The notes beneath the pieces were generated by a model, which was not told where the DNA came from, made no database searches, and saw nothing but the letters and a program-made list of their open reading frames with translations. A stretch of DNA of 64,000 bases from an uncultured Sphingomonadaceae bacterium. GTDB lineage: Bacteria > Pseudomonadota > Alphaproteobacteria > Sphingomonadales > Sphingomonadaceae. How positions within the stretch are numbered: position 1 is the first letter of the stretch; each line of letters starts with the position of its first letter. Both the position numbers and the translations under genes were made by a program. The stretch spans positions 1,129,375 through 1,193,374 of the forward strand of contig CANLQI010000001.1 of NCBI GenBank assembly GCA_947493325.1, written 5' to 3'. Positions 1 through 64,000 of the stretch are shown piece by piece.

Positions 1-111
1 ATGGGATGGAGCGGCTGGCTGTATGAAATTGTGCCGGGGTTTTTACTGTCGTTACTCGCCATCCTGATTTTTAGCGTTGTGGATCAAAGCCGACGCAAAG
101 CAGTAGCCTAA
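1..111 (+). CDS. 3' end of a sodium:solute (PutP-like) symporter gene, truncated by the window edge
   Basis: Frame 1 reads GWSGWLYEIVPGFLLSLLAILIFSVVDQSRRKAVA then TAA. LYEIVPGF plus a final TM helix resembles the C-terminus of Na+/proline symporters. Only 36 codons are visible. Confidence 0.45.
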   Translation: MGWSGWLYEIVPGFLLSLLAILIFSVVDQSRRKAVA

Positions 112-448
112 AGATAGCGTTAAAAGGTAACAAAGGTAACGGAATTCGGGGGGCAAGCGCATCCAAAGTATAGGCGGAAATTAATTAACTTTAGAGTTAA
201 GCGCTAAAACCGCAGGACTAAACTTTGGGCTAAACTTCAGCGCAAAGCCGCGGAAACACTGAAACACAACGGTCGTTTCGGAAGGTCTGGCCTTAAATAC
301 CCGGCTATACTTCGGGCTGTACATCCGTCTATCGGCATATTCCCGCTGCGACCGCCATGCTGACGCGGAACCTGTATCAATAAGCTATATCAAAGAGCCG
401 CATATGTATTAACACACTGGGCGCCATGTAGGAAAACCGAAACGGATA

Positions 449-2050
449 TCATCCATCGGCAAATGTGAAATCCCTGTACCGTTCGCGCAGCTCAGTCTTG
501 AGAAGCTTGCCCGTTGCCGTGTGCGGCAGGTCATCGACAAACAGGACCTCATCGGGCAGCCACCATTTTGCGACATGATTGGCAAGGTGCGTGATGACAT
601 CATCCTTGCTCACTTCCGCGCCCTCATTTTTCACGATCAGCAGCAATGGCCGTTCATCCCATTTCGGGTGCGGCATGCCGATGGCAGCAGCTTCGGCCAC
701 GCCTTCCATGCCGACAGCGGCATTTTCCAGATCAACCGAGCTGATCCATTCCCCGCCTGATTTGATAACATCCTTGGCGCGGTCGGTAATCTGCATCACG
801 CCGTCGGGATGGATAACGGCGACATCGCCGGTATCGAACCAGCCATCTTCGGTCAGCGCATCTTCTTCTGCCTTAAAATAGCGTTTGATAACCCATGGGC
901 CGCGAATTTGCAGGCGCCCACTGCTTTCCCCGTCGCGCGGCTGCAATACGCCCTCGTCATCCACTACGCGCAGCTCGACACCGAAAGGCACCCTGCCCTG
1001 TTTCACCACCACATCAACCTGCTCATCAAAGCTCAGATCATCCCAGTCGGGTGAAGGTGATCCCATGGTGCCAATGGGTGAGGTTTCCGTCATGCCCCAG
1101 GCATGGTTGACGCGGGCGCCCATTTTCATGATGCGCTCGATCATCGCGCGCGGTGCGGCCGATCCGCCAATGGTCACAACTTTCAGATGCTCGGGCGCTT
1201 CACCGCTGGCATCCATATGCTGGAACATGGCCAGCCAGACTGTCGGCACACCGGCGCTATGCGTGACCTTTTCCCGGTTCATAAGCATAGTGAGGACCGC
1301 CGGGTCATTGACGGCAGCATAGACGAATTTCAGGCCCGCGAGCGCGCCCGCAAATGGCAGGCCCCATGCGGCGGCATGGAACATTGGCACCACGGGCAAC
1401 GCTACAGACGTCGTCGAAAGGTCAAAAATAGCGGGCTGTATCTCCGCCATTGCATGGATGGTTGTCGAGCGATGCTCATAAAGCACGCCCTTGGGATTGC
1501 CTGTTGTGCCGCTGGTATAGCACAGCATGCACGGTTCCCGCTCGTCACCATCGACCCAGGCAAAATCATCGTCATAGCGGTCCAGCAGATCTTCAAAACC
1601 CTGCGCATCGCTGCCTTCTGGCGGGTCATAGCAGATATAGTGTTTGATGCTGGCCCACTGATCCTTGAGCTTGTCGATTATGGGCTGGAATGCCGCGTCA
1701 TAAAGCAGCACCTGATCCTCGGCATGGTTGGCGATATAGACCAGCTGATCCTCAAACAGGCGCGGGTTGATGGTGTGGATGACACCGCCCATCCCGATCG
1801 CACCATACCAGCTTACCAGATGCCGGCTGTGATTCATGCCCAGCGTCGCTACACGGTCCCCTTTTTTCAGGCCCATGTCAGTCAGCGCTTTGGCAAGACG
1901 GCGCGCATCGCGTGATATGCCGGCCCAATCGGTGCGGGTTTCGCTGCCATCGGCCCAATAAGTGACAATTTCCCGGTCCCCATGCTCATTCGCTGCATGG
2001 TCCAGCATGTGCATGACACGTAATTTGAAATCCTGCATTCCGCCCAGCAT
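449..2050 (-). CDS. AMP-dependent acyl-CoA synthetase / long-chain fatty acid-CoA ligase
   Basis: AMP-binding motifs [12 protein letters not shown] and GWFDTGD. I trimmed the ORF-track start (2173, which overlaps dnaE) to the ATG at 2050, preceded by GGGAGAG. Confidence 0.85.
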
Positions 2051-2064
2051 GGCCACTCTCCCGA

Positions 2065-5000
2065 TTATTTTACCGCGTGCAGTCCTTTGTCCACGCTCAG
2101 CGTGATATTGGCAAGCCCTTCTATCGGTTCGATCGCGTCGGCAAATTCCGCGTCCAGGCTGCGTCCGCCACACAGCTTCATATGCGCTGCGGCTTCGCCA
2201 TCCACCATCAGGCGCGCGTAAATTGCGCCGCGGCCCTTGTCCTGTGCCTCAGCAGCCATGGCCAATTGCGGAAAGGCGCTTGCATCATGCACGTCAAGAT
2301 CAAGCCGCATCCTAGCCGAACCTTTAATGCCTTCCAGCGGCTGTGCGGACCGGATGGTCACACGCGGCGGTTGATCTTCCGATGGTGTATCGAGCTCGAC
2401 ATTGAGCAGCACGCAAGCGGAATCCTTGGCAAAATCCGCCATCGGCTCGACCATATGCTCCTCAAAACAGCTCGCTGAAAACTGGCCTGACTGGTCCGAC
2501 ATATCCGCCATGATGAAATCCTTGCCGCGCTTGGTTTTGCGCCGCTGTACCGATTCCACCAAAGCCGCCATCACCGCAGGGCGGCGTGACCCCGGTTGCC
2601 CGCCGCTTTCCATCAGTGCAGCATAAGTGCGCGCACCATTGGCATTTGCAATGGCTTTATACTGCTCGACCGGATGTGCGGCGAAATAGAAACCAAAGGC
2701 GTCTTTCTCATGCGCCATTTTTTCGCCGATCGACCAGTTTGTATTGCACGACAGCCGCATCGTCTGTCCGGCATTGTCATCTTCTGCGCCAAACAGTCCG
2801 CCCTGCCCGCTAATCCGCGAGCTGTGCGCATCGGCCGCCACGGCCAGAATGACATCGGCAGAAGCATGAATCGCGGCACGGTCGGCATTCAAGCTGTCAA
2901 ATGCGCCTGCCGCCGCCAGATTTTCCAAAGCGCGTTTGTTGAGCATCGACGGGTCAATCCGGTTTGCCATGTCGTCCAGCGAGGTGAACCAGCCATTTTC
3001 CTCACGCTCCGCCGTAATCTGCGACATGGCTTTCTCGCCCACATTTTTAAGGCCCGCAAGCGCATAGCGCACGGCATAGCCATCATTGCTGCGCTCGACT
3101 GAAAATTCGGCCTGGCTGCGGTTGATGCAGGGCGGTTCACAGGCAATTTCCAGCTTGCGCATGTCATCGACAAAGATGTTGAGCTTGTCCGTCTGATGCA
3201 TATCAAAACACATGGATGCCGCGAAAAATTCATGCGGGTAATGGGTTTTGAGCCAGGCCGTCTGATAGGCGAGTAACGCATAGGCCGCAGCATGGCTTTT
3301 ATTGAAACCATAGCCCGCAAACTTGTCGATCAAATCGAACAGCTGGTTGGCTTTTTTGCCGTCAATATTGTTTTTGGCCGCCCCTTCGACAAAGCGGCTG
3401 CGCTGCTTGTCCATTTCCGCCTGGATTTTCTTGCCCATCGCGCGGCGCAAAAGGTCCGCATCACCTAGCGAGTAACCGGCCAGCACCTGCGCCGCCTGCA
3501 TCACCTGTTCCTGGTAAACGATGATGCCATAGGTTTCCGACAGGATGTCTTTCAGCAAGGGATGCGGATATTCGATATCTTCCTTGCCATTCTTGCGCGC
3601 GCCAAAGCTTGGGATATTGTCCATAGGGCCTGGACGATAGAGCGACACAAGTGCGATAATATCGCCAAAACTGGTGGGTTTCACGGCGGCCAGCGTACGT
3701 CGCATGCCCTCGGATTCGAGCTGGAACACGCCCACCGTGTCACCGCGCTGCAGCAGTTCATAGACTTTAGGATCGTCCCAGGCGAGCTTATCAAGGTCGA
3801 TATCAATGCCGCGCCTGGCGAGCATCTGCACCGCTTTTTGCAACACGGAAAGCGTTTTCAGGCCCAGAAAGTCAAATTTGACCAGCCCCGCGACTTCGAC
3901 AAATTTCATGTCAAATTGCGTCACCGGCATGTCGGAGCGCGGGTCACGGTAGAGCGGGACAAGCTTGGCCAGCGGTCTGTCGCCAATCACCACACCGGCG
4001 GCATGGGTTGAGCTATGCCGCGGCAGGCCTTCAAGCTGCATAGCGAGGTCGAATAGCCGCTTTACTTCGGGATCATTCTCATACTCACGGCGCAGGTCGG
4101 AAATCCCCTCCAGCGCCATCGGCAATGTCCATGGGTCAGTGGGATGGTTGGGGACCAGCTTGCACAGCCGGTCCACCTGTCCGTAGGGCATTTGCAGCAC
4201 GCGGCCCGTGTCACGCAGCACCGCGCGCGCTTTCAGCTTACCGAAAGTGATGATTTGCGCGACATGGTCATTGCCATATTTCTGCTGAACATAACGGATG
4301 ACTTCGCCGCGCCGCGTCTCGCAAAAGTCGATATCGAAATCGGGCATTGATACACGTTCAGGATTGAGGAAACGTTCGAACAGCAATCCGAGTTTGAGCG
4401 GATCAAGGTCGGTGATGGTGAGCGCCCATGCAACGACACTGCCCGCCCCCGAACCACGGCCCGGCCCCACCGGGATATCGTTATCCTTGGACCATTTGAT
4501 AAAATCGGCAACGATCAGGAAGTAGCCGGGAAAGCCCATGCCGACGATAACATCAATCTCGAAATCAAGTCGTTCGTAATAGGTTTTGCGTTCCGCTTCA
4601 TCCATATCCGGATAGGCTGTGAGCCGTTCGTCAAGCCCGGCGGTGGAATCGCGGCGCAACTGTTCCGCCTCACCCTGCAAGTCACCTGCCAGACTGGGCA
4701 ATATCGGCGCACGTTTGGGCGGCACGACACTGCACCTTTGTGCGATAACAAGTGTGTTGGTGATCGCTTCAGGAATATCGCTGAACAATTCCTGCATCAT
4801 TTTACCGGACTTGATCCAGTTTTCCGGCGCGCCTTTGATGCGGTCTTCGCTCTCCACATATTCACCGTGCGCTATGCACAGCATGGCGTCATGCGCATCG
4901 TGGAATGTCGGGTCTGCAAAACATGCGGGGTTGGTGGCGACCAGAGGAAGATCGCGCACATAGGCCAGATCAATCAGCGCGTCCTCGGCGCGTTCTTCGA

Positions 5001-5538
5001 CTTCCAGCCCGCGCCGTGCAAGCTCAATATAAAGCCGGTCAGGAAAATAGCTTTGCAAAGCATCCAGATATTCAAGCGCCGCATCATTCTGCTCTTCCGC
5101 TAGCAAGCGTGTGACAGCCCCCTCGCCCGCTGCAGTCAACACAATCAGGCCTTCGCAATGGTCGGCCAGATATTCGAGCGAGACATGCGGCAAATGTTCA
5201 AGCGGCCTGTCAAGATGCGCCGCTGATACAAGCGCGCATAAATTGTCATAGCCCGCTTCGTTCTGTGCATAGAGCGCCAGCCAGTCGAATATCGGCCTGT
5301 CCCCGCCATGATCGGGTCTGGCAATACCCAGCATCGTACCGATAATCGGCTGCACGCCACTGGCCACACAGCCATCTGTAAAAGCCATGCCGCCATACAG
5401 GCCATTGCGGTCCGTCATGGCGATGGCCGGGAAACTGCGTTCCTTGGCAATCTTGCCGATTTTCTTGGGCTCTATCGCACCGTCCAGCATGGTGTAGGCG
5501 GAAAAAACACGCAGAGGAACAAAGGGCATGAACGACAT
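2065..5538 (-). CDS. dnaE: DNA polymerase III alpha subunit
   Basis: 1157 aa. N-terminal PHP domain (FVPLRVFSAYTMLDGA), GFPGYFLIV and FGKLKARA regions typical of DnaE. Confidence 0.97.
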   Translation of the reverse strand: MSFMPFVPLRVFSAYTMLDGAIEPKKIGKIAKERSFPAIAMTDRNGLYGGMAFTDGCVASGVQPIIGTMLGIARPDHGGDRPIFDWLALYAQNEAGYDNLCALVSAAHLDRPLEHLPHVSLEYLADHCEGLIVLTAAGEGAVTRLLAEEQNDAALEYLDALQSYFPDRLYIELARRGLEVEERAEDALIDLAYVRDLPLVATNPACFADPTFHDAHDAMLCIAHGEYVESEDRIKGAPENWIKSGKMMQELFSDIPEAITNTLVIAQRCSVVPPKRAPILPSLAGDLQGEAEQLRRDSTAGLDERLTAYPDMDEAERKTYYERLDFEIDVIVGMGFPGYFLIVADFIKWSKDNDIPVGPGRGSGAGSVVAWALTITDLDPLKLGLLFERFLNPERVSMPDFDIDFCETRRGEVIRYVQQKYGNDHVAQIITFGKLKARAVLRDTGRVLQMPYGQVDRLCKLVPNHPTDPWTLPMALEGISDLRREYENDPEVKRLFDLAMQLEGLPRHSSTHAAGVVIGDRPLAKLVPLYRDPRSDMPVTQFDMKFVEVAGLVKFDFLGLKTLSVLQKAVQMLARRGIDIDLDKLAWDDPKVYELLQRGDTVGVFQLESEGMRRTLAAVKPTSFGDIIALVSLYRPGPMDNIPSFGARKNGKEDIEYPHPLLKDILSETYGIIVYQEQVMQAAQVLAGYSLGDADLLRRAMGKKIQAEMDKQRSRFVEGAAKNNIDGKKANQLFDLIDKFAGYGFNKSHAAAYALLAYQTAWLKTHYPHEFFAASMCFDMHQTDKLNIFVDDMRKLEIACEPPCINRSQAEFSVERSNDGYAVRYALAGLKNVGEKAMSQITAEREENGWFTSLDDMANRIDPSMLNKRALENLAAAGAFDSLNADRAAIHASADVILAVAADAHSSRISGQGGLFGAEDDNAGQTMRLSCNTNWSIGEKMAHEKDAFGFYFAAHPVEQYKAIANANGARTYAALMESGGQPGSRRPAVMAALVESVQRRKTKRGKDFIMADMSDQSGQFSASCFEEHMVEPMADFAKDSACVLLNVELDTPSEDQPPRVTIRSAQPLEGIKGSARMRLDLDVHDASAFPQLAMAAEAQDKGRGAIYARLMVDGEAAAHMKLCGGRSLDAEFADAIEPIEGLANITLSVDKGLHAVK

Positions 5539-5587
5539 GCCTTCAACCTAGTCCAGCACATCCGATTCGTGAAAGGCGAAAATGCCG

Positions 5588-5615
5588 CCAGTGGATAAGT
5601 TTAACCAGTGGATAA
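5588..5615 (-). repeat. Two identical 11-bp direct repeats (TTATCCACTGG on the minus strand), each containing a DnaA-box-like TTATCCAC core
   Basis: CCAGTGGATAA at 5588-5598 and again at 5605-5615, 17 bp centre to centre. They lie 50-77 bp upstream of the dnaE ATG. Confidence 0.6.
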
Positions 5616-5617
5616 AT

Positions 5618-5935
5618 TTAATCGGAAATTTTCTCGCGCACGCTTTTGATGGTCGACCACACGCCATATGCAATTAGTATTCCCAGGAATATCCAGACCC
5701 AGACAGGAATATTGGTGCCGACAATGGCGAGATATACATAAGCGGATACAAAACATATCCCGGCGCTGAGTGTCGGCAGGACAATCGATTTGCCCGCCCG
5801 TTTGTTGCGGACCAGCCAGGCAATGGACAGCATGAAAAGCGGAATCGCGCCCACATAAATGGCGCCGAAAACGATCGGGTCCACACCGTAATTTTCACCC
5901 AGACTGAAAAACCAGTCCTTTAACGACTGCCACAT
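5618..5935 (-). CDS. Small integral membrane protein (3 predicted TM helices), unknown function
   Basis: 105-aa ORF with three hydrophobic stretches. No motif I recognise. Confidence 0.6.
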   Translation of the reverse strand: MWQSLKDWFFSLGENYGVDPIVFGAIYVGAIPLFMLSIAWLVRNKRAGKSIVLPTLSAGICFVSAYVYLAIVGTNIPVWVWIFLGILIAYGVWSTIKSVREKISD

Positions 5936-6019
5936 AATATTCCTCCGCTGGAAACTGATTATACCATATGTTCGGCGGAAATATGGCAGAAGTTACAGTG
6001 AAACTTGTAATGAAGCCGG

Positions 6020-6493
6020 TCAGAGCAGTCTGGCGATATCACTCTTGAGTTGTTCGGGTTTAATCATCGAGCCATAGCGGGCGGTCACTTTGCCGTCTTT
6101 ATCAACCAGAAATTTCGTGAAGTTCCATTTGATTTTGCTGCCCATCAGGCCGGATTGCTGTTTTTTGAGATAGTCCCAAAGCGGGTCCGCATTGGAACCA
6201 TTGACGTCAACCTTCGCCATGAGCGGGAATTTGACATCATAATTGAGTGAGCAAAACTCGGCTATTTCCTCTGCATTGCCGGGTTCCTGCCCCCCAAACT
6301 GATTGCATGGGAAAGCGAGGATTTCGAAATCCTCGTCTGCAAATTCCTCATGCAGTTTTTCAAGTCCTTCATATTGCGGTGTAAAACCACATTTGGATGC
6401 TGTATTGACGATAAGCAGAACCTTGCCCTTATGCTCCGACATATCTTGCTCGGAACCGCCGGGAAGTTTCACTTTGAAATCATAAATATTCAT
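6020..6493 (-). CDS. Glutathione peroxidase
   Basis: NTASKCGFTPQY and FPCNQFGGQEPG signature regions. The catalytic residue is Cys, not Sec. Confidence 0.92.
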   Translation of the reverse strand: MNIYDFKVKLPGGSEQDMSEHKGKVLLIVNTASKCGFTPQYEGLEKLHEEFADEDFEILAFPCNQFGGQEPGNAEEIAEFCSLNYDVKFPLMAKVDVNGSNADPLWDYLKKQQSGLMGSKIKWNFTKFLVDKDGKVTARYGSMIKPEQLKSDIARLL

Positions 6494-6516
6494 ATTTTTT
6501 CCTGTTCCAAGTTCGT

Positions 6517-7203
6517 TTATTCCAGACGCCCATCATGCAAGCGCACGATACGGTCCATTTTTTTGGCCAACCGTTCATTATGTGTGGCGACAAGTGCGGC
6601 GCTGCCTTCGCCGCGAACAAGCCGTAAAAACTCGGCCAGGACAATATCCGCCGTATGTTCGTCAAGATTGCCTGTCGGCTCATCCGCCAACACCAGCATC
6701 GGTTGATTGGCAAGCGCACGGGCCACGGCCACACGCTGCTGTTCGCCGCCTGAAAGCTGACTGGGCCTGTGTTCCAACCGTTCTCCAAGCCCCAGTGTAG
6801 TGAGCAGATGCGTAGCACGCGCTTCTGCATCACTGCGGCTCACATTTTTGACAAGCTGCGGCAATATGACATTTTCTGCCGCATTGAAATCAGGCAGTAA
6901 GTGATGGAATTGATACACAAAACCCAATGTGGATTTGCGCAGCCGCGTGCGGCCATCGCTGGACAGGCTGGCGGCTTCTTCGCCGTTAATGACAATCGAG
7001 CCTTCAAACCCGCCTTCAAGCAACCCGAGAGCCTGCAACAATGTAGATTTGCCTGAACCGGAAGGACCCAGCAGGGCTACAATTTCACCCGGCGCAATCG
7101 TCAGATCAACGCCGCGCAGCACTTCGATCGTGGTTTCGCCCTGCGTGAAACTGCGCCGCACATCTATAAGCTTGGCGATGGGTCTGGATTCCATATTACT
7201 CAT
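6517..7203 (-). CDS. lolD: Lipoprotein-releasing system ATP-binding protein
   Basis: Walker [13 protein letters not shown] signature [15 protein letters not shown], Walker [13 protein letters not shown]. Overlaps the upstream LolC/E permease gene by 8 nt. Confidence 0.85.
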
Positions 7204-8467
7204 AGCGCAGCACCTGTACCGGGTCCGTGCTGGCCGCCTTCATTGCAGGATATAATGTTGCCAGAAAACTGAAAACCAGCGCCATTATCGCAATTCCCGC
7301 GACTTCCACAGGGTCTGTTTTGCTCGGCAGTTCGGTCAGAAACCGTATTTGCGGATCCCACAGATTCTGTCCTGTCAGGAACTGAATGGCATTGACGATG
7401 GACTGGCGGAAAAACAGGAAGACAAAACCCAGGACAAGACCCGCCAATATCCCGAATGAGCCGATCACAGTGCCCACCGTCATGAATATCTTCATAAGCG
7501 ACCGCCGCGATGCGCCCATGGTGCGCAATATGGCGATATCACGTGTTTTTGCACGCACCAGCATGATCAGTGACGAAAGAATATTGAACACGGCCACCAA
7601 TATGATGATCGACAGCACGATAAACATCGCCACACGTTCCACGGCGAGCGCTTCAAACAGGCTGGCATTGATGGTGCGCCAGTCATTGACTATCGCTTGC
7701 CCGGCCACCTTGTTGCTGAGCGGTGCCAATATCTCGCCTACTTCTTCGGCATCGCGCGTTGTGACTTCGATCATGCCCACCGCATCACCGATCAACAGCA
7801 AAGTTTGCGCATCGGCCATGGGCATGATGACGAAAGCCTTGTCATAATCATATATGCCAATTTCAAATATCGCGCTCACTTCATAGCCGATTTCACGCGG
7901 CACCGTGCCAAAGGGCGTTGAACGTCCCTGCGGATTGATGATGGTGATTGTGTCGCCGAGCTGCGCGCCCAGGTTTTGCGCCAGCCGCGAACCGATTGCG
8001 ACTTTGGAGACGTCGTCATCGGCAGTGACATCGTGCAGGCTGTCCATATTGCCTATCAGCACCTTGTCCTTCATGTCCTCAAGGTCATCATCAACCATCC
8101 CGCGCACCAGAATTGCCTCAACCCGGCCGTTGAAATTGACTAGCAAAGGTTGTTCGATAAGCGGAGATGCCGAGACGACACCGTCGGTTGCCTTGGCTTC
8201 TTTCAGAATATCCTGCCAATTGTCGAGACGCCCGCCGTAACCCTGCACAACAGCATGGCCGTTAAGGCCAACGATTTTATCAAGCAGTTCTGCCCGGAAG
8301 CCGTTCATGACGCTCATCACTACGATCAGCGCCGCTACACCCAGCATCACGGCGACCAGGCTGATGGATGCAACCATGGCGATAAATGCCTCACCCCTGC
8401 CCGGAAGCAGATAGCGTTTGGCAATGGTCCATTCAAACGGAGAGAGCATAGATGTAATCAATTCCAA
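7196..8467 (-). CDS. LolC/LolE-family lipoprotein-releasing system permease
   Basis: 423 aa. Opens with [10 protein letters not shown], has a large periplasmic domain between TM1 and TM2, and a FtsX-like C-terminal TM bundle. Confidence 0.85.
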
Positions 8468-8689
8468 TTATTCGAATGTCAGCTATCCGAAAGAATGTTC
8501 AATAATGCTGCATGTAGGACGTGCACGACTCGCTGACAACACATGATTGCCAGTAAGCCTCTGTTGCAAATTCAGCACATGCAGTTGCAAAAATATATAC
8601 AGGTCGCACTTTGCGCTGGCATTAACCATCCGATTATCGCAAATAACTCTCTATTGAACATGCATTTGCCACTGCAGGTGCAATGGTTT

Positions 8690-8848
8690 TGAGAGAGCCA
8701 TGTTCAGGGAGACATTTCAGGCGGTTTGGGGAATCCGCCCGAAATGTAAGATCTGTATTTTGTCTCGCGAGTTTATTCTTACGCTGAGACATACGAGATG
8801 CGGATCGTCACGAGAGCGCCTAAGCCAGACAATGGCTTAGGCGTTTTT
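8690..8848 (+). ncRNA. Candidate small transcript (sRNA or 46-codon micro-ORF 8700-8840) ending at an orphan intrinsic terminator
   Basis: A strong terminator at 8816-8848 has no ORF of 60 aa or more upstream on this strand. Possible TTGAAC-N19-TGCAAT promoter at 8654-8684. The 5' end is a guess. Confidence 0.3.
8816..8848 (+). terminator. Rho-independent terminator
   Basis: Perfect 10-bp stem CGCCTAAGCC/GGCTTAGGCG, 7-nt loop AGACAAT, followed by TTTTT. Confidence 0.75.
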
Positions 8849-8903
8849 CGTTTATACACTCATAATCCATTGTTTTCACAGAAAATTATCTACGTTTTCA
8901 AGT

Positions 8904-8934
8904 CTTGAAATCAGTTTTCCACAAACCATATCAT
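8904..8934 (+). promoter_or_regulatory. Sigma-32 (RpoH)-type heat-shock promoter candidate for hsp20
   Basis: CTTGAAA-N15-CCATATCAT, compared with the heat-shock consensus CTTGAAA-N13-15-CCCCATNT. Lies about 95 nt upstream of the hsp20 ATG. Confidence 0.4.
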
Positions 8935-9029
8935 ATATGTGCAGCGGCCAATTGGCGTTGCACATGTTACCCGAAAGCGCCGGATGGGCCGGGCTTTCCA
9001 GACTTAAATTGCTCAATGGAGAATTTATC

Positions 9030-9506
9030 ATGACTCGTTTTGATTTTACCCCCTATCGCCGCTCCACCGTCGGTTTCGATCATTTATTTGATCTGCTGGA
9101 AAATAACGGTCGTACGCAGCAAGGCGATAATTATCCCCCATTCAACATCGAACGCGGCAATGATGATGCCTATCGCATCACCCTTGCAGTGGCTGGTTTT
9201 AAGCCAAGCGAAATTGATATTACAGCGCAGCAGAACCTGCTGGTCATTGCTGGCAAGAAAGACGCGGAAAACAGTGAAGATCGTGATTTCCTGCATGTCG
9301 GCATTGCGAATCGCAATTTTGAACGCCGTTTCGAATTGGCCGATTTTGTTCGTGTCGAATCTGCGGACCTGCAGGACGGCTTGCTCGTAATAGAATTGGT
9401 GCGCGAAGTACCGGAAGCCATGAAGCCAAAGAAAATCGCGATTAACGGCGATCCTAAACTGGCTGTTGTCGATGGCTCAAAAAAAGATGATAGCGAAGCC
9501 GCATAA
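9030..9506 (+). CDS. Hsp20/alpha-crystallin family small heat-shock protein (IbpA-like)
   Basis: MTRFDFTPYRRSTVGFD and AYRITLAVAGFKPSEIDITAQQNLLVIAGKK closely resemble IbpA. I trimmed the start to the ATG at 9030, preceded by GGAGA. Confidence 0.9.
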   Translation: MTRFDFTPYRRSTVGFDHLFDLLENNGRTQQGDNYPPFNIERGNDDAYRITLAVAGFKPSEIDITAQQNLLVIAGKKDAENSEDRDFLHVGIANRNFERRFELADFVRVESADLQDGLLVIELVREVPEAMKPKKIAINGDPKLAVVDGSKKDDSEAA

Positions 9507-9529
9507 ACAGGCTTTACCTGAAGATATCG

Positions 9530-9560
9530 GAGCGGGTGCAGTCATGCATCCGCTCTTTTT
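9530..9560 (+). terminator. Rho-independent terminator of hsp20
   Basis: 11-bp stem GAGCGGGTGCA/TGCATCCGCTC (one G-U pair), loop GTCA, then TTTTT. Confidence 0.75.
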
Positions 9561-9573
9561 GTATGCGAGACGT

Positions 9574-10257
9574 CTAAATTGTCTCCGCAATTTCCAGCAA
9601 TAGATCGCGGTTCATGATGTGAATGCGCCCGCCTTCCAGTTTGATGAGTCCCGACTCGCTCCAGCTGGAAAGCTGCCGGTTGATCTGTTCGCGCGACAGC
9701 CCCACGAAATTGCCAAGCTCGCTCTGGCTGAGGTCGAGCTTCAACCGCTCTTCTTCGGGGTCGGAAAGCATCAAGCGCAACAGGTAACGTGCGAGTCTGG
9801 GCCCGGACGTAAAGGCCCGGTCCGCTTCGATAATGGAATTGGATTGCCGAAGCCGGCGTGCCATGGATTGCAGCAAACGCAGTGCCAGTCCCTGGTGCTT
9901 GGTAACTATTTCGTCAAAAGAAGCGCGGGATAATACCAACGCTGTGACATTTTCAAGCGCATGTACGCTTGCCGTGCGTTCCCCGCCGTCCAGAAACGCG
10001 ATTTCCCCGACAACATGTCCCGCCTCGGCATAATCCAGCACGATTTCACGGCCATTGCTGGCAACCATGCTGGTGCGGGCATAGCCGGTCAGTATGATGA
10101 ACAGTTTATCACCCTCGTCACCCTGGCCCATGATTTCATGGTTTTTGTCATATTTCATATAATTGCCGCGCAGGATGATCTCGGCCAGCTCATCGGGCCC
10201 GCAATCCGCAAAAAGGCTGTGCTTGGAAAGCATTTCGGCAAGTTGTTCGGCGTGCAT
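9574..10257 (-). CDS. Crp/Fnr-family transcriptional regulator
   Basis: N-terminal cNMP-binding beta-barrel and C-terminal HTH (LSQSELGNFVGLSREQINRQL). No Fnr-type Cys cluster. Confidence 0.85.
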   Translation of the reverse strand: MHAEQLAEMLSKHSLFADCGPDELAEIILRGNYMKYDKNHEIMGQGDEGDKLFIILTGYARTSMVASNGREIVLDYAEAGHVVGEIAFLDGGERTASVHALENVTALVLSRASFDEIVTKHQGLALRLLQSMARRLRQSNSIIEADRAFTSGPRLARYLLRLMLSDPEEERLKLDLSQSELGNFVGLSREQINRQLSSWSESGLIKLEGGRIHIMNRDLLLEIAETI

Positions 10258-10344
10258 ATTTCCCCCTTGCGCCGCAACGCGGCGTTACAGGCACAACATT
10301 ATGCGGCAATTGGCAAGCGCACAAGTGCGCCTGCTCTGAAATGA

Positions 10345-11976
10345 TTATACCAGACGGCTTTGCTCGACCGCTGCCCTGATAAAGCTGGCAAATAGTGGGT
10401 GCGGGTCAAATGGCCGGCTTTTGAGTTCCGGGTGGAATTGTACGCCGACAAACCAGTTAAGATCAGGCCGTTCAACAATTTCTGGAAGCTCACCATCAGG
10501 TGACATGCCGGAAAAGATCAGGCCGCCTTCTTCAAGCTGTCCAATATATTTGGTGTTTACTTCATAACGGTGGCGGTGGCGTTCGCTGATTTCTTCCGTG
10601 CCGTAAACAGCATGCACATGGCTGTTGCCGTCCAGCTTGGCCGGATAGGCGCCCAGACGCATGGTGCCCCCCAAATCGCCGTCTGAAGCGCGCTTTTCAA
10701 GCCCTGCCTTGCCCATCCATTCGGTAATCAGGCCCACAACCGGCTCATTCGTCTCGCCAAATTCTGTCGTTGATGCGCCCGCAATATTTGAAGTGTTTCG
10801 CGCAGCCTCGATACAGGCCATCTGCATGCCCAGGCAGATACCGAAAAACGGCACATTATGCTCGCGCGCAAATTTGACGGATTCGATCTTGCCTTCGCTC
10901 CCGCGTTCGCCAAAACCGCCTGGCACCAATATGCCGTGCAGCGGTTCAAGCCGCGCTGCAAGTTCATCCGTATTTTCGAACATTTCGGCATCAAGCCATT
11001 CGATATTAACCTTGACCCGGTTCGCCATGCCGCCATGGACAAGTGCTTCACTCAGCGATTTATACGCATCCTGAAGACCGACATATTTGCCGACCACGCC
11101 GATGGTCACTTCGCCTTCGGGATTGCTGTAACGTTCGCTGACATCGTCCCAGCGGGCCATGTCCGGCTTGCCCTTGGCTTCAATCCCAAAGGCGCGCAGG
11201 ACTTCAATATCCAGACCTTCTTCATGATATTGCAGTGGTACATCGTAAATGCTTTTGGCATCCAGCGCGGGAATAACCGCCTCTTTGCGGACATTACAGA
11301 ACAATGCGATTTTTTTGCGTTCGCTATCTGGCAAAGGCTGTTCGCAGCGGCACAGCAGCAAATCCGGCTGTATGCCCAGCGAAGTGAGTTCCCGCACGCT
11401 GTGCTGCGTCGGCTTGGTTTTGAGCTCACCTGCCGCCGCAATATAGGGGACCAGTGTAACATGTATTAATACTGTGTTCTCATAGCCCAGATCATTGCGC
11501 AGCTGCCGGATTGACTCCATAAACGGCAGGCTTTCAATGTCGCCTACCGTGCCGCCAATCTCGCACAGTACAAAATCCAGATCATCCGTATCTGTCTGCG
11601 CAAATGCCTTGATTGCATCGGTCACATGCGGGATCACCTGTACCGTCGCGCCCAGATAATCGCCGCGGCGTTCTTTCTGAATTATGGTCTGATAAATCCG
11701 CCCGGATGTCACATTGTCGGATTGCCGTGCGGAAACGCCCGTAAACCGTTCATAATGCCCCAGATCCAGATCCGTTTCTGCACCGTCATCGGTGACATAG
11801 ACTTCGCCATGCTGATACGGGGACATAGTACCCGGATCGACATTCAGATAGGGATCGAATTTCCTTATGCGCACACGGTATCCGCGTGCCTGCAGCAATG
11901 CTGCAAGGCTTGCTGCCATAAGTCCTTTGCCGAGCGAGGAGACCACGCCGCCTGTGATAAATATATATCGCGCCAT
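10345..11976 (-). CDS. pyrG: CTP synthase
   Basis: [19 protein letters not shown]-terminus and a GATase domain with GICLGMQ. 543 aa. Confidence 0.97.
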
Positions 11977-12084
11977 GGGAGGAAAGCGTTAGACGCAAAT
12001 CATATGGTCTGACAAGCGCCCGAATCCGGTCAAGCACATATTTTTTTTATAACCGGATTTTTTGGCTTGTTTTTCAGTATGAAA

Positions 12085-12486
12085 TTATTCGCCGGCAGCG
12101 TCGAGCGGGTCAACTGCACCTGACGTCTCTGATGGTGCTGGCGCGGTGGAGGATGTCCCCTCGCCTGCTGCTTCCAGAGGATCATCGCTGGCGGGCGCTG
12201 CTGGGGCAGTCACCTCGGAACCACCGCTGCGGTCGAGTGACTGGTCCAGACCCTCGCCCGAGTTTTCACCCACGGCAAGCATCGCAAGAGCAATGCTGAG
12301 CGCAACGAATAAAACTGCCAGTACCGCCGTTGCGCGGGTCAGCAAATCTGCTGCGCCGCGTGCGGACATAAGGCCTGATGGACTGCCACCTACGCCAAGG
12401 CCTCCACCTTCACTGCGCTGCATAAGAATAACCCCCACAAGAGCTGCGGCGGTAATAGCCTGTAAAACGGTGAGAAATAGAAACAT
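12085..12486 (-). CDS. secG: Preprotein translocase subunit SecG, with an acidic Ala/Pro-rich C-terminal extension
   Basis: ILMQRSEGGGLG motif, two TM helices, and the conserved tpiA-secG-pyrG neighbourhood. Confidence 0.85.
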   Translation of the reverse strand: MFLFLTVLQAITAAALVGVILMQRSEGGGLGVGGSPSGLMSARGAADLLTRATAVLAVLFVALSIALAMLAVGENSGEGLDQSLDRSGGSEVTAPAAPASDDPLEAAGEGTSSTAPAPSETSGAVDPLDAAGE

Positions 12487-12575
12487 CAGGTTTGATCCAA
12501 TTAAAACAGTTCAAAATGTTGCTGGCACATAGCGAGTCACCTCGCCTTATTCAACATCCATCACAAAATAAGCGT

Positions 12576-13316
12576 TTAGAGGGCAGCTTGCAAAATCGGT
12601 AGGAATTTTTCGGCTGTCAGGCTGGCGCCGCCCACCAAAGCGCCGTCGACATTATCGAGCGACAATATCTCCGCAGCATTGCCGCCGTTTACGGAGCCGC
12701 CATAAAGAATACGCATATTCTCGCTATTTGCGCCTATCTTGCTGGCCAAAGCCGCGCGCAGAGCCGCATGCATATCGGCGATGTCACTATTTTCTGGAAC
12801 GCGGCCCGTGCCAATTGCCCATACCGGCTCATAGGCGATAGTCAGCCAATCCGATGAAGCGCCATTGGGAAGCGACGCCAGCAACTGCGCCGCCACAAAG
12901 TCGATCGCATCACCTGCATCACGCGTTTCAAGCGTTTCGCCGACACATAATATCGCGCCCATATCCGCCGCTTTGAGTGCGGCAGCTTTGGCAGCGACCA
13001 TGTCATTCGTCTCATGCTGGTCCGCCCGCCGTTCGCTATGGCCAATAATGGAAAAACGTGCACCAGCTTCCTTTATCATAGCTGCGGACATGCAGCCCGT
13101 GTGCGCACCGGAAGCTTCGTGGTGTACGTCCTGCGCACCTATTGCGATATCGGTGTTAACCTGTGCAGCCCTAGCGATAAGCGTAGCTGGCGGGCAGACC
13201 GCGGACTCCACTGTTGCATGGCGTCTGCAAAAAGCGTTGATTTCGCCAATCTGCATCAAGTCGCTCGCCAAACCGTTCATTTTCCAGTTGCCGACTATAT
13301 ATTTTTTTTCCCGCAT
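12576..13316 (-). CDS. tpiA: Triose-phosphate isomerase
   Basis: VGNWKMNG, IGHSERR and AYEPVWAIGTG motifs. Confidence 0.96.
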   Translation of the reverse strand: MREKKYIVGNWKMNGLASDLMQIGEINAFCRRHATVESAVCPPATLIARAAQVNTDIAIGAQDVHHEASGAHTGCMSAAMIKEAGARFSIIGHSERRADQHETNDMVAAKAAALKAADMGAILCVGETLETRDAGDAIDFVAAQLLASLPNGASSDWLTIAYEPVWAIGTGRVPENSDIADMHAALRAALASKIGANSENMRILYGGSVNGGNAAEILSLDNVDGALVGGASLTAEKFLPILQAAL

Positions 13317-13534
13317 TATCTTCCCAATTCAATTTACATGTTAAAAATCCGCTATCAGATATGCCGCGCTCTTTCCAGCGCAGTCGCTTCATTATCAATT
13401 TATGCAGATCACTTGTTTTTAACGCGGTATGTCCATATTTTCGGCATTACCATGATGCAAGTGCTTGATGCTTGTTTCGAAGCCGCCTAAGGCCATTATA
13501 ACTGTTAAACATATAGATTTCAGGCACACATATT

Positions 13535-15475
13535 ATGATCAGTTTCTTTCGCTCCATTTTCAAATCGAAAATCGGCCTGTTTTTCACATTCGCCTTTGTC
13601 GCCCTAATCGCGGTCGCCTTTGCCAGTGCGGATATTACCGGCAGCACATTTGGCGGTGTAAGCGGCGGCAATGTGGCGCAGGTTGGCAGCGAAGATATCG
13701 CTTCGGGCGATCTGTCACGGTCCATAACCAGCGCCTTTGAAGGGGCGCGCGAAAATAACCCCACTCTTGATATGGCAACTTTTGTGGATCAGGGCGGCCT
13801 GAACGGCGTTTTGGACCAGATGATAAATGGCTATGTCATACAGGAATTCGGCAGCAAATACGGCATTGTTGCCAGCAAGCGGCTTGTCGATAGTGAAATA
13901 TCACAGATCGGCGCGTTTCGGGGGCCCGATGGCAAGTTCAGTGAACAGGTATTCCGTCAGGTCTTGCAACAGCAGGGACTAAGCGAACGCATTGTACGCC
14001 GGGACCTTAGGCATGCTTTGCTTGGCGAAAAAATGATAACACCCGTCAATTATGGGGTCCGCATTCCCGAAAATATCATCCTGCCCTACGCCTCTCTTGT
14101 TCTGGAAGGTCGCAAGGGACGCATCGCGCTCATACCATCTGCTGCATATGCAGCCAAGGATCCACCCAGCGACAAGACGCTGGCGGCATATTATTCAGAA
14201 AATAGCGAACGTTATCAGCTGCCGGAAGAACGCAAGCTGCGCTATGCCGTTTTTACGACAGAGACATTGGGTGACGCGGTCAATCCGACCGAAGAGGAAA
14301 TCAGAGCGGAATATGGCCGCCGCGCGCAGGAATTTGCCGCAAGCGAAACGCGCAGCATTACGCAGGTTGTGACCACCACGGAAGCCGCCGCAGCTGCATT
14401 GGCCGCCAAGATACAGGGCGGTCAAAGCCTGGAAGCCGCAGCGCAGGAAGTCGGGCTGTCGGCCAGTGAAGTGAATAATGTGGGCAAAGAGAAATTTGCG
14501 CGTGATTATTCCAATGCCTATGCCGATGCCGTTTTTTCAGCCTCCACAGGCACTATCACCAAACCCGCGCAAAGCCCGCTTGGCTGGCACATTGCCCGTA
14601 TTACAGGCACAAATAGACAGGATGCACGCAGCCTGGAGCAAGTTCGCGGAGTGCTCACTGCCGAACTTAAAGAAACCAAGACCCAGGAAGCCCTGGCCGA
14701 TCTGACAGAAGGTTTTGAAGATGAATTTGCAAGTGGCACGAGCCTGAGCGAAGTGGCCCGCAGCCGCAATCTCAATATCCAGACGACACCTTCACTGCGC
14801 TCTACAGGACAGGCACCCGCGCAGGCGGGTTATCAACCGGATGAAACTGTCCAACGCATTCTTGGCAGTGCATTCGCAATGGAAGAAGATAGCAGTGCAC
14901 AGCTCGTCGAACTTATTCCGGGACAGCGTTACGCGATGTTTGATGTCAGCGACATTCAACGCGCCGCGCCGCCACCGCTGGCAGATGTCAAAGATATTGT
15001 CATCCGTGACTATACGCTGGAGCAGGGTTCCAAGAAAGCAAAGGCATCGGCGGATAAAATCCAGAAGCAAGTTGCCGGCGGGAAAGCCATTGATAGTGCT
15101 GTCGCAGATCTTGATGTGAAGTTACCGGCCATTGAGCGCGTCGGCACAACACGCGCAAACATGATGCGCCCCGACAGCAAAGTACCGCCGCCGCTGGCGC
15201 TGATGTTCAGCATGGCCGAGAAAACGGCCAAGGTCATTGAAGCGCCGCAAAACCAAGGCTGGTATGTAGTATATCTTGAAGAAATTGAAAAAGGGGATGC
15301 CAGCAAGGAGCCCGAACTTGTCAAACAGGTTCAGCAGGATTTCCAGCAGGTAATCCCGAACGAATATACCCAGCAATTTATCAATGCCATGAAGCAAGAA
15401 GTGAAAATTGAAAAAGATGAAAGCGCCATTAAGGCTGTTGCTGATCAGGTTACGGGCCGGAACCGGATCAACTGA
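13535..15475 (+). CDS. PpiD/SurA-like periplasmic chaperone (peptidyl-prolyl isomerase family), membrane-anchored
   Basis: 646 aa. N-terminal TM anchor (IGLFFTFAFVALIAVAFA), then a long SurA-N-like region and a parvulin-like segment. Sits upstream of trpE, as in many alphaproteobacteria. Confidence 0.7.
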   Translation: MISFFRSIFKSKIGLFFTFAFVALIAVAFASADITGSTFGGVSGGNVAQVGSEDIASGDLSRSITSAFEGARENNPTLDMATFVDQGGLNGVLDQMINGYVIQEFGSKYGIVASKRLVDSEISQIGAFRGPDGKFSEQVFRQVLQQQGLSERIVRRDLRHALLGEKMITPVNYGVRIPENIILPYASLVLEGRKGRIALIPSAAYAAKDPPSDKTLAAYYSENSERYQLPEERKLRYAVFTTETLGDAVNPTEEEIRAEYGRRAQEFAASETRSITQVVTTTEAAAAALAAKIQGGQSLEAAAQEVGLSASEVNNVGKEKFARDYSNAYADAVFSASTGTITKPAQSPLGWHIARITGTNRQDARSLEQVRGVLTAELKETKTQEALADLTEGFEDEFASGTSLSEVARSRNLNIQTTPSLRSTGQAPAQAGYQPDETVQRILGSAFAMEEDSSAQLVELIPGQRYAMFDVSDIQRAAPPPLADVKDIVIRDYTLEQGSKKAKASADKIQKQVAGGKAIDSAVADLDVKLPAIERVGTTRANMMRPDSKVPPPLALMFSMAEKTAKVIEAPQNQGWYVVYLEEIEKGDASKEPELVKQVQQDFQQVIPNEYTQQFINAMKQEVKIEKDESAIKAVADQVTGRNRIN

Positions 15476-15480
15476 CGGTT

Positions 15481-16998
15481 ATGGCGCGGACGGAGAATCG
15501 CTCTGACGCGTTGGATGCGCTTGCAAAAGGCAACTCCGCCCTTGTGTATCGCAGGTTGGTGGCAGATACGGAAACACCGGTTTCCGCCGCACTCAAGCTG
15601 ATTGAACCGGATCGCGGTGATTTCCTGCTCGAATCAGTCGAAGGCGGCGAAACGCGTGGGCGTCACAGCCTGATCGGTCTTGCGCCGGATCTGATTTTCC
15701 GCGCTGCCGGTGATGCGGCCGAAATCAATCGCAACTGGATGCATAACACACAGGCCTTTGTGGATTTGGATGCGGACCCGCTCACTGCCTTAAGGGCGTT
15801 GGTTGCCGAGTGCATGATGCCTGTACCTGACGCCCTGCCCGAGGCGCTGGCATGTCTTGTCGGCTATTTCGGGTATGAAACCATCGGGCTTATCGAGAAA
15901 CTGCCACGTGCGGCACAATCCCCGCTTGATATCCCCGATATGCTATTTGCGCGCCCTTCAGTCATTATTATCTTTGACCGGCTGAAAGACGAAATGTTTC
16001 TTGTCGCACCGATATGGGCGACTTCCCGCGGAACGGCGAAGCAAGAGCTTGATCTGGCGGAAGAACGGCTTGATGAGGCAGAGCGCCGCCTATCCGAAGC
16101 GGTGGCCCAAAACAGCAACAATGCGGAATCCCCCAGCATATTGCCGGAACTTGAACCGGTCCTGCCTGCGGGGCGCTATGGTGATATGGTGCACGCCGCA
16201 AAAGACTATATCAAAGCCGGTGATATATTTCAGGTGGTGCTGGCGCAGCGTTTTACCCTGCCTTTTACCCTGCCTCCGTTTGAGCTTTACCGCGCGCTGC
16301 GCCGCGTAAATCCTTCACCATTTCTGTTTTTTCTGGACCTGCCAGGCTTCGCATTGATTGGTTCCAGTCCGGAGATTCTGGTGCGCGCACGCGGCGGCGA
16401 AGTCACCGTCCGTCCCATTGCAGGCACACGGCCGCGCGGGCAGAATGCCGCAGAGGATCAGGCCAATAAAGCCAGCCTGCTCGCCGATTCCAAAGAGCGC
16501 GCGGAGCATTTGATGCTGCTTGATCTAGGCCGTAATGACGTGGGCCGCGTGGCCAAGCGCAACTCTGTCCAGGTTACCGACAGCTATATGGTCGAATTTT
16601 ACAGCCATGTGATGCATATCGTTTCCAATGTGACGGGAGAGCTTGCGGATGATAAAGATGCCATAGACGCATTATTCGCGGGTTTCCCCGCTGGCACTGT
16701 CAGCGGCGCGCCCAAGGTACGTGCCTGCGAGATCATTGCCGAACTGGAATCCGAAACACGTGGTGCCTATGCGGGCGGTGTCGGCTATTTCAGTCCCGAT
16801 GGCAATATGGACAGCTGCATCGTCCTGCGCACCGCAGTCGTCAAGGATGGCACCATGCATGTACAGGCAGGCGCCGGCATTGTTGCGGACAGCGACCCTG
16901 CCTACGAACAGCGCGAATGCGAGGCCAAGGCCGGGGCACTGGGGTCAGCGGCCCGCGAAGCCATCAAACAGGCACAGGAAGCTGGGTTCGGGCAGTAA
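15481..16998 (+). CDS. trpE: Anthranilate synthase component I
   Basis: LLESVEGGE, the chorismate-binding domain, and GAYAGGVGYF near the C-terminus. Confidence 0.95.
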   Translation: MARTENRSDALDALAKGNSALVYRRLVADTETPVSAALKLIEPDRGDFLLESVEGGETRGRHSLIGLAPDLIFRAAGDAAEINRNWMHNTQAFVDLDADPLTALRALVAECMMPVPDALPEALACLVGYFGYETIGLIEKLPRAAQSPLDIPDMLFARPSVIIIFDRLKDEMFLVAPIWATSRGTAKQELDLAEERLDEAERRLSEAVAQNSNNAESPSILPELEPVLPAGRYGDMVHAAKDYIKAGDIFQVVLAQRFTLPFTLPPFELYRALRRVNPSPFLFFLDLPGFALIGSSPEILVRARGGEVTVRPIAGTRPRGQNAAEDQANKASLLADSKERAEHLMLLDLGRNDVGRVAKRNSVQVTDSYMVEFYSHVMHIVSNVTGELADDKDAIDALFAGFPAGTVSGAPKVRACEIIAELESETRGAYAGGVGYFSPDGNMDSCIVLRTAVVKDGTMHVQAGAGIVADSDPAYEQRECEAKAGALGSAAREAIKQAQEAGFGQ

Positions 16999-17003
16999 AA
17001 AGC

Positions 17004-17306
17004 CTATTCCAGCAGCTTTGGCGCTTCTTTCTGCATCTTTTCCTTGATCTTATTGGCAAACATCGCGAGCAGCGGTGGCAATTCAAAAACGGCATCTATA
17101 TGTTCGTCCTTGATATCCATGCTACAGGTAATGTGCTGGCCCATGGCATCCAGCGTGAAATGCAGTGCATCGCCCTCCCAATGCTGTTCGCTCATCTGTG
17201 CACCGGGAATAGCGCTTTCCAGCTTATATATACCGCCTTCAATGCGGCTCTTTGCTTCTGTACGGCCCAGTTTATGGGGGATGGTGACGGATACGGGTTC
17301 GGACAT
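17004..17306 (-). CDS. Putative polyhydroxyalkanoic acid system protein (PHA_gran_rgn-like), 100 aa
   Basis: The pattern VTIPHKLGRTEAKSRIEGG ... WEGD ... F ... AMGQ ... LP.LLAMFA.KI matches my recollection of this small conserved family. Assigned from memory, not from a search. Confidence 0.5.
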   Translation of the reverse strand: MSEPVSVTIPHKLGRTEAKSRIEGGIYKLESAIPGAQMSEQHWEGDALHFTLDAMGQHITCSMDIKDEHIDAVFELPPLLAMFANKIKEKMQKEAPKLLE

Positions 17307-17389
17307 TACCGGATATACCTTTCATGAAATAACGGCTTCATGCGCCTTAACGCTTGGCCTTGATACAAATATTGATTACGCACTACCAC

Positions 17390-17995
17390 ATGATCCTTGT
17401 CATCGACAATTATGATAGCTTCACATTTAACCTGGTCCATTATCTGATGGAATTGGGCGCAGACGTGCAGGTGGAGCGTAATGATGCGCTCAGCGTGGAT
17501 GAGGCCATGCGCAGCGGCGCTGCGGCCTATTTGATCTCACCTGGCCCCTGTACCCCGAACGAGGCGGGTATCAGCCTTGATCTTGCTTCGGCATGTGCCG
17601 ATGCGGCCAAACCGCTGCTCGGTGTATGTCTTGGCCATCAGGCGATTGGCCAGCATTTTGGCGGAAAAGTAACGCAGGGCGGCCTGATGCATGGTAAAAC
17701 ATCGCCTGTGACTCACGATAACAGCGGTGTTTTCGGCGGTCTGCCCTCTCCCTATACCGCGACACGATACCATTCGCTTATCGTCGAAGATATTCCGGAT
17801 AGCCTGATTGTGAACGCATCGGCTGACGATGGCTCTATCATGGGGTTCAGGCACGAAAGCCTGCCCATTCATGGCGTGCAGTTTCACCCCGAAAGTATCG
17901 CCACTGAATATGGCCATGCCCTGCTGGCCAATTTCATGCGTATTGCGGGGCTGGATGTTGCCGATGTTCCGCAAAAATCGGCTCTGTCTGCATAA
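17390..17995 (+). CDS. trpG: Anthranilate synthase component II (glutamine amidotransferase)
   Basis: [22 protein letters not shown] and GVQFHPES. I trimmed the start to the ATG at 17390. Confidence 0.9.
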
Positions 17996-18018
17996 ACTAT
18001 GGCAACGCGTCGCATAAT

Positions 18019-19026
18019 ATGCTTCACAGCATTTCCATGACACAGCTTCCCGATCCCCGATCCCCCCTTTCGCATGATGATGCCAATGCCGCTTTTGCCG
18101 CGATACTCGATGGCACCGTGGGCGATGATGATATTGCGCATTTCCTGGTGGCACTTTCCGATCGCGGTGAAACAGCGACGGAAATCGCCGCCGCCGCTGC
18201 CGCTCTTCGTGCCAGGCTTATCCCCATTAAAGCTCCGGAAAATGCCATCGACGTGTGCGGAACAGGCGGTGATGGACACCATACCCTGAATGTCTCAACT
18301 GCTGTTTCGCTGGTTGTTGCAGCATGTGAGGTTCCGGTTGCAAAGCACGGAAATCGCGCCGCTTCTTCCAAAGCAGGTGCAGCTGATACATTGGAAGCGC
18401 TTGGACTCGATATGCGGATTGCCGGTGAAAAAGCAGAGGAAACGCTTGCTGACCTTGGCATATGCTTTCTGTTCGCCGCAAACCATCATCCCGCAATGCG
18501 GCGCATTCAGCCCATCCGCAAGGAAATAGGCAAGCGCACGATCTTCAACCTGATGGGGCCGCTGGCCAATCCCGCAGGAGTAAAGCGCCAGCTTATCGGT
18601 ATTGCCCGCCCCGGCTATGTGCACGTCTATGCAGAGGCGCTGGCTACGCTTGGTACGGAGCGCGCCATGATTGTATCGGGTGATGAAGGACTCGACGAAC
18701 TGTCACTGGCAGGCGGCAATGAAGTCGCGGATATTCATGACGCAACGGTTCTGATGAAAAGGTTTGATCCCGCCGATGCGGGCCTCAGCACATACCCGGT
18801 ACCCGCCATTCGCGGCGGTGACGCGCAGTATAACGCGGCGGCGCTCAAACGGTTGCTGCAAGGCGAAAAGGGGGCCTATCGCGATGCCGTGCTGTTCAAT
18901 TCCGCCGCATCGTTAATGGTTGCAGGTGAAGTCGATAATTTACAGGACGGCGTGGAAGAAGCGGCAGAGGCGCTGGACAAAGGATTGGCCAATGCCCTGC
19001 TCGAATGCTGGATAGCATATAAGTGA
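18019..19026 (+). CDS. trpD: Anthranilate phosphoribosyltransferase
   Basis: CGTGGDG and KHGNRAASS motifs. An alternative ATG lies at 18037. Confidence 0.95.
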
Positions 19027-19823
19027 CGGCCGCTCCGGATAAATTGACCGAGATATGCGACGCAAAACGTGCAGAGGTGGCCAAACGCAAGTCACAGTCC
19101 AGCCTGTCCGATCTGGAACAAACCGCGGCACAGCAGACACCGCCGCGCGGTTTTGAAGCGGCGCTGCGTGCAAAATCCGAAACCGGTTTCGGCCTGATCG
19201 CGGAAATAAAGCGTGCCAGCCCTTCCAAGGGACTGATCCGCGTAGATTTTGACCCGCCATCGCACGCACGCGCCTACGAAGCGGGAGGTGCAGCCTGTCT
19301 CTCCGTTTTAACCGATACGCCATATTTTCAGGGCGAAGACGCGTTCCTTATCGAGGCACGGGAGGCCTGCACCCTGCCCTGTCTGCGCAAGGATTTTATG
19401 GTGGACCCGTGGCAGGTTATGGAGGCACGCAGCCTGGGCGCGGATGCGATACTCATCATTATGGCGGCACTTGATGATGGCCTGGCGGCAGAGATTGAAG
19501 CGGCAGCGCTTTCGCTGGGCATGGATGCCCTTATTGAAGTGCACGATAAAACTGAAATGGAGCGCGCATTGCGCCTGAAATCCAGGCTGATCGGTGTGAA
19601 TAACCGTGACTTGCGCAATTTTACAACGGACCTTGGTGTAACGGAAGCATTGGCCGATATGGCTCCGGCTGATGTGCTGCTGGTATCCGAAAGCGGTATC
19701 AATACGCATCAGGATTGTCAGCGTTTGAGCAAGAGCCATGTCCGCAATTTCCTCGTCGGTGAATCGCTGATGCGCCAAGACGATGTAGAAGCCGCCACTC
19801 GCAAGCTATTGACCGGGACATAA
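19023..19823 (+). CDS. trpC: Indole-3-glycerol phosphate synthase
   Basis: [17 protein letters not shown] and IGVNNRDL. Overlaps trpD by 4 nt. Confidence 0.95.
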
Positions 19824-19832
19824 AGAGAACAG

Positions 19833-19861
19833 TTGACATAACCTGTTTTGTTTCGTAATTG
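19833..19861 (+). promoter_or_regulatory. Candidate lexA promoter (TTGACA-N17-TAATTG)
   Basis: Perfect -35 hexamer at 19833-19838 and a weak -10 at 19856-19861 that abuts the SOS box. Confidence 0.35.
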
Positions 19862-19875
19862 TTCCGCATTCGTTC
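19861..19875 (+). promoter_or_regulatory. Alphaproteobacterial LexA operator (SOS box), GTTC-N7-GTTC
   Basis: GTTCCGCATTCGTTC, 17 nt upstream of the lexA ATG. Matches the direct-repeat LexA box described for alphaproteobacteria. Confidence 0.8.
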
Positions 19876-19891
19876 ACGGCGGAGTATTGAT

Positions 19892-20590
19892 ATGCTTACG
19901 AAAAAACAACATGAGCTTATTTCTTTCATTCAGCAAAGGCTGGAAGATACCGGCATTTCTCCTTCATTTGAGGAAATGAAGGATGCACTCGACCTGAAAT
20001 CCAAATCCGGTGTGCACCGGCTGGTAAGCGCATTGGAAGAACGCGGCTTTATTCGCCGCCTGCCCAATCGTGCACGCGCTCTGGAAGTCCTGAAACTGCC
20101 TGAAGCGATTATGAAATCCTCCGCAAATGCCGGCAATGTTTCCGGTTCAGCTTCCATATCGAATATAACGGATGCAAAACTGGCCTCCGCGCCGCAAGCT
20201 GACAATGACATCATGGAGATACCCTTGCATGGCCGGATTGCTGCAGGTGTGCCGATTGAGGCCATTGAAGGCCAGTCTGCCCTTTCCGTACCATCCGCAT
20301 TGCTGGGCTCTGGCGAGCATTATGCACTGGAAGTATCCGGCGATTCCATGGTGGATGCCGGCATATTGGATGGCGACTTTGCGCTTATCAAACGCGCGAA
20401 TACTGCGCGCGACGGTGAGATTATCGTGGCTCTGGTACGCGGTGAAGAAGCGACATTGAAATATCTGCGCCGTGAAAACCAGATGGTGCGCCTGGATCCT
20501 GCAAATCCCGCCTATGAACCGCAGCTTTACGAGGCGGGGGAAGTCGAGGTGCAGGGCAAATTGGCTGGCCTGCTTCGGCGCTATCACTGA
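19892..20590 (+). CDS. lexA: LexA repressor
   Basis: Winged-HTH N-terminus ([13 protein letters not shown]), a cleavage-site region ([12 protein letters not shown]) and a peptidase S24 domain ([11 protein letters not shown]). ATG at 19892, preceded by GGAG. Confidence 0.95.
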
Positions 20591-20648
20591 TCTCATATCG
20601 GAAAGCGGAACTTTGCGTCTACTGCGCACAGGCGCTGTATTTCCACAA

Positions 20649-22805
20649 TTATCTGGTGTAAAACCAGCCATGATCGCCTTCGTGTTCGGCGACACTTTCA
20701 AGCTGTGGCGGATCATTCAGCCAGATTGACAGCCCGCCCGTCTGCGACAGCATTTTGCGATCGGCCTTGAGCCATTTGGGCGTGCAACTGCGCGGTAACC
20801 AGCGGTCACTTACCACTATATCCGCGCGCTTACATGCTGCGGCGAGAGCCTGTTCAGGCACATTATAGCTGCTCCTGCTGGCCAGAATTGACCATATCCG
20901 GCCATTTCTCGACAATGTGACCGTGCAAAAATCAGGGCTGCACTGCGCATTTTTCCAGTCTTTCATCGCGGTGACCTGCCCCTCGATACCGGCGTTTTCC
21001 ATCAAGGTACTCACAGTATAATCCCCGGCCCTGTCGCGCAGCAGCACGAGCTCGCCATTTTCACCTGTGACGGCAAGATGTGCGCCAGTGGAATGCACCA
21101 ATATGTCCGGTGAACGCATGAATGTAAGTGATAGCGCCGCAAGCCCCAGCGGTATCAGCGCGATAAGCCGCGCCTTGCCATCTATCAACGCCAGCCATAG
21201 CCCGCCAAAAACAAATATTGCGAATGTAAAAACGCTCATGGATGGCAGTCTGGTAACCGATCCGGGCTGCGCCTCGACAAAATGGGCAAGGCCCAGCAGG
21301 AATGACAACGCTTTGCCGCATATCATCCAGACGGGGCCGCCCAGACCGATCATATCCAGCGACAGCGCCAATGCTTCCAGCGGCATAATTACGAATGTTG
21401 TGAGCGGTATAGCGATGATGTTCGCGAGCGCCCCATAGATACCGGCCTTATGAAAATGATAGAGCGCAATAGGCATCAGCGCGATCTCAATAGCCAGCCC
21501 GGTCAAGAACAGCATCGCAACGAAGCGCATGAAACGGCGCAATATTGGTTCCTGGCGCCTTTCAAATGTCCGTTTCACCCATGGCAACTGGTGCAACGCT
21601 ATAATGGTGATGACAGCGGCGAAGCTGAGCTGGAAGCTTGGTCCCACCAATGCTTCTGGCCAGAATATCAAAACAAATGCTGCGCCCGCGGCGACTAACC
21701 GCATTGAAATGGGATCGCGCCCCATGGCCAATGCAGTCAATACGAGTATGGCGGCGATACAGGCGCGTATGGTCGGCACCTGTGCGCCTGTGAGCAATGT
21801 ATAGGTCAGCCCTCCCAAAGCTGCGGCAATCGAGGCGATAACGGGCAACCGGTACCGCAGTGCCAGATAGGGCGACAAGGCAAGCAGCTTGACGACCAAC
21901 AGATATATAGCGCCGACTATGGCGCTGACGTGCAAACCGCTGATTGAAAGCAAATGCGCCAGCCCTGCCCGGCGCATCGCTTCTGCGTCCGCGTCGGCTA
22001 TGCCGCCTCTGTCTCCGGTGGCAAGAGTTGCGGCAATCGCGCCTTCCGATCCCGCTATTTGCGACTGAATATGCCGTGACAGGCGTGACTGCGCATCGCC
22101 CAGAATGTCGGTCTGCCGCGATCCGCAGATAATAACCGGTTTTTCAAGAGCGGAGCCGGTCGCCGAAATACCGTCAAACCATGCCCGCCGCGCAAAGTTA
22201 TATGCCCCTGGCAAAGCTGCACCGGCAGGCGGCATCAGCCGCGCGCGCAATGCAATAACCGCACCTTTGCGAAAACCCGCATCATTCCATTTTTCTGGAA
22301 CATTAACCCGAATACGCGCCGACAAATCCGCGCTTTTTTCTGTGAGAAGAACGAGCCGTACCATCGCACGTGCCGGCATATCCACACGCTCGTCAATTTG
22401 TGCGTGGAACTTCGTTACAACCGGCCTTTCAAGCGGCATTGCTCCTACGACACTTGATTTCAGCCATATCAGGCCGCAGCCCACGGCGAATAAGATGAAA
22501 ACCAAAGCGGTCACACGTTTCAGGAGACCAAATCTTCCGGATCTGCCGGGAGCTGCTGATATCAATAGCCCTGCCGCAAAACCTCCCAGAATAACCGCTA
22601 TCCACTGATATGCATTATCAAGCAGAAACCAGCTTGCTATCCCCGCCCCAAACACGGCGGGTATCCATAGCGGCAAATATTGCCGTTGCCGGTCCAGAAA
22701 TTCTTCCGCGCCAGATAATGCACGCTGCACCGCCAAATGCAGCGCGACGAAAACAGCACTTGGAACCTTTTGGAAAGCCGTGCTAGGGGCGTTGCTTTTA
22801 GGCAT
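20649..22805 (-). CDS. comEC: ComEC/Rec2-family DNA internalisation channel protein
   Basis: 718 aa, polytopic, with a competence-domain TM bundle and a C-terminal metallo-beta-lactamase-like remnant. Conserved lexA/comEC/gltX/gltA neighbourhood. Confidence 0.85.
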   Translation of the reverse strand: MPKSNAPSTAFQKVPSAVFVALHLAVQRALSGAEEFLDRQRQYLPLWIPAVFGAGIASWFLLDNAYQWIAVILGGFAAGLLISAAPGRSGRFGLLKRVTALVFILFAVGCGLIWLKSSVVGAMPLERPVVTKFHAQIDERVDMPARAMVRLVLLTEKSADLSARIRVNVPEKWNDAGFRKGAVIALRARLMPPAGAALPGAYNFARRAWFDGISATGSALEKPVIICGSRQTDILGDAQSRLSRHIQSQIAGSEGAIAATLATGDRGGIADADAEAMRRAGLAHLLSISGLHVSAIVGAIYLLVVKLLALSPYLALRYRLPVIASIAAALGGLTYTLLTGAQVPTIRACIAAILVLTALAMGRDPISMRLVAAGAAFVLIFWPEALVGPSFQLSFAAVITIIALHQLPWVKRTFERRQEPILRRFMRFVAMLFLTGLAIEIALMPIALYHFHKAGIYGALANIIAIPLTTFVIMPLEALALSLDMIGLGGPVWMICGKALSFLLGLAHFVEAQPGSVTRLPSMSVFTFAIFVFGGLWLALIDGKARLIALIPLGLAALSLTFMRSPDILVHSTGAHLAVTGENGELVLLRDRAGDYTVSTLMENAGIEGQVTAMKDWKNAQCSPDFCTVTLSRNGRIWSILASRSSYNVPEQALAAACKRADIVVSDRWLPRSCTPKWLKADRKMLSQTGGLSIWLNDPPQLESVAEHEGDHGWFYTR

Positions 22806-22830
22806 TTTTCATCTTTGAAAGGAAGCAGGC

Positions 22831-24282
22831 TTGAGTGCAAGCACAGATATACAGCTGGGTAATTCCGATACACCGCAAGTGGTTACCCGTTTTGCCCCCT
22901 CGCCCACCGGCTTTCTGCATATTGGCGGCGCGCGTACTGCTCTTTTCAACTGGCTTTTTGCACGTGCCAATGGCGGCAGGGCATTGCTGCGTATCGAAGA
23001 TACCGACAAAGAACGCTCTACGCAGCCTGCGATTGACGCGATCATAGATGGCCTTGACTGGATGGGGCTGGACTGGGACGAACCGCCCGTTTTCCAAAGC
23101 GCGCGCGCCGCACGCCATGCTGAAGTGGCGCAGGCACTGCTGGGCAAAGGCCATGCCTATAAATGCTATGCCACGGCAGAAGAACTGGAACAGATGCGAG
23201 CCGAACAGCGCGCGGCCAAAAAGCCCATGCGTTATGATGGACGCTGGCGTGACCGCGATCCTTCGGAAGCTCCGGAAGGCGCGCCTTATGTCGTGCGCCT
23301 GAAAACGCAGCAGCGCGGCAGCATGACAATTCAGGATAAAGTGCAGGGGCAGGTCTCTGTCCGCAATGAAGAAATCGATGATTATGTCCTGCTGCGCTCA
23401 GACGGCACGCCGACATATATGCTTGCAGTTGTCGTTGATGATCACGACATGGGTGTCACGCACCTGATCCGCGGTGATGATCATTTGAACAACGCATTCC
23501 GGCAGCTTTCCCTTATCCATGCGATGGATTGGCCCGAACCTGTATATGCGCATATTCCCCTGATTCACGGCAATGATGGTGCCAAACTATCCAAACGGCA
23601 CGGAGCGCTGGGTGTAGAGGCGTACCGCGATGACATGGGCGTATTGTCCGATGCCCTGTTCAATTATCTGCTGCGTCTTGGCTGGGGGCACGGTGATGAC
23701 GAGATAATTTCACGCGGGGAGGCTGTTGAACTCTTCTCGCTGGCAGGCGTGGGCAAATCCCCTTCCCGCTTTGATGCCAAAAAACTGATGAACTTGAACG
23801 GTATTTACATGCGCGAAAGCGATGATGCAGAACTCACCGCGCTGGTTTCGCCGCGTCTCGCCGCAATATGTGCCGCATATGACGCTACGGAAAACGCGGC
23901 TCTGCTGGAACAGGCGATGCCGGTGCTGAAAATGCGTGCGAAAAACCTGAATGAACTCGCCGAAAGCGCAAAATTTCTTTTCGCAAAACGGCCTCTGGCA
24001 ATGGACGAGAAAGCATTATCTCTGCTAGAAGGCGAGAAACGCGATGTTCTAAACGATGTTACGGGGCCACTTGCCGATTGTTCCGAATGGACGTTGGAAA
24101 AACTGGAAGAAATTATCAAAGCTATTGCCGAAAATAAGGAATTGGGATTGGGTAAAATTGCCCAGCCACTGCGTGCAGCCCTGACCGGGCAAGCCAATTC
24201 TCCCGGTATTTTTGATGTTCTGGTGCTTTTGGGCAAGCAGGAATCAATGGATAGGATCAACGATCAGATAAAAGCCGGATAA
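22831..24282 (+). CDS. gltX: Glutamate--tRNA ligase
   Basis: HIGH motif ([14 protein letters not shown]) and KMSKS motif (KLSKRHG). TTG start preceded by AGGAAG. Confidence 0.95.
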
Positions 24283-24345
24283 TAGCTGGCGATATCAAAT
24301 TATGGCCCTTGCAAAAGGGCACTGGTGTACTTGAGGAGACAATAG

Positions 24346-25632
24346 GTGACAGACAGAAACGCAAAAATACAATATGCGGGCAACGATTACGATATGCCCG
24401 TGCTCAGTGGATCAGTGGGTCCCGATGTGGTCGATATCCGCAAATTTTACGGACAGACCGGCGCATTTACATATGATCCGGGTTTTACGTCCACTGCCAG
24501 CTGTGAATCCGGCCTCACCTATATCGACGGCGGCGAAGGTATCCTGCTACACCGCGGTTATCCCATCGGCCAGCTTGCCGAAAAATCCAGTTTTATGGAA
24601 GTCGCTTATCTTCTGCTGAACGGTGAGTTGCCGGATCAGGACGAGATGACGGATTTTAACTACACGATTTCACGCCACACCATGCTGCACGAACAGCTTA
24701 TGAAATTCTACGGCGGTTTTCGCAGCGATGCCCACCCGATGGCGATTATGTGCGGCGTTGTGGGGGCTTTGTCTGCATTTTATCATGATTCCACCGATAT
24801 TTCGGACCCGGAACACCGGACGATCTCCAGCCACCGTCTGATTGCGAAAATGCCGACTATTGCTGCGGCTGCGTATAAATATTCAATCGGGCAGCCATTT
24901 ATGTATCCCGATAACTCGCTGTCCTATACAGGCAATTTCCTGAAAATGACCTTTGGCGTTCCGGCGGAAGAATATGAAGTCCATCCCGCTATTGAGCGCG
25001 CTCTGGACCGTATTTTTATCCTGCATGCCGATCATGAACAAAATGCCTCGACATCCACTGTACGCCTCGCCGGCTCATCAGGTGCCAATCCGTTCGCGTG
25101 TATCGCCGCAGGTATTGCCTGTCTGTGGGGCCCTGCGCATGGCGGCGCGAATGAAGCTGCACTCAACATGCTGCGTGAAATCGGTACGCCGGACCGTATT
25201 CCGGAATATATTGAGCGCGCGAAGGACAAAAACGACCCATTCCGCCTGATGGGATTTGGCCACCGTGTATATAAAAACTACGATCCGCGGGCGACAGTCA
25301 TGCAGGAAACAGTCCGTGAAGTATTTGATGCGCTTAAAGTGACCGACCCTGTGTTTGAAGTTGCGCTTCAACTCGAGGAAATGGCACTTAACGACGATTA
25401 TTTCAAAGAGAAGAAACTCTTCCCGAACGTTGATTTCTATTCTGGGGTAATCCTGTCCGCCATCGGTTTCCCGACGACCATGTTTACCGCATTGTTTGCG
25501 CTCGCACGGACAGTGGGCTGGGTTGCGCAATGGAATGAGATGATCTCAGATCCGGGCCAGAAAATTGGCCGTCCACGCCAATTGTATACAGGCCCGACAC
25601 AGCGGGATTATATATCGTTGGATAAACGCTGA
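24346..25632 (+). CDS. gltA: Citrate synthase
   Basis: [14 protein letters not shown] signature. 428 aa. GTG start preceded by GAGGAG. Confidence 0.96.
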
Positions 25633-25670
25633 ACATTATGGATTAGCAATCTGTAAAATATAGAAATTAG

Positions 25671-25705
25671 AAACGGCGTGTCTCGCAAAAGATGCGCCGT
25701 TTTCA
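25671..25705. terminator. Hairpin between convergent gltA and the 399-aa gene; likely a bidirectional terminator
   Basis: AAACGGCG...CGCCGTTT stem, extendable with two G-U pairs, and T/A runs on both sides. Confidence 0.5.
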
Positions 25706-25707
25706 TA

Positions 25708-26907
25708 TCAAGCGTCTCTATCTGTGCCGCCAAACATTACAGCCGTAAGAAATATCAGGCCAGTGATAATGACCGCTAAAGTCAGATGACCAAAAACTGC
25801 CGCTGCTCCAAGTGCAAGTGCCAGGACAAGAGGATCGCGCAATATATCCAGCATTTTGCCGAAACCTGCTGATCTATGCATAAAATACCAATATAGCCCG
25901 GCACAGCTGAGTGTTAGATAGGCGATTACCTCATAAGACAGGCTGTCACCGCTTTTATAAAGGCCGATGGCAATAATAGCCGCGACAGATATCCAATAAA
26001 GATTTTTTATATATTTTGGGGCTTTTAATGGTTCAAAAAAGCCAAAAAGATTTTGTCTTATATACCCGGCAAAAATGGCTGAAAATAATAATATTATTCC
26101 GATAACTGTATTCGAGAAATATGCAGCTGCAGGAGCGGCTAGCGAGAATAAAACCTCCAAACCACGCAATATATTTTTGCTTCTGCTGCTGCGCCAGAAA
26201 TAGGGTGCAAGCTTTTGCGTCAACGGAGCGGCAAGAAATCTTTCGCTGAAGCGCGTAAATGCTTTGTTTGGGGCGAAGACGGCGCGTTTCTCAATTGCAC
26301 CCATTCTATGTGTTGATGACTGGATAGCGATTTTTTCTGCCTCAATCGCCTCTTCATCGACCATGGTCCGCTTGTAGTCCTGCTGGACACCGCTTCTCAG
26401 CGCGGCCGATTCCATGCTCCAGTCACCTGGCAGACTTGCCAGCGACAAAAGGTCTTGCCCGCGTAATTTTGCAAGTCCTGCCCAGAAGTGATTGATATCC
26501 ATACGTTCAAAATCTGCAGGCCGCGTATCAGAGCCTGCGCTTATCGTGGCAATAACCGGCTCTTCCCCGCTCCATATCGAATGGGCAAGCTGCGGTTCAG
26601 TATAAAGCCCATCTGCAATCAATAATATTTCATCATCAGGCGCCACATGCCCGATAATATCGGAAACACCGCGGATCCGCACCAGTTCAATGGAGTTTTT
26701 GGCAGCGTAGTTTTCAAGCAATATGATCTGCCCCGCGACCGCCTGCACAAACATGATGATTTTGGTGGCGCCCGCGTCAATGGCGAGTTTCATTTGATAT
26801 TGCGCCAAAGTGCCATCTGCCAATGGCAGTAATCCGCAGGGTTGATCCGGCGCATCCGCACAGGTCTTGCAAATACTGATCAGCGCAATGCGCACGGGCA
26901 TCTCCAT
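25708..26907 (-). CDS. Uncharacterised protein: about 215-aa soluble N-terminal region plus a C-terminal polytopic membrane domain
   Basis: 399-aa ORF. The C-terminal half has about 5 hydrophobic helices. No catalytic motif recognised. Confidence 0.7.
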   Translation of the reverse strand: MEMPVRIALISICKTCADAPDQPCGLLPLADGTLAQYQMKLAIDAGATKIIMFVQAVAGQIILLENYAAKNSIELVRIRGVSDIIGHVAPDDEILLIADGLYTEPQLAHSIWSGEEPVIATISAGSDTRPADFERMDINHFWAGLAKLRGQDLLSLASLPGDWSMESAALRSGVQQDYKRTMVDEEAIEAEKIAIQSSTHRMGAIEKRAVFAPNKAFTRFSERFLAAPLTQKLAPYFWRSSRSKNILRGLEVLFSLAAPAAAYFSNTVIGIILLFSAIFAGYIRQNLFGFFEPLKAPKYIKNLYWISVAAIIAIGLYKSGDSLSYEVIAYLTLSCAGLYWYFMHRSAGFGKMLDILRDPLVLALALGAAAVFGHLTLAVIITGLIFLTAVMFGGTDRDA

Positions 26908-27064
26908 CCATTATTCAGTGCATAGATATCGAAAGTGCAAGATTCCTGCAAAACCTATCCGCATTATCCATAATATTTTACGGGCCCACTCTTTCAGACC
27001 TGAATATCCCTCTTTTCCCCGAACTTCCTGTTCCCAATAGCGTGGAACATGGTAAACAATTTGT

Positions 27065-29395
27065 ATGAGCAAAGATCAAAAAATTGTCGACCTGCAACAC
27101 AGCCCCACTGCAGAAGAAGAGCAGAACGTACAGGGCGCGCACAGCATAGCTGATGGCGATAAAGCAGATTCATCTTATCCGGATATCGGCGTAACAGCCA
27201 ACAGTGCGGAGGAAGAATATGCGGTTGCCGAGGAAAGCGATTGGGATTGGGAAGACAATGCGGAAACTCCCGCACAATCAGACAATGTCATAAAATTTGC
27301 GTTTGTTGCGGCGGCGCTCGTCTGGACAGGCATATTGACTTGGTCAAAACTGCCCAAAATCGAAGCCGGTCTAGGTATGGAACAGGGCGTGGATATGTTC
27401 GTGCAATGGTCCATTCCAATTTTGCTACTGGCCGTCACCTATCTACTGCTGATCCGCAACAGCACCCGGGAAGCCGGCGTTTTTGGCAATGTCGCTGCTT
27501 CGCTGCGCGCCGAAAGCCAGGCACTGGAAGCGCGCCTGCACCATATGAATGGTGAATTATCGCTGGCGCGCGAATTCCTGGCCAATCAAAGCCTCGAACT
27601 GGAATCTCTGGGCCGCACGTCATCCGACACATTGTTGGGGCATGCCGAAAAAATACAGAATATTATCAGTGATAGCGACGTAAAGGTGCGCAGTATTGGT
27701 GACGTATCGGACAGTGCGCTCACCAATATCGAAAAACTGCGCGAACAGCTCCCTGTGATTTCCACATCGGCCAAAGATGTCACAAGCCAGATCGCGAATA
27801 CAGGCCGGACTGCACAGCTGCAAATTCATGAAATGGCACAGGGTTTCGAACGTGTGAATGAATTTGGCAAGACCAGCGACGGTCAGATCATGTCGCTGCA
27901 GGAGCGCGCACATAAAGCCATATCCGATCTTTCCGAAGCCATGGAGAATATGTCGGGATCGGTTGATGCAAAACTGGCGCATATTTCGGACACATCAGGC
28001 AAAACGTTCCAAAGCCTGGAGGAAAACAGTGAGGCGCTTACGTCCAGACTACATGGCAATGTGACGCTGGTCAGAGCCGAACAGGATGCCGCAGTTGTGC
28101 TGATGCGGGAACAGCTTGAAAGTCATGAAGAAACACTCACGCGTTTGGCCGAAAATCGTGAGCAGCAGGATGCGGCCATGTCCGAAATGTTGTCAGCGAT
28201 GCGCGCGCTTCTGGATGAAAGCGAAGCACGCATTGCCGAGATTGACAGTAGCGGCGGCGATAAAACGGCCAAGGTCGCTTTTGCCATTTCTGCACTGGGC
28301 GATAACCTGGATGAAGTGTTGCAGAAAATGTTAGCATCGCAGGATAGATCGCAGCAGCTTTTCGACGAAGCCGAAAAACTGAAACACACGGTGGACGCGA
28401 ACATCCGCGATATTGACGAGACCCTGCCCGCTTCGCTGACACAGCTTGATGAACGTCTTTCGCAAACGGTTGCAGGCTTTCAGGATGCCCGTGCACAGCT
28501 TGATGAAATTAGCAATGTCAACACGGCTTTTGCGGAAAAAGTGCAGACCGCACATGATAGCCTGAACGCGCAGGCCGAAACCATATCTGGCCTTAATAAC
28601 GATAACGACGTGTGGAACAGGCAGAATGCGGAAGTAACCGCGTTAATTGCATCGATGCAGTCTGCCCGCGAAGAAAGCGAGGCGCTGTCTGCGTCTGCGA
28701 ATGACACGCTTGCCGCTGCGCTCGCGCATGTACAGACAACAGCCGAAAAAGCTGCCCAGGCGGCGCGTGCAGCCATGCAGGACAGTATCGGTAGTGTCGC
28801 AAATGATTTTGGCGACAAAAGTGAACAGGCGCTGGAACAGGTCATTCATGGCAAAGCATCCGAGCTTGTCGGCAACCTGGAAGGGGCCATCAATCAAGCC
28901 ATTGATGCGACACATGATGCGACGGTGCACCTTAAAGAACAGCTAGCGAAAGTGGATGAATTGGCCACTGATCTTGAATACCGCGTACAGGAGGCGCGCC
29001 AGAAAGCCGAGACGAAAACCGATCATGATTTTGCGCGGCGGGTGTCACTTCTTACCGAGTCACTCAATTCCACGGCAATTGATGTGACCAAGATATTTTC
29101 TACCGAAGTTACGGATACGGCATGGGCGGCATATCTCAAGGGCGACCGCGGGGTATTTACGCGGCGGGCGGTCAAATTACTCGACGCCGGCGAAGTCCGC
29201 GAAATTGCGCAGCATTATGAAAATGACATGGAGTTTCAGGGGCATGTGAACCGTTATATCCATGATTTCGAAGCCATGCTGCGCAGCATGCTCGCCACCA
29301 GTGAAGGCGGCGCGGTCAGTGTGACTTTACTGTCGTCGGATATTGGCAAGCTTTACGTTGCATTGGCGCAGGCCATTGAGCGCTTCCGCAAATGA
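27065..29395 (+). CDS. Membrane-anchored long coiled-coil protein (acidic N-terminus, 2 TM helices, about 500 aa of heptad-rich helix, conserved-looking C-terminal domain)
   Basis: 776 aa. TM helices FAFVAAALVWTGILTW and WSIPILLLAVTYLLLI, followed by an E/Q/A/L-rich helical repeat. Confidence 0.8.
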   Translation: MSKDQKIVDLQHSPTAEEEQNVQGAHSIADGDKADSSYPDIGVTANSAEEEYAVAEESDWDWEDNAETPAQSDNVIKFAFVAAALVWTGILTWSKLPKIEAGLGMEQGVDMFVQWSIPILLLAVTYLLLIRNSTREAGVFGNVAASLRAESQALEARLHHMNGELSLAREFLANQSLELESLGRTSSDTLLGHAEKIQNIISDSDVKVRSIGDVSDSALTNIEKLREQLPVISTSAKDVTSQIANTGRTAQLQIHEMAQGFERVNEFGKTSDGQIMSLQERAHKAISDLSEAMENMSGSVDAKLAHISDTSGKTFQSLEENSEALTSRLHGNVTLVRAEQDAAVVLMREQLESHEETLTRLAENREQQDAAMSEMLSAMRALLDESEARIAEIDSSGGDKTAKVAFAISALGDNLDEVLQKMLASQDRSQQLFDEAEKLKHTVDANIRDIDETLPASLTQLDERLSQTVAGFQDARAQLDEISNVNTAFAEKVQTAHDSLNAQAETISGLNNDNDVWNRQNAEVTALIASMQSAREESEALSASANDTLAAALAHVQTTAEKAAQAARAAMQDSIGSVANDFGDKSEQALEQVIHGKASELVGNLEGAINQAIDATHDATVHLKEQLAKVDELATDLEYRVQEARQKAETKTDHDFARRVSLLTESLNSTAIDVTKIFSTEVTDTAWAAYLKGDRGVFTRRAVKLLDAGEVREIAQHYENDMEFQGHVNRYIHDFEAMLRSMLATSEGGAVSVTLLSSDIGKLYVALAQAIERFRK

Positions 29396-29396
29396 T

Positions 29397-29669
29397 TTAG
29401 CCTTTTGGTACTTTTATAAAATCAAATGTTTCCGCGGTAATCCATCCATAGATATAGTTGGCGTAAAATATCCCGAACAGGGTTAGCGCCAGCAATGTCG
29501 TACGCATGATAACTGTGACCGGGCGGAAATTGCCAGGTGCACTATCCGCCTGCCCGCGGACTTTATCTATGCCCAATTCGTCATGGGTTTTTACGCCAAA
29601 TGGCAGCACCAGAAATGCAGAAATAACCCAAAACAGGGCAAATATAGCAATTATGGACGTCCATTCCAT
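29397..29669 (-). CDS. DUF1467-family small membrane protein
   Basis: 90 aa (MEWTSIIAIFALFWVISAFLVLPFGV...). Typical position downstream of rnj in alphaproteobacteria. Family name recalled from memory. Confidence 0.65.
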   Translation of the reverse strand: MEWTSIIAIFALFWVISAFLVLPFGVKTHDELGIDKVRGQADSAPGNFRPVTVIMRTTLLALTLFGIFYANYIYGWITAETFDFIKVPKG

Positions 29670-29672
29670 GGA

Positions 29673-31322
29673 TCAGCTTTCCACGACCAGAACATGCACA
29701 ATAGGTTTTTTGCCAGTCCATCTGGCTGCGCAGCGCCGCACGGCGATGCGGACTGCTTCACGCATTTTTTCAATGTCTTTTACAGGCCCCTTGCCCTGTT
29801 TACGCACGGCATTGATCGCATCGTCGCTGGCCTCATCACAAAAAGCGATCATATCTTCATCCAGCGGCAATCCCGCCGGGGCAATGACAGGATCAGCGGC
29901 GAGCAAGCCTTTGTTATTAAGCGCCACAGCCACGCTGACATGGCCGTTATGCGCCAGTTTGCGCCGCTCGTTGATGGAGCCGCCATCTGCGGGTAAGATA
30001 ACGTCGCCGTCCAAAATCAGGCGGCCCGATATTTCATTGCTGATCTTGCCGGGCTTGCCAGGCGCCAACCGCACCAGATCGCCATTTTTCTGCACAATGG
30101 CCTGGCCAATCCCGCAGTCTTTACCGAAGCGTGCCTGTTCCATCATATGCCGCATCTCACCGTGCACGGGCACGAGAATTTCCGGTCTGATCCATTCATA
30201 CATATCCGCAAGTTCCGGGCGCCCGGGATGACCGGACACGTGGATATGCGCCTGCCGCTCGGTTACCATGATCACGCCTTTTTCGGCCAGCTGGTTCTGA
30301 ATAAATCCAATCGCAATTTCATTACCGGGAATTTGCTTTGATGAAAACAGCACCGCGTCACCCTTGTCTACCTTGATCTGGTGTGTGTCGCTGGCGATCC
30401 GGCCAAGCGCGGCCCGCGGCTCCCCCTGCCCGCCTGTGGCAATGACCATCAATTTATTGCGGGGCAGATTCATTGCTTCATCAAAATCAACCGTCGCGGG
30501 AAAATCCTGCAGATATCCGTGTTGCTGCGCATTTTCGATAATGCGATGCAGCGAACGGCCCGCAACACATAACTTGCGCCCTGTCTTTTTGGCGACTTCG
30601 CCCAATGTATGAAGCCTTGCGACATTAGAGGCAAAAGTTGTTACGATTACACGGTTTTTCTGCTTTTTGACTTCTTCGATCAGGTTGTCCCGAACTTCGC
30701 CTTCTGATCCCGATGCCTTGGGATTGAACACATTGGTGGAATCGCACACCAGCGCCAATACGCCTTCGTCACCGATTTTGGTGAGTTCTTCCGGTGTGGA
30801 CGGCACACCCACAATCGGCTCATCATCCAGTTTCCAGTCGCCCGTATGAAAAACACGGCCATAGGGCGTATCAATAACAAGCGCATTGCCTTCCGCAATC
30901 GAGTGCGCCAACGGCACATAGCGGAACCCGAACGGGCCCAGATCAAATGCGCCTTCGTTATCGATGATATTGAGTTCGACTTCATTACTGAGACCCGCTT
31001 CGTCCAGCTTTCGCTTGATAAGCCCCGCAGTAAAAGGTGTGGCATATAAAGGCACTTCCAAATCGGCGGCTAGATAGGGCAGCGCGCCGATATGATCTTC
31101 ATGACCATGGGTGAGCACAATACCGAGCAAGTCGTCACTGCGTTCCTCAATAAACTGTAAATCAGGGAAGATCAGGTCAACGCCGGGGTAATGTGGATCC
31201 GAAAATGTCATGCCCAGATCGACCATAACCCATTTGCCGTCACAGCCGTAGAGGTTGGCATTCATGCCAATTTCGCCTGACCCGCCAAGGGCCAGAAATA
31301 AAAGCTCGTTTTTCGGCTTCAT
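29673..31322 (-). CDS. rnj: Ribonuclease J
   Basis: Metallo-beta-lactamase motif LTHGHEDHIG plus beta-CASP and C-terminal domains. I trimmed the start to the ATG at 31322, 4 nt after the coaX stop. Confidence 0.9.
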   Translation of the reverse strand: MKPKNELLFLALGGSGEIGMNANLYGCDGKWVMVDLGMTFSDPHYPGVDLIFPDLQFIEERSDDLLGIVLTHGHEDHIGALPYLAADLEVPLYATPFTAGLIKRKLDEAGLSNEVELNIIDNEGAFDLGPFGFRYVPLAHSIAEGNALVIDTPYGRVFHTGDWKLDDEPIVGVPSTPEELTKIGDEGVLALVCDSTNVFNPKASGSEGEVRDNLIEEVKKQKNRVIVTTFASNVARLHTLGEVAKKTGRKLCVAGRSLHRIIENAQQHGYLQDFPATVDFDEAMNLPRNKLMVIATGGQGEPRAALGRIASDTHQIKVDKGDAVLFSSKQIPGNEIAIGFIQNQLAEKGVIMVTERQAHIHVSGHPGRPELADMYEWIRPEILVPVHGEMRHMMEQARFGKDCGIGQAIVQKNGDLVRLAPGKPGKISNEISGRLILDGDVILPADGGSINERRKLAHNGHVSVAVALNNKGLLAADPVIAPAGLPLDEDMIAFCDEASDDAINAVRKQGKGPVKDIEKMREAVRIAVRRCAARWTGKKPIVHVLVVES

Positions 31323-31326
31323 GTAA

Positions 31327-32106
31327 TTATTTTCCAATTCTTTTATATAATATATTAAGGCCATTGAGCGTCAGATCAGACGCGACCTCGTCAAATATGT
31401 CTGTGGGACCGTCAAATAGCGGGGCAAGCCCGCCCGTAGCAATAACCTTGACCGGACGGCCGATTTCCTGTGCCAACCGCGCCGTCATGCCCTCGATCAT
31501 CGACACATAGCCCCAGAATACACCACTATGCATCGCTTCCTCGGTGGTTTTACCGATGACTTTGGCATTCGGCTCGGGCTCTTTGATAACAATCCGCGGC
31601 AGCTTTGCCGCCGCCGTCACCAATGCCTCCAGCGACAGATTGATGCCCGGTGCAATAACGCCGCCTTTATAACTGCCGTTGAAATCAACAATGTCGAATG
31701 TTGTGGCGGTACCAAAATCGATGATGATAAGGTCGCTCTTCCATACTGCATAGGCCGCGATGGCATTGACGATCCGGTCTGCACCCACGGCTTTCGGGTC
31801 CGGCAGGTCAACTTTGATACCATATTCAACCGGCGGGGTCCCGGTTATCAGCGGCTCTGTCCTGCAGTATTTGCGCGTGAAAGAGGCAAGATTGCGCATC
31901 ACGCCGGGCACAACACTGGCCATGATGACATCATCAATACCCGCAAACGACAGATCATTGAGCTGCAACAGCTGGTTAAGCCAAACCGCATATTCATCGC
32001 TGGTGCGTTTCGTGTTCGTTGCAATGCGCCAGCGAAAGCGGATGTTCTCATCCTCAATCAGCGCAAAAACAATATTGGTGTTGCCGACATCAATCGCAAG
32101 CAGCAT
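31327..32106 (-). CDS. coaX: Type III pantothenate kinase
   Basis: [11 protein letters not shown]-terminus and an ASKHA fold. 259 aa. Confidence 0.92.
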
Positions 32107-32109
32107 CTG

Positions 32110-32790
32110 CTATTCCTCTATATTCCGAACGATTTCGACATCGCCCGCATGAACTACCTCCGCCGCGCCGCCATCCGTTCGGATTTTGAGCGAGCCATCC
32201 TTATCAAGCCCCATGAAAATTCCGGTCAAATGCTTGCCCGCACCGCAAGACACTTTTATTTCCGTTCCTGTTTTATGGGCCTTGCCCTGCCATTTATCAA
32301 GCAGATTGAGAACAGGTCGGCTGCGCCATTCGGCATATTGTTTTTCAAAACTCACTGCCAGGTCTTCCATCAGGATCGCTGCGTCAAGCGACGTCGGCAC
32401 GCCTTCATCATGCAGGCAGGTTACCTCACGGCCCGGAATATCGGGTGCGGTGGCAATGTTCAGGCCGATACCGATAATGACCGCATCGCCGCAGCGTTCG
32501 AGCAGCATCCCGCACAGCTTTTTGCCATTCACCAATATATCATTTGGCCATTTAAGCTGCGGCGGTTTTTGGGTAAGATATGGTGCGATGGATTCATGCA
32601 CTGCAAGCGCCGCCACAAATGCCAGCGTAGAAGCGGGCGGATCATCACCGCGCAAACGCACCAATGTACTGGCAAATAAATTGCCGGACGGACTTTCCCA
32701 ATCGCGGCCGAGACGCCCCCGGCCCGCGCTTTGCCGTTCCGCGCGAATCCACAGGCCTTCCCCCGCGCCGGATTTGGCACGCTCCAGCAT
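32110..32790 (-). CDS. birA: Biotin--[acetyl-CoA-carboxylase] ligase; the true start is probably upstream of the first ATG (see findings)
   Basis: GRGRLGRDWESPSGNL biotin-binding loop. The conserved STN motif lies upstream of the ATG at 32790, in frame. Confidence 0.88.
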   Translation of the reverse strand: MLERAKSGAGEGLWIRAERQSAGRGRLGRDWESPSGNLFASTLVRLRGDDPPASTLAFVAALAVHESIAPYLTQKPPQLKWPNDILVNGKKLCGMLLERCGDAVIIGIGLNIATAPDIPGREVTCLHDEGVPTSLDAAILMEDLAVSFEKQYAEWRSRPVLNLLDKWQGKAHKTGTEIKVSCGAGKHLTGIFMGLDKDGSLKIRTDGGAAEVVHAGDVEIVRNIEE

Positions 32791-32844
32791 ATCCGCGTTG
32801 GTAGATGCCGTCAGAGCAACGGTTTCAATGCGCGGTTTCAGAGC

Positions 32845-34323
32845 CTAAAACGCCCAGAACAGAGCATTTGCCGCCTGATCCGCAATATTGCTCAACGGAC
32901 GGGCGAGCAGATAGCCAAGCGGTGATACGAACAGGGCGAATATGGCAATCAGGACCATATGTACCCGGCTATCGCTTTCCACGATCACATCAGCAGGTTC
33001 ATCAAAATAGATGACCTTAATAACCTTGAGATAATAAAAGGCGCCGATGACCGATGCCGCTATGCCGATAGCCGCGAGTATGATGAGGTCAGCCTGGACG
33101 GCGGCTTCGAATACAAGGAACTTGCCCCAGAAACCGAACAACGGCGGGATGCCGGCAAGCGAGAACATGAAGATAGCCATGGCAGCCGCAAGCCCCTTGC
33201 GTGATTTGGAAAGGCCCGCAAGTGAAGAAATTTCCTCAACCTGATTGCCCTGCGCATCGCGCATATCAAGCACAGCGATAAAGCTGCCCAATGTCATCGC
33301 CACATAGATGATGAGATACACCAGCATCGCCGATGCCCCCGCCTTGTTTGCCGCGGCGAGGCCGATCAGGATAAAGCCGACATTGTTGATCGAGCTATAG
33401 GCCAGCAGGCGCTTGATATTGGTCTGGCCAATTGCGCCGACTGCCCCCACAACAATGGAGGCCAGGGCGATGAAGATGATAATCTGCTGCCACGCAGTGA
33501 CCTGACTGCCGAAAGCCTCAACCGCAACGCGCATGGTCAGTGCCAGCGCCGCGACTTTGGGTGCAGTGGCAAAAAATGTCGTGACGGGCGTGGGCGCGCC
33601 TTCATAAACGTCGGGCGTCCACATGTGGAATGGCACGGCGCTGATTTTGAACGCCAGCCCCGCCAGTACGAATATCAGACCGAATAGCGCGCCTGTGCCG
33701 ATGCCACCTTCGAAAGCCTGATTGATGCCGTTAAAGCTTGTGGTGCCGGTAAAGCCGTAGAGCAGCGACATGCCAAACAGCAATATACCGCTCGCCAGCG
33801 CGCCAAGGACGAAATACTTAAGGCCAGCCTCTGCGGAACGTTCATCATTACGCAGGAAACTGGCAAGCACGTAAGCGGCAAGGCTGTTGAGTTCGAGGCC
33901 GATATAAAGTGTGAGAAGGTCGACAGCTGACACCATTAATCCCATGCCGGTCGTCGCCAGAAGGACCAGCACCGGATATTCGGGCCGCATCACATTTGAC
34001 CGCTGTACACCCGCATTTTCAAAGAAACGCGGCGCAATTATGATGGATACAATCGCCGCAATATAGATAAGCAGCTTGGTCAGCGAACTGAATTTATCGA
34101 GACGATATTGCCCGAAAAATGCATCGCCGCCATCTGCAAAAGACGGATTAAGCAGGAAATCAAGCGCCACGGCGGATGCCGCAAACAATGTCGCCACTGC
34201 CAATATGCTGACAATACGCGCAGATTTGGCGCCGCCCCATGCGCATACGAGCAGCAGTATCATACTGCCAATGCTCAATATGACTTCGGGGGCGACCAGA
34301 TACAGGGAGCTAATGATAGACAT
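32845..34323 (-). CDS. nuoN: NADH-quinone oxidoreductase subunit N
   Basis: 492-aa polytopic antiporter-like subunit and the last gene of the operon. Confidence 0.95.
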   Translation of the reverse strand: MSIISSLYLVAPEVILSIGSMILLLVCAWGGAKSARIVSILAVATLFAASAVALDFLLNPSFADGGDAFFGQYRLDKFSSLTKLLIYIAAIVSIIIAPRFFENAGVQRSNVMRPEYPVLVLLATTGMGLMVSAVDLLTLYIGLELNSLAAYVLASFLRNDERSAEAGLKYFVLGALASGILLFGMSLLYGFTGTTSFNGINQAFEGGIGTGALFGLIFVLAGLAFKISAVPFHMWTPDVYEGAPTPVTTFFATAPKVAALALTMRVAVEAFGSQVTAWQQIIIFIALASIVVGAVGAIGQTNIKRLLAYSSINNVGFILIGLAAANKAGASAMLVYLIIYVAMTLGSFIAVLDMRDAQGNQVEEISSLAGLSKSRKGLAAAMAIFMFSLAGIPPLFGFWGKFLVFEAAVQADLIILAAIGIAASVIGAFYYLKVIKVIYFDEPADVIVESDSRVHMVLIAIFALFVSPLGYLLARPLSNIADQAANALFWAF

Positions 34324-35876
34324 CAGTGACCTCCCTCGCTTGCTTCATGGGAGCCATGCTCGCCCTTCTCTTCTTTTTTCGGTGTGCCCATCGTGATTTG
34401 CGCATCCCCCTGGGGCTGCGCACGGGCAATGCGTGCTTCCAGTGTCGTAATATCCTGTCGCATCGGCGCGAGGAAGCTTTCCGGGTAGACCCCCATCCAC
34501 AGCACCACCGCGGCAATTGGCGCCAGCAGCGCCATTTCGCGGCCGCTGAGATCAGACATCGCTTTCACATCCTCATGCACCAGATCGCCATAGGCAACGC
34601 GGCGATAGAGATAAAGCATATAGCCCGCGCCCAGAATGATGCCCGTGGTACACACCAGCGCGACCCAACTGGAAACCTTGTAAATGCCCAGCAGTGACAA
34701 GAATTCACCAACAAAGCCGCTGGTGCCCGGCAGGCCAATTGAGGCCATGGTGAATAGCAGGAACAAGAGCGCATATTTCGGCATATTGATCGACAGACCA
34801 CCATAGCGGTCAATTTCGCGCGTATGGAGCCGGTCATAAATCACGCCGACACACAGGAACAATGCGCCTGACACCAGACCATGGCTCAGCATTACGATCA
34901 TCGCGCCTTCCAGTCCCTGCTTGTTAAACGCGAACAGGCCGACCGTCACAATCGCCATATGCGCGACCGAGGAATAGGCAATCAGTTTTTTCATGTCATG
35001 CTGCACCAGCGCGACGAGCGAGGTATAGACCACCGCCACCATCGACAGGCCGAATATCAGCCAGACAAACTGCGCAGACGCTTCGGGGAACATCGGCAGC
35101 GAGAAACGGATAAAACCATAGCCGCCGAGTTTCAGCAGCACGCCCGCCAGAATGACCGAACCGGCAGTAGGTGCCTGAACGTGCGCATCGGGCAGCCAGG
35201 TATGGACCGGCCACATCGGCATTTTCACCGCAAAGCTGGCAAAGAAAGCGAGCCAGAGCCATGTCTGCGCCTCTGGCGCGAAATCATAGTTCATCAGCGT
35301 CGGGATATCGGTCGTGCCCGCCTGATTGGTCATCCACAGCATGGCAATCAGCATCAGCACCGATCCAAGCAGCGTGTAGAGGAAGAATTTGTATGACGCG
35401 TAAATCCGGTCCGCCCCGCCCCAGATACCGATAATCAGATACATCGGGATCAGGCCCGCTTCAAAGAAGATATAGAACAGGAAAATATCCTGTGCCGCGA
35501 ACACGCCGATCATCAGCGTTTCCATAAACAGGAATGCCGCCATATATTCGCCGACACGCTTCTGGATCGCTTCCCAGCTGGCACCGATACAGATTGGCAT
35601 CAGGAACACCGACAGCATGATGAGCATCAGCGCAATGCCATCAATGCCAAGCGCCCAGGAGAAACGGCCGAATATCGGCGCGTTTTCGGTAAACTGCCAC
35701 TGCGCACCGCCAATATCGTAATTGAGCCACAGCACGATGCCGAGCGCCAGATTGGCCAGCGTGGCCATCAGCGCCATCCAGCGTGCCGAATTGGCAGACA
35801 GGAACAGGCAGACGACGGCGGCTATCGTCGGAATAGCCAGCATCAGCGACAGGATTGGAAAGCCAAGTTCGTTCAT
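34323..35876 (-). CDS. nuoM: NADH-quinone oxidoreductase subunit M
   Basis: 517-aa antiporter-like subunit. Its stop overlaps the nuoN start. Confidence 0.95.
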
Positions 35877-35877
35877 C

Positions 35878-37887
35878 TTATCGCACCATTACCCAAGTGA
35901 TCGCCGCCACAAGCCCCAGGAGCATGACCAGCGCATAGCTGTAAAGATATCCGGTCTGGAGCCTGCCAGCGACCCTGCTGCCATAGCTGACCAAGGTGGC
36001 CGCACCATCGGGGCCGAAACGGTCGATGGTCTGCTGGTCGCCGCGTTTCCAGAACAGGCGTCCGAACCAGAAAGCCGGTTTGACGAAGATGAGGTCATAC
36101 AGCTCGTCAAAATACCATTTGTTGAAGAAGAACTGGTACAGGCCGCGGAACTGGTCCGCCAGCGCCTGCGGCCGTCCCTCCCCGCGCATATACATGAAGA
36201 ACGCTGTGCCCAGCCCGATCAGCATCGCGAAAGTCGACGACAGCTTTACCCAGTAAGGCACTTCATGGATGACGTGCATCAGATGTGCGTCAAACGCGAT
36301 GCTTCCATTCCAGAATGCCGCGCCTTGTTCGGCGTCGATAAAGGCATGGTGGAACACAAAACCCGCAAATATTGCGCCCATCGCAAGCACGCCCAGCGGT
36401 ATGAGCATGGTGAGCGGGCTTTCATGCGGGTGATAGCCGCCGGTGCTGTCTTCGGCTGTTTCGGGTGTCTTGTGCACGCTGTGCTGAATATGTTCGGATT
36501 CAATCCAGCGCGGTTTGCCCCAGAATGTCAGGAACATCAGCCGCCAGCTATAAAAGCTGGTGAGCAGCGCTGCGGTCACGCCAACGAAGAAGGCAATGCC
36601 GCCCATTTCGGTGCCGCTGGCATAGGCCGCCTCGATAATCGCGTCTTTTGAGAAAAAGCCGGCAAAGCCGAGCGCTGGGATTGCGCCGATATGGATGATG
36701 CCCACACCGGTAATCGCCAATGTGCCAGCGAGCATCGCCCAGAAAGTCAGCGGAATTTCTTTTTTCAGGCCGCCATAATAGCGCATGTCCTGCTCATGGT
36801 GCATGGCGTGAATGACACTGCCCGCGCCGAGGAACAACAGTGCCTTGAAAAACGCATGAGTGAACAGGTGGAACATCGCCGCACCATAGGCGCCGACGCC
36901 AGCGGCAAAGAACATATAGCCCAGCTGTGAACAGGTGGAATAGGCGATCACGCGCTTGATATCAGTTTGCACCAGGCCAACCGTCGCCGCGAACAGCGCA
37001 GTGGCCGCGCCCACGAAAGTTACCACTGTCAGCGCGGTTTCGCTGGTCTCAAACATGGGCGACAGGCGGCAGACCATAAAGACGCCCGCAGTCACCATGG
37101 TGGCCGCGTGGATCAGTGCGGACACAGGTGTCGGACCTTCCATCGCATCGGGCAGCCATGTGTGCAGGCCAAGCTGCGCCGATTTGCCCATCGCGCCGAT
37201 AAACAGCAGCAGGCAGAGGATCGTCATCGTATCAAGCCGCATGCCGAGGAAGCCGATGGTGGAGCCCGCCATAGCAGGCGCTGCTTCAAGGATTTCGGGG
37301 ATAGAGACTGTGCCAAACACCAGGAAAGTGCCGAAAATGCCGAGCATAAAGCCAAGATCACCAACACGGTTTACGACAAATGCCTTGATCGCAGCGGCAT
37401 TCGCGCTTGGCTTTTTGAACCAGAAGCCGATCAGCAGGTAGGAGGCAAGCCCCACGCCTTCCCAACCAAAGAACATCTGCACAAGGTTGTCAGCTGTCAC
37501 CAGCATCAGCATGGCAAAGGTGAAGAGCGAGAGATAGGCGAAGAAACGCGGTTGATCCGGGTCTTCATCCATATAGCCCCAGCTATAAAGATGCACGAGC
37601 GCGGACACGGTGGTGACCACGACCAGCATCACTGCGGTCAATGTGTCGACACGCAATGCCCAGTTGAAATTGAGGTCGCCCGAACGCACCCAGTCGAGAA
37701 CCGGAACAACAGATGCCTGTGCATCACCGCTCAAAAAGCTGAGGAAAATCGGCCAGCTGAGCGCGCAGGAAATAAACAGCGCGCCGGTGGTTATCACCTT
37801 GGCGGGAATATTGCCCAGCGCCCGGTTGCCCAGGCCAGCGATAATGGCTGCCAGCAATGGCAGGAATACGATAAGTTTGATTTCCAC
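35878..37887 (-). CDS. nuoL: NADH-quinone oxidoreductase subunit L
   Basis: 669 aa. Antiporter-like core plus the C-terminal lateral helix region. Confidence 0.95.
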
Positions 37888-37893
37888 CCCTGT

Positions 37894-38208
37894 TTACCCC
37901 TTCATCCGGTTGACATCATCAACCGCAATCGTGCCGCGTCCGCGGAAATAAATCACCAGTATTGCAAGCCCAATCGCCGCCTCGCCCGCGGCGACGGTCA
38001 ACACGAACATAGCGAAAACCTGCCCGACCAAATCGCCCAGAAACGCGCTGAACGCGACCAGGTTGATATTCACCGCGAGCAAAATCAGTTCGATCGCCAT
38101 CAAAATAATGATGACATTCTTGCGGTTCAGGAAAATGCCAAGCACGCCCATCACGAACAGGATGGAGCTGACGATAATATAGTGTTCAATACCGATGCCG
38201 CCGGTCAT
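37894..38208 (-). CDS. nuoK: NADH-quinone oxidoreductase subunit K
   Basis: 104 aa, three TM helices. ATGA overlap with nuoJ. Confidence 0.93.
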
Positions 38209-38819
38209 AGCTCGACTCCCTTGCCTATTTCCGGCTGCACGTTGCGTGTCGCATCTTCGGGACGCCGGGCAACCTGATCCGCAACGACCTGCGGCTTCAC
38301 ACCGGAACGTTTGCGATTGGTCAGCACAATCGCGCCCACCATCGCCACGAGCAGAATGATGCCCGCCATTTCAAACAGGAATATATATTTGGTATAGAGA
38401 AGCTCGCCCACGGCCTGAATATTACTGGCATCTTCCCGCCCAGGATTAAGCGGCGCATCAGAAAGTTCTATCTTGCCCGCCCGGTACGCGCCGATACCGA
38501 ATATCAATTCACACACGAACACGACGGCGAGAAGCAATCCCAGCGGGACATTCTTGATAAAACCGGCACGAAGCTCGGCAAAATCAATATCGAGCATCAT
38601 CACGACGAACAGGAACAGCACCGCAACCGCTCCGACGTAGACAATGACCAGCAGCATCGCGATAAATTCTGCACCAACCAGCACCATCAATCCCGCCGCG
38701 TTAAAGAATGCGAGGATCAGCCACAGCACGCTGTGAACCGGATTGCGCGCAAAAATGGTGAACGCACCGCTGGCGATCAACAATGCCGCGAATAGATAAA
38801 ATGTGAAAACCTGTATCAC
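38205..38819 (-). CDS. nuoJ: NADH-quinone oxidoreductase subunit J
   Basis: 204 aa. Operon position and TM pattern. Confidence 0.92.
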
Positions 38820-38853
38820 TGTATTTTAAGCCCCGCTGGATTCGTCACGCGCA

Positions 38854-39339
38854 TTACCGGTAAGGTGCATCTGCTTCAAGGTTTGCCGCAATGGCACGCT
38901 CCCACTTATCCCCGTTGGCGAGCAATTTGTTCTTGTCATAGAGCAACTCCTCACGGGTTTCGGTGGCATATTCGAAATTCGGTCCCTCAACCACAGCATC
39001 GACCGGGCATGCTTCCTGACAGAAACCGCAGTAAATGCACTTGGTCATGTCAATGTCATAACGCGTGGTGCGGCGTGAGCCATCTTCACGTGGCTCAGCC
39101 TCAATCGTAATCGCCTGCGCAGGGCACACGGCCTCGCACAGCTTGCATGCGATACAGCGTTCCTCACCATTGGGGTAACGGCGCAGTGCGTGCTCCCCGC
39201 GAAACCGCGGGCTGAGCGGGTTTTTCTCATGCGGATAATTCAGTGTCGCCTTGGGCTTGAAGAAATATTTCAGCGTCAGCACATGCGCTTTCACAAATTC
39301 CCAAAGGGTAAAGGCTTTGATGGTTTGGGCAATGCTCAT
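38854..39339 (-). CDS. nuoI: NADH-quinone oxidoreductase subunit I
   Basis: Two 4Fe-4S motifs, [12 protein letters not shown] and [13 protein letters not shown] trimmed the start to the ATG at 39339 (ATGA overlap with the nuoH stop). Confidence 0.95.
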
Positions 39340-40388
39340 AGCGGCCACCCATGGTCTCTGATCATTACATATCCGCTCACTATAACCACCCATATCAGCG
39401 CGAGTGGCAGGAAGATTTTCCAGCCCAGGCGCATCAACTGGTCATAACGGTAACGCGGCACCGTCGCCATCACCCAGCTGAAGATAAAGAAAAACACGAA
39501 TATTTTCAGGAACAGCCAGACAATGCCGGGAACGGCATAGAGCGGTTCCCAGTCAATCGGCGGCAACCAGCCACCCCAGAACAGGATCGCGTTGAGTGCG
39601 CACATCAGCAGGATGTTCGCATATTCGCCGAGCCAGAACAGCGCGAAACTCATCGAGCTGTACTCGGTCTGATACCCGGCCACGAGTTCGGATTCCGCTT
39701 CGGTCAGGTCAAATGGATGCCGTGCGGTTTCCGCCATCGCAGAGATCAGGAACACGACCGCCATCGGGAAAAGCATCGGATTCAGGCCATAGGCATTGAC
39801 CACGCCGCCGATATGGCCTTTTTGCGCCATGATGATATCGCTCAGGTTGAAAGTCCCCGCCATCAAAACAACGCTTATCAGCGTAAAACCTATGGAAACT
39901 TCATAGGAAATCATCTGCGCCGCCGCGCGCATGGAGGAAAAGAACGGATATTTCGAGTTGGATGCCCAGCCCGAAATCACGACGCCATAGACCCCAAGCG
40001 AGCTAATCGCCAGGATATACAGCAGGCCGACATTAATGTCGGACAGCACCGCCGTTTCGCTGAACGGAATTACAGCCCATGCCAGCAGTGCCACCGTAAA
40101 GGTTATAATCGGCGCAATGATAAACAGGCCCTTGTTGGCACCCGATGGAATAATGGTTTCCTGCAGGAACACCTTGATACCATCGGCAAAACTTTGCAGC
40201 AGACCAAATGGTCCCACCACATTGGGACCCTTGCGCAATGCCATCGCGGCCCAGATCTTGCGGTCGCAATAGATGATAATCGCCACCGCGAGCATAAGCG
40301 GAAAGGCAATCAGCAGAATGCCGCAGATCGTGGCCACAAACCACGCTGCTTCATAATTCATGCCCAGAGATTGGAAAAATTCTGTCAT
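39336..40388 (-). CDS. nuoH: NADH-quinone oxidoreductase subunit H
   Basis: 350-aa polytopic ND1 homologue. Confidence 0.95.
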
Positions 40389-42397
40389 TCCGCCGCCTCC
40401 AGCATATCATCCGCATGCAGCAGTTCCGCCGAACAGCGCTGCATGGTTGCGCTGGCGCGCGCGATCGAGTTTGTCAGGTAGAAATCCTTGATCGGATAGC
40501 TAAGCGCGCCTTCGCACTTGCTTTCCAGCTTGGGCGGTGCCCAGTCATAGCTCGCCAATCCTTCATTGCCGAGCGCAGGAACGGCTTTTGCCATGGCCGC
40601 GCGGCATTCTGCAAAACTGTCAAATGGCAGCGTATGGCCCAGCACATCGGACAAAGCCCGCAATATCGACCAGTCTTCGCGCGCATCACCCGGAGCAAAC
40701 ACCGCCTTGTTGGAAAATTGCACGCGTCCTTCCAGATTGACGTAGGTGCCGTTCTTTTCAGGGTAAGCCGCTGCGGGCAGAATGACATCCGCCGCATGCG
40801 CGCCCGCATCGCCGTGATGGCCGATATAGACTTTGAAGCTGTCTTTAAACTGGCCATAATCCATCTCATCCGCGCCCAATGCGAACAACAGCGCCGGTTT
40901 GGCCGCAACAATATCTGCCAATCCGCCTTTTTGCGCGTAACCAAGCATCAGTCCGCCCATGCGTGCGGCCGAGAAGTGCAGCACGTTAAAGCCGTTCCAG
41001 TCGTCACGGACCATCTTGAATTTGCCCGCCAGTTTGAGCGCTGCGCCGTGCACGCCCTCCATGGCCAGAGCGCCGCCGCCCATGATGATCGCAGGTTTGT
41101 CCGCCCCTTTCAGCGCATCGGAGACAGCTTTTGGCAGCTTGCCGAGCACCTTGGCATCCTCGCCCAGCCATTCGGCTTTATAGGTCAGATCGACCTCAGG
41201 GCCGACGGCGAAAACTTTCGCACCGCGCTTGATCGCCTTGCGGACGCGCGTATTCACCAATGGCGCTTCCCAGCGCAAATTTGTCCCGATCAGCAGGATG
41301 GCATCGGCTTCCTCGATACCGTTCATCGTGCTGTTGAAATTGACGGCTGCGAGGTTGCTGGTGTCGTAGGCCAGGCCTGTCTGACGGCCTTCCAGCATTT
41401 TTGAGCCCATGGCGGCAAGCAATTCACGCGCGGCAAACATAGTTTCACAATCCACCATATCACCGGCAACAGCGGCCACGGACTTGCCCGCTTTCTTGGC
41501 GACTTTGGCAATTGCCTTGAACGCTTCATCCCAGCTTGCCTCGACCAGTTTGCCGCTTTTGCGCACAAATGGCTTGTCGAGCCGGCGGCGCACCAGGCCA
41601 TCGACCATATAGCGCGTTTTGTCGGTCGCCCATTCCTCGTTCACGTCATCATTGACACGCGGCAGCACGCGCAGCACTTCCCTGCCCCGGCTGTCGAAAC
41701 GAATATTGGTGCCGACCGCGTCAGACACATCGATGCCGAGCGTTTTCTTCAGCTCCCACGGGCGCGCTTCAAACGCATAGGGCTTGGAGGTCAGCGCGCC
41801 CACCGGGCACAGGTCAATCACATTGCCCGAAAGCTCGCTATGCACCGCCTGTTCCAGATAGCTGGTAATCTGCATGCTTTCGCCGCGGCCAATCGCGCCG
41901 ATTTCCTCGACACCGGCCACTTCTTCGGAAAAACGGACACAGCGGGTGCAATGGATGCAGCGTGTCATGACTGTCTTGACGATCGGCCCCATATATTTTT
42001 CGGTGACTGCGCGCTTGTTTTCCTCAAAGCGTGAACCGCCCCGGCCATAGGCAATCGCCTGATCCTGCAGATCGCATTCACCGCCCTGATCGCAGATCGG
42101 ACAATCAAGTGGATGGTTGATAAGCAGAAATTCCATCACGCCTTCACGCGCCTTTTTCACCATTTCGGTGTCGGTGCGAATTTCCTGTCCTTCGGTGGCG
42201 GGCAGCGCGCAGCTCGCCTGCGGCTTGGGCGGTCCAGGCTTTACCTCGACCAGACACATGCGGCAGTTGCCGGCAATGGACAGCCGCTCATGATAACAGA
42301 AACGCGGAATTTCCTTGCCCGCAAGCTCCGCTGCCTGCAGTACAGTTGCGCCCTGCGGGACTTCCAGTTCTAGGCCATCTACGGTGACTTTAGGCAT
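40385..42397 (-). CDS. nuoG: NADH-quinone oxidoreductase subunit G
   Basis: N-terminal 2Fe-2S/4Fe-4S region (CYHERLSIAGNCRMCLVE, CIHCTRCVRF). 670 aa. Confidence 0.96.
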   Translation of the reverse strand: MPKVTVDGLELEVPQGATVLQAAELAGKEIPRFCYHERLSIAGNCRMCLVEVKPGPPKPQASCALPATEGQEIRTDTEMVKKAREGVMEFLLINHPLDCPICDQGGECDLQDQAIAYGRGGSRFEENKRAVTEKYMGPIVKTVMTRCIHCTRCVRFSEEVAGVEEIGAIGRGESMQITSYLEQAVHSELSGNVIDLCPVGALTSKPYAFEARPWELKKTLGIDVSDAVGTNIRFDSRGREVLRVLPRVNDDVNEEWATDKTRYMVDGLVRRRLDKPFVRKSGKLVEASWDEAFKAIAKVAKKAGKSVAAVAGDMVDCETMFAARELLAAMGSKMLEGRQTGLAYDTSNLAAVNFNSTMNGIEEADAILLIGTNLRWEAPLVNTRVRKAIKRGAKVFAVGPEVDLTYKAEWLGEDAKVLGKLPKAVSDALKGADKPAIIMGGGALAMEGVHGAALKLAGKFKMVRDDWNGFNVLHFSAARMGGLMLGYAQKGGLADIVAAKPALLFALGADEMDYGQFKDSFKVYIGHHGDAGAHAADVILPAAAYPEKNGTYVNLEGRVQFSNKAVFAPGDAREDWSILRALSDVLGHTLPFDSFAECRAAMAKAVPALGNEGLASYDWAPPKLESKCEGALSYPIKDFYLTNSIARASATMQRCSAELLHADDMLEAAE

Positions 42398-43046
42398 GCT
42401 CTAAAGCCTTTCTAATGAGAAGTTGCTTTAATAGCTTTCGTCTAAAGTTGATTGCCTCACTAAAAATAACCTGAAAGTCATCAGAACAAGCAGAACCTAT
42501 TTTATAAAAGTGATTATCAAAAACACCTTTTTTATTCATAAATTTAGATATACTTTTTTCTTTATTACGAGTTTTTCTCAATTTATCATTAAAGTATGCT
42601 TGATCCTTTTCATACATACAGCTTGCTAAATATCTCGCATAATAAAATTCAAAACTTTCGCCCTTTCGAAAAATATCTAATTTATAATGAGGCATAGTTC
42701 GATCATTATTTTTATACCATTTAACTAACTTATTCCGATAATCTGTAAAACAATCGGTTTTCTTTAGTATAATTCTTGTAGGAATTTCATTATATGAATA
42801 CTTAGCTTTAGAAATATTCAGGAAAGTTTCGGAAGAAGATTTAGGATATTGTTCAAAATAACAATAAAATGCTTCAGAATTAAGTGGAGGCGAATTATTA
42901 GTACGAATACTATATTTACTTTGATAGATTTTTGATACATATTTTGTTGAGATATAATCACTTGCTTCATAATCTCGTGCGTTTGCAACATTAAAAAATG
43001 AAACAAATAATACTAGGCTAGAAACTAAAATAACGCTTTTGATCAC
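42390..43046 (-). CDS. AT-rich (about 27% GC) gene for a secreted 218-aa protein of unknown family, inserted between nuoF and nuoG
   Basis: Uninterrupted 218 codons in very AT-rich DNA. The GTG start overlaps the nuoF TGA, with GGAGG-N7 upstream. The TAA overlaps the nuoG start by 8 nt. Sec signal peptide [25 protein letters not shown]. Confidence 0.8.
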
Positions 43047-44371
43047 TCCGCCGCCTCCATGATTTCTTCATTGCCGCCCTGGCGCTCGCGGATGCGGCGT
43101 TCCATTTCGGGGCGGAAGTGATGGATGAGGCCCTGGATCGGCCAGGCCGCAGCGTCGCCAAGCGCGCAGATTGTATGCCCTTCGACCTGCTTTGTTACTT
43201 CATATAAAGTATCAATATCTTCGATTTCGGCATTGCCATCACGCATTTTTTCCATCACACGCCACATCCAGCCCGTGCCTTCGCGGCACGGTGTGCACTG
43301 GCCGCAGCTTTCGTGTTTGTAGAAATAGCTGAGACGGGAAATCGCACGGACGATATCGGTCGATTTATCCATCACAATAACCGCCGCCGTACCTAGGCCG
43401 GAACCGACATCTTTCAGGCCATCAAAGTCCATTGGCGCGGCCATAATCTGTTCCGCAGGAACCAATGGCACTGATGAGCCGCCCGGGATAACTGCCAGCA
43501 GATTGTCCCAGCCACCGGTAATGCCGCCGCAATGCTTTTCGATCATATCGCGGAACGGGATTGACATGGCCTCTTCAAATACAGCCGGTTTTTCAACATG
43601 GCCCGATACCTGAAACAGTTTCGTGCCCTTGTTATTCTCCCGCCCAAAGCTTGCGAACCATGCGCCGCTGCGCCGTATGATGGTGGGCACGACCGCGATG
43701 GATTCCACATTGTTGACCGTAGTCGGACAGCCATAAAGGCCCGCACCGGCGGGAAATGGCGGTTTCAGGCGCGGTTGGCCCTTCTTGCCTTCCAGGCTTT
43801 CGATCATCGCGGTTTCTTCGCCGCAGATATAGGCACCTGCACCGCGGTGTACGAACACGTCGAAATCATAACCGGAGCCAGCGGCATTTTTACCGATCAG
43901 GCCTGCATCATAGGCTTCCGCCACCGCTTTTTCGAGTGCGATGGCCTCGGCAATATATTCACCGCGAATATAGATATAGGCGGCGCGTGCACGCATCGCG
44001 AAACCCGCCACCAGCGCGCCTTCGATCAGCTTGTGCGGGTCGCCGCGCATGATTTCGCGGTCCTTGCATGATCCGGGTTCGGATTCATCGGCATTGATGA
44101 CGAGGAAACTGGGCCGCGGATTTCCGCGCGCATCTTTGGGGGCTTCCTTGGGCATAAAAGACCATTTTAGGCCGGTCGGGAACCCTGCTCCGCCGCGGCC
44201 ACGCAGGCCGGACGCCTTTATTTCCTCAATAATCTTGTCGTTGCCAAGCGCAATCAGGTCCTTGGTATTGTCCCAGTCCCCGCGCGCCTGCGCGGCTTTC
44301 AGGTCAGGTGACTGAAAGCCATAGACGTTTGTAAAGATACGGTCCTTGTCCTGGAGAAAGTCAAAGCTCAT
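43043..44371 (-). CDS. nuoF: NADH-quinone oxidoreductase subunit F
   Basis: FMN/NADH site [12 protein letters not shown] and a 4Fe-4S region ([12 protein letters not shown]). I trimmed the start from 44539 to the ATG at 44371 ([15 protein letters not shown]). Confidence 0.95.
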
Positions 44372-44523
44372 AAGGTACCTCCGCCCATGGTGAACCAGAG
44401 CGCCGCGGCAATTGCGATGGCCGCGATAATGCCCACGGTTTTCAAGATGCCGGTCAGCACCTTGAACGCGATAAACAGCAGGATAAGGCCGATAATGACC
44501 GGCAGTAGCGATTCCATCACCAT
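44368..44523 (-). CDS. Micro-ORF (51 aa, or 49 from the ATG at 44517) encoding a two-TM membrane peptide between nuoE and nuoF
   Basis: [51 protein letters not shown]. The ATG overlaps the nuoE TGA, the TGA overlaps the nuoF ATG (ATGA), and GGGGGGA lies upstream. Too short for the ORF track. Confidence 0.6.
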
Positions 44524-45182
44524 TCCCCCCGGTAATCATGGTTTGTATCGACCATTTCCTTGAGCACCACAGGCCCGCCTTCGGGCTCGCTGGTCTTGCG
44601 GCCCGTCTGCGATCCCGGTGTCACCTCACGGCCTGCGGCCAGATTTTCCAGGATTTTGGTGGTGATGTCATAGTCCAGATCCTCGAAATTATCGTCATTG
44701 ATCTGCACCATCGGCGCGTTGGAGCAATTACCCATGCACTCGACTTCGGTGAGCGTAAATAGCCCGTCGGGCGTGGTTTTGCCCTTAACCATCCCCTTGT
44801 TCTTGCACGCCGCCATGACGTCATCGGACCCGCGCAGCATGCACGGCGTGGTGCCGCACACCTGCACATGATATTTGCCCACGGGCGCAAGGTTGTACAT
44901 GGTGTAGAAGCTCGCGACCTCATAGGCGCGCATATAGGGCATATCGAGATAGGCCGCGACATATTCGATCACCGGCACGGGCAGCCAGCCCTGCGTATCG
45001 GTATCCGTCCCCACCTGACGCTGCGCCAGGTCAAGCAACGGCATCACGGCGCTGCGCTGCCGTCCTTCGGGATAGCGTGCCACATATATTTTCGCTTTTT
45101 CATCATTCTCTGGCGTGAAGGCAAAATTGCCCCACTTCGCGCGGACTTCGATTTCGTCGGGGATATTGGGTGTGTCAGCCAT
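44517..45182 (-). CDS. nuoE: NADH-quinone oxidoreductase subunit E
   Basis: 2Fe-2S ligand regions [11 protein letters not shown] and [11 protein letters not shown]. 221 aa. Confidence 0.95.
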
Positions 45183-45357
45183 GAATCAGCCTTTTTTGAA
45201 TGTAACGACCAACATATAATCCGATTATTGCAGCAGAAACCGTCGACAGCACTTCTTTTACGCTGAATGCACCATGGAACGCATATAAATACGCCGCAAC
45301 TCCGGATGCGAATGCGGTGCACGCAAGAATAAAAATAAGAAGTTCGCGAAGTATCAC
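45175..45357 (-). CDS. Small ORF (60 aa) encoding a two-TM membrane peptide between nuoD and nuoE
   Basis: [60 protein letters not shown]. The GTG overlaps the nuoD TGA (GTGA), with GGGGAG-N8 upstream. The stop lies 5 nt past the nuoE ATG. Confidence 0.55.
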
Positions 45358-46586
45358 CGGTCGCACTCCCCGAATACCACGTCGATCGCGCCCAAAATAG
45401 CTGTAGCATCTGGCAGCATATGGCCTTTGCACATAAAATCCATGGCCTGCAGGTGACTAAATGCCGTGGGGCGTATCTTGCAGCGATAGGGCTTGTTGCT
45501 GCCATCGCTGACCAAATAGACGCCAAATTCGCCTTTAGGGCTTTCGGTGGCGACATAGACTTCGCCTGCCGGGACATGGAAGCCTTCTGTGTAGAGCTTG
45601 AAATGGTGGATGAGTGCTTCCATCGACTGCTTCATCTCGCTGCGCTTGGGCGGAACGACTTTACGGTCGGTTGAGGCAATCGGACCTTCGGGCATTTCGT
45701 TCAGGCACTGGCGCATAATGCGTGCGGATTGATATACTTCCTCCACACGGACCATGAAGCGGTCGTAACAATCGCCTTTTGTACCCACCGGAATATCAAA
45801 TTCCATCCGGTCATAGACATCATAGGGCTGTGATTTGCGCAGATCCCACGCGATGCCCGCACCGCGAATCATCGGACCGGAAAAGCCCCATTTGACGGCA
45901 TCGTCCTTGCTGACGGTGGCGATATCGACATTGCGCTGTTTGAAAATGCGGTTGTCCACGACCAGGCTCATCGCATCGGCGAACTGTTTCGGGAATGTGT
46001 CGAGCCAGTCGGCGAGATCGGTGAGCAGTTTCAACGGTACATCCTGATGCACACCGCCGGGACGGAACCAGGCACTGTGCATACGTGCACCCGATGCGCG
46101 TTCAAAGAAATTCAGGCAATCCTCGCGGATTTCAAACACCCACAGATTCGGCGTCATTGCGCCCACATCCATGACGTGCGCACCGATATTGAGCATATGG
46201 TTGCAGATACGTGTCAATTCGGCGAACAGCACGCGCAGATACTGCGCACGTAGCGGCACTTCGAGATCAAGCAGTTTCTCAATCGCCAGCACATAGCTAT
46301 ATTCCTGCGCCAGCGGAGAGCAGTAATCGAGCCGGTCAAAATAGGGTAAAGCCTGTAGATACGTCTTATGTTCGATCAGTTTTTCGGTGCCGCGGTGGAG
46401 CAGGCCGACATGCGGATCGATGCGTTCGATAATCTCGCCGTCCAGCTCCATTACCATGCGCAGAACGCCGTGCGCCGCCGGGTGCTGCGGGCCGAAATTG
46501 ATCGTGTAATTCTGAATTTCCGTATCACCGACAGTTGGATCAGCGGCATCGGTTTCACCCAGCGTTTCTTCGAGATAATCAGCCAT
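45354..46586 (-). CDS. nuoD: NADH-quinone oxidoreductase subunit D
   Basis: [13 protein letters not shown] motif. 410 aa. Confidence 0.96.
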
Positions 46587-47524
46587 TATGCTTTACCTCC
46601 ATCTTTTTTCTTTGCCGCTTTTTTAGGGGCCGCCTTCTTGGCAGGCGCTTTTTTGGGAACCGCTTTCTTTGCGCCCGCCTTGCTCACCTTGGCTTTTGCT
46701 GTGCGCGGTTTTTTAGCGCCAGCACCTTTTTTGGCCGTACCGGATTTGGTACGCTTGGGTGCGGGCTTTTTGACCTTGCTGTCATCCTGCGCCGGACTGC
46801 CTTCGGTTTCTCTTTCAGCCGCGGCCTTATTGGTTTTTTTGCCTGCGCCCGTGTCAGCAGGTTTTTCCGTGGTTTTCGGTTTATCTACGCTCGGCGCCTC
46901 GGCATCCGCCTTTTCATCGCCAGGCAGCACATAATCTGCCCCCTCCCATGGTGACATAAAATCAAAACTGCGAAAATCCTGCGCCAGTTTTACCGGTTCA
47001 TAGATAACACGCTTATGCTCTTCGCTATACCGCATTTCGACATGCCCCGTGAGCGGAAAATCCTTGCGGAAGGGATGGCCGCGAAAGCCATAATCGGTGA
47101 GAATACGGCGCAGGTCGGGATTGCCTGCAAAAAGAACACCGTAAAGGTCGTAGACCTCACGTTCCAGCCACCCGGCAACCGGCCACAGATGTGTCACAGT
47201 GGGCACCGGCGTGTCTTCGTCTGTGCTCACCTTGACCCGAACACGGTGGTTTTTGGTGAGGCTGAGCAAGTGATAACACACCTCAAACCGCTCGGAGCGA
47301 TCAGGATAATCAACACCGGCAATTTCCATAAGCTGCTGATATTCATGGTCATCACACAAAAGCTGCAGCGCATCTGCAATGCTGCCGCGCTGCACGGTAA
47401 AGCTGATCTCACCATGCGCCTCAACCGTATCAATCAGCATTGCACCCAATGCCGCGCCCAGCTGCGCCGCAACACCGTAATTGCTTGCTATTTTCGGAGC
47501 CGAATGTGCCATGTTACCGTTCAA
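46586..47524 (-). CDS. nuoC: NADH-quinone oxidoreductase subunit C, with a C-terminal Lys/Ala/Pro-rich extension of about 105 aa
   Basis: The NuoC core ends near ...[15 protein letters not shown]. The tail is ...[64 protein letters not shown] start at 47524, or ATG at 47512. Confidence 0.92.
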
Positions 47525-48077
47525 TCGTTCCTATCCGGCGGATTTTCCGCTGGAGCTGCATCACACCGTAGAGCAGGGCTTCTGCTGTGGGCGGACATCC
47601 GGGCACATAAATATCAACCGGCACGATCCTGTCGCATCCGCGTACCACCGAATAGCTGTAATGATAATAGCCACCGCCATTGGCACAGCTGCCCATCGAA
47701 ATCACGTATTTCGGCTCCGACATCTGGTCATAAACGCGGCGCAGCGCAGGGGCCATTTTGTTGCACAGTGTACCCGCCACAATCATCACGTCCGACTGAC
47801 GCGGGCTGGCGCGCGGGGCGACGCCGAAACGCTCCATGTCATAGCGCGGCATGTTGACGTGAATCATTTCCACCGCGCAACAGGCAAGACCAAATGTCAT
47901 CCACCACAGCGAACCCGTGCGCGCCCAGGTGAATAAATCTTCAGTGGACGTAACAAGGAAACCCTTGTCATTCACTTCCGCGTTCAGGTCGTTGAAAAAC
48001 GCCTGTTCGGGCGGTGTGCCTTCGGGGGGCATATCCGCCATGGTCGCGGGCTGAATATGTGTTTCATTGTTGCTCAT
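47514..48077 (-). CDS. nuoB: NADH-quinone oxidoreductase subunit B
   Basis: GLACCAVEM and GCPP cluster-N2 motifs. I trimmed the start to the ATG at 48077, just after the nuoA stop. Confidence 0.95.
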
Positions 48078-48079
48078 GA

Positions 48080-48454
48080 TTATTCCCAATCCAGCGCCCC
48101 CATTTTCCATTCGTAGATAAATCCTACGGTCAGGATAAACAGGAATATCATCATGGCGCTCCATCCCATCCATCCCGTCACGCCCAGCGATACGGCCCAT
48201 GGAAAGAGAAATGCCGCCTCCAGGTCGAATATGATAAACAGGATTGCAACCAGATAAAAACGCACGTCAAACTTGCTGCGGGAATCTTCAAAAGCCGGGA
48301 AGCCGCATTCATATTCCGTCAGCTTATTGACTGTCGGTTGATGCGTGCCGGTAAGCCGGGAAACACCCATCGGCAGAAAAACAAATGCCATGGATAATGC
48401 AAGTGCAATGCCCAGGAAAAGGAGGATTGGCAGATATTGTGAAAGATCGGTCAA
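48080..48454 (-). CDS. nuoA: NADH-quinone oxidoreductase subunit A
   Basis: 124 aa, three TM helices, YECGF motif. TTG start preceded by AGGAAGGAAA. Confidence 0.93.
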
Positions 48455-48548
48455 ATCATTTCCTTCCTGACCCCAAAAGAATCCACACGTAAATCAGCTT
48501 CGCTTCTAAGCATCTAGGTACGTGCAAGCAAGTGTCTGACTGTGTTTT

Positions 48549-49856
48549 TTACGCACAAATGTGTGGCATGTTCTGCAAGTCAATCGCCCGTATTTGTGTT
48601 GGCCGGAGCGACTGCCCCTGCTTCACTGCGCCGCCCTTTTCAAATTTGGGCCATTGGGCGTTGCTGATATAATAGAATTTATCTCCCAAAAGCTCTCCAT
48701 TTGTAGGCTCTTCCCAGGAAGCATGCGCCTTTTCGATAATATGCGCACATTTCACATGGCGGCCGTCATCACTCAGCACAAAATGGGTGATGCGCGCGGG
48801 CGTTTGCCCATTCTGAATGGCTATAAGCATAGCGTCATCACCATATAGGCCATCAATACCATCGATAGCTATGCCTTCTGGTGCCGTAATCTGTTCAACG
48901 CTGCCTGCTCCCAAATCGACACGTGCCAACCCATAGGAATAATCCGAAACAATCAGCGCCTTGCCCTCTCGTGTCATGACCATACCTTGCGGGCTGCGCA
49001 ATATTCCAGGGCGCAGCACTACCGACAGAATGTCACAGCCGGGTGCACATTTATAAATGGCACCATTGCCGGCATCGGCAAGATACACTGTGCCATCACC
49101 TGCGAGCATCAGATCGCCGGGTGACGTTTTCTCCATCTCGGTCGATGGCAGACGATATTTTTCTACGCCGGTCAAAAGGTCATAGCCAATCAATCCGGTA
49201 AAATACGCTTCGCGCTGCGGTGAAGGCCCTACCTTCGCAGCAGCGGCCCATACCAGATTGCGCTGATGGTCGGCGACCAGACCCAGATGGCTCCAACCAT
49301 TATTCATGTCTGCGCGGGTCCATCTTTTGACAGTTCCGCCATCATTTATAAATATACCTCCGCTCACTACCGAAGACAGCAATATGCGGCCATCATCCAT
49401 CATTGCCAGAGCCTCGACAAGCCGGGGCGGTGACTTGATTGTAGCGACAACACGGCTGCGCTCGGCGGTCTTCTCATTAATCTTTACGGCTGCCTGTAAA
49501 GCGGCCAATTCCTCGGCATCCATATGTGCGGCAAGATATTCAAGGACTGGCTGTGACAGTCCTGATCCCAATGCCACCAGCTTTTTGGCATATCGCACGG
49601 CGGCATTATGATCTGATGCGCGATAGGCACGGCTGAAAGCAAAACGCCACATGGCGGCGCTTGCAGGGAAACGTGTGATGCCAATGTCTGCGGCGTTATC
49701 CGCGCTGAAATCGGGACGTTCCGGCCATGACGCTGATGGCATGGCCACGCGTGTTTCCGCAGGCAGATCTGGAACCGATGCGCAGGATGCAAGAAAAAGA
49801 ACAGGCAATGTGCCGAGCAGGCGCGCAAACATGTTCTTTGGCATGTTTTCTGGCAT
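48549..49856 (-). CDS. Lipoprotein with an N-terminal helical region and a C-terminal beta-propeller (SMP-30/gluconolactonase/LRE-like or NHL-like)
   Basis: Lipobox LFLASC after MPENMPKNMFARLLGTLPV. Repeated G-x-h-h-x-D/G-x-h-Y-h-x-D blade-like segments. I trimmed the start to the ATG at 49856 to clear suhB. Confidence 0.65.
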   Translation of the reverse strand: MPENMPKNMFARLLGTLPVLFLASCASVPDLPAETRVAMPSASWPERPDFSADNAADIGITRFPASAAMWRFAFSRAYRASDHNAAVRYAKKLVALGSGLSQPVLEYLAAHMDAEELAALQAAVKINEKTAERSRVVATIKSPPRLVEALAMMDDGRILLSSVVSGGIFINDGGTVKRWTRADMNNGWSHLGLVADHQRNLVWAAAAKVGPSPQREAYFTGLIGYDLLTGVEKYRLPSTEMEKTSPGDLMLAGDGTVYLADAGNGAIYKCAPGCDILSVVLRPGILRSPQGMVMTREGKALIVSDYSYGLARVDLGAGSVEQITAPEGIAIDGIDGLYGDDAMLIAIQNGQTPARITHFVLSDDGRHVKCAHIIEKAHASWEEPTNGELLGDKFYYISNAQWPKFEKGGAVKQGQSLRPTQIRAIDLQNMPHICA

Positions 49857-49872
49857 GGCCGATTCCTGAATA

Positions 49873-50709
49873 TTATTCCGACTTGGCCTTTGCACGCAAA
49901 GCGCCAGCGATTAATTTGTGCAATTTGGAATGGATCACGTCGTTGGCGGCGATCATTTCCTGATTGTTTATGGGCTGGTTACCGCCGCGATAGTCGGTTA
50001 CAAAACCGCCTGCTTCACGCACCATGAGCACGCCTGCCGCAACATCCCATGGCTGCAAGCCGCTTTCCCAAAAACCGTCATAACGCCCCGCTGCCAGCCA
50101 TGCGAGATCCAGTGAAGCCGCGCCAAAGCGGCGTATCCCGGCAACTTCGGGGCCGACCGCATTGAATATTTTTGACCATTCGTCAAAGTCACCATGGCCG
50201 TTAAAAGGCGCGCCTGTGGCTATCAGTGCTTCATCCATGTAACGGCGTCCCGATACACGCAAACGGCGATCGCCAACCCATGCGCCGCGGTTGGTTTCCG
50301 CCCAGTAACTCTCATCGGTAATGGGTTGATAGATAAGCCCTGAAGTCACATCGCCCCAACCATCACCGGCTTCATTGGGCTGCTGCACCGCAAGCGAAAT
50401 CGCAAAATGCGGAATACCGTGGAGGAAATTCGTTGTGCCGTCCAGCGGATCGATAATCCAGCGCGGTTTGTGCAGGTCACCCTGTATCATGCCCCCTTCT
50501 TCAAGAACAAAGCCCCAGTCAGGCCGCGCTTTCAGCAGTTCATCATAAAGCGTCCGTTCGGCGCGCTGATCTGCTTTGGATACGAAATCTGCAGGTCCCT
50601 TTTTGGAAACCTGTAGATGCTCGACTTCACCGAAGTCGCGGCGCAAACGCTGTCCGGCCTTACGCGCCGCGCGTTCCATAATTGCTATTAATCCGGAATG
50701 GGATGGCAT
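49873..50709 (-). CDS. suhB: Inositol monophosphatase family protein (SuhB-like)
   Basis: WIIDPLDGTTNF and the WDVAAG motif region. Confidence 0.88.
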   Translation of the reverse strand: MPSHSGLIAIMERAARKAGQRLRRDFGEVEHLQVSKKGPADFVSKADQRAERTLYDELLKARPDWGFVLEEGGMIQGDLHKPRWIIDPLDGTTNFLHGIPHFAISLAVQQPNEAGDGWGDVTSGLIYQPITDESYWAETNRGAWVGDRRLRVSGRRYMDEALIATGAPFNGHGDFDEWSKIFNAVGPEVAGIRRFGAASLDLAWLAAGRYDGFWESGLQPWDVAAGVLMVREAGGFVTDYRGGNQPINNQEMIAANDVIHSKLHKLIAGALRAKAKSE

Positions 50710-50766
50710 GTTTTTTCCTATCAGCCTTGTCGGGGCTTGAGAATCATTAGGCCACTGAACAAATTG

Positions 50767-51330
50767 TCAGTCAGCTTTCTTAACGTATTCGCGGGCATAG
50801 ACATCGACCACAATGCGTGTTCCAGCGGAGATATGCGGCGGCACCATGACGCGTACACCATTATCAAGCACAGCGGGTTTATAACTCGAAGAAGCTGTCT
50901 GCCCTTTAATGACGGCGTCGGCTTCGACAATTTCCGCTTCAATCTGATCGGGAAGCTGCACTGAAAGCGGCTTTTCTTCATATAGTTCCAGCGTAACATC
51001 CATGCCATCCTGAAGGAATTCAACCGCGTCCCCCAAAAGGTCCGCCGGAAGCATGATCTGTTCGTAATTTTCCTTATCCATGAAAGTCAGCATATCGCCG
51101 TCGGCGAATAGAAACTGAAAATCCTTGGTATCAAGGCGAACCTTTTCGACAGTATCGGCACTGCGGAAGCGCACATTGGTTTTGCGGCCATCGACCAGGT
51201 TTTTCATCTCGACCTGCATGTAAGCTCCGCCCTTGCCAGGCTGTGTATGCTGAATTTTTGAGACTTTCCAAAGACCGCCCTCATATTCAAGGATATTGCC
51301 CGGACGGATGTCGACACCACTGATTTTCAT
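50767..51330 (-). CDS. efp: Elongation factor P
   Basis: [23 protein letters not shown] ... [18 protein letters not shown] trimmed the start to the ATG at 51330. Confidence 0.95.
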
Positions 51331-51576
51331 AAAATATCTCACAAATTAAAAAGAGCCAATACGGCGACAGCCTGCATGAATATTGTGCTGCGCTCTATAG
51401 CCGCAGGCCCACGTTGGCAAGAGGATTAGCGGTGAGATGCTTGCGATACCACGAATAGTCAGCGCCTGCATGAACATAGTGCATGGCCGATCCATCCAAT
51501 TCGCCAGCCAAAAACCATGCGATACAATGGACACAACGATTTTATCAGATCCATTGAGGAAACCGAGAGATTAGTG

Positions 51577-51756
51577 ATGCGTGCAAAAAAAGAAAATCCG
51601 GCCGTTGGCATCTTTGGAAAGCATAGCCGTTTGTATGAAAAATCACGCCAAAAATGCGGTTCTCTGCCAGATGCGAATGAATTTGAGGACGCCTATATAA
51701 ACTATCTGAAACAGATGGCCCGGCAAACAAAAACCAGCAGTGGAGTGATTGCTTAA
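51577..51756 (+). CDS. Possible 59-aa basic protein, unknown function
   Basis: MRAKKENPAVGIFGKHSRLYEKSRQKCGSLPDANEFEDAYINYLKQMARQTKTSSGVIA, with GAGAG upstream. It shares a TTAA stop overlap with the convergent thiE. No homology recognised. Confidence 0.25.
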   Translation: MRAKKENPAVGIFGKHSRLYEKSRQKCGSLPDANEFEDAYINYLKQMARQTKTSSGVIA

Positions 51757-52388
51757 TTGTTTTTTGCAAACAGTTTATGAAAGGCGCGAACAGCTTCGGC
51801 AGGGCCATCTGTATGTTTCCAGATGCCGCCCGACACAGCCAGAAAATCAGCACCCGCCGCAATTAATGGTTGAGCGTTATCCACTGTTATCCCGCCAATT
51901 GCGACACAGGGTATTTCCACAAAATGTGACCACCATGACAGGATTTCAGGTTCTGCCACATGCTCTGTCTCTTTGGTTTTGCTGGGATTAAATGCTCCGA
52001 ATGCAACATAATCCGCCCCCGCCTCACCTGCTTCCAACGCCAGATGACGACTGTTATGACAGGTTATACCAATCTGCACAGCGCGGCCCAAACGTTCGCG
52101 AGCCTCGGCCAATTCACCGTCCCCCTGTCCCAGATGCACACCATCCGCGCCAAGCCGCGCTGCCAGTGCAATATCGTCATTGACGATAAAAGCTGTTTCA
52201 TATTCTGCGCATATGGCCTGCAAGGGTTCGGCAAGTCGCGCCGCTTCATGTTGATCCAGCCCTTTTACGCGAAACTGGAAAGCCGCAACAGGTGCGGCGG
52301 ACAGGGCTTCGCGCAGACGGTCCGGGAAATCACCACCCGTTTCGAGTGGTGATATGATGTAAAGCTGGCAGGCGGGGTCCGCGCTCAT
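51753..52388 (-). CDS. thiE: Thiamine-phosphate synthase
   Basis: 211 aa, TIM-barrel ThiE pattern (FQFRVKG, FIVNDD, DGVHLGQGD, GGI..DN). Confidence 0.9.
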   Translation of the reverse strand: MSADPACQLYIISPLETGGDFPDRLREALSAAPVAAFQFRVKGLDQHEAARLAEPLQAICAEYETAFIVNDDIALAARLGADGVHLGQGDGELAEARERLGRAVQIGITCHNSRHLALEAGEAGADYVAFGAFNPSKTKETEHVAEPEILSWWSHFVEIPCVAIGGITVDNAQPLIAAGADFLAVSGGIWKHTDGPAEAVRAFHKLFAKNN

Positions 52389-52397
52389 ATATGGCCC

Positions 52398-53288
52398 TTA
52401 GGTCGCGGACGCTTCGTAAATCTGGTCAATCGCACCGCCCAGTGAGGCATCAAAGTCGCCGTCGCCCATTTGCTGGCGCAGATCCTGAAGCAGTGCGCGT
52501 GAGAAGCTCGCGATCATGCCGGGATTCTTGGCGAGTTCGCTGCATGCCTCATCACGTTCAAAACCGCCGGAAAGTGCAACCACGCGCGCTACATTTGGAT
52601 GCTCGACAAGTGATGTATACAGGCCCGCCTGTTCTGGAATGGAAAGCTTCAGCATCACCTTGCGATCTTCAGGCAGTGCATCAAGTGCTTTTTTAAGCTC
52701 TTCAAACAGAATTGCATCCGCTGCGCCGCGCTCCGCGCTTTTGATTGATACTTCGGGTTCGATAATCGGCATCAAACCATGGTCCAATATGCGCGATGCT
52801 ACCTCAAACTGCTGCTTCACAATCGCGGCGATTCCCGCCTGTGACGCCAGATTGATGACAGAACGCATTTTCGTGCCAAAAACACCCTTTTCCTTGGCGC
52901 GTTCCAGTAACTCGTCAAGACCCGGCATGGGCTTCATCATTTGCACGCCATCCGCTTCATCTTCCAGACCCTTATCGACTTTCAAAAATGGTACGACGCC
53001 GCGTTCCCACAGCAGCTTTGGTACAGAATTGCCATCCGCCTCGCCATCCATGGTTTTTTCAAAAAGAATCGCGCCGAGCACTTTTTCTCCGTTGAAACAC
53101 GGAGATGTTACGATGCGGCTGCGCATCCCGTGGATGAGTGCAAACATTTCATCATCATTGCTGTAAGCGTCTTCTTCTACGCCATAGCCTTTAAGTGCTT
53201 TCGGTGTGGAGCCGCCGCTCTGATCCAGTGCAGCGATAAAGCCTGTGCCATTTTCGATTTTTTCCATCATTTCGGAATTATGCATCAT
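52398..53288 (-). CDS. Fructose-bisphosphate aldolase, class I
   Basis: 296 aa. GFIAALDQSGGSTPKAL and the LKVDKGL Schiff-base lysine region. Sits in the tkt-gap-pgk-fba cluster. Confidence 0.9.
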   Translation of the reverse strand: MMHNSEMMEKIENGTGFIAALDQSGGSTPKALKGYGVEEDAYSNDDEMFALIHGMRSRIVTSPCFNGEKVLGAILFEKTMDGEADGNSVPKLLWERGVVPFLKVDKGLEDEADGVQMMKPMPGLDELLERAKEKGVFGTKMRSVINLASQAGIAAIVKQQFEVASRILDHGLMPIIEPEVSIKSAERGAADAILFEELKKALDALPEDRKVMLKLSIPEQAGLYTSLVEHPNVARVVALSGGFERDEACSELAKNPGMIASFSRALLQDLRQQMGDGDFDASLGGAIDQIYEASAT

Positions 53289-53327
53289 TATGTCCCTCTT
53301 GAATGATTGGCCATGCTGGCCAGAATA

Positions 53328-54518
53328 TTATGCTTCCAATGCCTTTACGCCAGGCAGTTCCTTGCCTTCCATCCATTCCAGGAAAGCCCCGCCCGCGGTG
53401 GAAACAAAGCTGAAATCACGCGCGGCACCTGCGTGGTTGAGTGCCGCAACAGTATCGCCGCCGCCCGCCACGGATACCAGCGATCCTTCACGCGTCAACG
53501 CGGCCGCTGTTTGCGCCAAGGCCACGGTTGCCCGGTCAAACGGCTCCATTTCAAACGCGCCCAAAGGCCCGTTCCAGACCAGCGTCTTGCAGGTTTTCAG
53601 CACATCGGACAATGCTTCGACCGCAGACATGCCGATATCGAGTATCATTTCATCACTGCCAACTTCATGTACATTGACGGTGCGATTATCTGCACCCGCC
53701 GCAAATTTTTTTGCAACGACCACATCATAGGGAAGATGTACGGTGCAGTTCGCGGCATCGGCGGCATCCAATATGGAATTGGCGGTGTCGGTCAAATCAT
53801 GTTCACAAAGTGACTTACCGACATCGACGCCGCGTGCGGCCAGAAAAGTATTCGCCATGCCGCCGCCGATAATCAGATGGTCAACTTTAGTTACAAGATG
53901 AGTCAGCACATCCAGCTTACTGGAAACCTTGGCGCCCCCCACCACAGCCGCGACCGGGTGTTCAGGATTGCCAAGCGCGGCTTCCAATGCCTTTAATTCC
54001 GCTTCCATCGCGCGGCCCGCAAATGCGGGGAGAACGCCGGCCAATCCCTCAGTGGTGACGTGCGCGCGGTGTGCGGCGGAAAAGGCATCATTCACATAAA
54101 AATCACCCAATGCTGCCATCTGCTGAATGAGCGCAGGATCATTTTTTTCTTCACCGGGGAAGAAACGGCTGTTTTCCAGTACCGTAATGCTGCCATTGGC
54201 CAAAGCATCAACGGCGTGCCGTTCAGGAGACGCCAGAAAACCGACATGACGGCCCAGCACATCTCCCAACGCATCTGCAATGGGCCGCAGCGAAAGTTCA
54301 TCCGAAGCATGCCCTTTGGGACGGCCAAAATGGGCCAGTACGAGCACTTTGGCGTGCGCATCGGCCAGTTCAGTGAGCGTGGCAACTGTAGCGCGCAGCC
54401 GTGTATCATCGCTGACAACACCGTTTTGCATCGGTACATTCAGATCTTCGCGGACAAGCACCGGCTTGCCTGCAATATCGTGCATATCATCGAGTGTTTT
54501 AAAACGCTGGTCCGGCAT
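53328..54518 (-). CDS. pgk: Phosphoglycerate kinase
   Basis: [10 protein letters not shown] and [12 protein letters not shown] trimmed the start to the ATG at 54518. Confidence 0.96.
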
Positions 54519-54535
54519 TTTCTGCAACCCTGTCC

Positions 54536-55543
54536 TTACAGCAACCCAGCCATGACACCGGCAGTATCGATCATGCGGTTCGAAAAACCCCATTCATTAT
54601 CATACCAGCTGACAACACGGGCAAGTTTGCCCTCCATTACGTTTGTTTCAAGGCTGTCCACGGTGGAGCTGGCCGGGAAGTGATTGAAATCGGAACTGAC
54701 CAGTGGCTGTTCCGTATAGTAAAGCACGCCTTTCATCGCACCTTCTGAAGCCGCTTTGAGTGCATTGTTGAGCTCTTCAGCCGATGTATCGCGTCCCGGC
54801 GTAAAAACCAGATCGATCAGGCTGACATTGGGTGTAGGCACACGCACGGATGAACCATCAAGCTTGCCGTTCAATTCCGGTAGAACGAGACCGACCGCTC
54901 GGGCAGCACCCGTTGTGGTCGGTATCATATTCTGCGCACCGCCGCGCGCACGGCGCATATCCGAATGCATCTGGTCCAGCATGCGCTGGTCATTGGTGTA
55001 GCTGTGGATCGTGGTCATAAAGCCGCGTTCGATGCCCACGGTGTCATGAAGCACCTTGGCGACGGGCGCCAGGCAATTTGTGGTACAACTCGCATTAGAT
55101 ACGATCACGTCTTCTGCGGTGAGACTTTCATGATTGACACCATATACAACTGTTTTCGTAACATTTTTGGCCGGTGCAGAAATCAACACGCGTTTGGCGC
55201 CTGCATCAAGGTGCGGCTGTGCAGCTTCATGTGACTGGAAAAATCCCGTGCATTCCAGAACAATATCGACGCCCATTTCGCCGTGCGGCAATTTGCCGGG
55301 TTCGCGTTCGGATGTAACAGCAATTTTTTTACCATTCACGCTAATGCTGCTGCCGTCCGTCGTCACTTCACCCGGGAAGCGGCCATGTGTGGAATCATAC
55401 TGAAACAGCAGTGCATTCGCTTTTGCATCGGCCAGATCGTTGATGGCGACCAGTTCCAGGTCATGATCATCACGCTCCAAAATAGCGCGCGCCACAAGGC
55501 GGCCAATACGTCCAAACCCGTTAATTGCTACTTTTACTGACAT
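54536..55543 (-). CDS. gap: Glyceraldehyde-3-phosphate dehydrogenase
   Basis: INGFGRIGR and the active site [12 protein letters not shown]. Confidence 0.97.
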
Positions 55544-55579
55544 TATTTCAGCTCCTTAAATTCCAAATTGATATAATTT

Positions 55580-57544
55580 CTACAGTGCAGCCTTTATCTG
55601 CGGCGCAATCTGATCCACCGTCAGGCCGAATTTTTCAAATAGATCATCAATCGGTGCCGAAGCACCAAAACGGTCCAGACCAAAGCGTAATCCATTGCGG
55701 CCCGTGTAACGCTCCCATCCCAAAGTCACACCTGCTTCTATCGACACGCGCAGTGAGTTATCATCCGGTAGTATTTTATCCTGATATGATTTGTCCTGTG
55801 CGTCAAACAGCGACCAGCATGGCATGGAAACAACCGCTGTCGCAACGCCTTCCTGCTCCAGTCTTTCTGCAGTTTCCACAGCCAAGGACACTTCCGAGCC
55901 TGTCGCCATAATCGTTACTTTGGCTACGCCGCTTGCTTCTTTAAGGCGGTAGGCACCATAGGCGGACAGGTTCTCACTCTTTTCAAGTCGGAGTTGCGGC
56001 AACCCCTGCCGCGTCAAGGCCAATATCGATGGACGGCCATGTGCCTTTAGCGCCAGTTCCCAGCATTCTGCAGTTTCCACCACGTCTGCCGGACGAAAAA
56101 CATGCACATTCGGCATCATGCGCAGGCTCATGACATGCTCAATGGGCTGATGGGTCGGGCCGTCTTCCCCCAAACCAATGCTGTCGTGCGTCATCACATA
56201 TACTACGCGCTGTTTTTGAATGGCCGACAAACGAATTGCCGAGCGGCAATAGTCGGTAAATACCAGAAATGTACCGCCATATGGTATTATACCGCCGTGC
56301 AGCGCCATGCCGTTCATCGCGGCCGACATGCCGAATTCACGGATGCCATAATAAACATAGCGGCCCGAATAATCATCGGCAGACATTACGCCAAGATCGC
56401 CTGTTTTCGTATTATTTGACCCCGTCAAATCGGCAGAACCGCCAATTGTTTCGGGCAGCGCCGCGTTAATTTCGCTCAGGGCCATTTCCGATGCTTTGCG
56501 CGTGGCGACTTTCTTGGGCTCCGCCACCAACCCATCAATGTAGCTGTTCAGAGAAAAATCAGCAGGCAGATCCCCGGCCATTCTGCGTTCAAATTCATCT
56601 TTATGTGCGTGCCTCGAAAGGACAGTCTTCCATTTGTTATGTCTTGTCCGTCCGTTTTCACCGAAACCGCGCCATGCATCCAGTATGTCCTGCGGAATTT
56701 CAAAGGGAGCATGCGGCCAGTTTAGCAATTCACGTGCTCCCGCAATTTCTTCATCCCCCAATGGCGCACCATGCGTTGCCGATGTGCCCTGTTTGGTAGG
56801 CGCGCCTTTGCCGATGATAGTCGCGCAGGCAATAAGCGAGGGCCGCGGGTCCGCAATGGCTGCATCTATTGCCGCCTGGATTGAGGCTTCATCATGTCCG
56901 TCACAATCCACCACATGCCATCCTGTCGCGGCATAACGCGCACGGATGTCCTCACTGGTGGACAGGTCCGTACTGCCATCAATGGTGATCTTGTTATCAT
57001 CCCACAGCACATTGAGGCGGCCAAGCCCCAGATGCCCGGCCAGACCGATAGCTTCGTGATTAATGCCCTCCATCAGGCAACCGTCACCTGCAATCACCCA
57101 TGTTTTGTGATCGACCAGGTCATCATCAAACTGGCTGTTCAAATGGCGTTCGGCCATTGCCATGCCGACGGCCATGGCCAGTCCCTGCCCCAGCGGACCG
57201 GTGGTCGATTCCACTCCTGCCAGTTCAAAATTTTCAGGGTGGCCTGCACAGGGGCTTGATAACTGCCGGAAATTACGGATTTCTTCCATTGTCGGATTTT
57301 CATAACCGGTCAGGTGCAGCAATGAATATATCAGCATGGAGCCGTGCCCTGCCGAAAGCACAAAGCGGTCACGGTCAGCCCAACCGGGTGCACCCGGATC
57401 AAATTTCACGTAATCGCGGTAGAGAACCGTCGCAACATCAGCCATGCCCATCGGCATGCCCGGATGCCCGCTATTGGCAGCTTGCACTGCATCCATAGAG
57501 AGGGCTCGAATGGCATTGGACATGTCTTGAAAAGCTACTGTCAT
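55580..57544 (-). CDS. tkt: Transketolase
   Basis: SGHPGMPMG and THDSIGLGEDGPTHQP. I trimmed the start to the ATG at 57544. Confidence 0.96.
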   Translation of the reverse strand: MTVAFQDMSNAIRALSMDAVQAANSGHPGMPMGMADVATVLYRDYVKFDPGAPGWADRDRFVLSAGHGSMLIYSLLHLTGYENPTMEEIRNFRQLSSPCAGHPENFELAGVESTTGPLGQGLAMAVGMAMAERHLNSQFDDDLVDHKTWVIAGDGCLMEGINHEAIGLAGHLGLGRLNVLWDDNKITIDGSTDLSTSEDIRARYAATGWHVVDCDGHDEASIQAAIDAAIADPRPSLIACATIIGKGAPTKQGTSATHGAPLGDEEIAGARELLNWPHAPFEIPQDILDAWRGFGENGRTRHNKWKTVLSRHAHKDEFERRMAGDLPADFSLNSYIDGLVAEPKKVATRKASEMALSEINAALPETIGGSADLTGSNNTKTGDLGVMSADDYSGRYVYYGIREFGMSAAMNGMALHGGIIPYGGTFLVFTDYCRSAIRLSAIQKQRVVYVMTHDSIGLGEDGPTHQPIEHVMSLRMMPNVHVFRPADVVETAECWELALKAHGRPSILALTRQGLPQLRLEKSENLSAYGAYRLKEASGVAKVTIMATGSEVSLAVETAERLEQEGVATAVVSMPCWSLFDAQDKSYQDKILPDDNSLRVSIEAGVTLGWERYTGRNGLRFGLDRFGASAPIDDLFEKFGLTVDQIAPQIKAAL

Positions 57545-57747
57545 TGCGGAATATCCCCCAATTTTCACAGGCGCGCATTTACACAGCCCCGGCAAGGCCG
57601 ATTCGCCTGTTTGGCACTATCATTTGCGGGGCATAACAGCCTCCGTCAAGGACAGCTTTTCAGCCATCAACAGAAAAGTTAACAGTTTTTATAACTATCC
57701 ACAGTTCGGGATTTGGAAAGGCAGGATTTTCCTGCTAATTGAGAGTC

Positions 57748-57996
57748 ATGACAGATACGCAGAATAATGATAGCCGTATGAATATGGCGCTAGAGCGGCT
57801 GGAGCAGGCAACAAGGCGCGCCGAAACAGCTGTAAATGCTGTGCGTGCAAAAGTGGATGCAGGTTCAGCAACCCCTGATAACAGCGGCGAACTTGCCGAC
57901 CTGAAAAAACGTCATCAAACATTACGCAATGCGGCCGAAAAAGCCATTCGCCAAATTGACCAGATAACCGGACATCAGACAACCAAACAAGGGTGA
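57748..57996 (+). CDS. DUF4164-like coiled-coil protein upstream of zapA
   Basis: About 82 aa, helical, directly upstream of zapA as is common in alphaproteobacteria. Family name from memory. Confidence 0.65.
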   Translation: MTDTQNNDSRMNMALERLEQATRRAETAVNAVRAKVDAGSATPDNSGELADLKKRHQTLRNAAEKAIRQIDQITGHQTTKQG

Positions 57997-58002
57997 CCCC
58001 AT

Positions 58003-58356
58003 ATGCCTGACGTTTCCATTACGATTGCGGACCGCCACTTCAAGCTCACATGCGGTGAAGGCGAAGAGCAACAGTTAAAAAATCTTGGCCGGCTTGTGGA
58101 TGAAACCGCGCGTCAGGCAGGCTATAGCAGCCAGGCTTTGACCGAAAACCGGATGCTGCTGTTCACTTCGCTTTTGCTCGCGGATCAGCTGGATGAAATG
58201 CGCAAAGCCTCTGCAAGCGGCAATCCTGCGCCCGCGCCAAATCCATCACCATCACATGATGCGGCAAATGATGCCGCCGCCCAGACGGTTGAAAAATTGG
58301 CCGAGCGTATGGAAAAACTTGCTTCTTCCCTTGAGGAAGCGACCGACGGTGCCTAA
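58003..58356 (+). CDS. zapA: Cell division protein ZapA
   Basis: MPDVSITIADRHFKLTCGEGEEQQLKNLGRLVDE is a typical ZapA N-terminus. 117 aa. Confidence 0.85.
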   Translation: MPDVSITIADRHFKLTCGEGEEQQLKNLGRLVDETARQAGYSSQALTENRMLLFTSLLLADQLDEMRKASASGNPAPAPNPSPSHDAANDAAAQTVEKLAERMEKLASSLEEATDGA

Positions 58357-58361
58357 GTTAC

Positions 58362-58530
58362 ATATGACGGGTACTGCTTCGTACGAGCTGATAAGAACAT
58401 CCCTGAGGCGATATATCAAAATAGGGAGCTGTCCCTGACCGGACCGTGGTCCGACTCACATGGCCCCCACCTGACGTCTTGGCGTCAGAGGTTGTTCCTG
58501 CAAACGGCCAAAGTGGTCCCGTCACCTTTC
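58362..58530 (+). ncRNA. ssrS: 6S RNA
   Basis: 227-nt non-coding gap in the conserved zapA-ssrS-5-FCL arrangement. The 5' GACGGG(T)AC pairs with the 3' GTCCCGTC. Internal arms GAACATCCCTG/CAGAGGTTGTTC and the apical hairpin GGACCGTGGTCC give a long irregular rod. The ends are approximate. Confidence 0.65.
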
Positions 58531-58583
58531 TCGAACCTGTCCATGATATAGATTTCCGTAATCTGGGGTACCGACGGTATTTT

Positions 58584-59165
58584 ATGACAGAACTATCCAA
58601 ACTGAAACACGCTTTACGTCAGGAGATGCGGACGAAGCGGCAGGATTTCGTAAACGCCCTGCCCGATTCTGTTCGTGCACTCGTATTCAGAGTGCCGCCG
58701 CCGCCAGTGCAGCACCTGATGAAACAGGCAGATTGCACCGGAATTTATATCGCCAAATCATATGAGGCTCCGACGCATCATTATATCCAATTCATGCATG
58801 AAAATGGACTGCCTGTAGCGGTGCCCTATTTTGCGGATAATGACAGCCAAATGGAATTCCGTCAGCATGACAATGAAGATCCGCTCGAAGCAGGGCCATT
58901 TCATATCATGCAACCGGCAGGCTCAGCGTGCGTTGTCACACCTGATCTTTTGATCATGCCGCTTTTGGCCTATAACGCCCGGATGGAACGGCTTGGGCAA
59001 GGCGGCGGACATTATGACCGCTATCTTGCACAAAACCCTGATACAAAAACTATTGGCCTTGCCTGGTCTGTACAGGAACATGATAATATCCCCGTAGAGG
59101 CGCATGATGTCGCATTGGATATGGTCACCACGCAGACAAGCATTATCGAGCGCAAAAACGCTTGA
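58584..59165 (+). CDS. 5-formyltetrahydrofolate cyclo-ligase
   Basis: GQGGGHYDRYL motif. I trimmed the start to the ATG at 58584 so it does not run through the 6S RNA. Confidence 0.88.
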   Translation: MTELSKLKHALRQEMRTKRQDFVNALPDSVRALVFRVPPPPVQHLMKQADCTGIYIAKSYEAPTHHYIQFMHENGLPVAVPYFADNDSQMEFRQHDNEDPLEAGPFHIMQPAGSACVVTPDLLIMPLLAYNARMERLGQGGGHYDRYLAQNPDTKTIGLAWSVQEHDNIPVEAHDVALDMVTTQTSIIERKNA

Positions 59166-59178
59166 GGGAGAAAATATA

Positions 59179-59403
59179 GTGGAACCTTCATGGCGGAAAC
59201 CTGTCGGCATAATTGCCATATTGGCGTTTATTACAATCTGGTCTGTTATCGTCGTGACGGTTGTCGGCTGGATAAGCGGGCTACACGTACTGCTGCAGAT
59301 ATTGATCTACCTAGTGATGGGTATCATATGGATACTGCCGCTCAGGCCGTTGATGATATGGATGGAAACCGGGCGCTTCAAAGCCCCGGATAATAAACCA
59401 TAA
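59179..59403 (+). CDS. DUF2842-like small membrane protein
   Basis: VEPSWRKPVGIIAILAFITIWSVIVV..., two TM helices. GTG start preceded by GGGAG. Family name from memory. Confidence 0.65.
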   Translation: MEPSWRKPVGIIAILAFITIWSVIVVTVVGWISGLHVLLQILIYLVMGIIWILPLRPLMIWMETGRFKAPDNKP

Positions 59404-59420
59404 TGATGTTTTGAGGGAGG

Positions 59421-59436
59421 AGCGCCACTGAAACAG

Positions 59437-59442
<6 letters not shown>
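59421..59442. terminator. Perfect 9-bp hairpin GCGCCACTG-AAA-CAGTGGCGC overlapping the tRNA-Asp 3' end
   Basis: Lies between the DUF2842 gene stop and the convergent tRNA-Asp. No clear U-run on either strand. Confidence 0.4.
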
Positions 59443-59513
<71 letters not shown>

Positions 59514-59562
59514 ATTACTGCTGGAGCGCGGCAATTAAGTGAGAGCCGCGCTGCTGTCAACA

Positions 59563-60744
59563 TTAGTTTGAAATTTTTTCACTTTTCTCTTCATTTTTAT
59601 TGGACGCACCTGTCCCGTTGGCATGGGTTGTCAGCGTCCCCGCCTCAAATAAAAATCCTGCAATGTCAGGCTTTCCTGCCGCTGCAATTACCGTTTGGAT
59701 GATGATAAGAAGCGGCACAGCCAAAAGCGCGCCTGCCGTCCCCCATATCCAGGTCCAGAAACTGAGCGATATCAATATCAACAGCGGATTTACGGTCAGG
59801 CGGCGACCGAGTATCGTGGGCGTTACAATATTTGCCTCAACAGCATTAAAGCCTGTCTGTACCAGGGCGGGCAACATCGCCATCCACAAATTGTCAAATG
59901 TCATCAATCCTCCCAGCGCGAGCAGGATTGCTGTCAATATGGGGCCCAGATAGGGCACGAAATTCAGCAAGGCAACAATGCCGCCCCACATGGCGGGAGA
60001 GTCCATGCCTATCATCCACAATACAATCGCTACAGATACGCCCAGCATGATGTTGATGCACGTGATGGTGATAAGATAGGATGATGTTGCGGAAACCACA
60101 TTCTGGATAACGCGCGCAGTCGTCAGCGCCCCTGTAAAGCTGCCCCTGCTGTTAATCGTGTTTTCGCGCAGACGGGTCCAGCCTGACAGGAAAAAGAATA
60201 CCACCAGAATGACAAAAAACATTTGCACCGCCACCGTGGGCGCGGAGCTTGCCACCAGGTCAACCAGCGATGTGGGCGAATCCACGGTGACTGTCTGCAT
60301 TTCGGCAACCGGCCCCGCGGTGATCATTTTTGCGGTGTCGTCCACAAATTTCTGCAGATCAGAATAGAACTCAATCAACGGCTCTAAATTACTCATAATC
60401 TGAGGTATTTTTGAAGGCAAATTGACAAACCAGTCGGTGGCCGGGACGATAATCAGCGCCAATGCGCCATTTGCAACCAAAAGGAATAATATCACGCAGA
60501 TGCACGCCGCCAAGGCAGAAGGTATCCGCCGCCGTTCAAGCCATTCGAGTGCAGGGACAAGCGCAATGGATATCACGATGGCAATCGTCATCGGTAGGAA
60601 GAATTCCGCTCCCGCCATCAGCGCAAAGGGTAAGGCGAGGACCAGGCCGATACCGCCAATCAGGGCGAGCGAGGCCAAAAGGCGGTCACGCCTGAGCTCG
60701 TCATCATCCTGAATTTCCGGTTCGTTCATAAAACCTGCTGTCAA
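59563..60744 (-). CDS. AI-2E family transporter (PerM-like permease)
   Basis: 393 aa with about 8 TM helices and a conserved C-terminal PLLIIIQ region. An alternative ATG lies at 60729. Confidence 0.85.
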   Translation of the reverse strand: MTAGFMNEPEIQDDDELRRDRLLASLALIGGIGLVLALPFALMAGAEFFLPMTIAIVISIALVPALEWLERRRIPSALAACICVILFLLVANGALALIIVPATDWFVNLPSKIPQIMSNLEPLIEFYSDLQKFVDDTAKMITAGPVAEMQTVTVDSPTSLVDLVASSAPTVAVQMFFVILVVFFFLSGWTRLRENTINSRGSFTGALTTARVIQNVVSATSSYLITITCINIMLGVSVAIVLWMIGMDSPAMWGGIVALLNFVPYLGPILTAILLALGGLMTFDNLWMAMLPALVQTGFNAVEANIVTPTILGRRLTVNPLLILISLSFWTWIWGTAGALLAVPLLIIIQTVIAAAGKPDIAGFLFEAGTLTTHANGTGASNKNEEKSEKISN

Positions 60745-60891
60745 TAATGTCGCTCAAATACTTATGAATATACAATTTAAGTACATCGCGCTTTTACAAA
60801 ACGAAACATGCAGGCAAATACGCCAAAAATCCAGCATTTCTTGTTAGTTGATTTGAGATCCGTCACAGGCAGACATGCAGCGGGAGCACTA

Positions 60892-62172
60892 TCAATCGGA
60901 GAAGATCAGCACAGGTTTTTCGATCATGCGTTTGAGTGCCTGTACGAAGCTGGCGGCATCATAACCATCCACGACACGGTGGTCGCATGAAATGGATAGA
61001 TTCATCATTTTGCGAACCTGCAATTCACCATCAACAATGACCGGACGTTCGACAATCTTGTTCGGGCCGATGATGGCCACTTCCGGGCGATTGATAACCG
61101 GCGTCGTGGCAATGCCGCCAAGCGGGCCAAGCGATGTAATGGTGAGCGTACCGCCCGTCAGGTCATCGGTTGTCGCACTGCCATCGCGCGCGGCTTCGCT
61201 CAGCCGGGCAATATCCGCTGCCAGCTGCCACACGTTTTTATCCTGCGCATTTTTGATGACTGGCACTTTCAGGCCGCTATCGGTTTGTGTCGCCATACCC
61301 AGATGGATCGCGCCATGGCGGGTCACATGCCCTGCCTCATCATCATACAACGCGTTAATCATTGGGAAATCGGGCACTGTGCGCGCAATTGCCACAATCA
61401 GCAACGGCAGTACGGTCAGTTTCGGGCGATTGCCGCGCGATGCATTCAGGTCAGCGCGGATATCCTCCAGCGCCGATACATCAATTTCCTCCACATAGGA
61501 AAAGTGCGGAATATTGCGCTTTGATGCCGCCATGTTTTCCGCGATCTTGCGGCGCAGGCCAATAACCTTGACCTTTTCATCCTCGCGTTTGCGCGATGCA
61601 CCCGCAGGCTGATACCCCTGCCCGCTACCATAAGCGAGATAGGCATCTAGATCGGCATGACGAATATGTTCGCCCTGCGCTTTTACCTGTGACAGGTCAA
61701 CGCCCAGATTTTTTGCACGCGCACGAACTGCGGGCGTGGCTTTTGTAGGCTTGCCGGCTGCTTCCCGCACTTCAGACCCGGCTGCGGAAGGAACTGGAGC
61801 AGGCTCAGGCGCAGCAGTTGGTTTAATGGCGGGCTCCTCTGGAACGCTTTCTTCTTTGGCGGGCCCAGCTTCCTTTTCTTCGGTTGCGGGTTTTTCAGGC
61901 GTTTTTTCTTCCGCACCATCGGCGTCATCGCCTTCGGTTTCGATTTCAACCAGCATCGAACCAATGGCTATGACGTCCCCTTCTTCACCTGCAACAGCCA
62001 CAATCTTGCCATCCACCGGCGCTTCCATTTCAACGGTCGCTTTGTCCGTCATCATATCCGCTATTTGCTGATCCTCGTGGACCGTATCGCCGATTTTTAC
62101 ATGCCAAGCGACAATCTCGGCTTCGGCAATGCCTTCGCCAATATCCGGCAGATTAAATATATATTTGCCCAT
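60892..62172 (-). CDS. bkdB: Branched-chain alpha-keto acid dehydrogenase E2 (dihydrolipoamide acyltransferase)
   Basis: Lipoyl domain (LPDIGEGIAEAEI...TDKATVEM), E/P/A linker, and catalytic SCDHRVVDG. Confidence 0.9.
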   Translation of the reverse strand: MGKYIFNLPDIGEGIAEAEIVAWHVKIGDTVHEDQQIADMMTDKATVEMEAPVDGKIVAVAGEEGDVIAIGSMLVEIETEGDDADGAEEKTPEKPATEEKEAGPAKEESVPEEPAIKPTAAPEPAPVPSAAGSEVREAAGKPTKATPAVRARAKNLGVDLSQVKAQGEHIRHADLDAYLAYGSGQGYQPAGASRKREDEKVKVIGLRRKIAENMAASKRNIPHFSYVEEIDVSALEDIRADLNASRGNRPKLTVLPLLIVAIARTVPDFPMINALYDDEAGHVTRHGAIHLGMATQTDSGLKVPVIKNAQDKNVWQLAADIARLSEAARDGSATTDDLTGGTLTITSLGPLGGIATTPVINRPEVAIIGPNKIVERPVIVDGELQVRKMMNLSISCDHRVVDGYDAASFVQALKRMIEKPVLIFSD

Positions 62173-62177
62173 GACGC

Positions 62178-64000
<1,823 letters not shown>

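Follow-up and report, generated by a model that had tools for sequence, protein, structure and literature searches.

The window analysed here, a stretch of 64,000 nucleotides from an uncultured Sphingomonadaceae bacterium, carries the complex I genes nuoF (43043–44371) and nuoG (40385–42397) on its minus strand, and the junction between them is filled by an open reading frame of 218 codons plus TAA (42390–43046, minus strand), which we call ORFx. The GC content of ORFx is 0.275, against 0.566 in nuoF upstream and 0.583 in nuoG downstream. Its three codon positions have a GC of 0.338, 0.311 and 0.178, while GC3 in the flanking genes is 0.63–0.67. In 200-nt windows the dip, to 0.24–0.27, is confined to 42400–43000, with values of 0.55–0.6 on either side, which confirms the collapse of GC at the gene borders noted in a first-pass annotation of this DNA. 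ORFx is the sole outlier among the reading frames of the window, some 54 others having a GC3 between 0.47 and 0.72, and it lies below every intergenic stretch (pooled 0.472; lowest other 300-nt window 0.377); the host genome as a whole stands at 53% GC. The frame uses AGA, CGA and TTA codons, which nuoG lacks, and FYMINK residues make up 44% of its product. Its codon-position values are near those expected of a gene at equilibrium with a GC of about 28% and give no sign of amelioration. At this base composition stop codons are expected at a rate of 0.087 per codon, and the probability that 217 codons stay open by chance is therefore 2.5e-9. Together with the distant homologues described below, this upholds the earlier argument that so long an open frame implies real coding; judged by its open frame and conservation, ORFx is a real, functional and constrained gene.

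Both ends of the gene are interlocked with its neighbours. The GTG start (43046–43044) overlaps the nuoF TGA (43045–43043) in a GTGA (43043–43046, minus strand), and a GGAGG Shine–Dalgarno sequence (43054–43058, minus strand) lies 7 nt upstream of the start, within the C-terminal NuoF codons M-E-A-A-E. At the other end the genes share ATGCCTAA (42390–42397, minus strand), in which the nuoG ATG (42397–42395) sits inside the last ORFx codons; the ORFx TAA (42392–42390) is built from nuoG codons 2–3, and ORFx ends 5 nt inside nuoG. The sole Shine–Dalgarno-like sequence for nuoG is a weak AGAAAGG (42407–42413, minus strand), 9 nt upstream of its ATG. These signals are all present as first described, and the overlaps support the coupling then proposed from them: translation of ORFx seems to be coupled to that of both neighbours. 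Scans of the ORF returned no terminator and no Rfam match, and promoter-like sites were no more frequent than expected by chance. An in-frame deletion of ORFx would restore the junction sequence GAGTAATG. Small membrane ORFs also occur at the nuoD–nuoE and nuoE–nuoF junctions of the window.

The ORFx product and its relatives

The product begins with a predicted Sec signal peptide (residues 1–23; 42978–43046, minus strand) comprising K3, a hydrophobic core and A-N-A followed by R24. The N-termini of its homologues are equivalent in the alignment, being hydrophobic with A-x-A-type sites, and the ORFx product is probably exported by Sec. The mature domain (residues 24–218; 42393–42977, minus strand) is modelled as all-helical with two repeat-like halves. 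Cys62 and Cys99 belong to the first half (codons 42863–42861 and 42752–42750, minus strand) and Cys143 and Cys187 to the second (42620–42618 and 42488–42486, minus strand), the successive separations being 37, 44 and 44 residues. The AF2 model has a pLDDT of 78.8 and a pTM of 0.77, with residues 1–22 below a pLDDT of 50. The signal peptide and the four cysteines reported in the first-pass annotation hold, and all four cysteines are invariant in the homologues.

A phmmer search of ORFx against 1.84 billion representatives matched P0002, P0003 and P0004 over residues ~17–216 (E 2.9e-9, 5.2e-7 and 3.1e-6), and a profile search added P0005 and P0006, recovering the six proteins with E values of at most 1e-77. 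The window ORF and P0002–P0006 make up an unnamed group, defined here as the ORFx subfamily, whose homologues are 22–30% identical and share 22 invariant alignment columns, all four cysteines included. The sole known homologues of ORFx come from GC-rich Sphingomonadales. All four whose context was checked (P0002 at locus L081, P0004 at L082, P0003 at L083 and P0006 at L166) come from genes of host-like GC in the nuoF–nuoG junction, the P0002 gene standing at 0.63; at L082 and L166 the subfamily member stands in tandem after cassettes of a second, larger family. The first-pass annotation had considered the case of the same gene occurring in relatives at host-like GC with a known family assignment: homologues at host-like GC do exist, but no named family comes with them.

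Searches of Pfam, NCBIfam, PADLOC and PHROGs with ORFx and representative junction cargo gave nothing above noise, the lone PADLOC match of ORFx (JetA, E 0.003, 14.7 bits) being absent from its homologues. Neither the single sequence nor either profile matched a PDB sequence, and Foldseek found nothing with E below 0.39 when both AF2 models were compared with PDB (none below 0.8 there) and the large-family model with BFVD. The earlier statement that the protein fits no recognisable family is right for named families and folds, but homologues are within reach of phmmer and profile searches. Literature searches returned no account of the slot or of either family in Sphingomonadales.

The large family (A3/A4) is likewise unnamed. 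It occupies the nuoF–nuoG slot of Sphingomonadales, to which all its named matches belong, in host genomes spanning 50–68% GC, and its members are predicted to be exported, all-helical proteins with four cysteines (AF2 model pLDDT 83.3). It represents an internal duplication, its halves aligning with each other (98.9%, E 3e-17). The halves of the ORFx subfamily also align, with cysteines in register (E 0.009), and each matches the N-terminal half of the large family at E 5e-4 to 9e-4. Comparison of A2 with A3 by hhalign gives E 1.5e-4 and a probability of 52%, again with cysteines in register, and the order of helices and cysteines is alike in the two AF2 models, save for one fewer helix in the N-terminal half of ORFx. 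The large-family HMM scores 10–15 bits against mature P0002, P0004, P0005 and P0006, a level reached by none of 300 shuffles. Against ORFx alone it scores 3.4–4.4 bits, which is below significance (1 of 300 shuffles reaches 3.4), and a single-repeat profile built from both large-family halves detected ORFx no better; its membership therefore follows by transitivity through P0002–P0006, from synteny and from architecture. On these sequence comparisons, the ORFx subfamily is probably a remote relative of the large family, the two forming one likely junction superfamily, whose proteins probably contain one disulfide per repeat.

The locus sets were gathered via NuoF, and the unbiased context look-ups are the six for P0002, P0003, P0004, P0006, P0041 and P0044, the last two of which also fall in the nuoF–nuoG slot. 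All members with known context, namely these six and about 66 cassettes in the fetched loci, lie between nuoF and nuoG. Among the contexts examined, superfamily genes were found only in this slot of sphingomonads. The signal peptide is kept in 56 of 66 family cassettes, and 11 of the 18 non-family ORFs of the slot are predicted to be membrane-targeted. Cargo predicted to be exported or membrane-bound is the rule at this junction, and the first-pass view that exported cargo lacked precedent is wrong for Sphingomonadales.

Contents of the nuoF–nuoG junction in Sphingomonadales

Comparison of this junction across relatives, which had been proposed with the first description of the gene, revealed empty, family-bearing and unrelated-cargo states. 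Among 149 complete junctions, 69 (46%, close relatives included) are empty, 55 hold one to three copies of the large family, 17 hold other ORFs and 7 contain short non-coding inserts. In ~37% of the Sphingomonadales genomes that were compared, the junction encodes predicted exported four-cysteine proteins of the superfamily, in most cases with a GC near that of the host; the notion of an insertion into a normally direct junction is not borne out.

The states share their borders. Empty junctions read TAATG, a precise overlap, and there the GGAGG of the nuoF tail serves nuoG. Occupied junctions in other genomes start nearly always with ATGA or GTGA (L001 and L021 differ) and end mostly with TAATG or ATGCCTAA, the latter type of end being found also with unrelated cargo in L010, L014, L017, L019, L021, L029 and L060. 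ORFx is placed with the same cistron-exactness, its GTGA start lying on the nuoF stop. At most positions, third positions included, the sequence TGGAGGCGGCGGA is shared by 90% or more of 122 distinct nuoF tails.

The cargo between these borders is exchanged among close relatives. The closest available genome, L001 (89% nucleotide identity), has another gene in this position, and the content of the slot has therefore changed since the two lineages split. Identity to L001 is 89.6% in nuoF up to 43037 and 89.0% in nuoG from the ATG at 42397; homology stops 9 nt short of the ORFx start and resumes at the first base of nuoG. Import of ORFx together with divergent flanking DNA is rejected, as identity to L001 does not fall in the flanks close to the slot. 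In the pairs L058/L113 and L093/L094 the flanks are 92–95% identical and the cargo is about 25–27% identical or unalignable. Overall, genomes with flanks of 89–95% identity hold unalignable cargo, with the breaks at cistron borders, and in L001, L014 and L060 unrelated cargo stands in place of the large family. Within allele lineages of the large family dN/dS is 0.07–0.30. The slot thus behaves like a miniature replacement island.

In composition, 48 of 50 slot cargo genes are AT-shifted relative to nuoF, with differences in GC3 down to −0.32, and ORFx, at −0.45, is therefore the extreme of a trend rather than a separate class.

Repeat and domain scans agree with the first-pass annotation that ORFx lacks inverted repeats, flanking direct repeats, and transposase or endonuclease domains; an integrase domain is likewise absent. 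Duplicated nuoF tails were seen only around the MITE-like inserts of L051 and L125; no such duplication precedes nuoG at ORFx (best match 8/15) or surrounds the coding cassettes, and an integron-like or direct-repeat-bounded cassette is therefore rejected. The MITE-like element present at the junction of other genomes is absent from the window. Relatives of ORFx were not found in phages or plasmids by tblastn, nor were relatives of ORFx or A2 found in metagenome and viral contigs by pattern scans, and no AT-rich donor emerged from the protein, metagenome, phage, plasmid or viral searches.

Origin and role of ORFx

What could be the origin of so AT-rich a gene at this junction? We consider it likely that ORFx belongs, as a highly divergent and AT-rich allele, to a superfamily so far found only at this junction of Sphingomonadales, that it is expressed through coupling to nuoF, and that alleles at this site are exchanged. 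Ribosomes would end nuoF at the UGA and restart at the overlapping GUG by means of the GGAGG in the NuoF tail; the product would be exported by Sec and cleaved after Ala23; and a stop at the UAA 5 nt inside nuoG would lead to re-initiation at the nuoG AUG, the filled slot presumably depriving nuoG of the strong Shine–Dalgarno sequence used in the empty state. Recombination via the conserved flanks, nuoF and nuoG, would swap the alleles. As to function, we suggest only tentatively, rating it somewhat short of an even chance, that the protein resides in the envelope or periplasm, with diversifying or frequency-dependent selection acting between its allele classes and purifying selection within them; it would owe constitutive expression to the nuo operon without being a core factor of complex I assembly. 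The extreme AT content could equally well come from an unsampled AT-rich donor or mark the far end of the cargo-wide AT drift. Some observations sit awkwardly with the allele explanation: hosts of 50–68% GC fit badly with an allele that looks equilibrated to a GC of about 28%, searches for defence, phage and structural matches gave nothing to tie the protein to an envelope process, and strict confinement to the nuo operon could mean a role in complex I.

Such a role, as a periplasmic (P-side) accessory or assembly factor that docks on the membrane arm of sphingomonad complex I or aids its biogenesis, would account for the confinement of the gene to the nuo operon, every member with known context (six unbiased look-ups and ~66 cassettes) being found between nuoF and nuoG. 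The purifying selection and the small membrane ORFs at the nuoD–nuoE and nuoE–nuoF junctions are in keeping with it, as are the helical, disulfide-bonded NDUFA8 and NDUFS5 on the equivalent side of the mammalian enzyme (PMC11522691). We nevertheless regard it as unlikely. The slot is precisely empty in close relatives and filled with unrelated cargo in L001, L014 and L060, and alleles of ~25% identity beside nuo genes of 92–95% identity are hard to square with docking on a conserved core. Moreover, the adjoining cistrons encode the cytoplasmic N-module, and the 2.3 Å Paracoccus structure has no periplasmic supernumerary subunit (PMC11522691).

The composition of ORFx, its unameliorated codon positions, the AGA, CGA and TTA codons and its absence from the nearest genome, L001, would also be expected of a one-off horizontal insertion from an AT-rich donor, unrelated to the usual junction content. 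This is improbable given that the only homologues come from GC-rich Sphingomonadales and the same slot, that its subfamily is probably kin to the family resident in the slot, that phages, plasmids, viral contigs and metagenomes yielded no homologue, that mobility features are absent and that nearly all cargo is AT-shifted. Of the original proposal of a horizontally acquired periplasmic protein, the strong outlier and the change of slot content stand, but ORFx is not an isolated foreign gene.

Much the same junction structure has been read in terms of a hitch-hiker made hard to lose because nuoG translation depends on it. In its extreme form the gene would be functionless, its frame kept open only to deliver ribosomes to nuoG and avoid polarity. 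All cargo, unrelated orphans included, is indeed cistron-exact, often with a stop borrowed from nuoG; nuoG is left with only a weak Shine–Dalgarno sequence by ORFx; and a general AT shift is expected under weak selection. We give this account very little credence, since four cysteines and 22 columns are invariant across homologues of 22–30% identity, the fold is confidently predicted, dN/dS is low in the related large family and most family cassettes keep the signal peptide. Empty TAATG junctions are common, and loss of cargo is therefore easy; the dependence of nuoG on the gene is contradicted by the 69 empty junctions and by the replacement of cassettes between near-identical strains. An assembly chimera bringing in AT-rich DNA of another organism can practically be dismissed, in spite of the sharp composition change at both borders and a protein so far known from one contig only, because the gene is joined to its neighbours on either side by in-frame translational overlaps like those of dozens of independent genomes, proteins encoded in exactly this slot elsewhere are homologues of the product, and the match to L001 extends in nuoF up to 9 nt from the start and in nuoG from its first base.

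Parallels with other systems

Complex I operons are usually ranked among the most conserved and syntenic bacterial gene clusters, yet one intercistronic junction of this operon behaves, throughout an order, as a hypervariable site for cassettes, and it houses a protein family without a name, a Pfam model or a structural analogue in PDB or BFVD. Unidentified reading frames are interspersed in the complex I clusters of Paracoccus denitrificans (nqo) and Rhodobacter capsulatus (nuo), and they include one between nqo1 (NuoF) and nqo3 (NuoG). Like ORFx they are same-strand extra cistrons packed between core complex I genes, with functions that are at most predicted in both cases. The sphingomonad slot differs from them in varying between close relatives, from empty to one to three cassettes or unrelated cargo, in a resident family of predicted exported proteins with four cysteines, and in the ORFx allele, an outlier at 27% GC. 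The urf7 frame of R. capsulatus is discussed in PMC9036352.

There is also a likeness to replacement flexible genomic islands, such as the O-antigen (rfb) and capsule loci between conserved genes. Unalignable alleles occupy one fixed site between conserved flanks in close strains, their products belong to the envelope (predicted, in our case), cargo GC is below that of the core and purifying selection acts within allele lineages. The nuo slot, however, holds one to three small cistrons instead of a multi-gene pathway, lies inside an essential, co-translated respiratory operon without a promoter of its own, and encodes what is predicted to be a periplasmic protein rather than a surface polysaccharide. 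Integron cassettes and free-standing homing-endonuclease genes are likewise promoterless single-gene units at a fixed site with upstream expression signals, and with both occupied and empty states precise, but here there is no attC-like inverted repeat, integrase or endonuclease domain, and no direct repeats surround the coding cassettes.

With its cargo ~25% identical or unrelated in genomes whose flanks are 92–95% identical, the slot is a case of allele exchange. It also offers a clean natural system for asking what an inserted cistron does to the stoichiometry of downstream subunits, how replacement of alleles proceeds via very short conserved anchors and what makes accessory cargo drift towards AT, ORFx being an extreme with a GC3 of 0.18 in a 53% GC genome. 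Should its proteins contact complex I, they would represent the first accessory subunits on the periplasmic side of a bacterial enzyme; otherwise, the slot would show accessory envelope genes using translational coupling in an essential operon for their expression.

The mitochondrial enzyme offers a possible analogy. Its CHCH (twin Cx9C) intermembrane-space subunits NDUFA8, NDUFS5 and NDUFB7 resemble the slot proteins in being small and helical, with disulfides (predicted here), on the P side of the complex I membrane. ORFx, in contrast, has no Cx9C spacing, its cysteines being separated by 37, 44 and 44 residues, and no PDB sequence or fold match, and the slot protein is dispensable in about half of the relatives. 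NDUFA8 and NDUFS5 are absent from Paracoccus complex I (PMC11522691). A speculative extension, to which we assign a low probability, is that the slot is a dedicated allele-replacement site within an essential respiratory operon, whose exported four-cysteine proteins are fast-diversifying, supernumerary P-side partners of complex I, analogous and not homologous to the CHCH subunits, with diversification driven by an antagonist, such as a phage, toxin or competitor, directed against the periplasmic side of the enzyme. As a variant, the signal peptide or transmembrane segment may be what is mainly selected, holding the stretch of the long nuo mRNA that encodes the N-module at the membrane while it is translated; such tethering would explain both the membrane targeting of unrelated cargo and the small ORFs at the nuoD–nuoE and nuoE–nuoF junctions.

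The gene at the nuoF-nuoG junction

The 218-codon minus-strand ORF at 42390-43046 (ORFx) is present as the first-pass annotation had claimed on reading and translating the sequence, and its borders are those described there. The GTG start (43046-43044) overlaps the nuoF TGA and is preceded at 7 nt by GGAGG (43058-43054, minus strand), a Shine-Dalgarno (SD) sequence; the nuoG ATG (42397-42395, minus strand) lies within the final ORFx codons, the ORFx TAA is built from nuoG codons 2-3, and the sole SD left to nuoG is the weak AGAAAGG. Judging from these overlaps, ORFx would be translationally coupled at both ends. Its 19 host-rare codons possibly throttle nuoG.

The collapse of GC content at the gene borders is equally real. 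By composition count GC is 0.275 in ORFx (0.338, 0.311 and 0.178 at the three codon positions) against 0.566 in nuoF and 0.583 in nuoG; 200-nt windows put the drop within ORFx only, and GC3 is at least 0.47 in all of the approximately 54 other ORFs of the window. ORFx is richer in AT than any non-coding DNA of the window, where intergenic sequence has a pooled GC of 0.472 and no 300-nt window outside ORFx falls below 0.377. At ORFx composition, 217 open codons would arise by chance with P = 2.5e-9, which upholds the open frame as an argument for coding. Scans of the ORF found no repeats, terminator or Rfam match, the promoter scan found no promoter-like sites above chance, and domain searches found no mobility domain, in keeping with the reported absence of mobility signs.

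The gene is real and constrained. A word-indexed protein search returned nothing but ORFx itself, while exhaustive phmmer against 1.84 billion representatives recovered P0002, P0003 and P0004 as full-length relatives (E 2.9e-9 to 3e-6, 23-28% identity). Searching with a profile extended the set by P0005 and by P0006, a protein of Parerythrobacter lacustris. The six aligned proteins share a hydrophobic N-terminus and four invariant Cys; 22 columns of their alignment are invariant. The genes of P0002, P0003, P0004 and P0006 each sit between nuoF and nuoG, and ORFx is confined to this slot. Their GC is host-like in P0002 (0.63) and moderately lowered in the other three.

A polymorphic slot and its resident families

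NuoF assigns the window to Sphingomonadaceae; the nearest NuoF, at 97.5% amino-acid and 89% nucleotide identity, belongs to an uncultured isolate (L001), and that of Parasphingorhabdus is about 90% identical. We inspected the nuoF-nuoG junction in two sets of 80 loci, one drawn from species-representative genomes and the other from metagenomes, which gave 149 complete junctions, although a few contigs may recur in both collections. The slot is polymorphic: 69 of the 149 junctions are direct (TAATG, or a spacer of 2-6 nt), 55 hold one to three copies of a large family of 200-260-aa ORFs, 17 hold other ORFs, 7 hold short inserts without coding sequence (in several cases a MITE-like element), and one holds the ORFx subfamily alone. 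At the nuoF stop, occupied junctions nearly always open with ATGA or GTGA, and they end mostly in TAATG or by read-in to nuoG as far as the TAA of ATGCCTAA. The cistron-exact insertion singled out earlier is therefore genuine but not special to ORFx: cargo of all kinds normally sits here in this way.

Between the window and L001, nuoF and nuoG are 89-90% identical with no dip in the flanks beside the slot; homology ends at 43037 and restarts at 42397, and the slot of L001 holds an unrelated membrane ORF of 122 aa. Two further pairs behave alike: L058/L113 (flanks 92-94% identical at the nucleotide level, large-family members only 27.6%) and L093/L094 (flanks 93-95%, cargo unalignable at the nucleotide level). 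Because neutral in-place divergence cannot exceed synonymous-site divergence of the flanks, these are allele replacements, the alternative being that old tandem paralogues were sorted. With dN/dS at 0.07-0.30 inside allele lineages, the cargo proteins are under purifying selection. Among 122 distinct tails the final 15 nt of nuoF (TGGAGGCGGCGGA) hardly vary, even at third positions; they supply an SD for any following cistron and plausibly serve as a short recombination anchor.

Four Cys are invariant in the large family (alignments A3 and A4), and 56 of its 66 cassettes encode a hydrophobic N-terminus; comparison of the N-half with the C-half (98.9%, E 3e-17) clearly shows an internal duplication. 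Its named members, all from Sphingomonadales, are called only "hypothetical protein", and domain searches found no Pfam or NCBIfam model. Against its HMM, ORFx alone scores an insignificant 3.4-4.4 bits; its homologues without their signal peptides score 10-15 bits, reached by 0 of 300 shuffles. Aligned by hhalign, the subfamily and large-family profiles match with E 1.5e-4 and probability 52%, the first Cys pair in register, and each subfamily half matches the large-family N-half (E 5e-4 to 9e-4). AF2 models (pLDDT 78.8 for ORFx, 83.3 for the large family, pTM 0.77 for both) are all-helical with similar helix and Cys order, the ORFx N-half being one helix short. Both types stand in tandem in L082 and L166, large family first, then the ORFx type, then nuoG. 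On the strength of transitivity, shared architecture and position, with no direct significant match, we place ORFx as a divergent member in a single superfamily specific to the slot.

Other cargo is varied. A second group (L010:4642-5310, L017:7305-7886, L077:7299-7880, L156:4802-5314, L074:7296-7619) has a signal peptide or lipobox and a common motif, W-A-A-C-(V/I)-W-x3-A-P-x5-W; since it matches the large-family HMM weakly (E 0.004-0.2), it may form a third branch of the superfamily. The P0002 locus holds a second slot ORF (L081:782-1192, 136 aa) with a retropepsin-like aspartyl protease domain (PF13650, 25 bits), so quite different cargo can co-occupy the slot.

Origin of the AT richness

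What could have made ORFx so rich in AT? An AT shift relative to their own nuoF is seen in 48 of 50 cargo genes (dGC3 -0.01 to -0.32), ORFx being the extreme at -0.45. It uses AGA, CGA and TTA codons, absent from nuoG, and F/Y/M/I/N/K make up 44% of its protein against 24-30% in its homologues; AT pressure therefore lasted long enough to remodel the protein. The general trend among slot cargo speaks for slot-specific AT drift, for example of cargo without recombination partners and codon selection, although such drift would have to fall well below intergenic GC. Recent import from an AT-rich background, to which we give about the same odds, is favoured by the codon-position values, which are close to what the Muto-Osawa and Lawrence-Ochman relations predict for a gene at equilibrium around 28% GC and show no trace of amelioration. 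Against import, the sole relatives found reside in GC-rich sphingomonads, at the slot, and protein, phage, plasmid, metagenome and viral searches found no AT-rich donor.

Possible function and neighbouring features

Extra URFs are known from the Paracoccus complex I cluster, as are replacement islands carrying low-GC cargo; R. capsulatus urf7 is a URF of an alphaproteobacterial complex I cluster (PMC9036352). In the literature we found no description of a hypervariable single-cistron slot inside a complex I operon, of a slot-resident, predicted exported four-Cys family without a known fold relative, or of a 27% GC slot allele.

No match turned up among Pfam, NCBIfam, PADLOC and PHROG families, among PDB sequences and folds or, for the large-family model, among viral folds. 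The ORFx product is predicted to be Sec-exported and cleaved after Ala23, with one putative disulfide per repeat. Our preferred reading is an envelope protein that is subject to diversifying selection and expressed via the nuo operon, because deep allelic divergence and easy loss or replacement are combined with purifying selection within lineages and with predicted envelope targeting. The main rival, a P-side accessory factor of complex I, would account for the strict synteny with the nuo operon; it is at odds with the dispensability of the protein, with its extreme divergence against near-identical core subunits and with the Paracoccus complex I structure, which has no periplasmic subunit (PMC11522691).

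Other features accompany the operon. The nuoE-nuoF junction is filled by a strongly hydrophobic 51-aa ORF (44368-44523, minus strand) whose TGA overlaps the nuoF ATG (ATGA); L082 and L165 have similar ORFs of 46-48 aa there. Between nuoD and nuoE lies an 85-aa ORF (45175-45432, minus strand) with predicted membrane helices, also AT-shifted (GC 0.477, GC3 0.384), whose sole Pfam match is a weak, sub-threshold TauE. The 3' part of nuoC (46586-46900 of 46586-47524, minus strand) encodes a Lys-, Ala- and Pro-rich tail, about 110 residues long, at the C-terminus of NuoC, visible as an AT skew of -0.66; the Complex1_30kDa domain stops at residue 161.

The MITE-like element, an inverted repeat (GTCAYCCTGAACTTGTTYCAGG ... 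AAACAAGTTCAGCATGAC) that has no Rfam family and does not occur in the window, lies at several nuo intercistronic junctions of other Sphingomonadales (L051 at 4887, 5003, 5728, 7317 and 9499; L082:3810-4000; also L054, L003, L011 and L074). A duplicated nuoF tail, matching at 14 of 15 nt, flanks it in L051 as well as in L125. A different type of repeat (CGTCATTGCGAG..GCGAA) occupies the junctions at L014:7335-7415 and L018:3190-3261. The 79-aa ORFs at the junctions of L087 and L088 (...RPEPVEGQPVR...LRQAQHERL...) are probably translated repeat DNA rather than genes.
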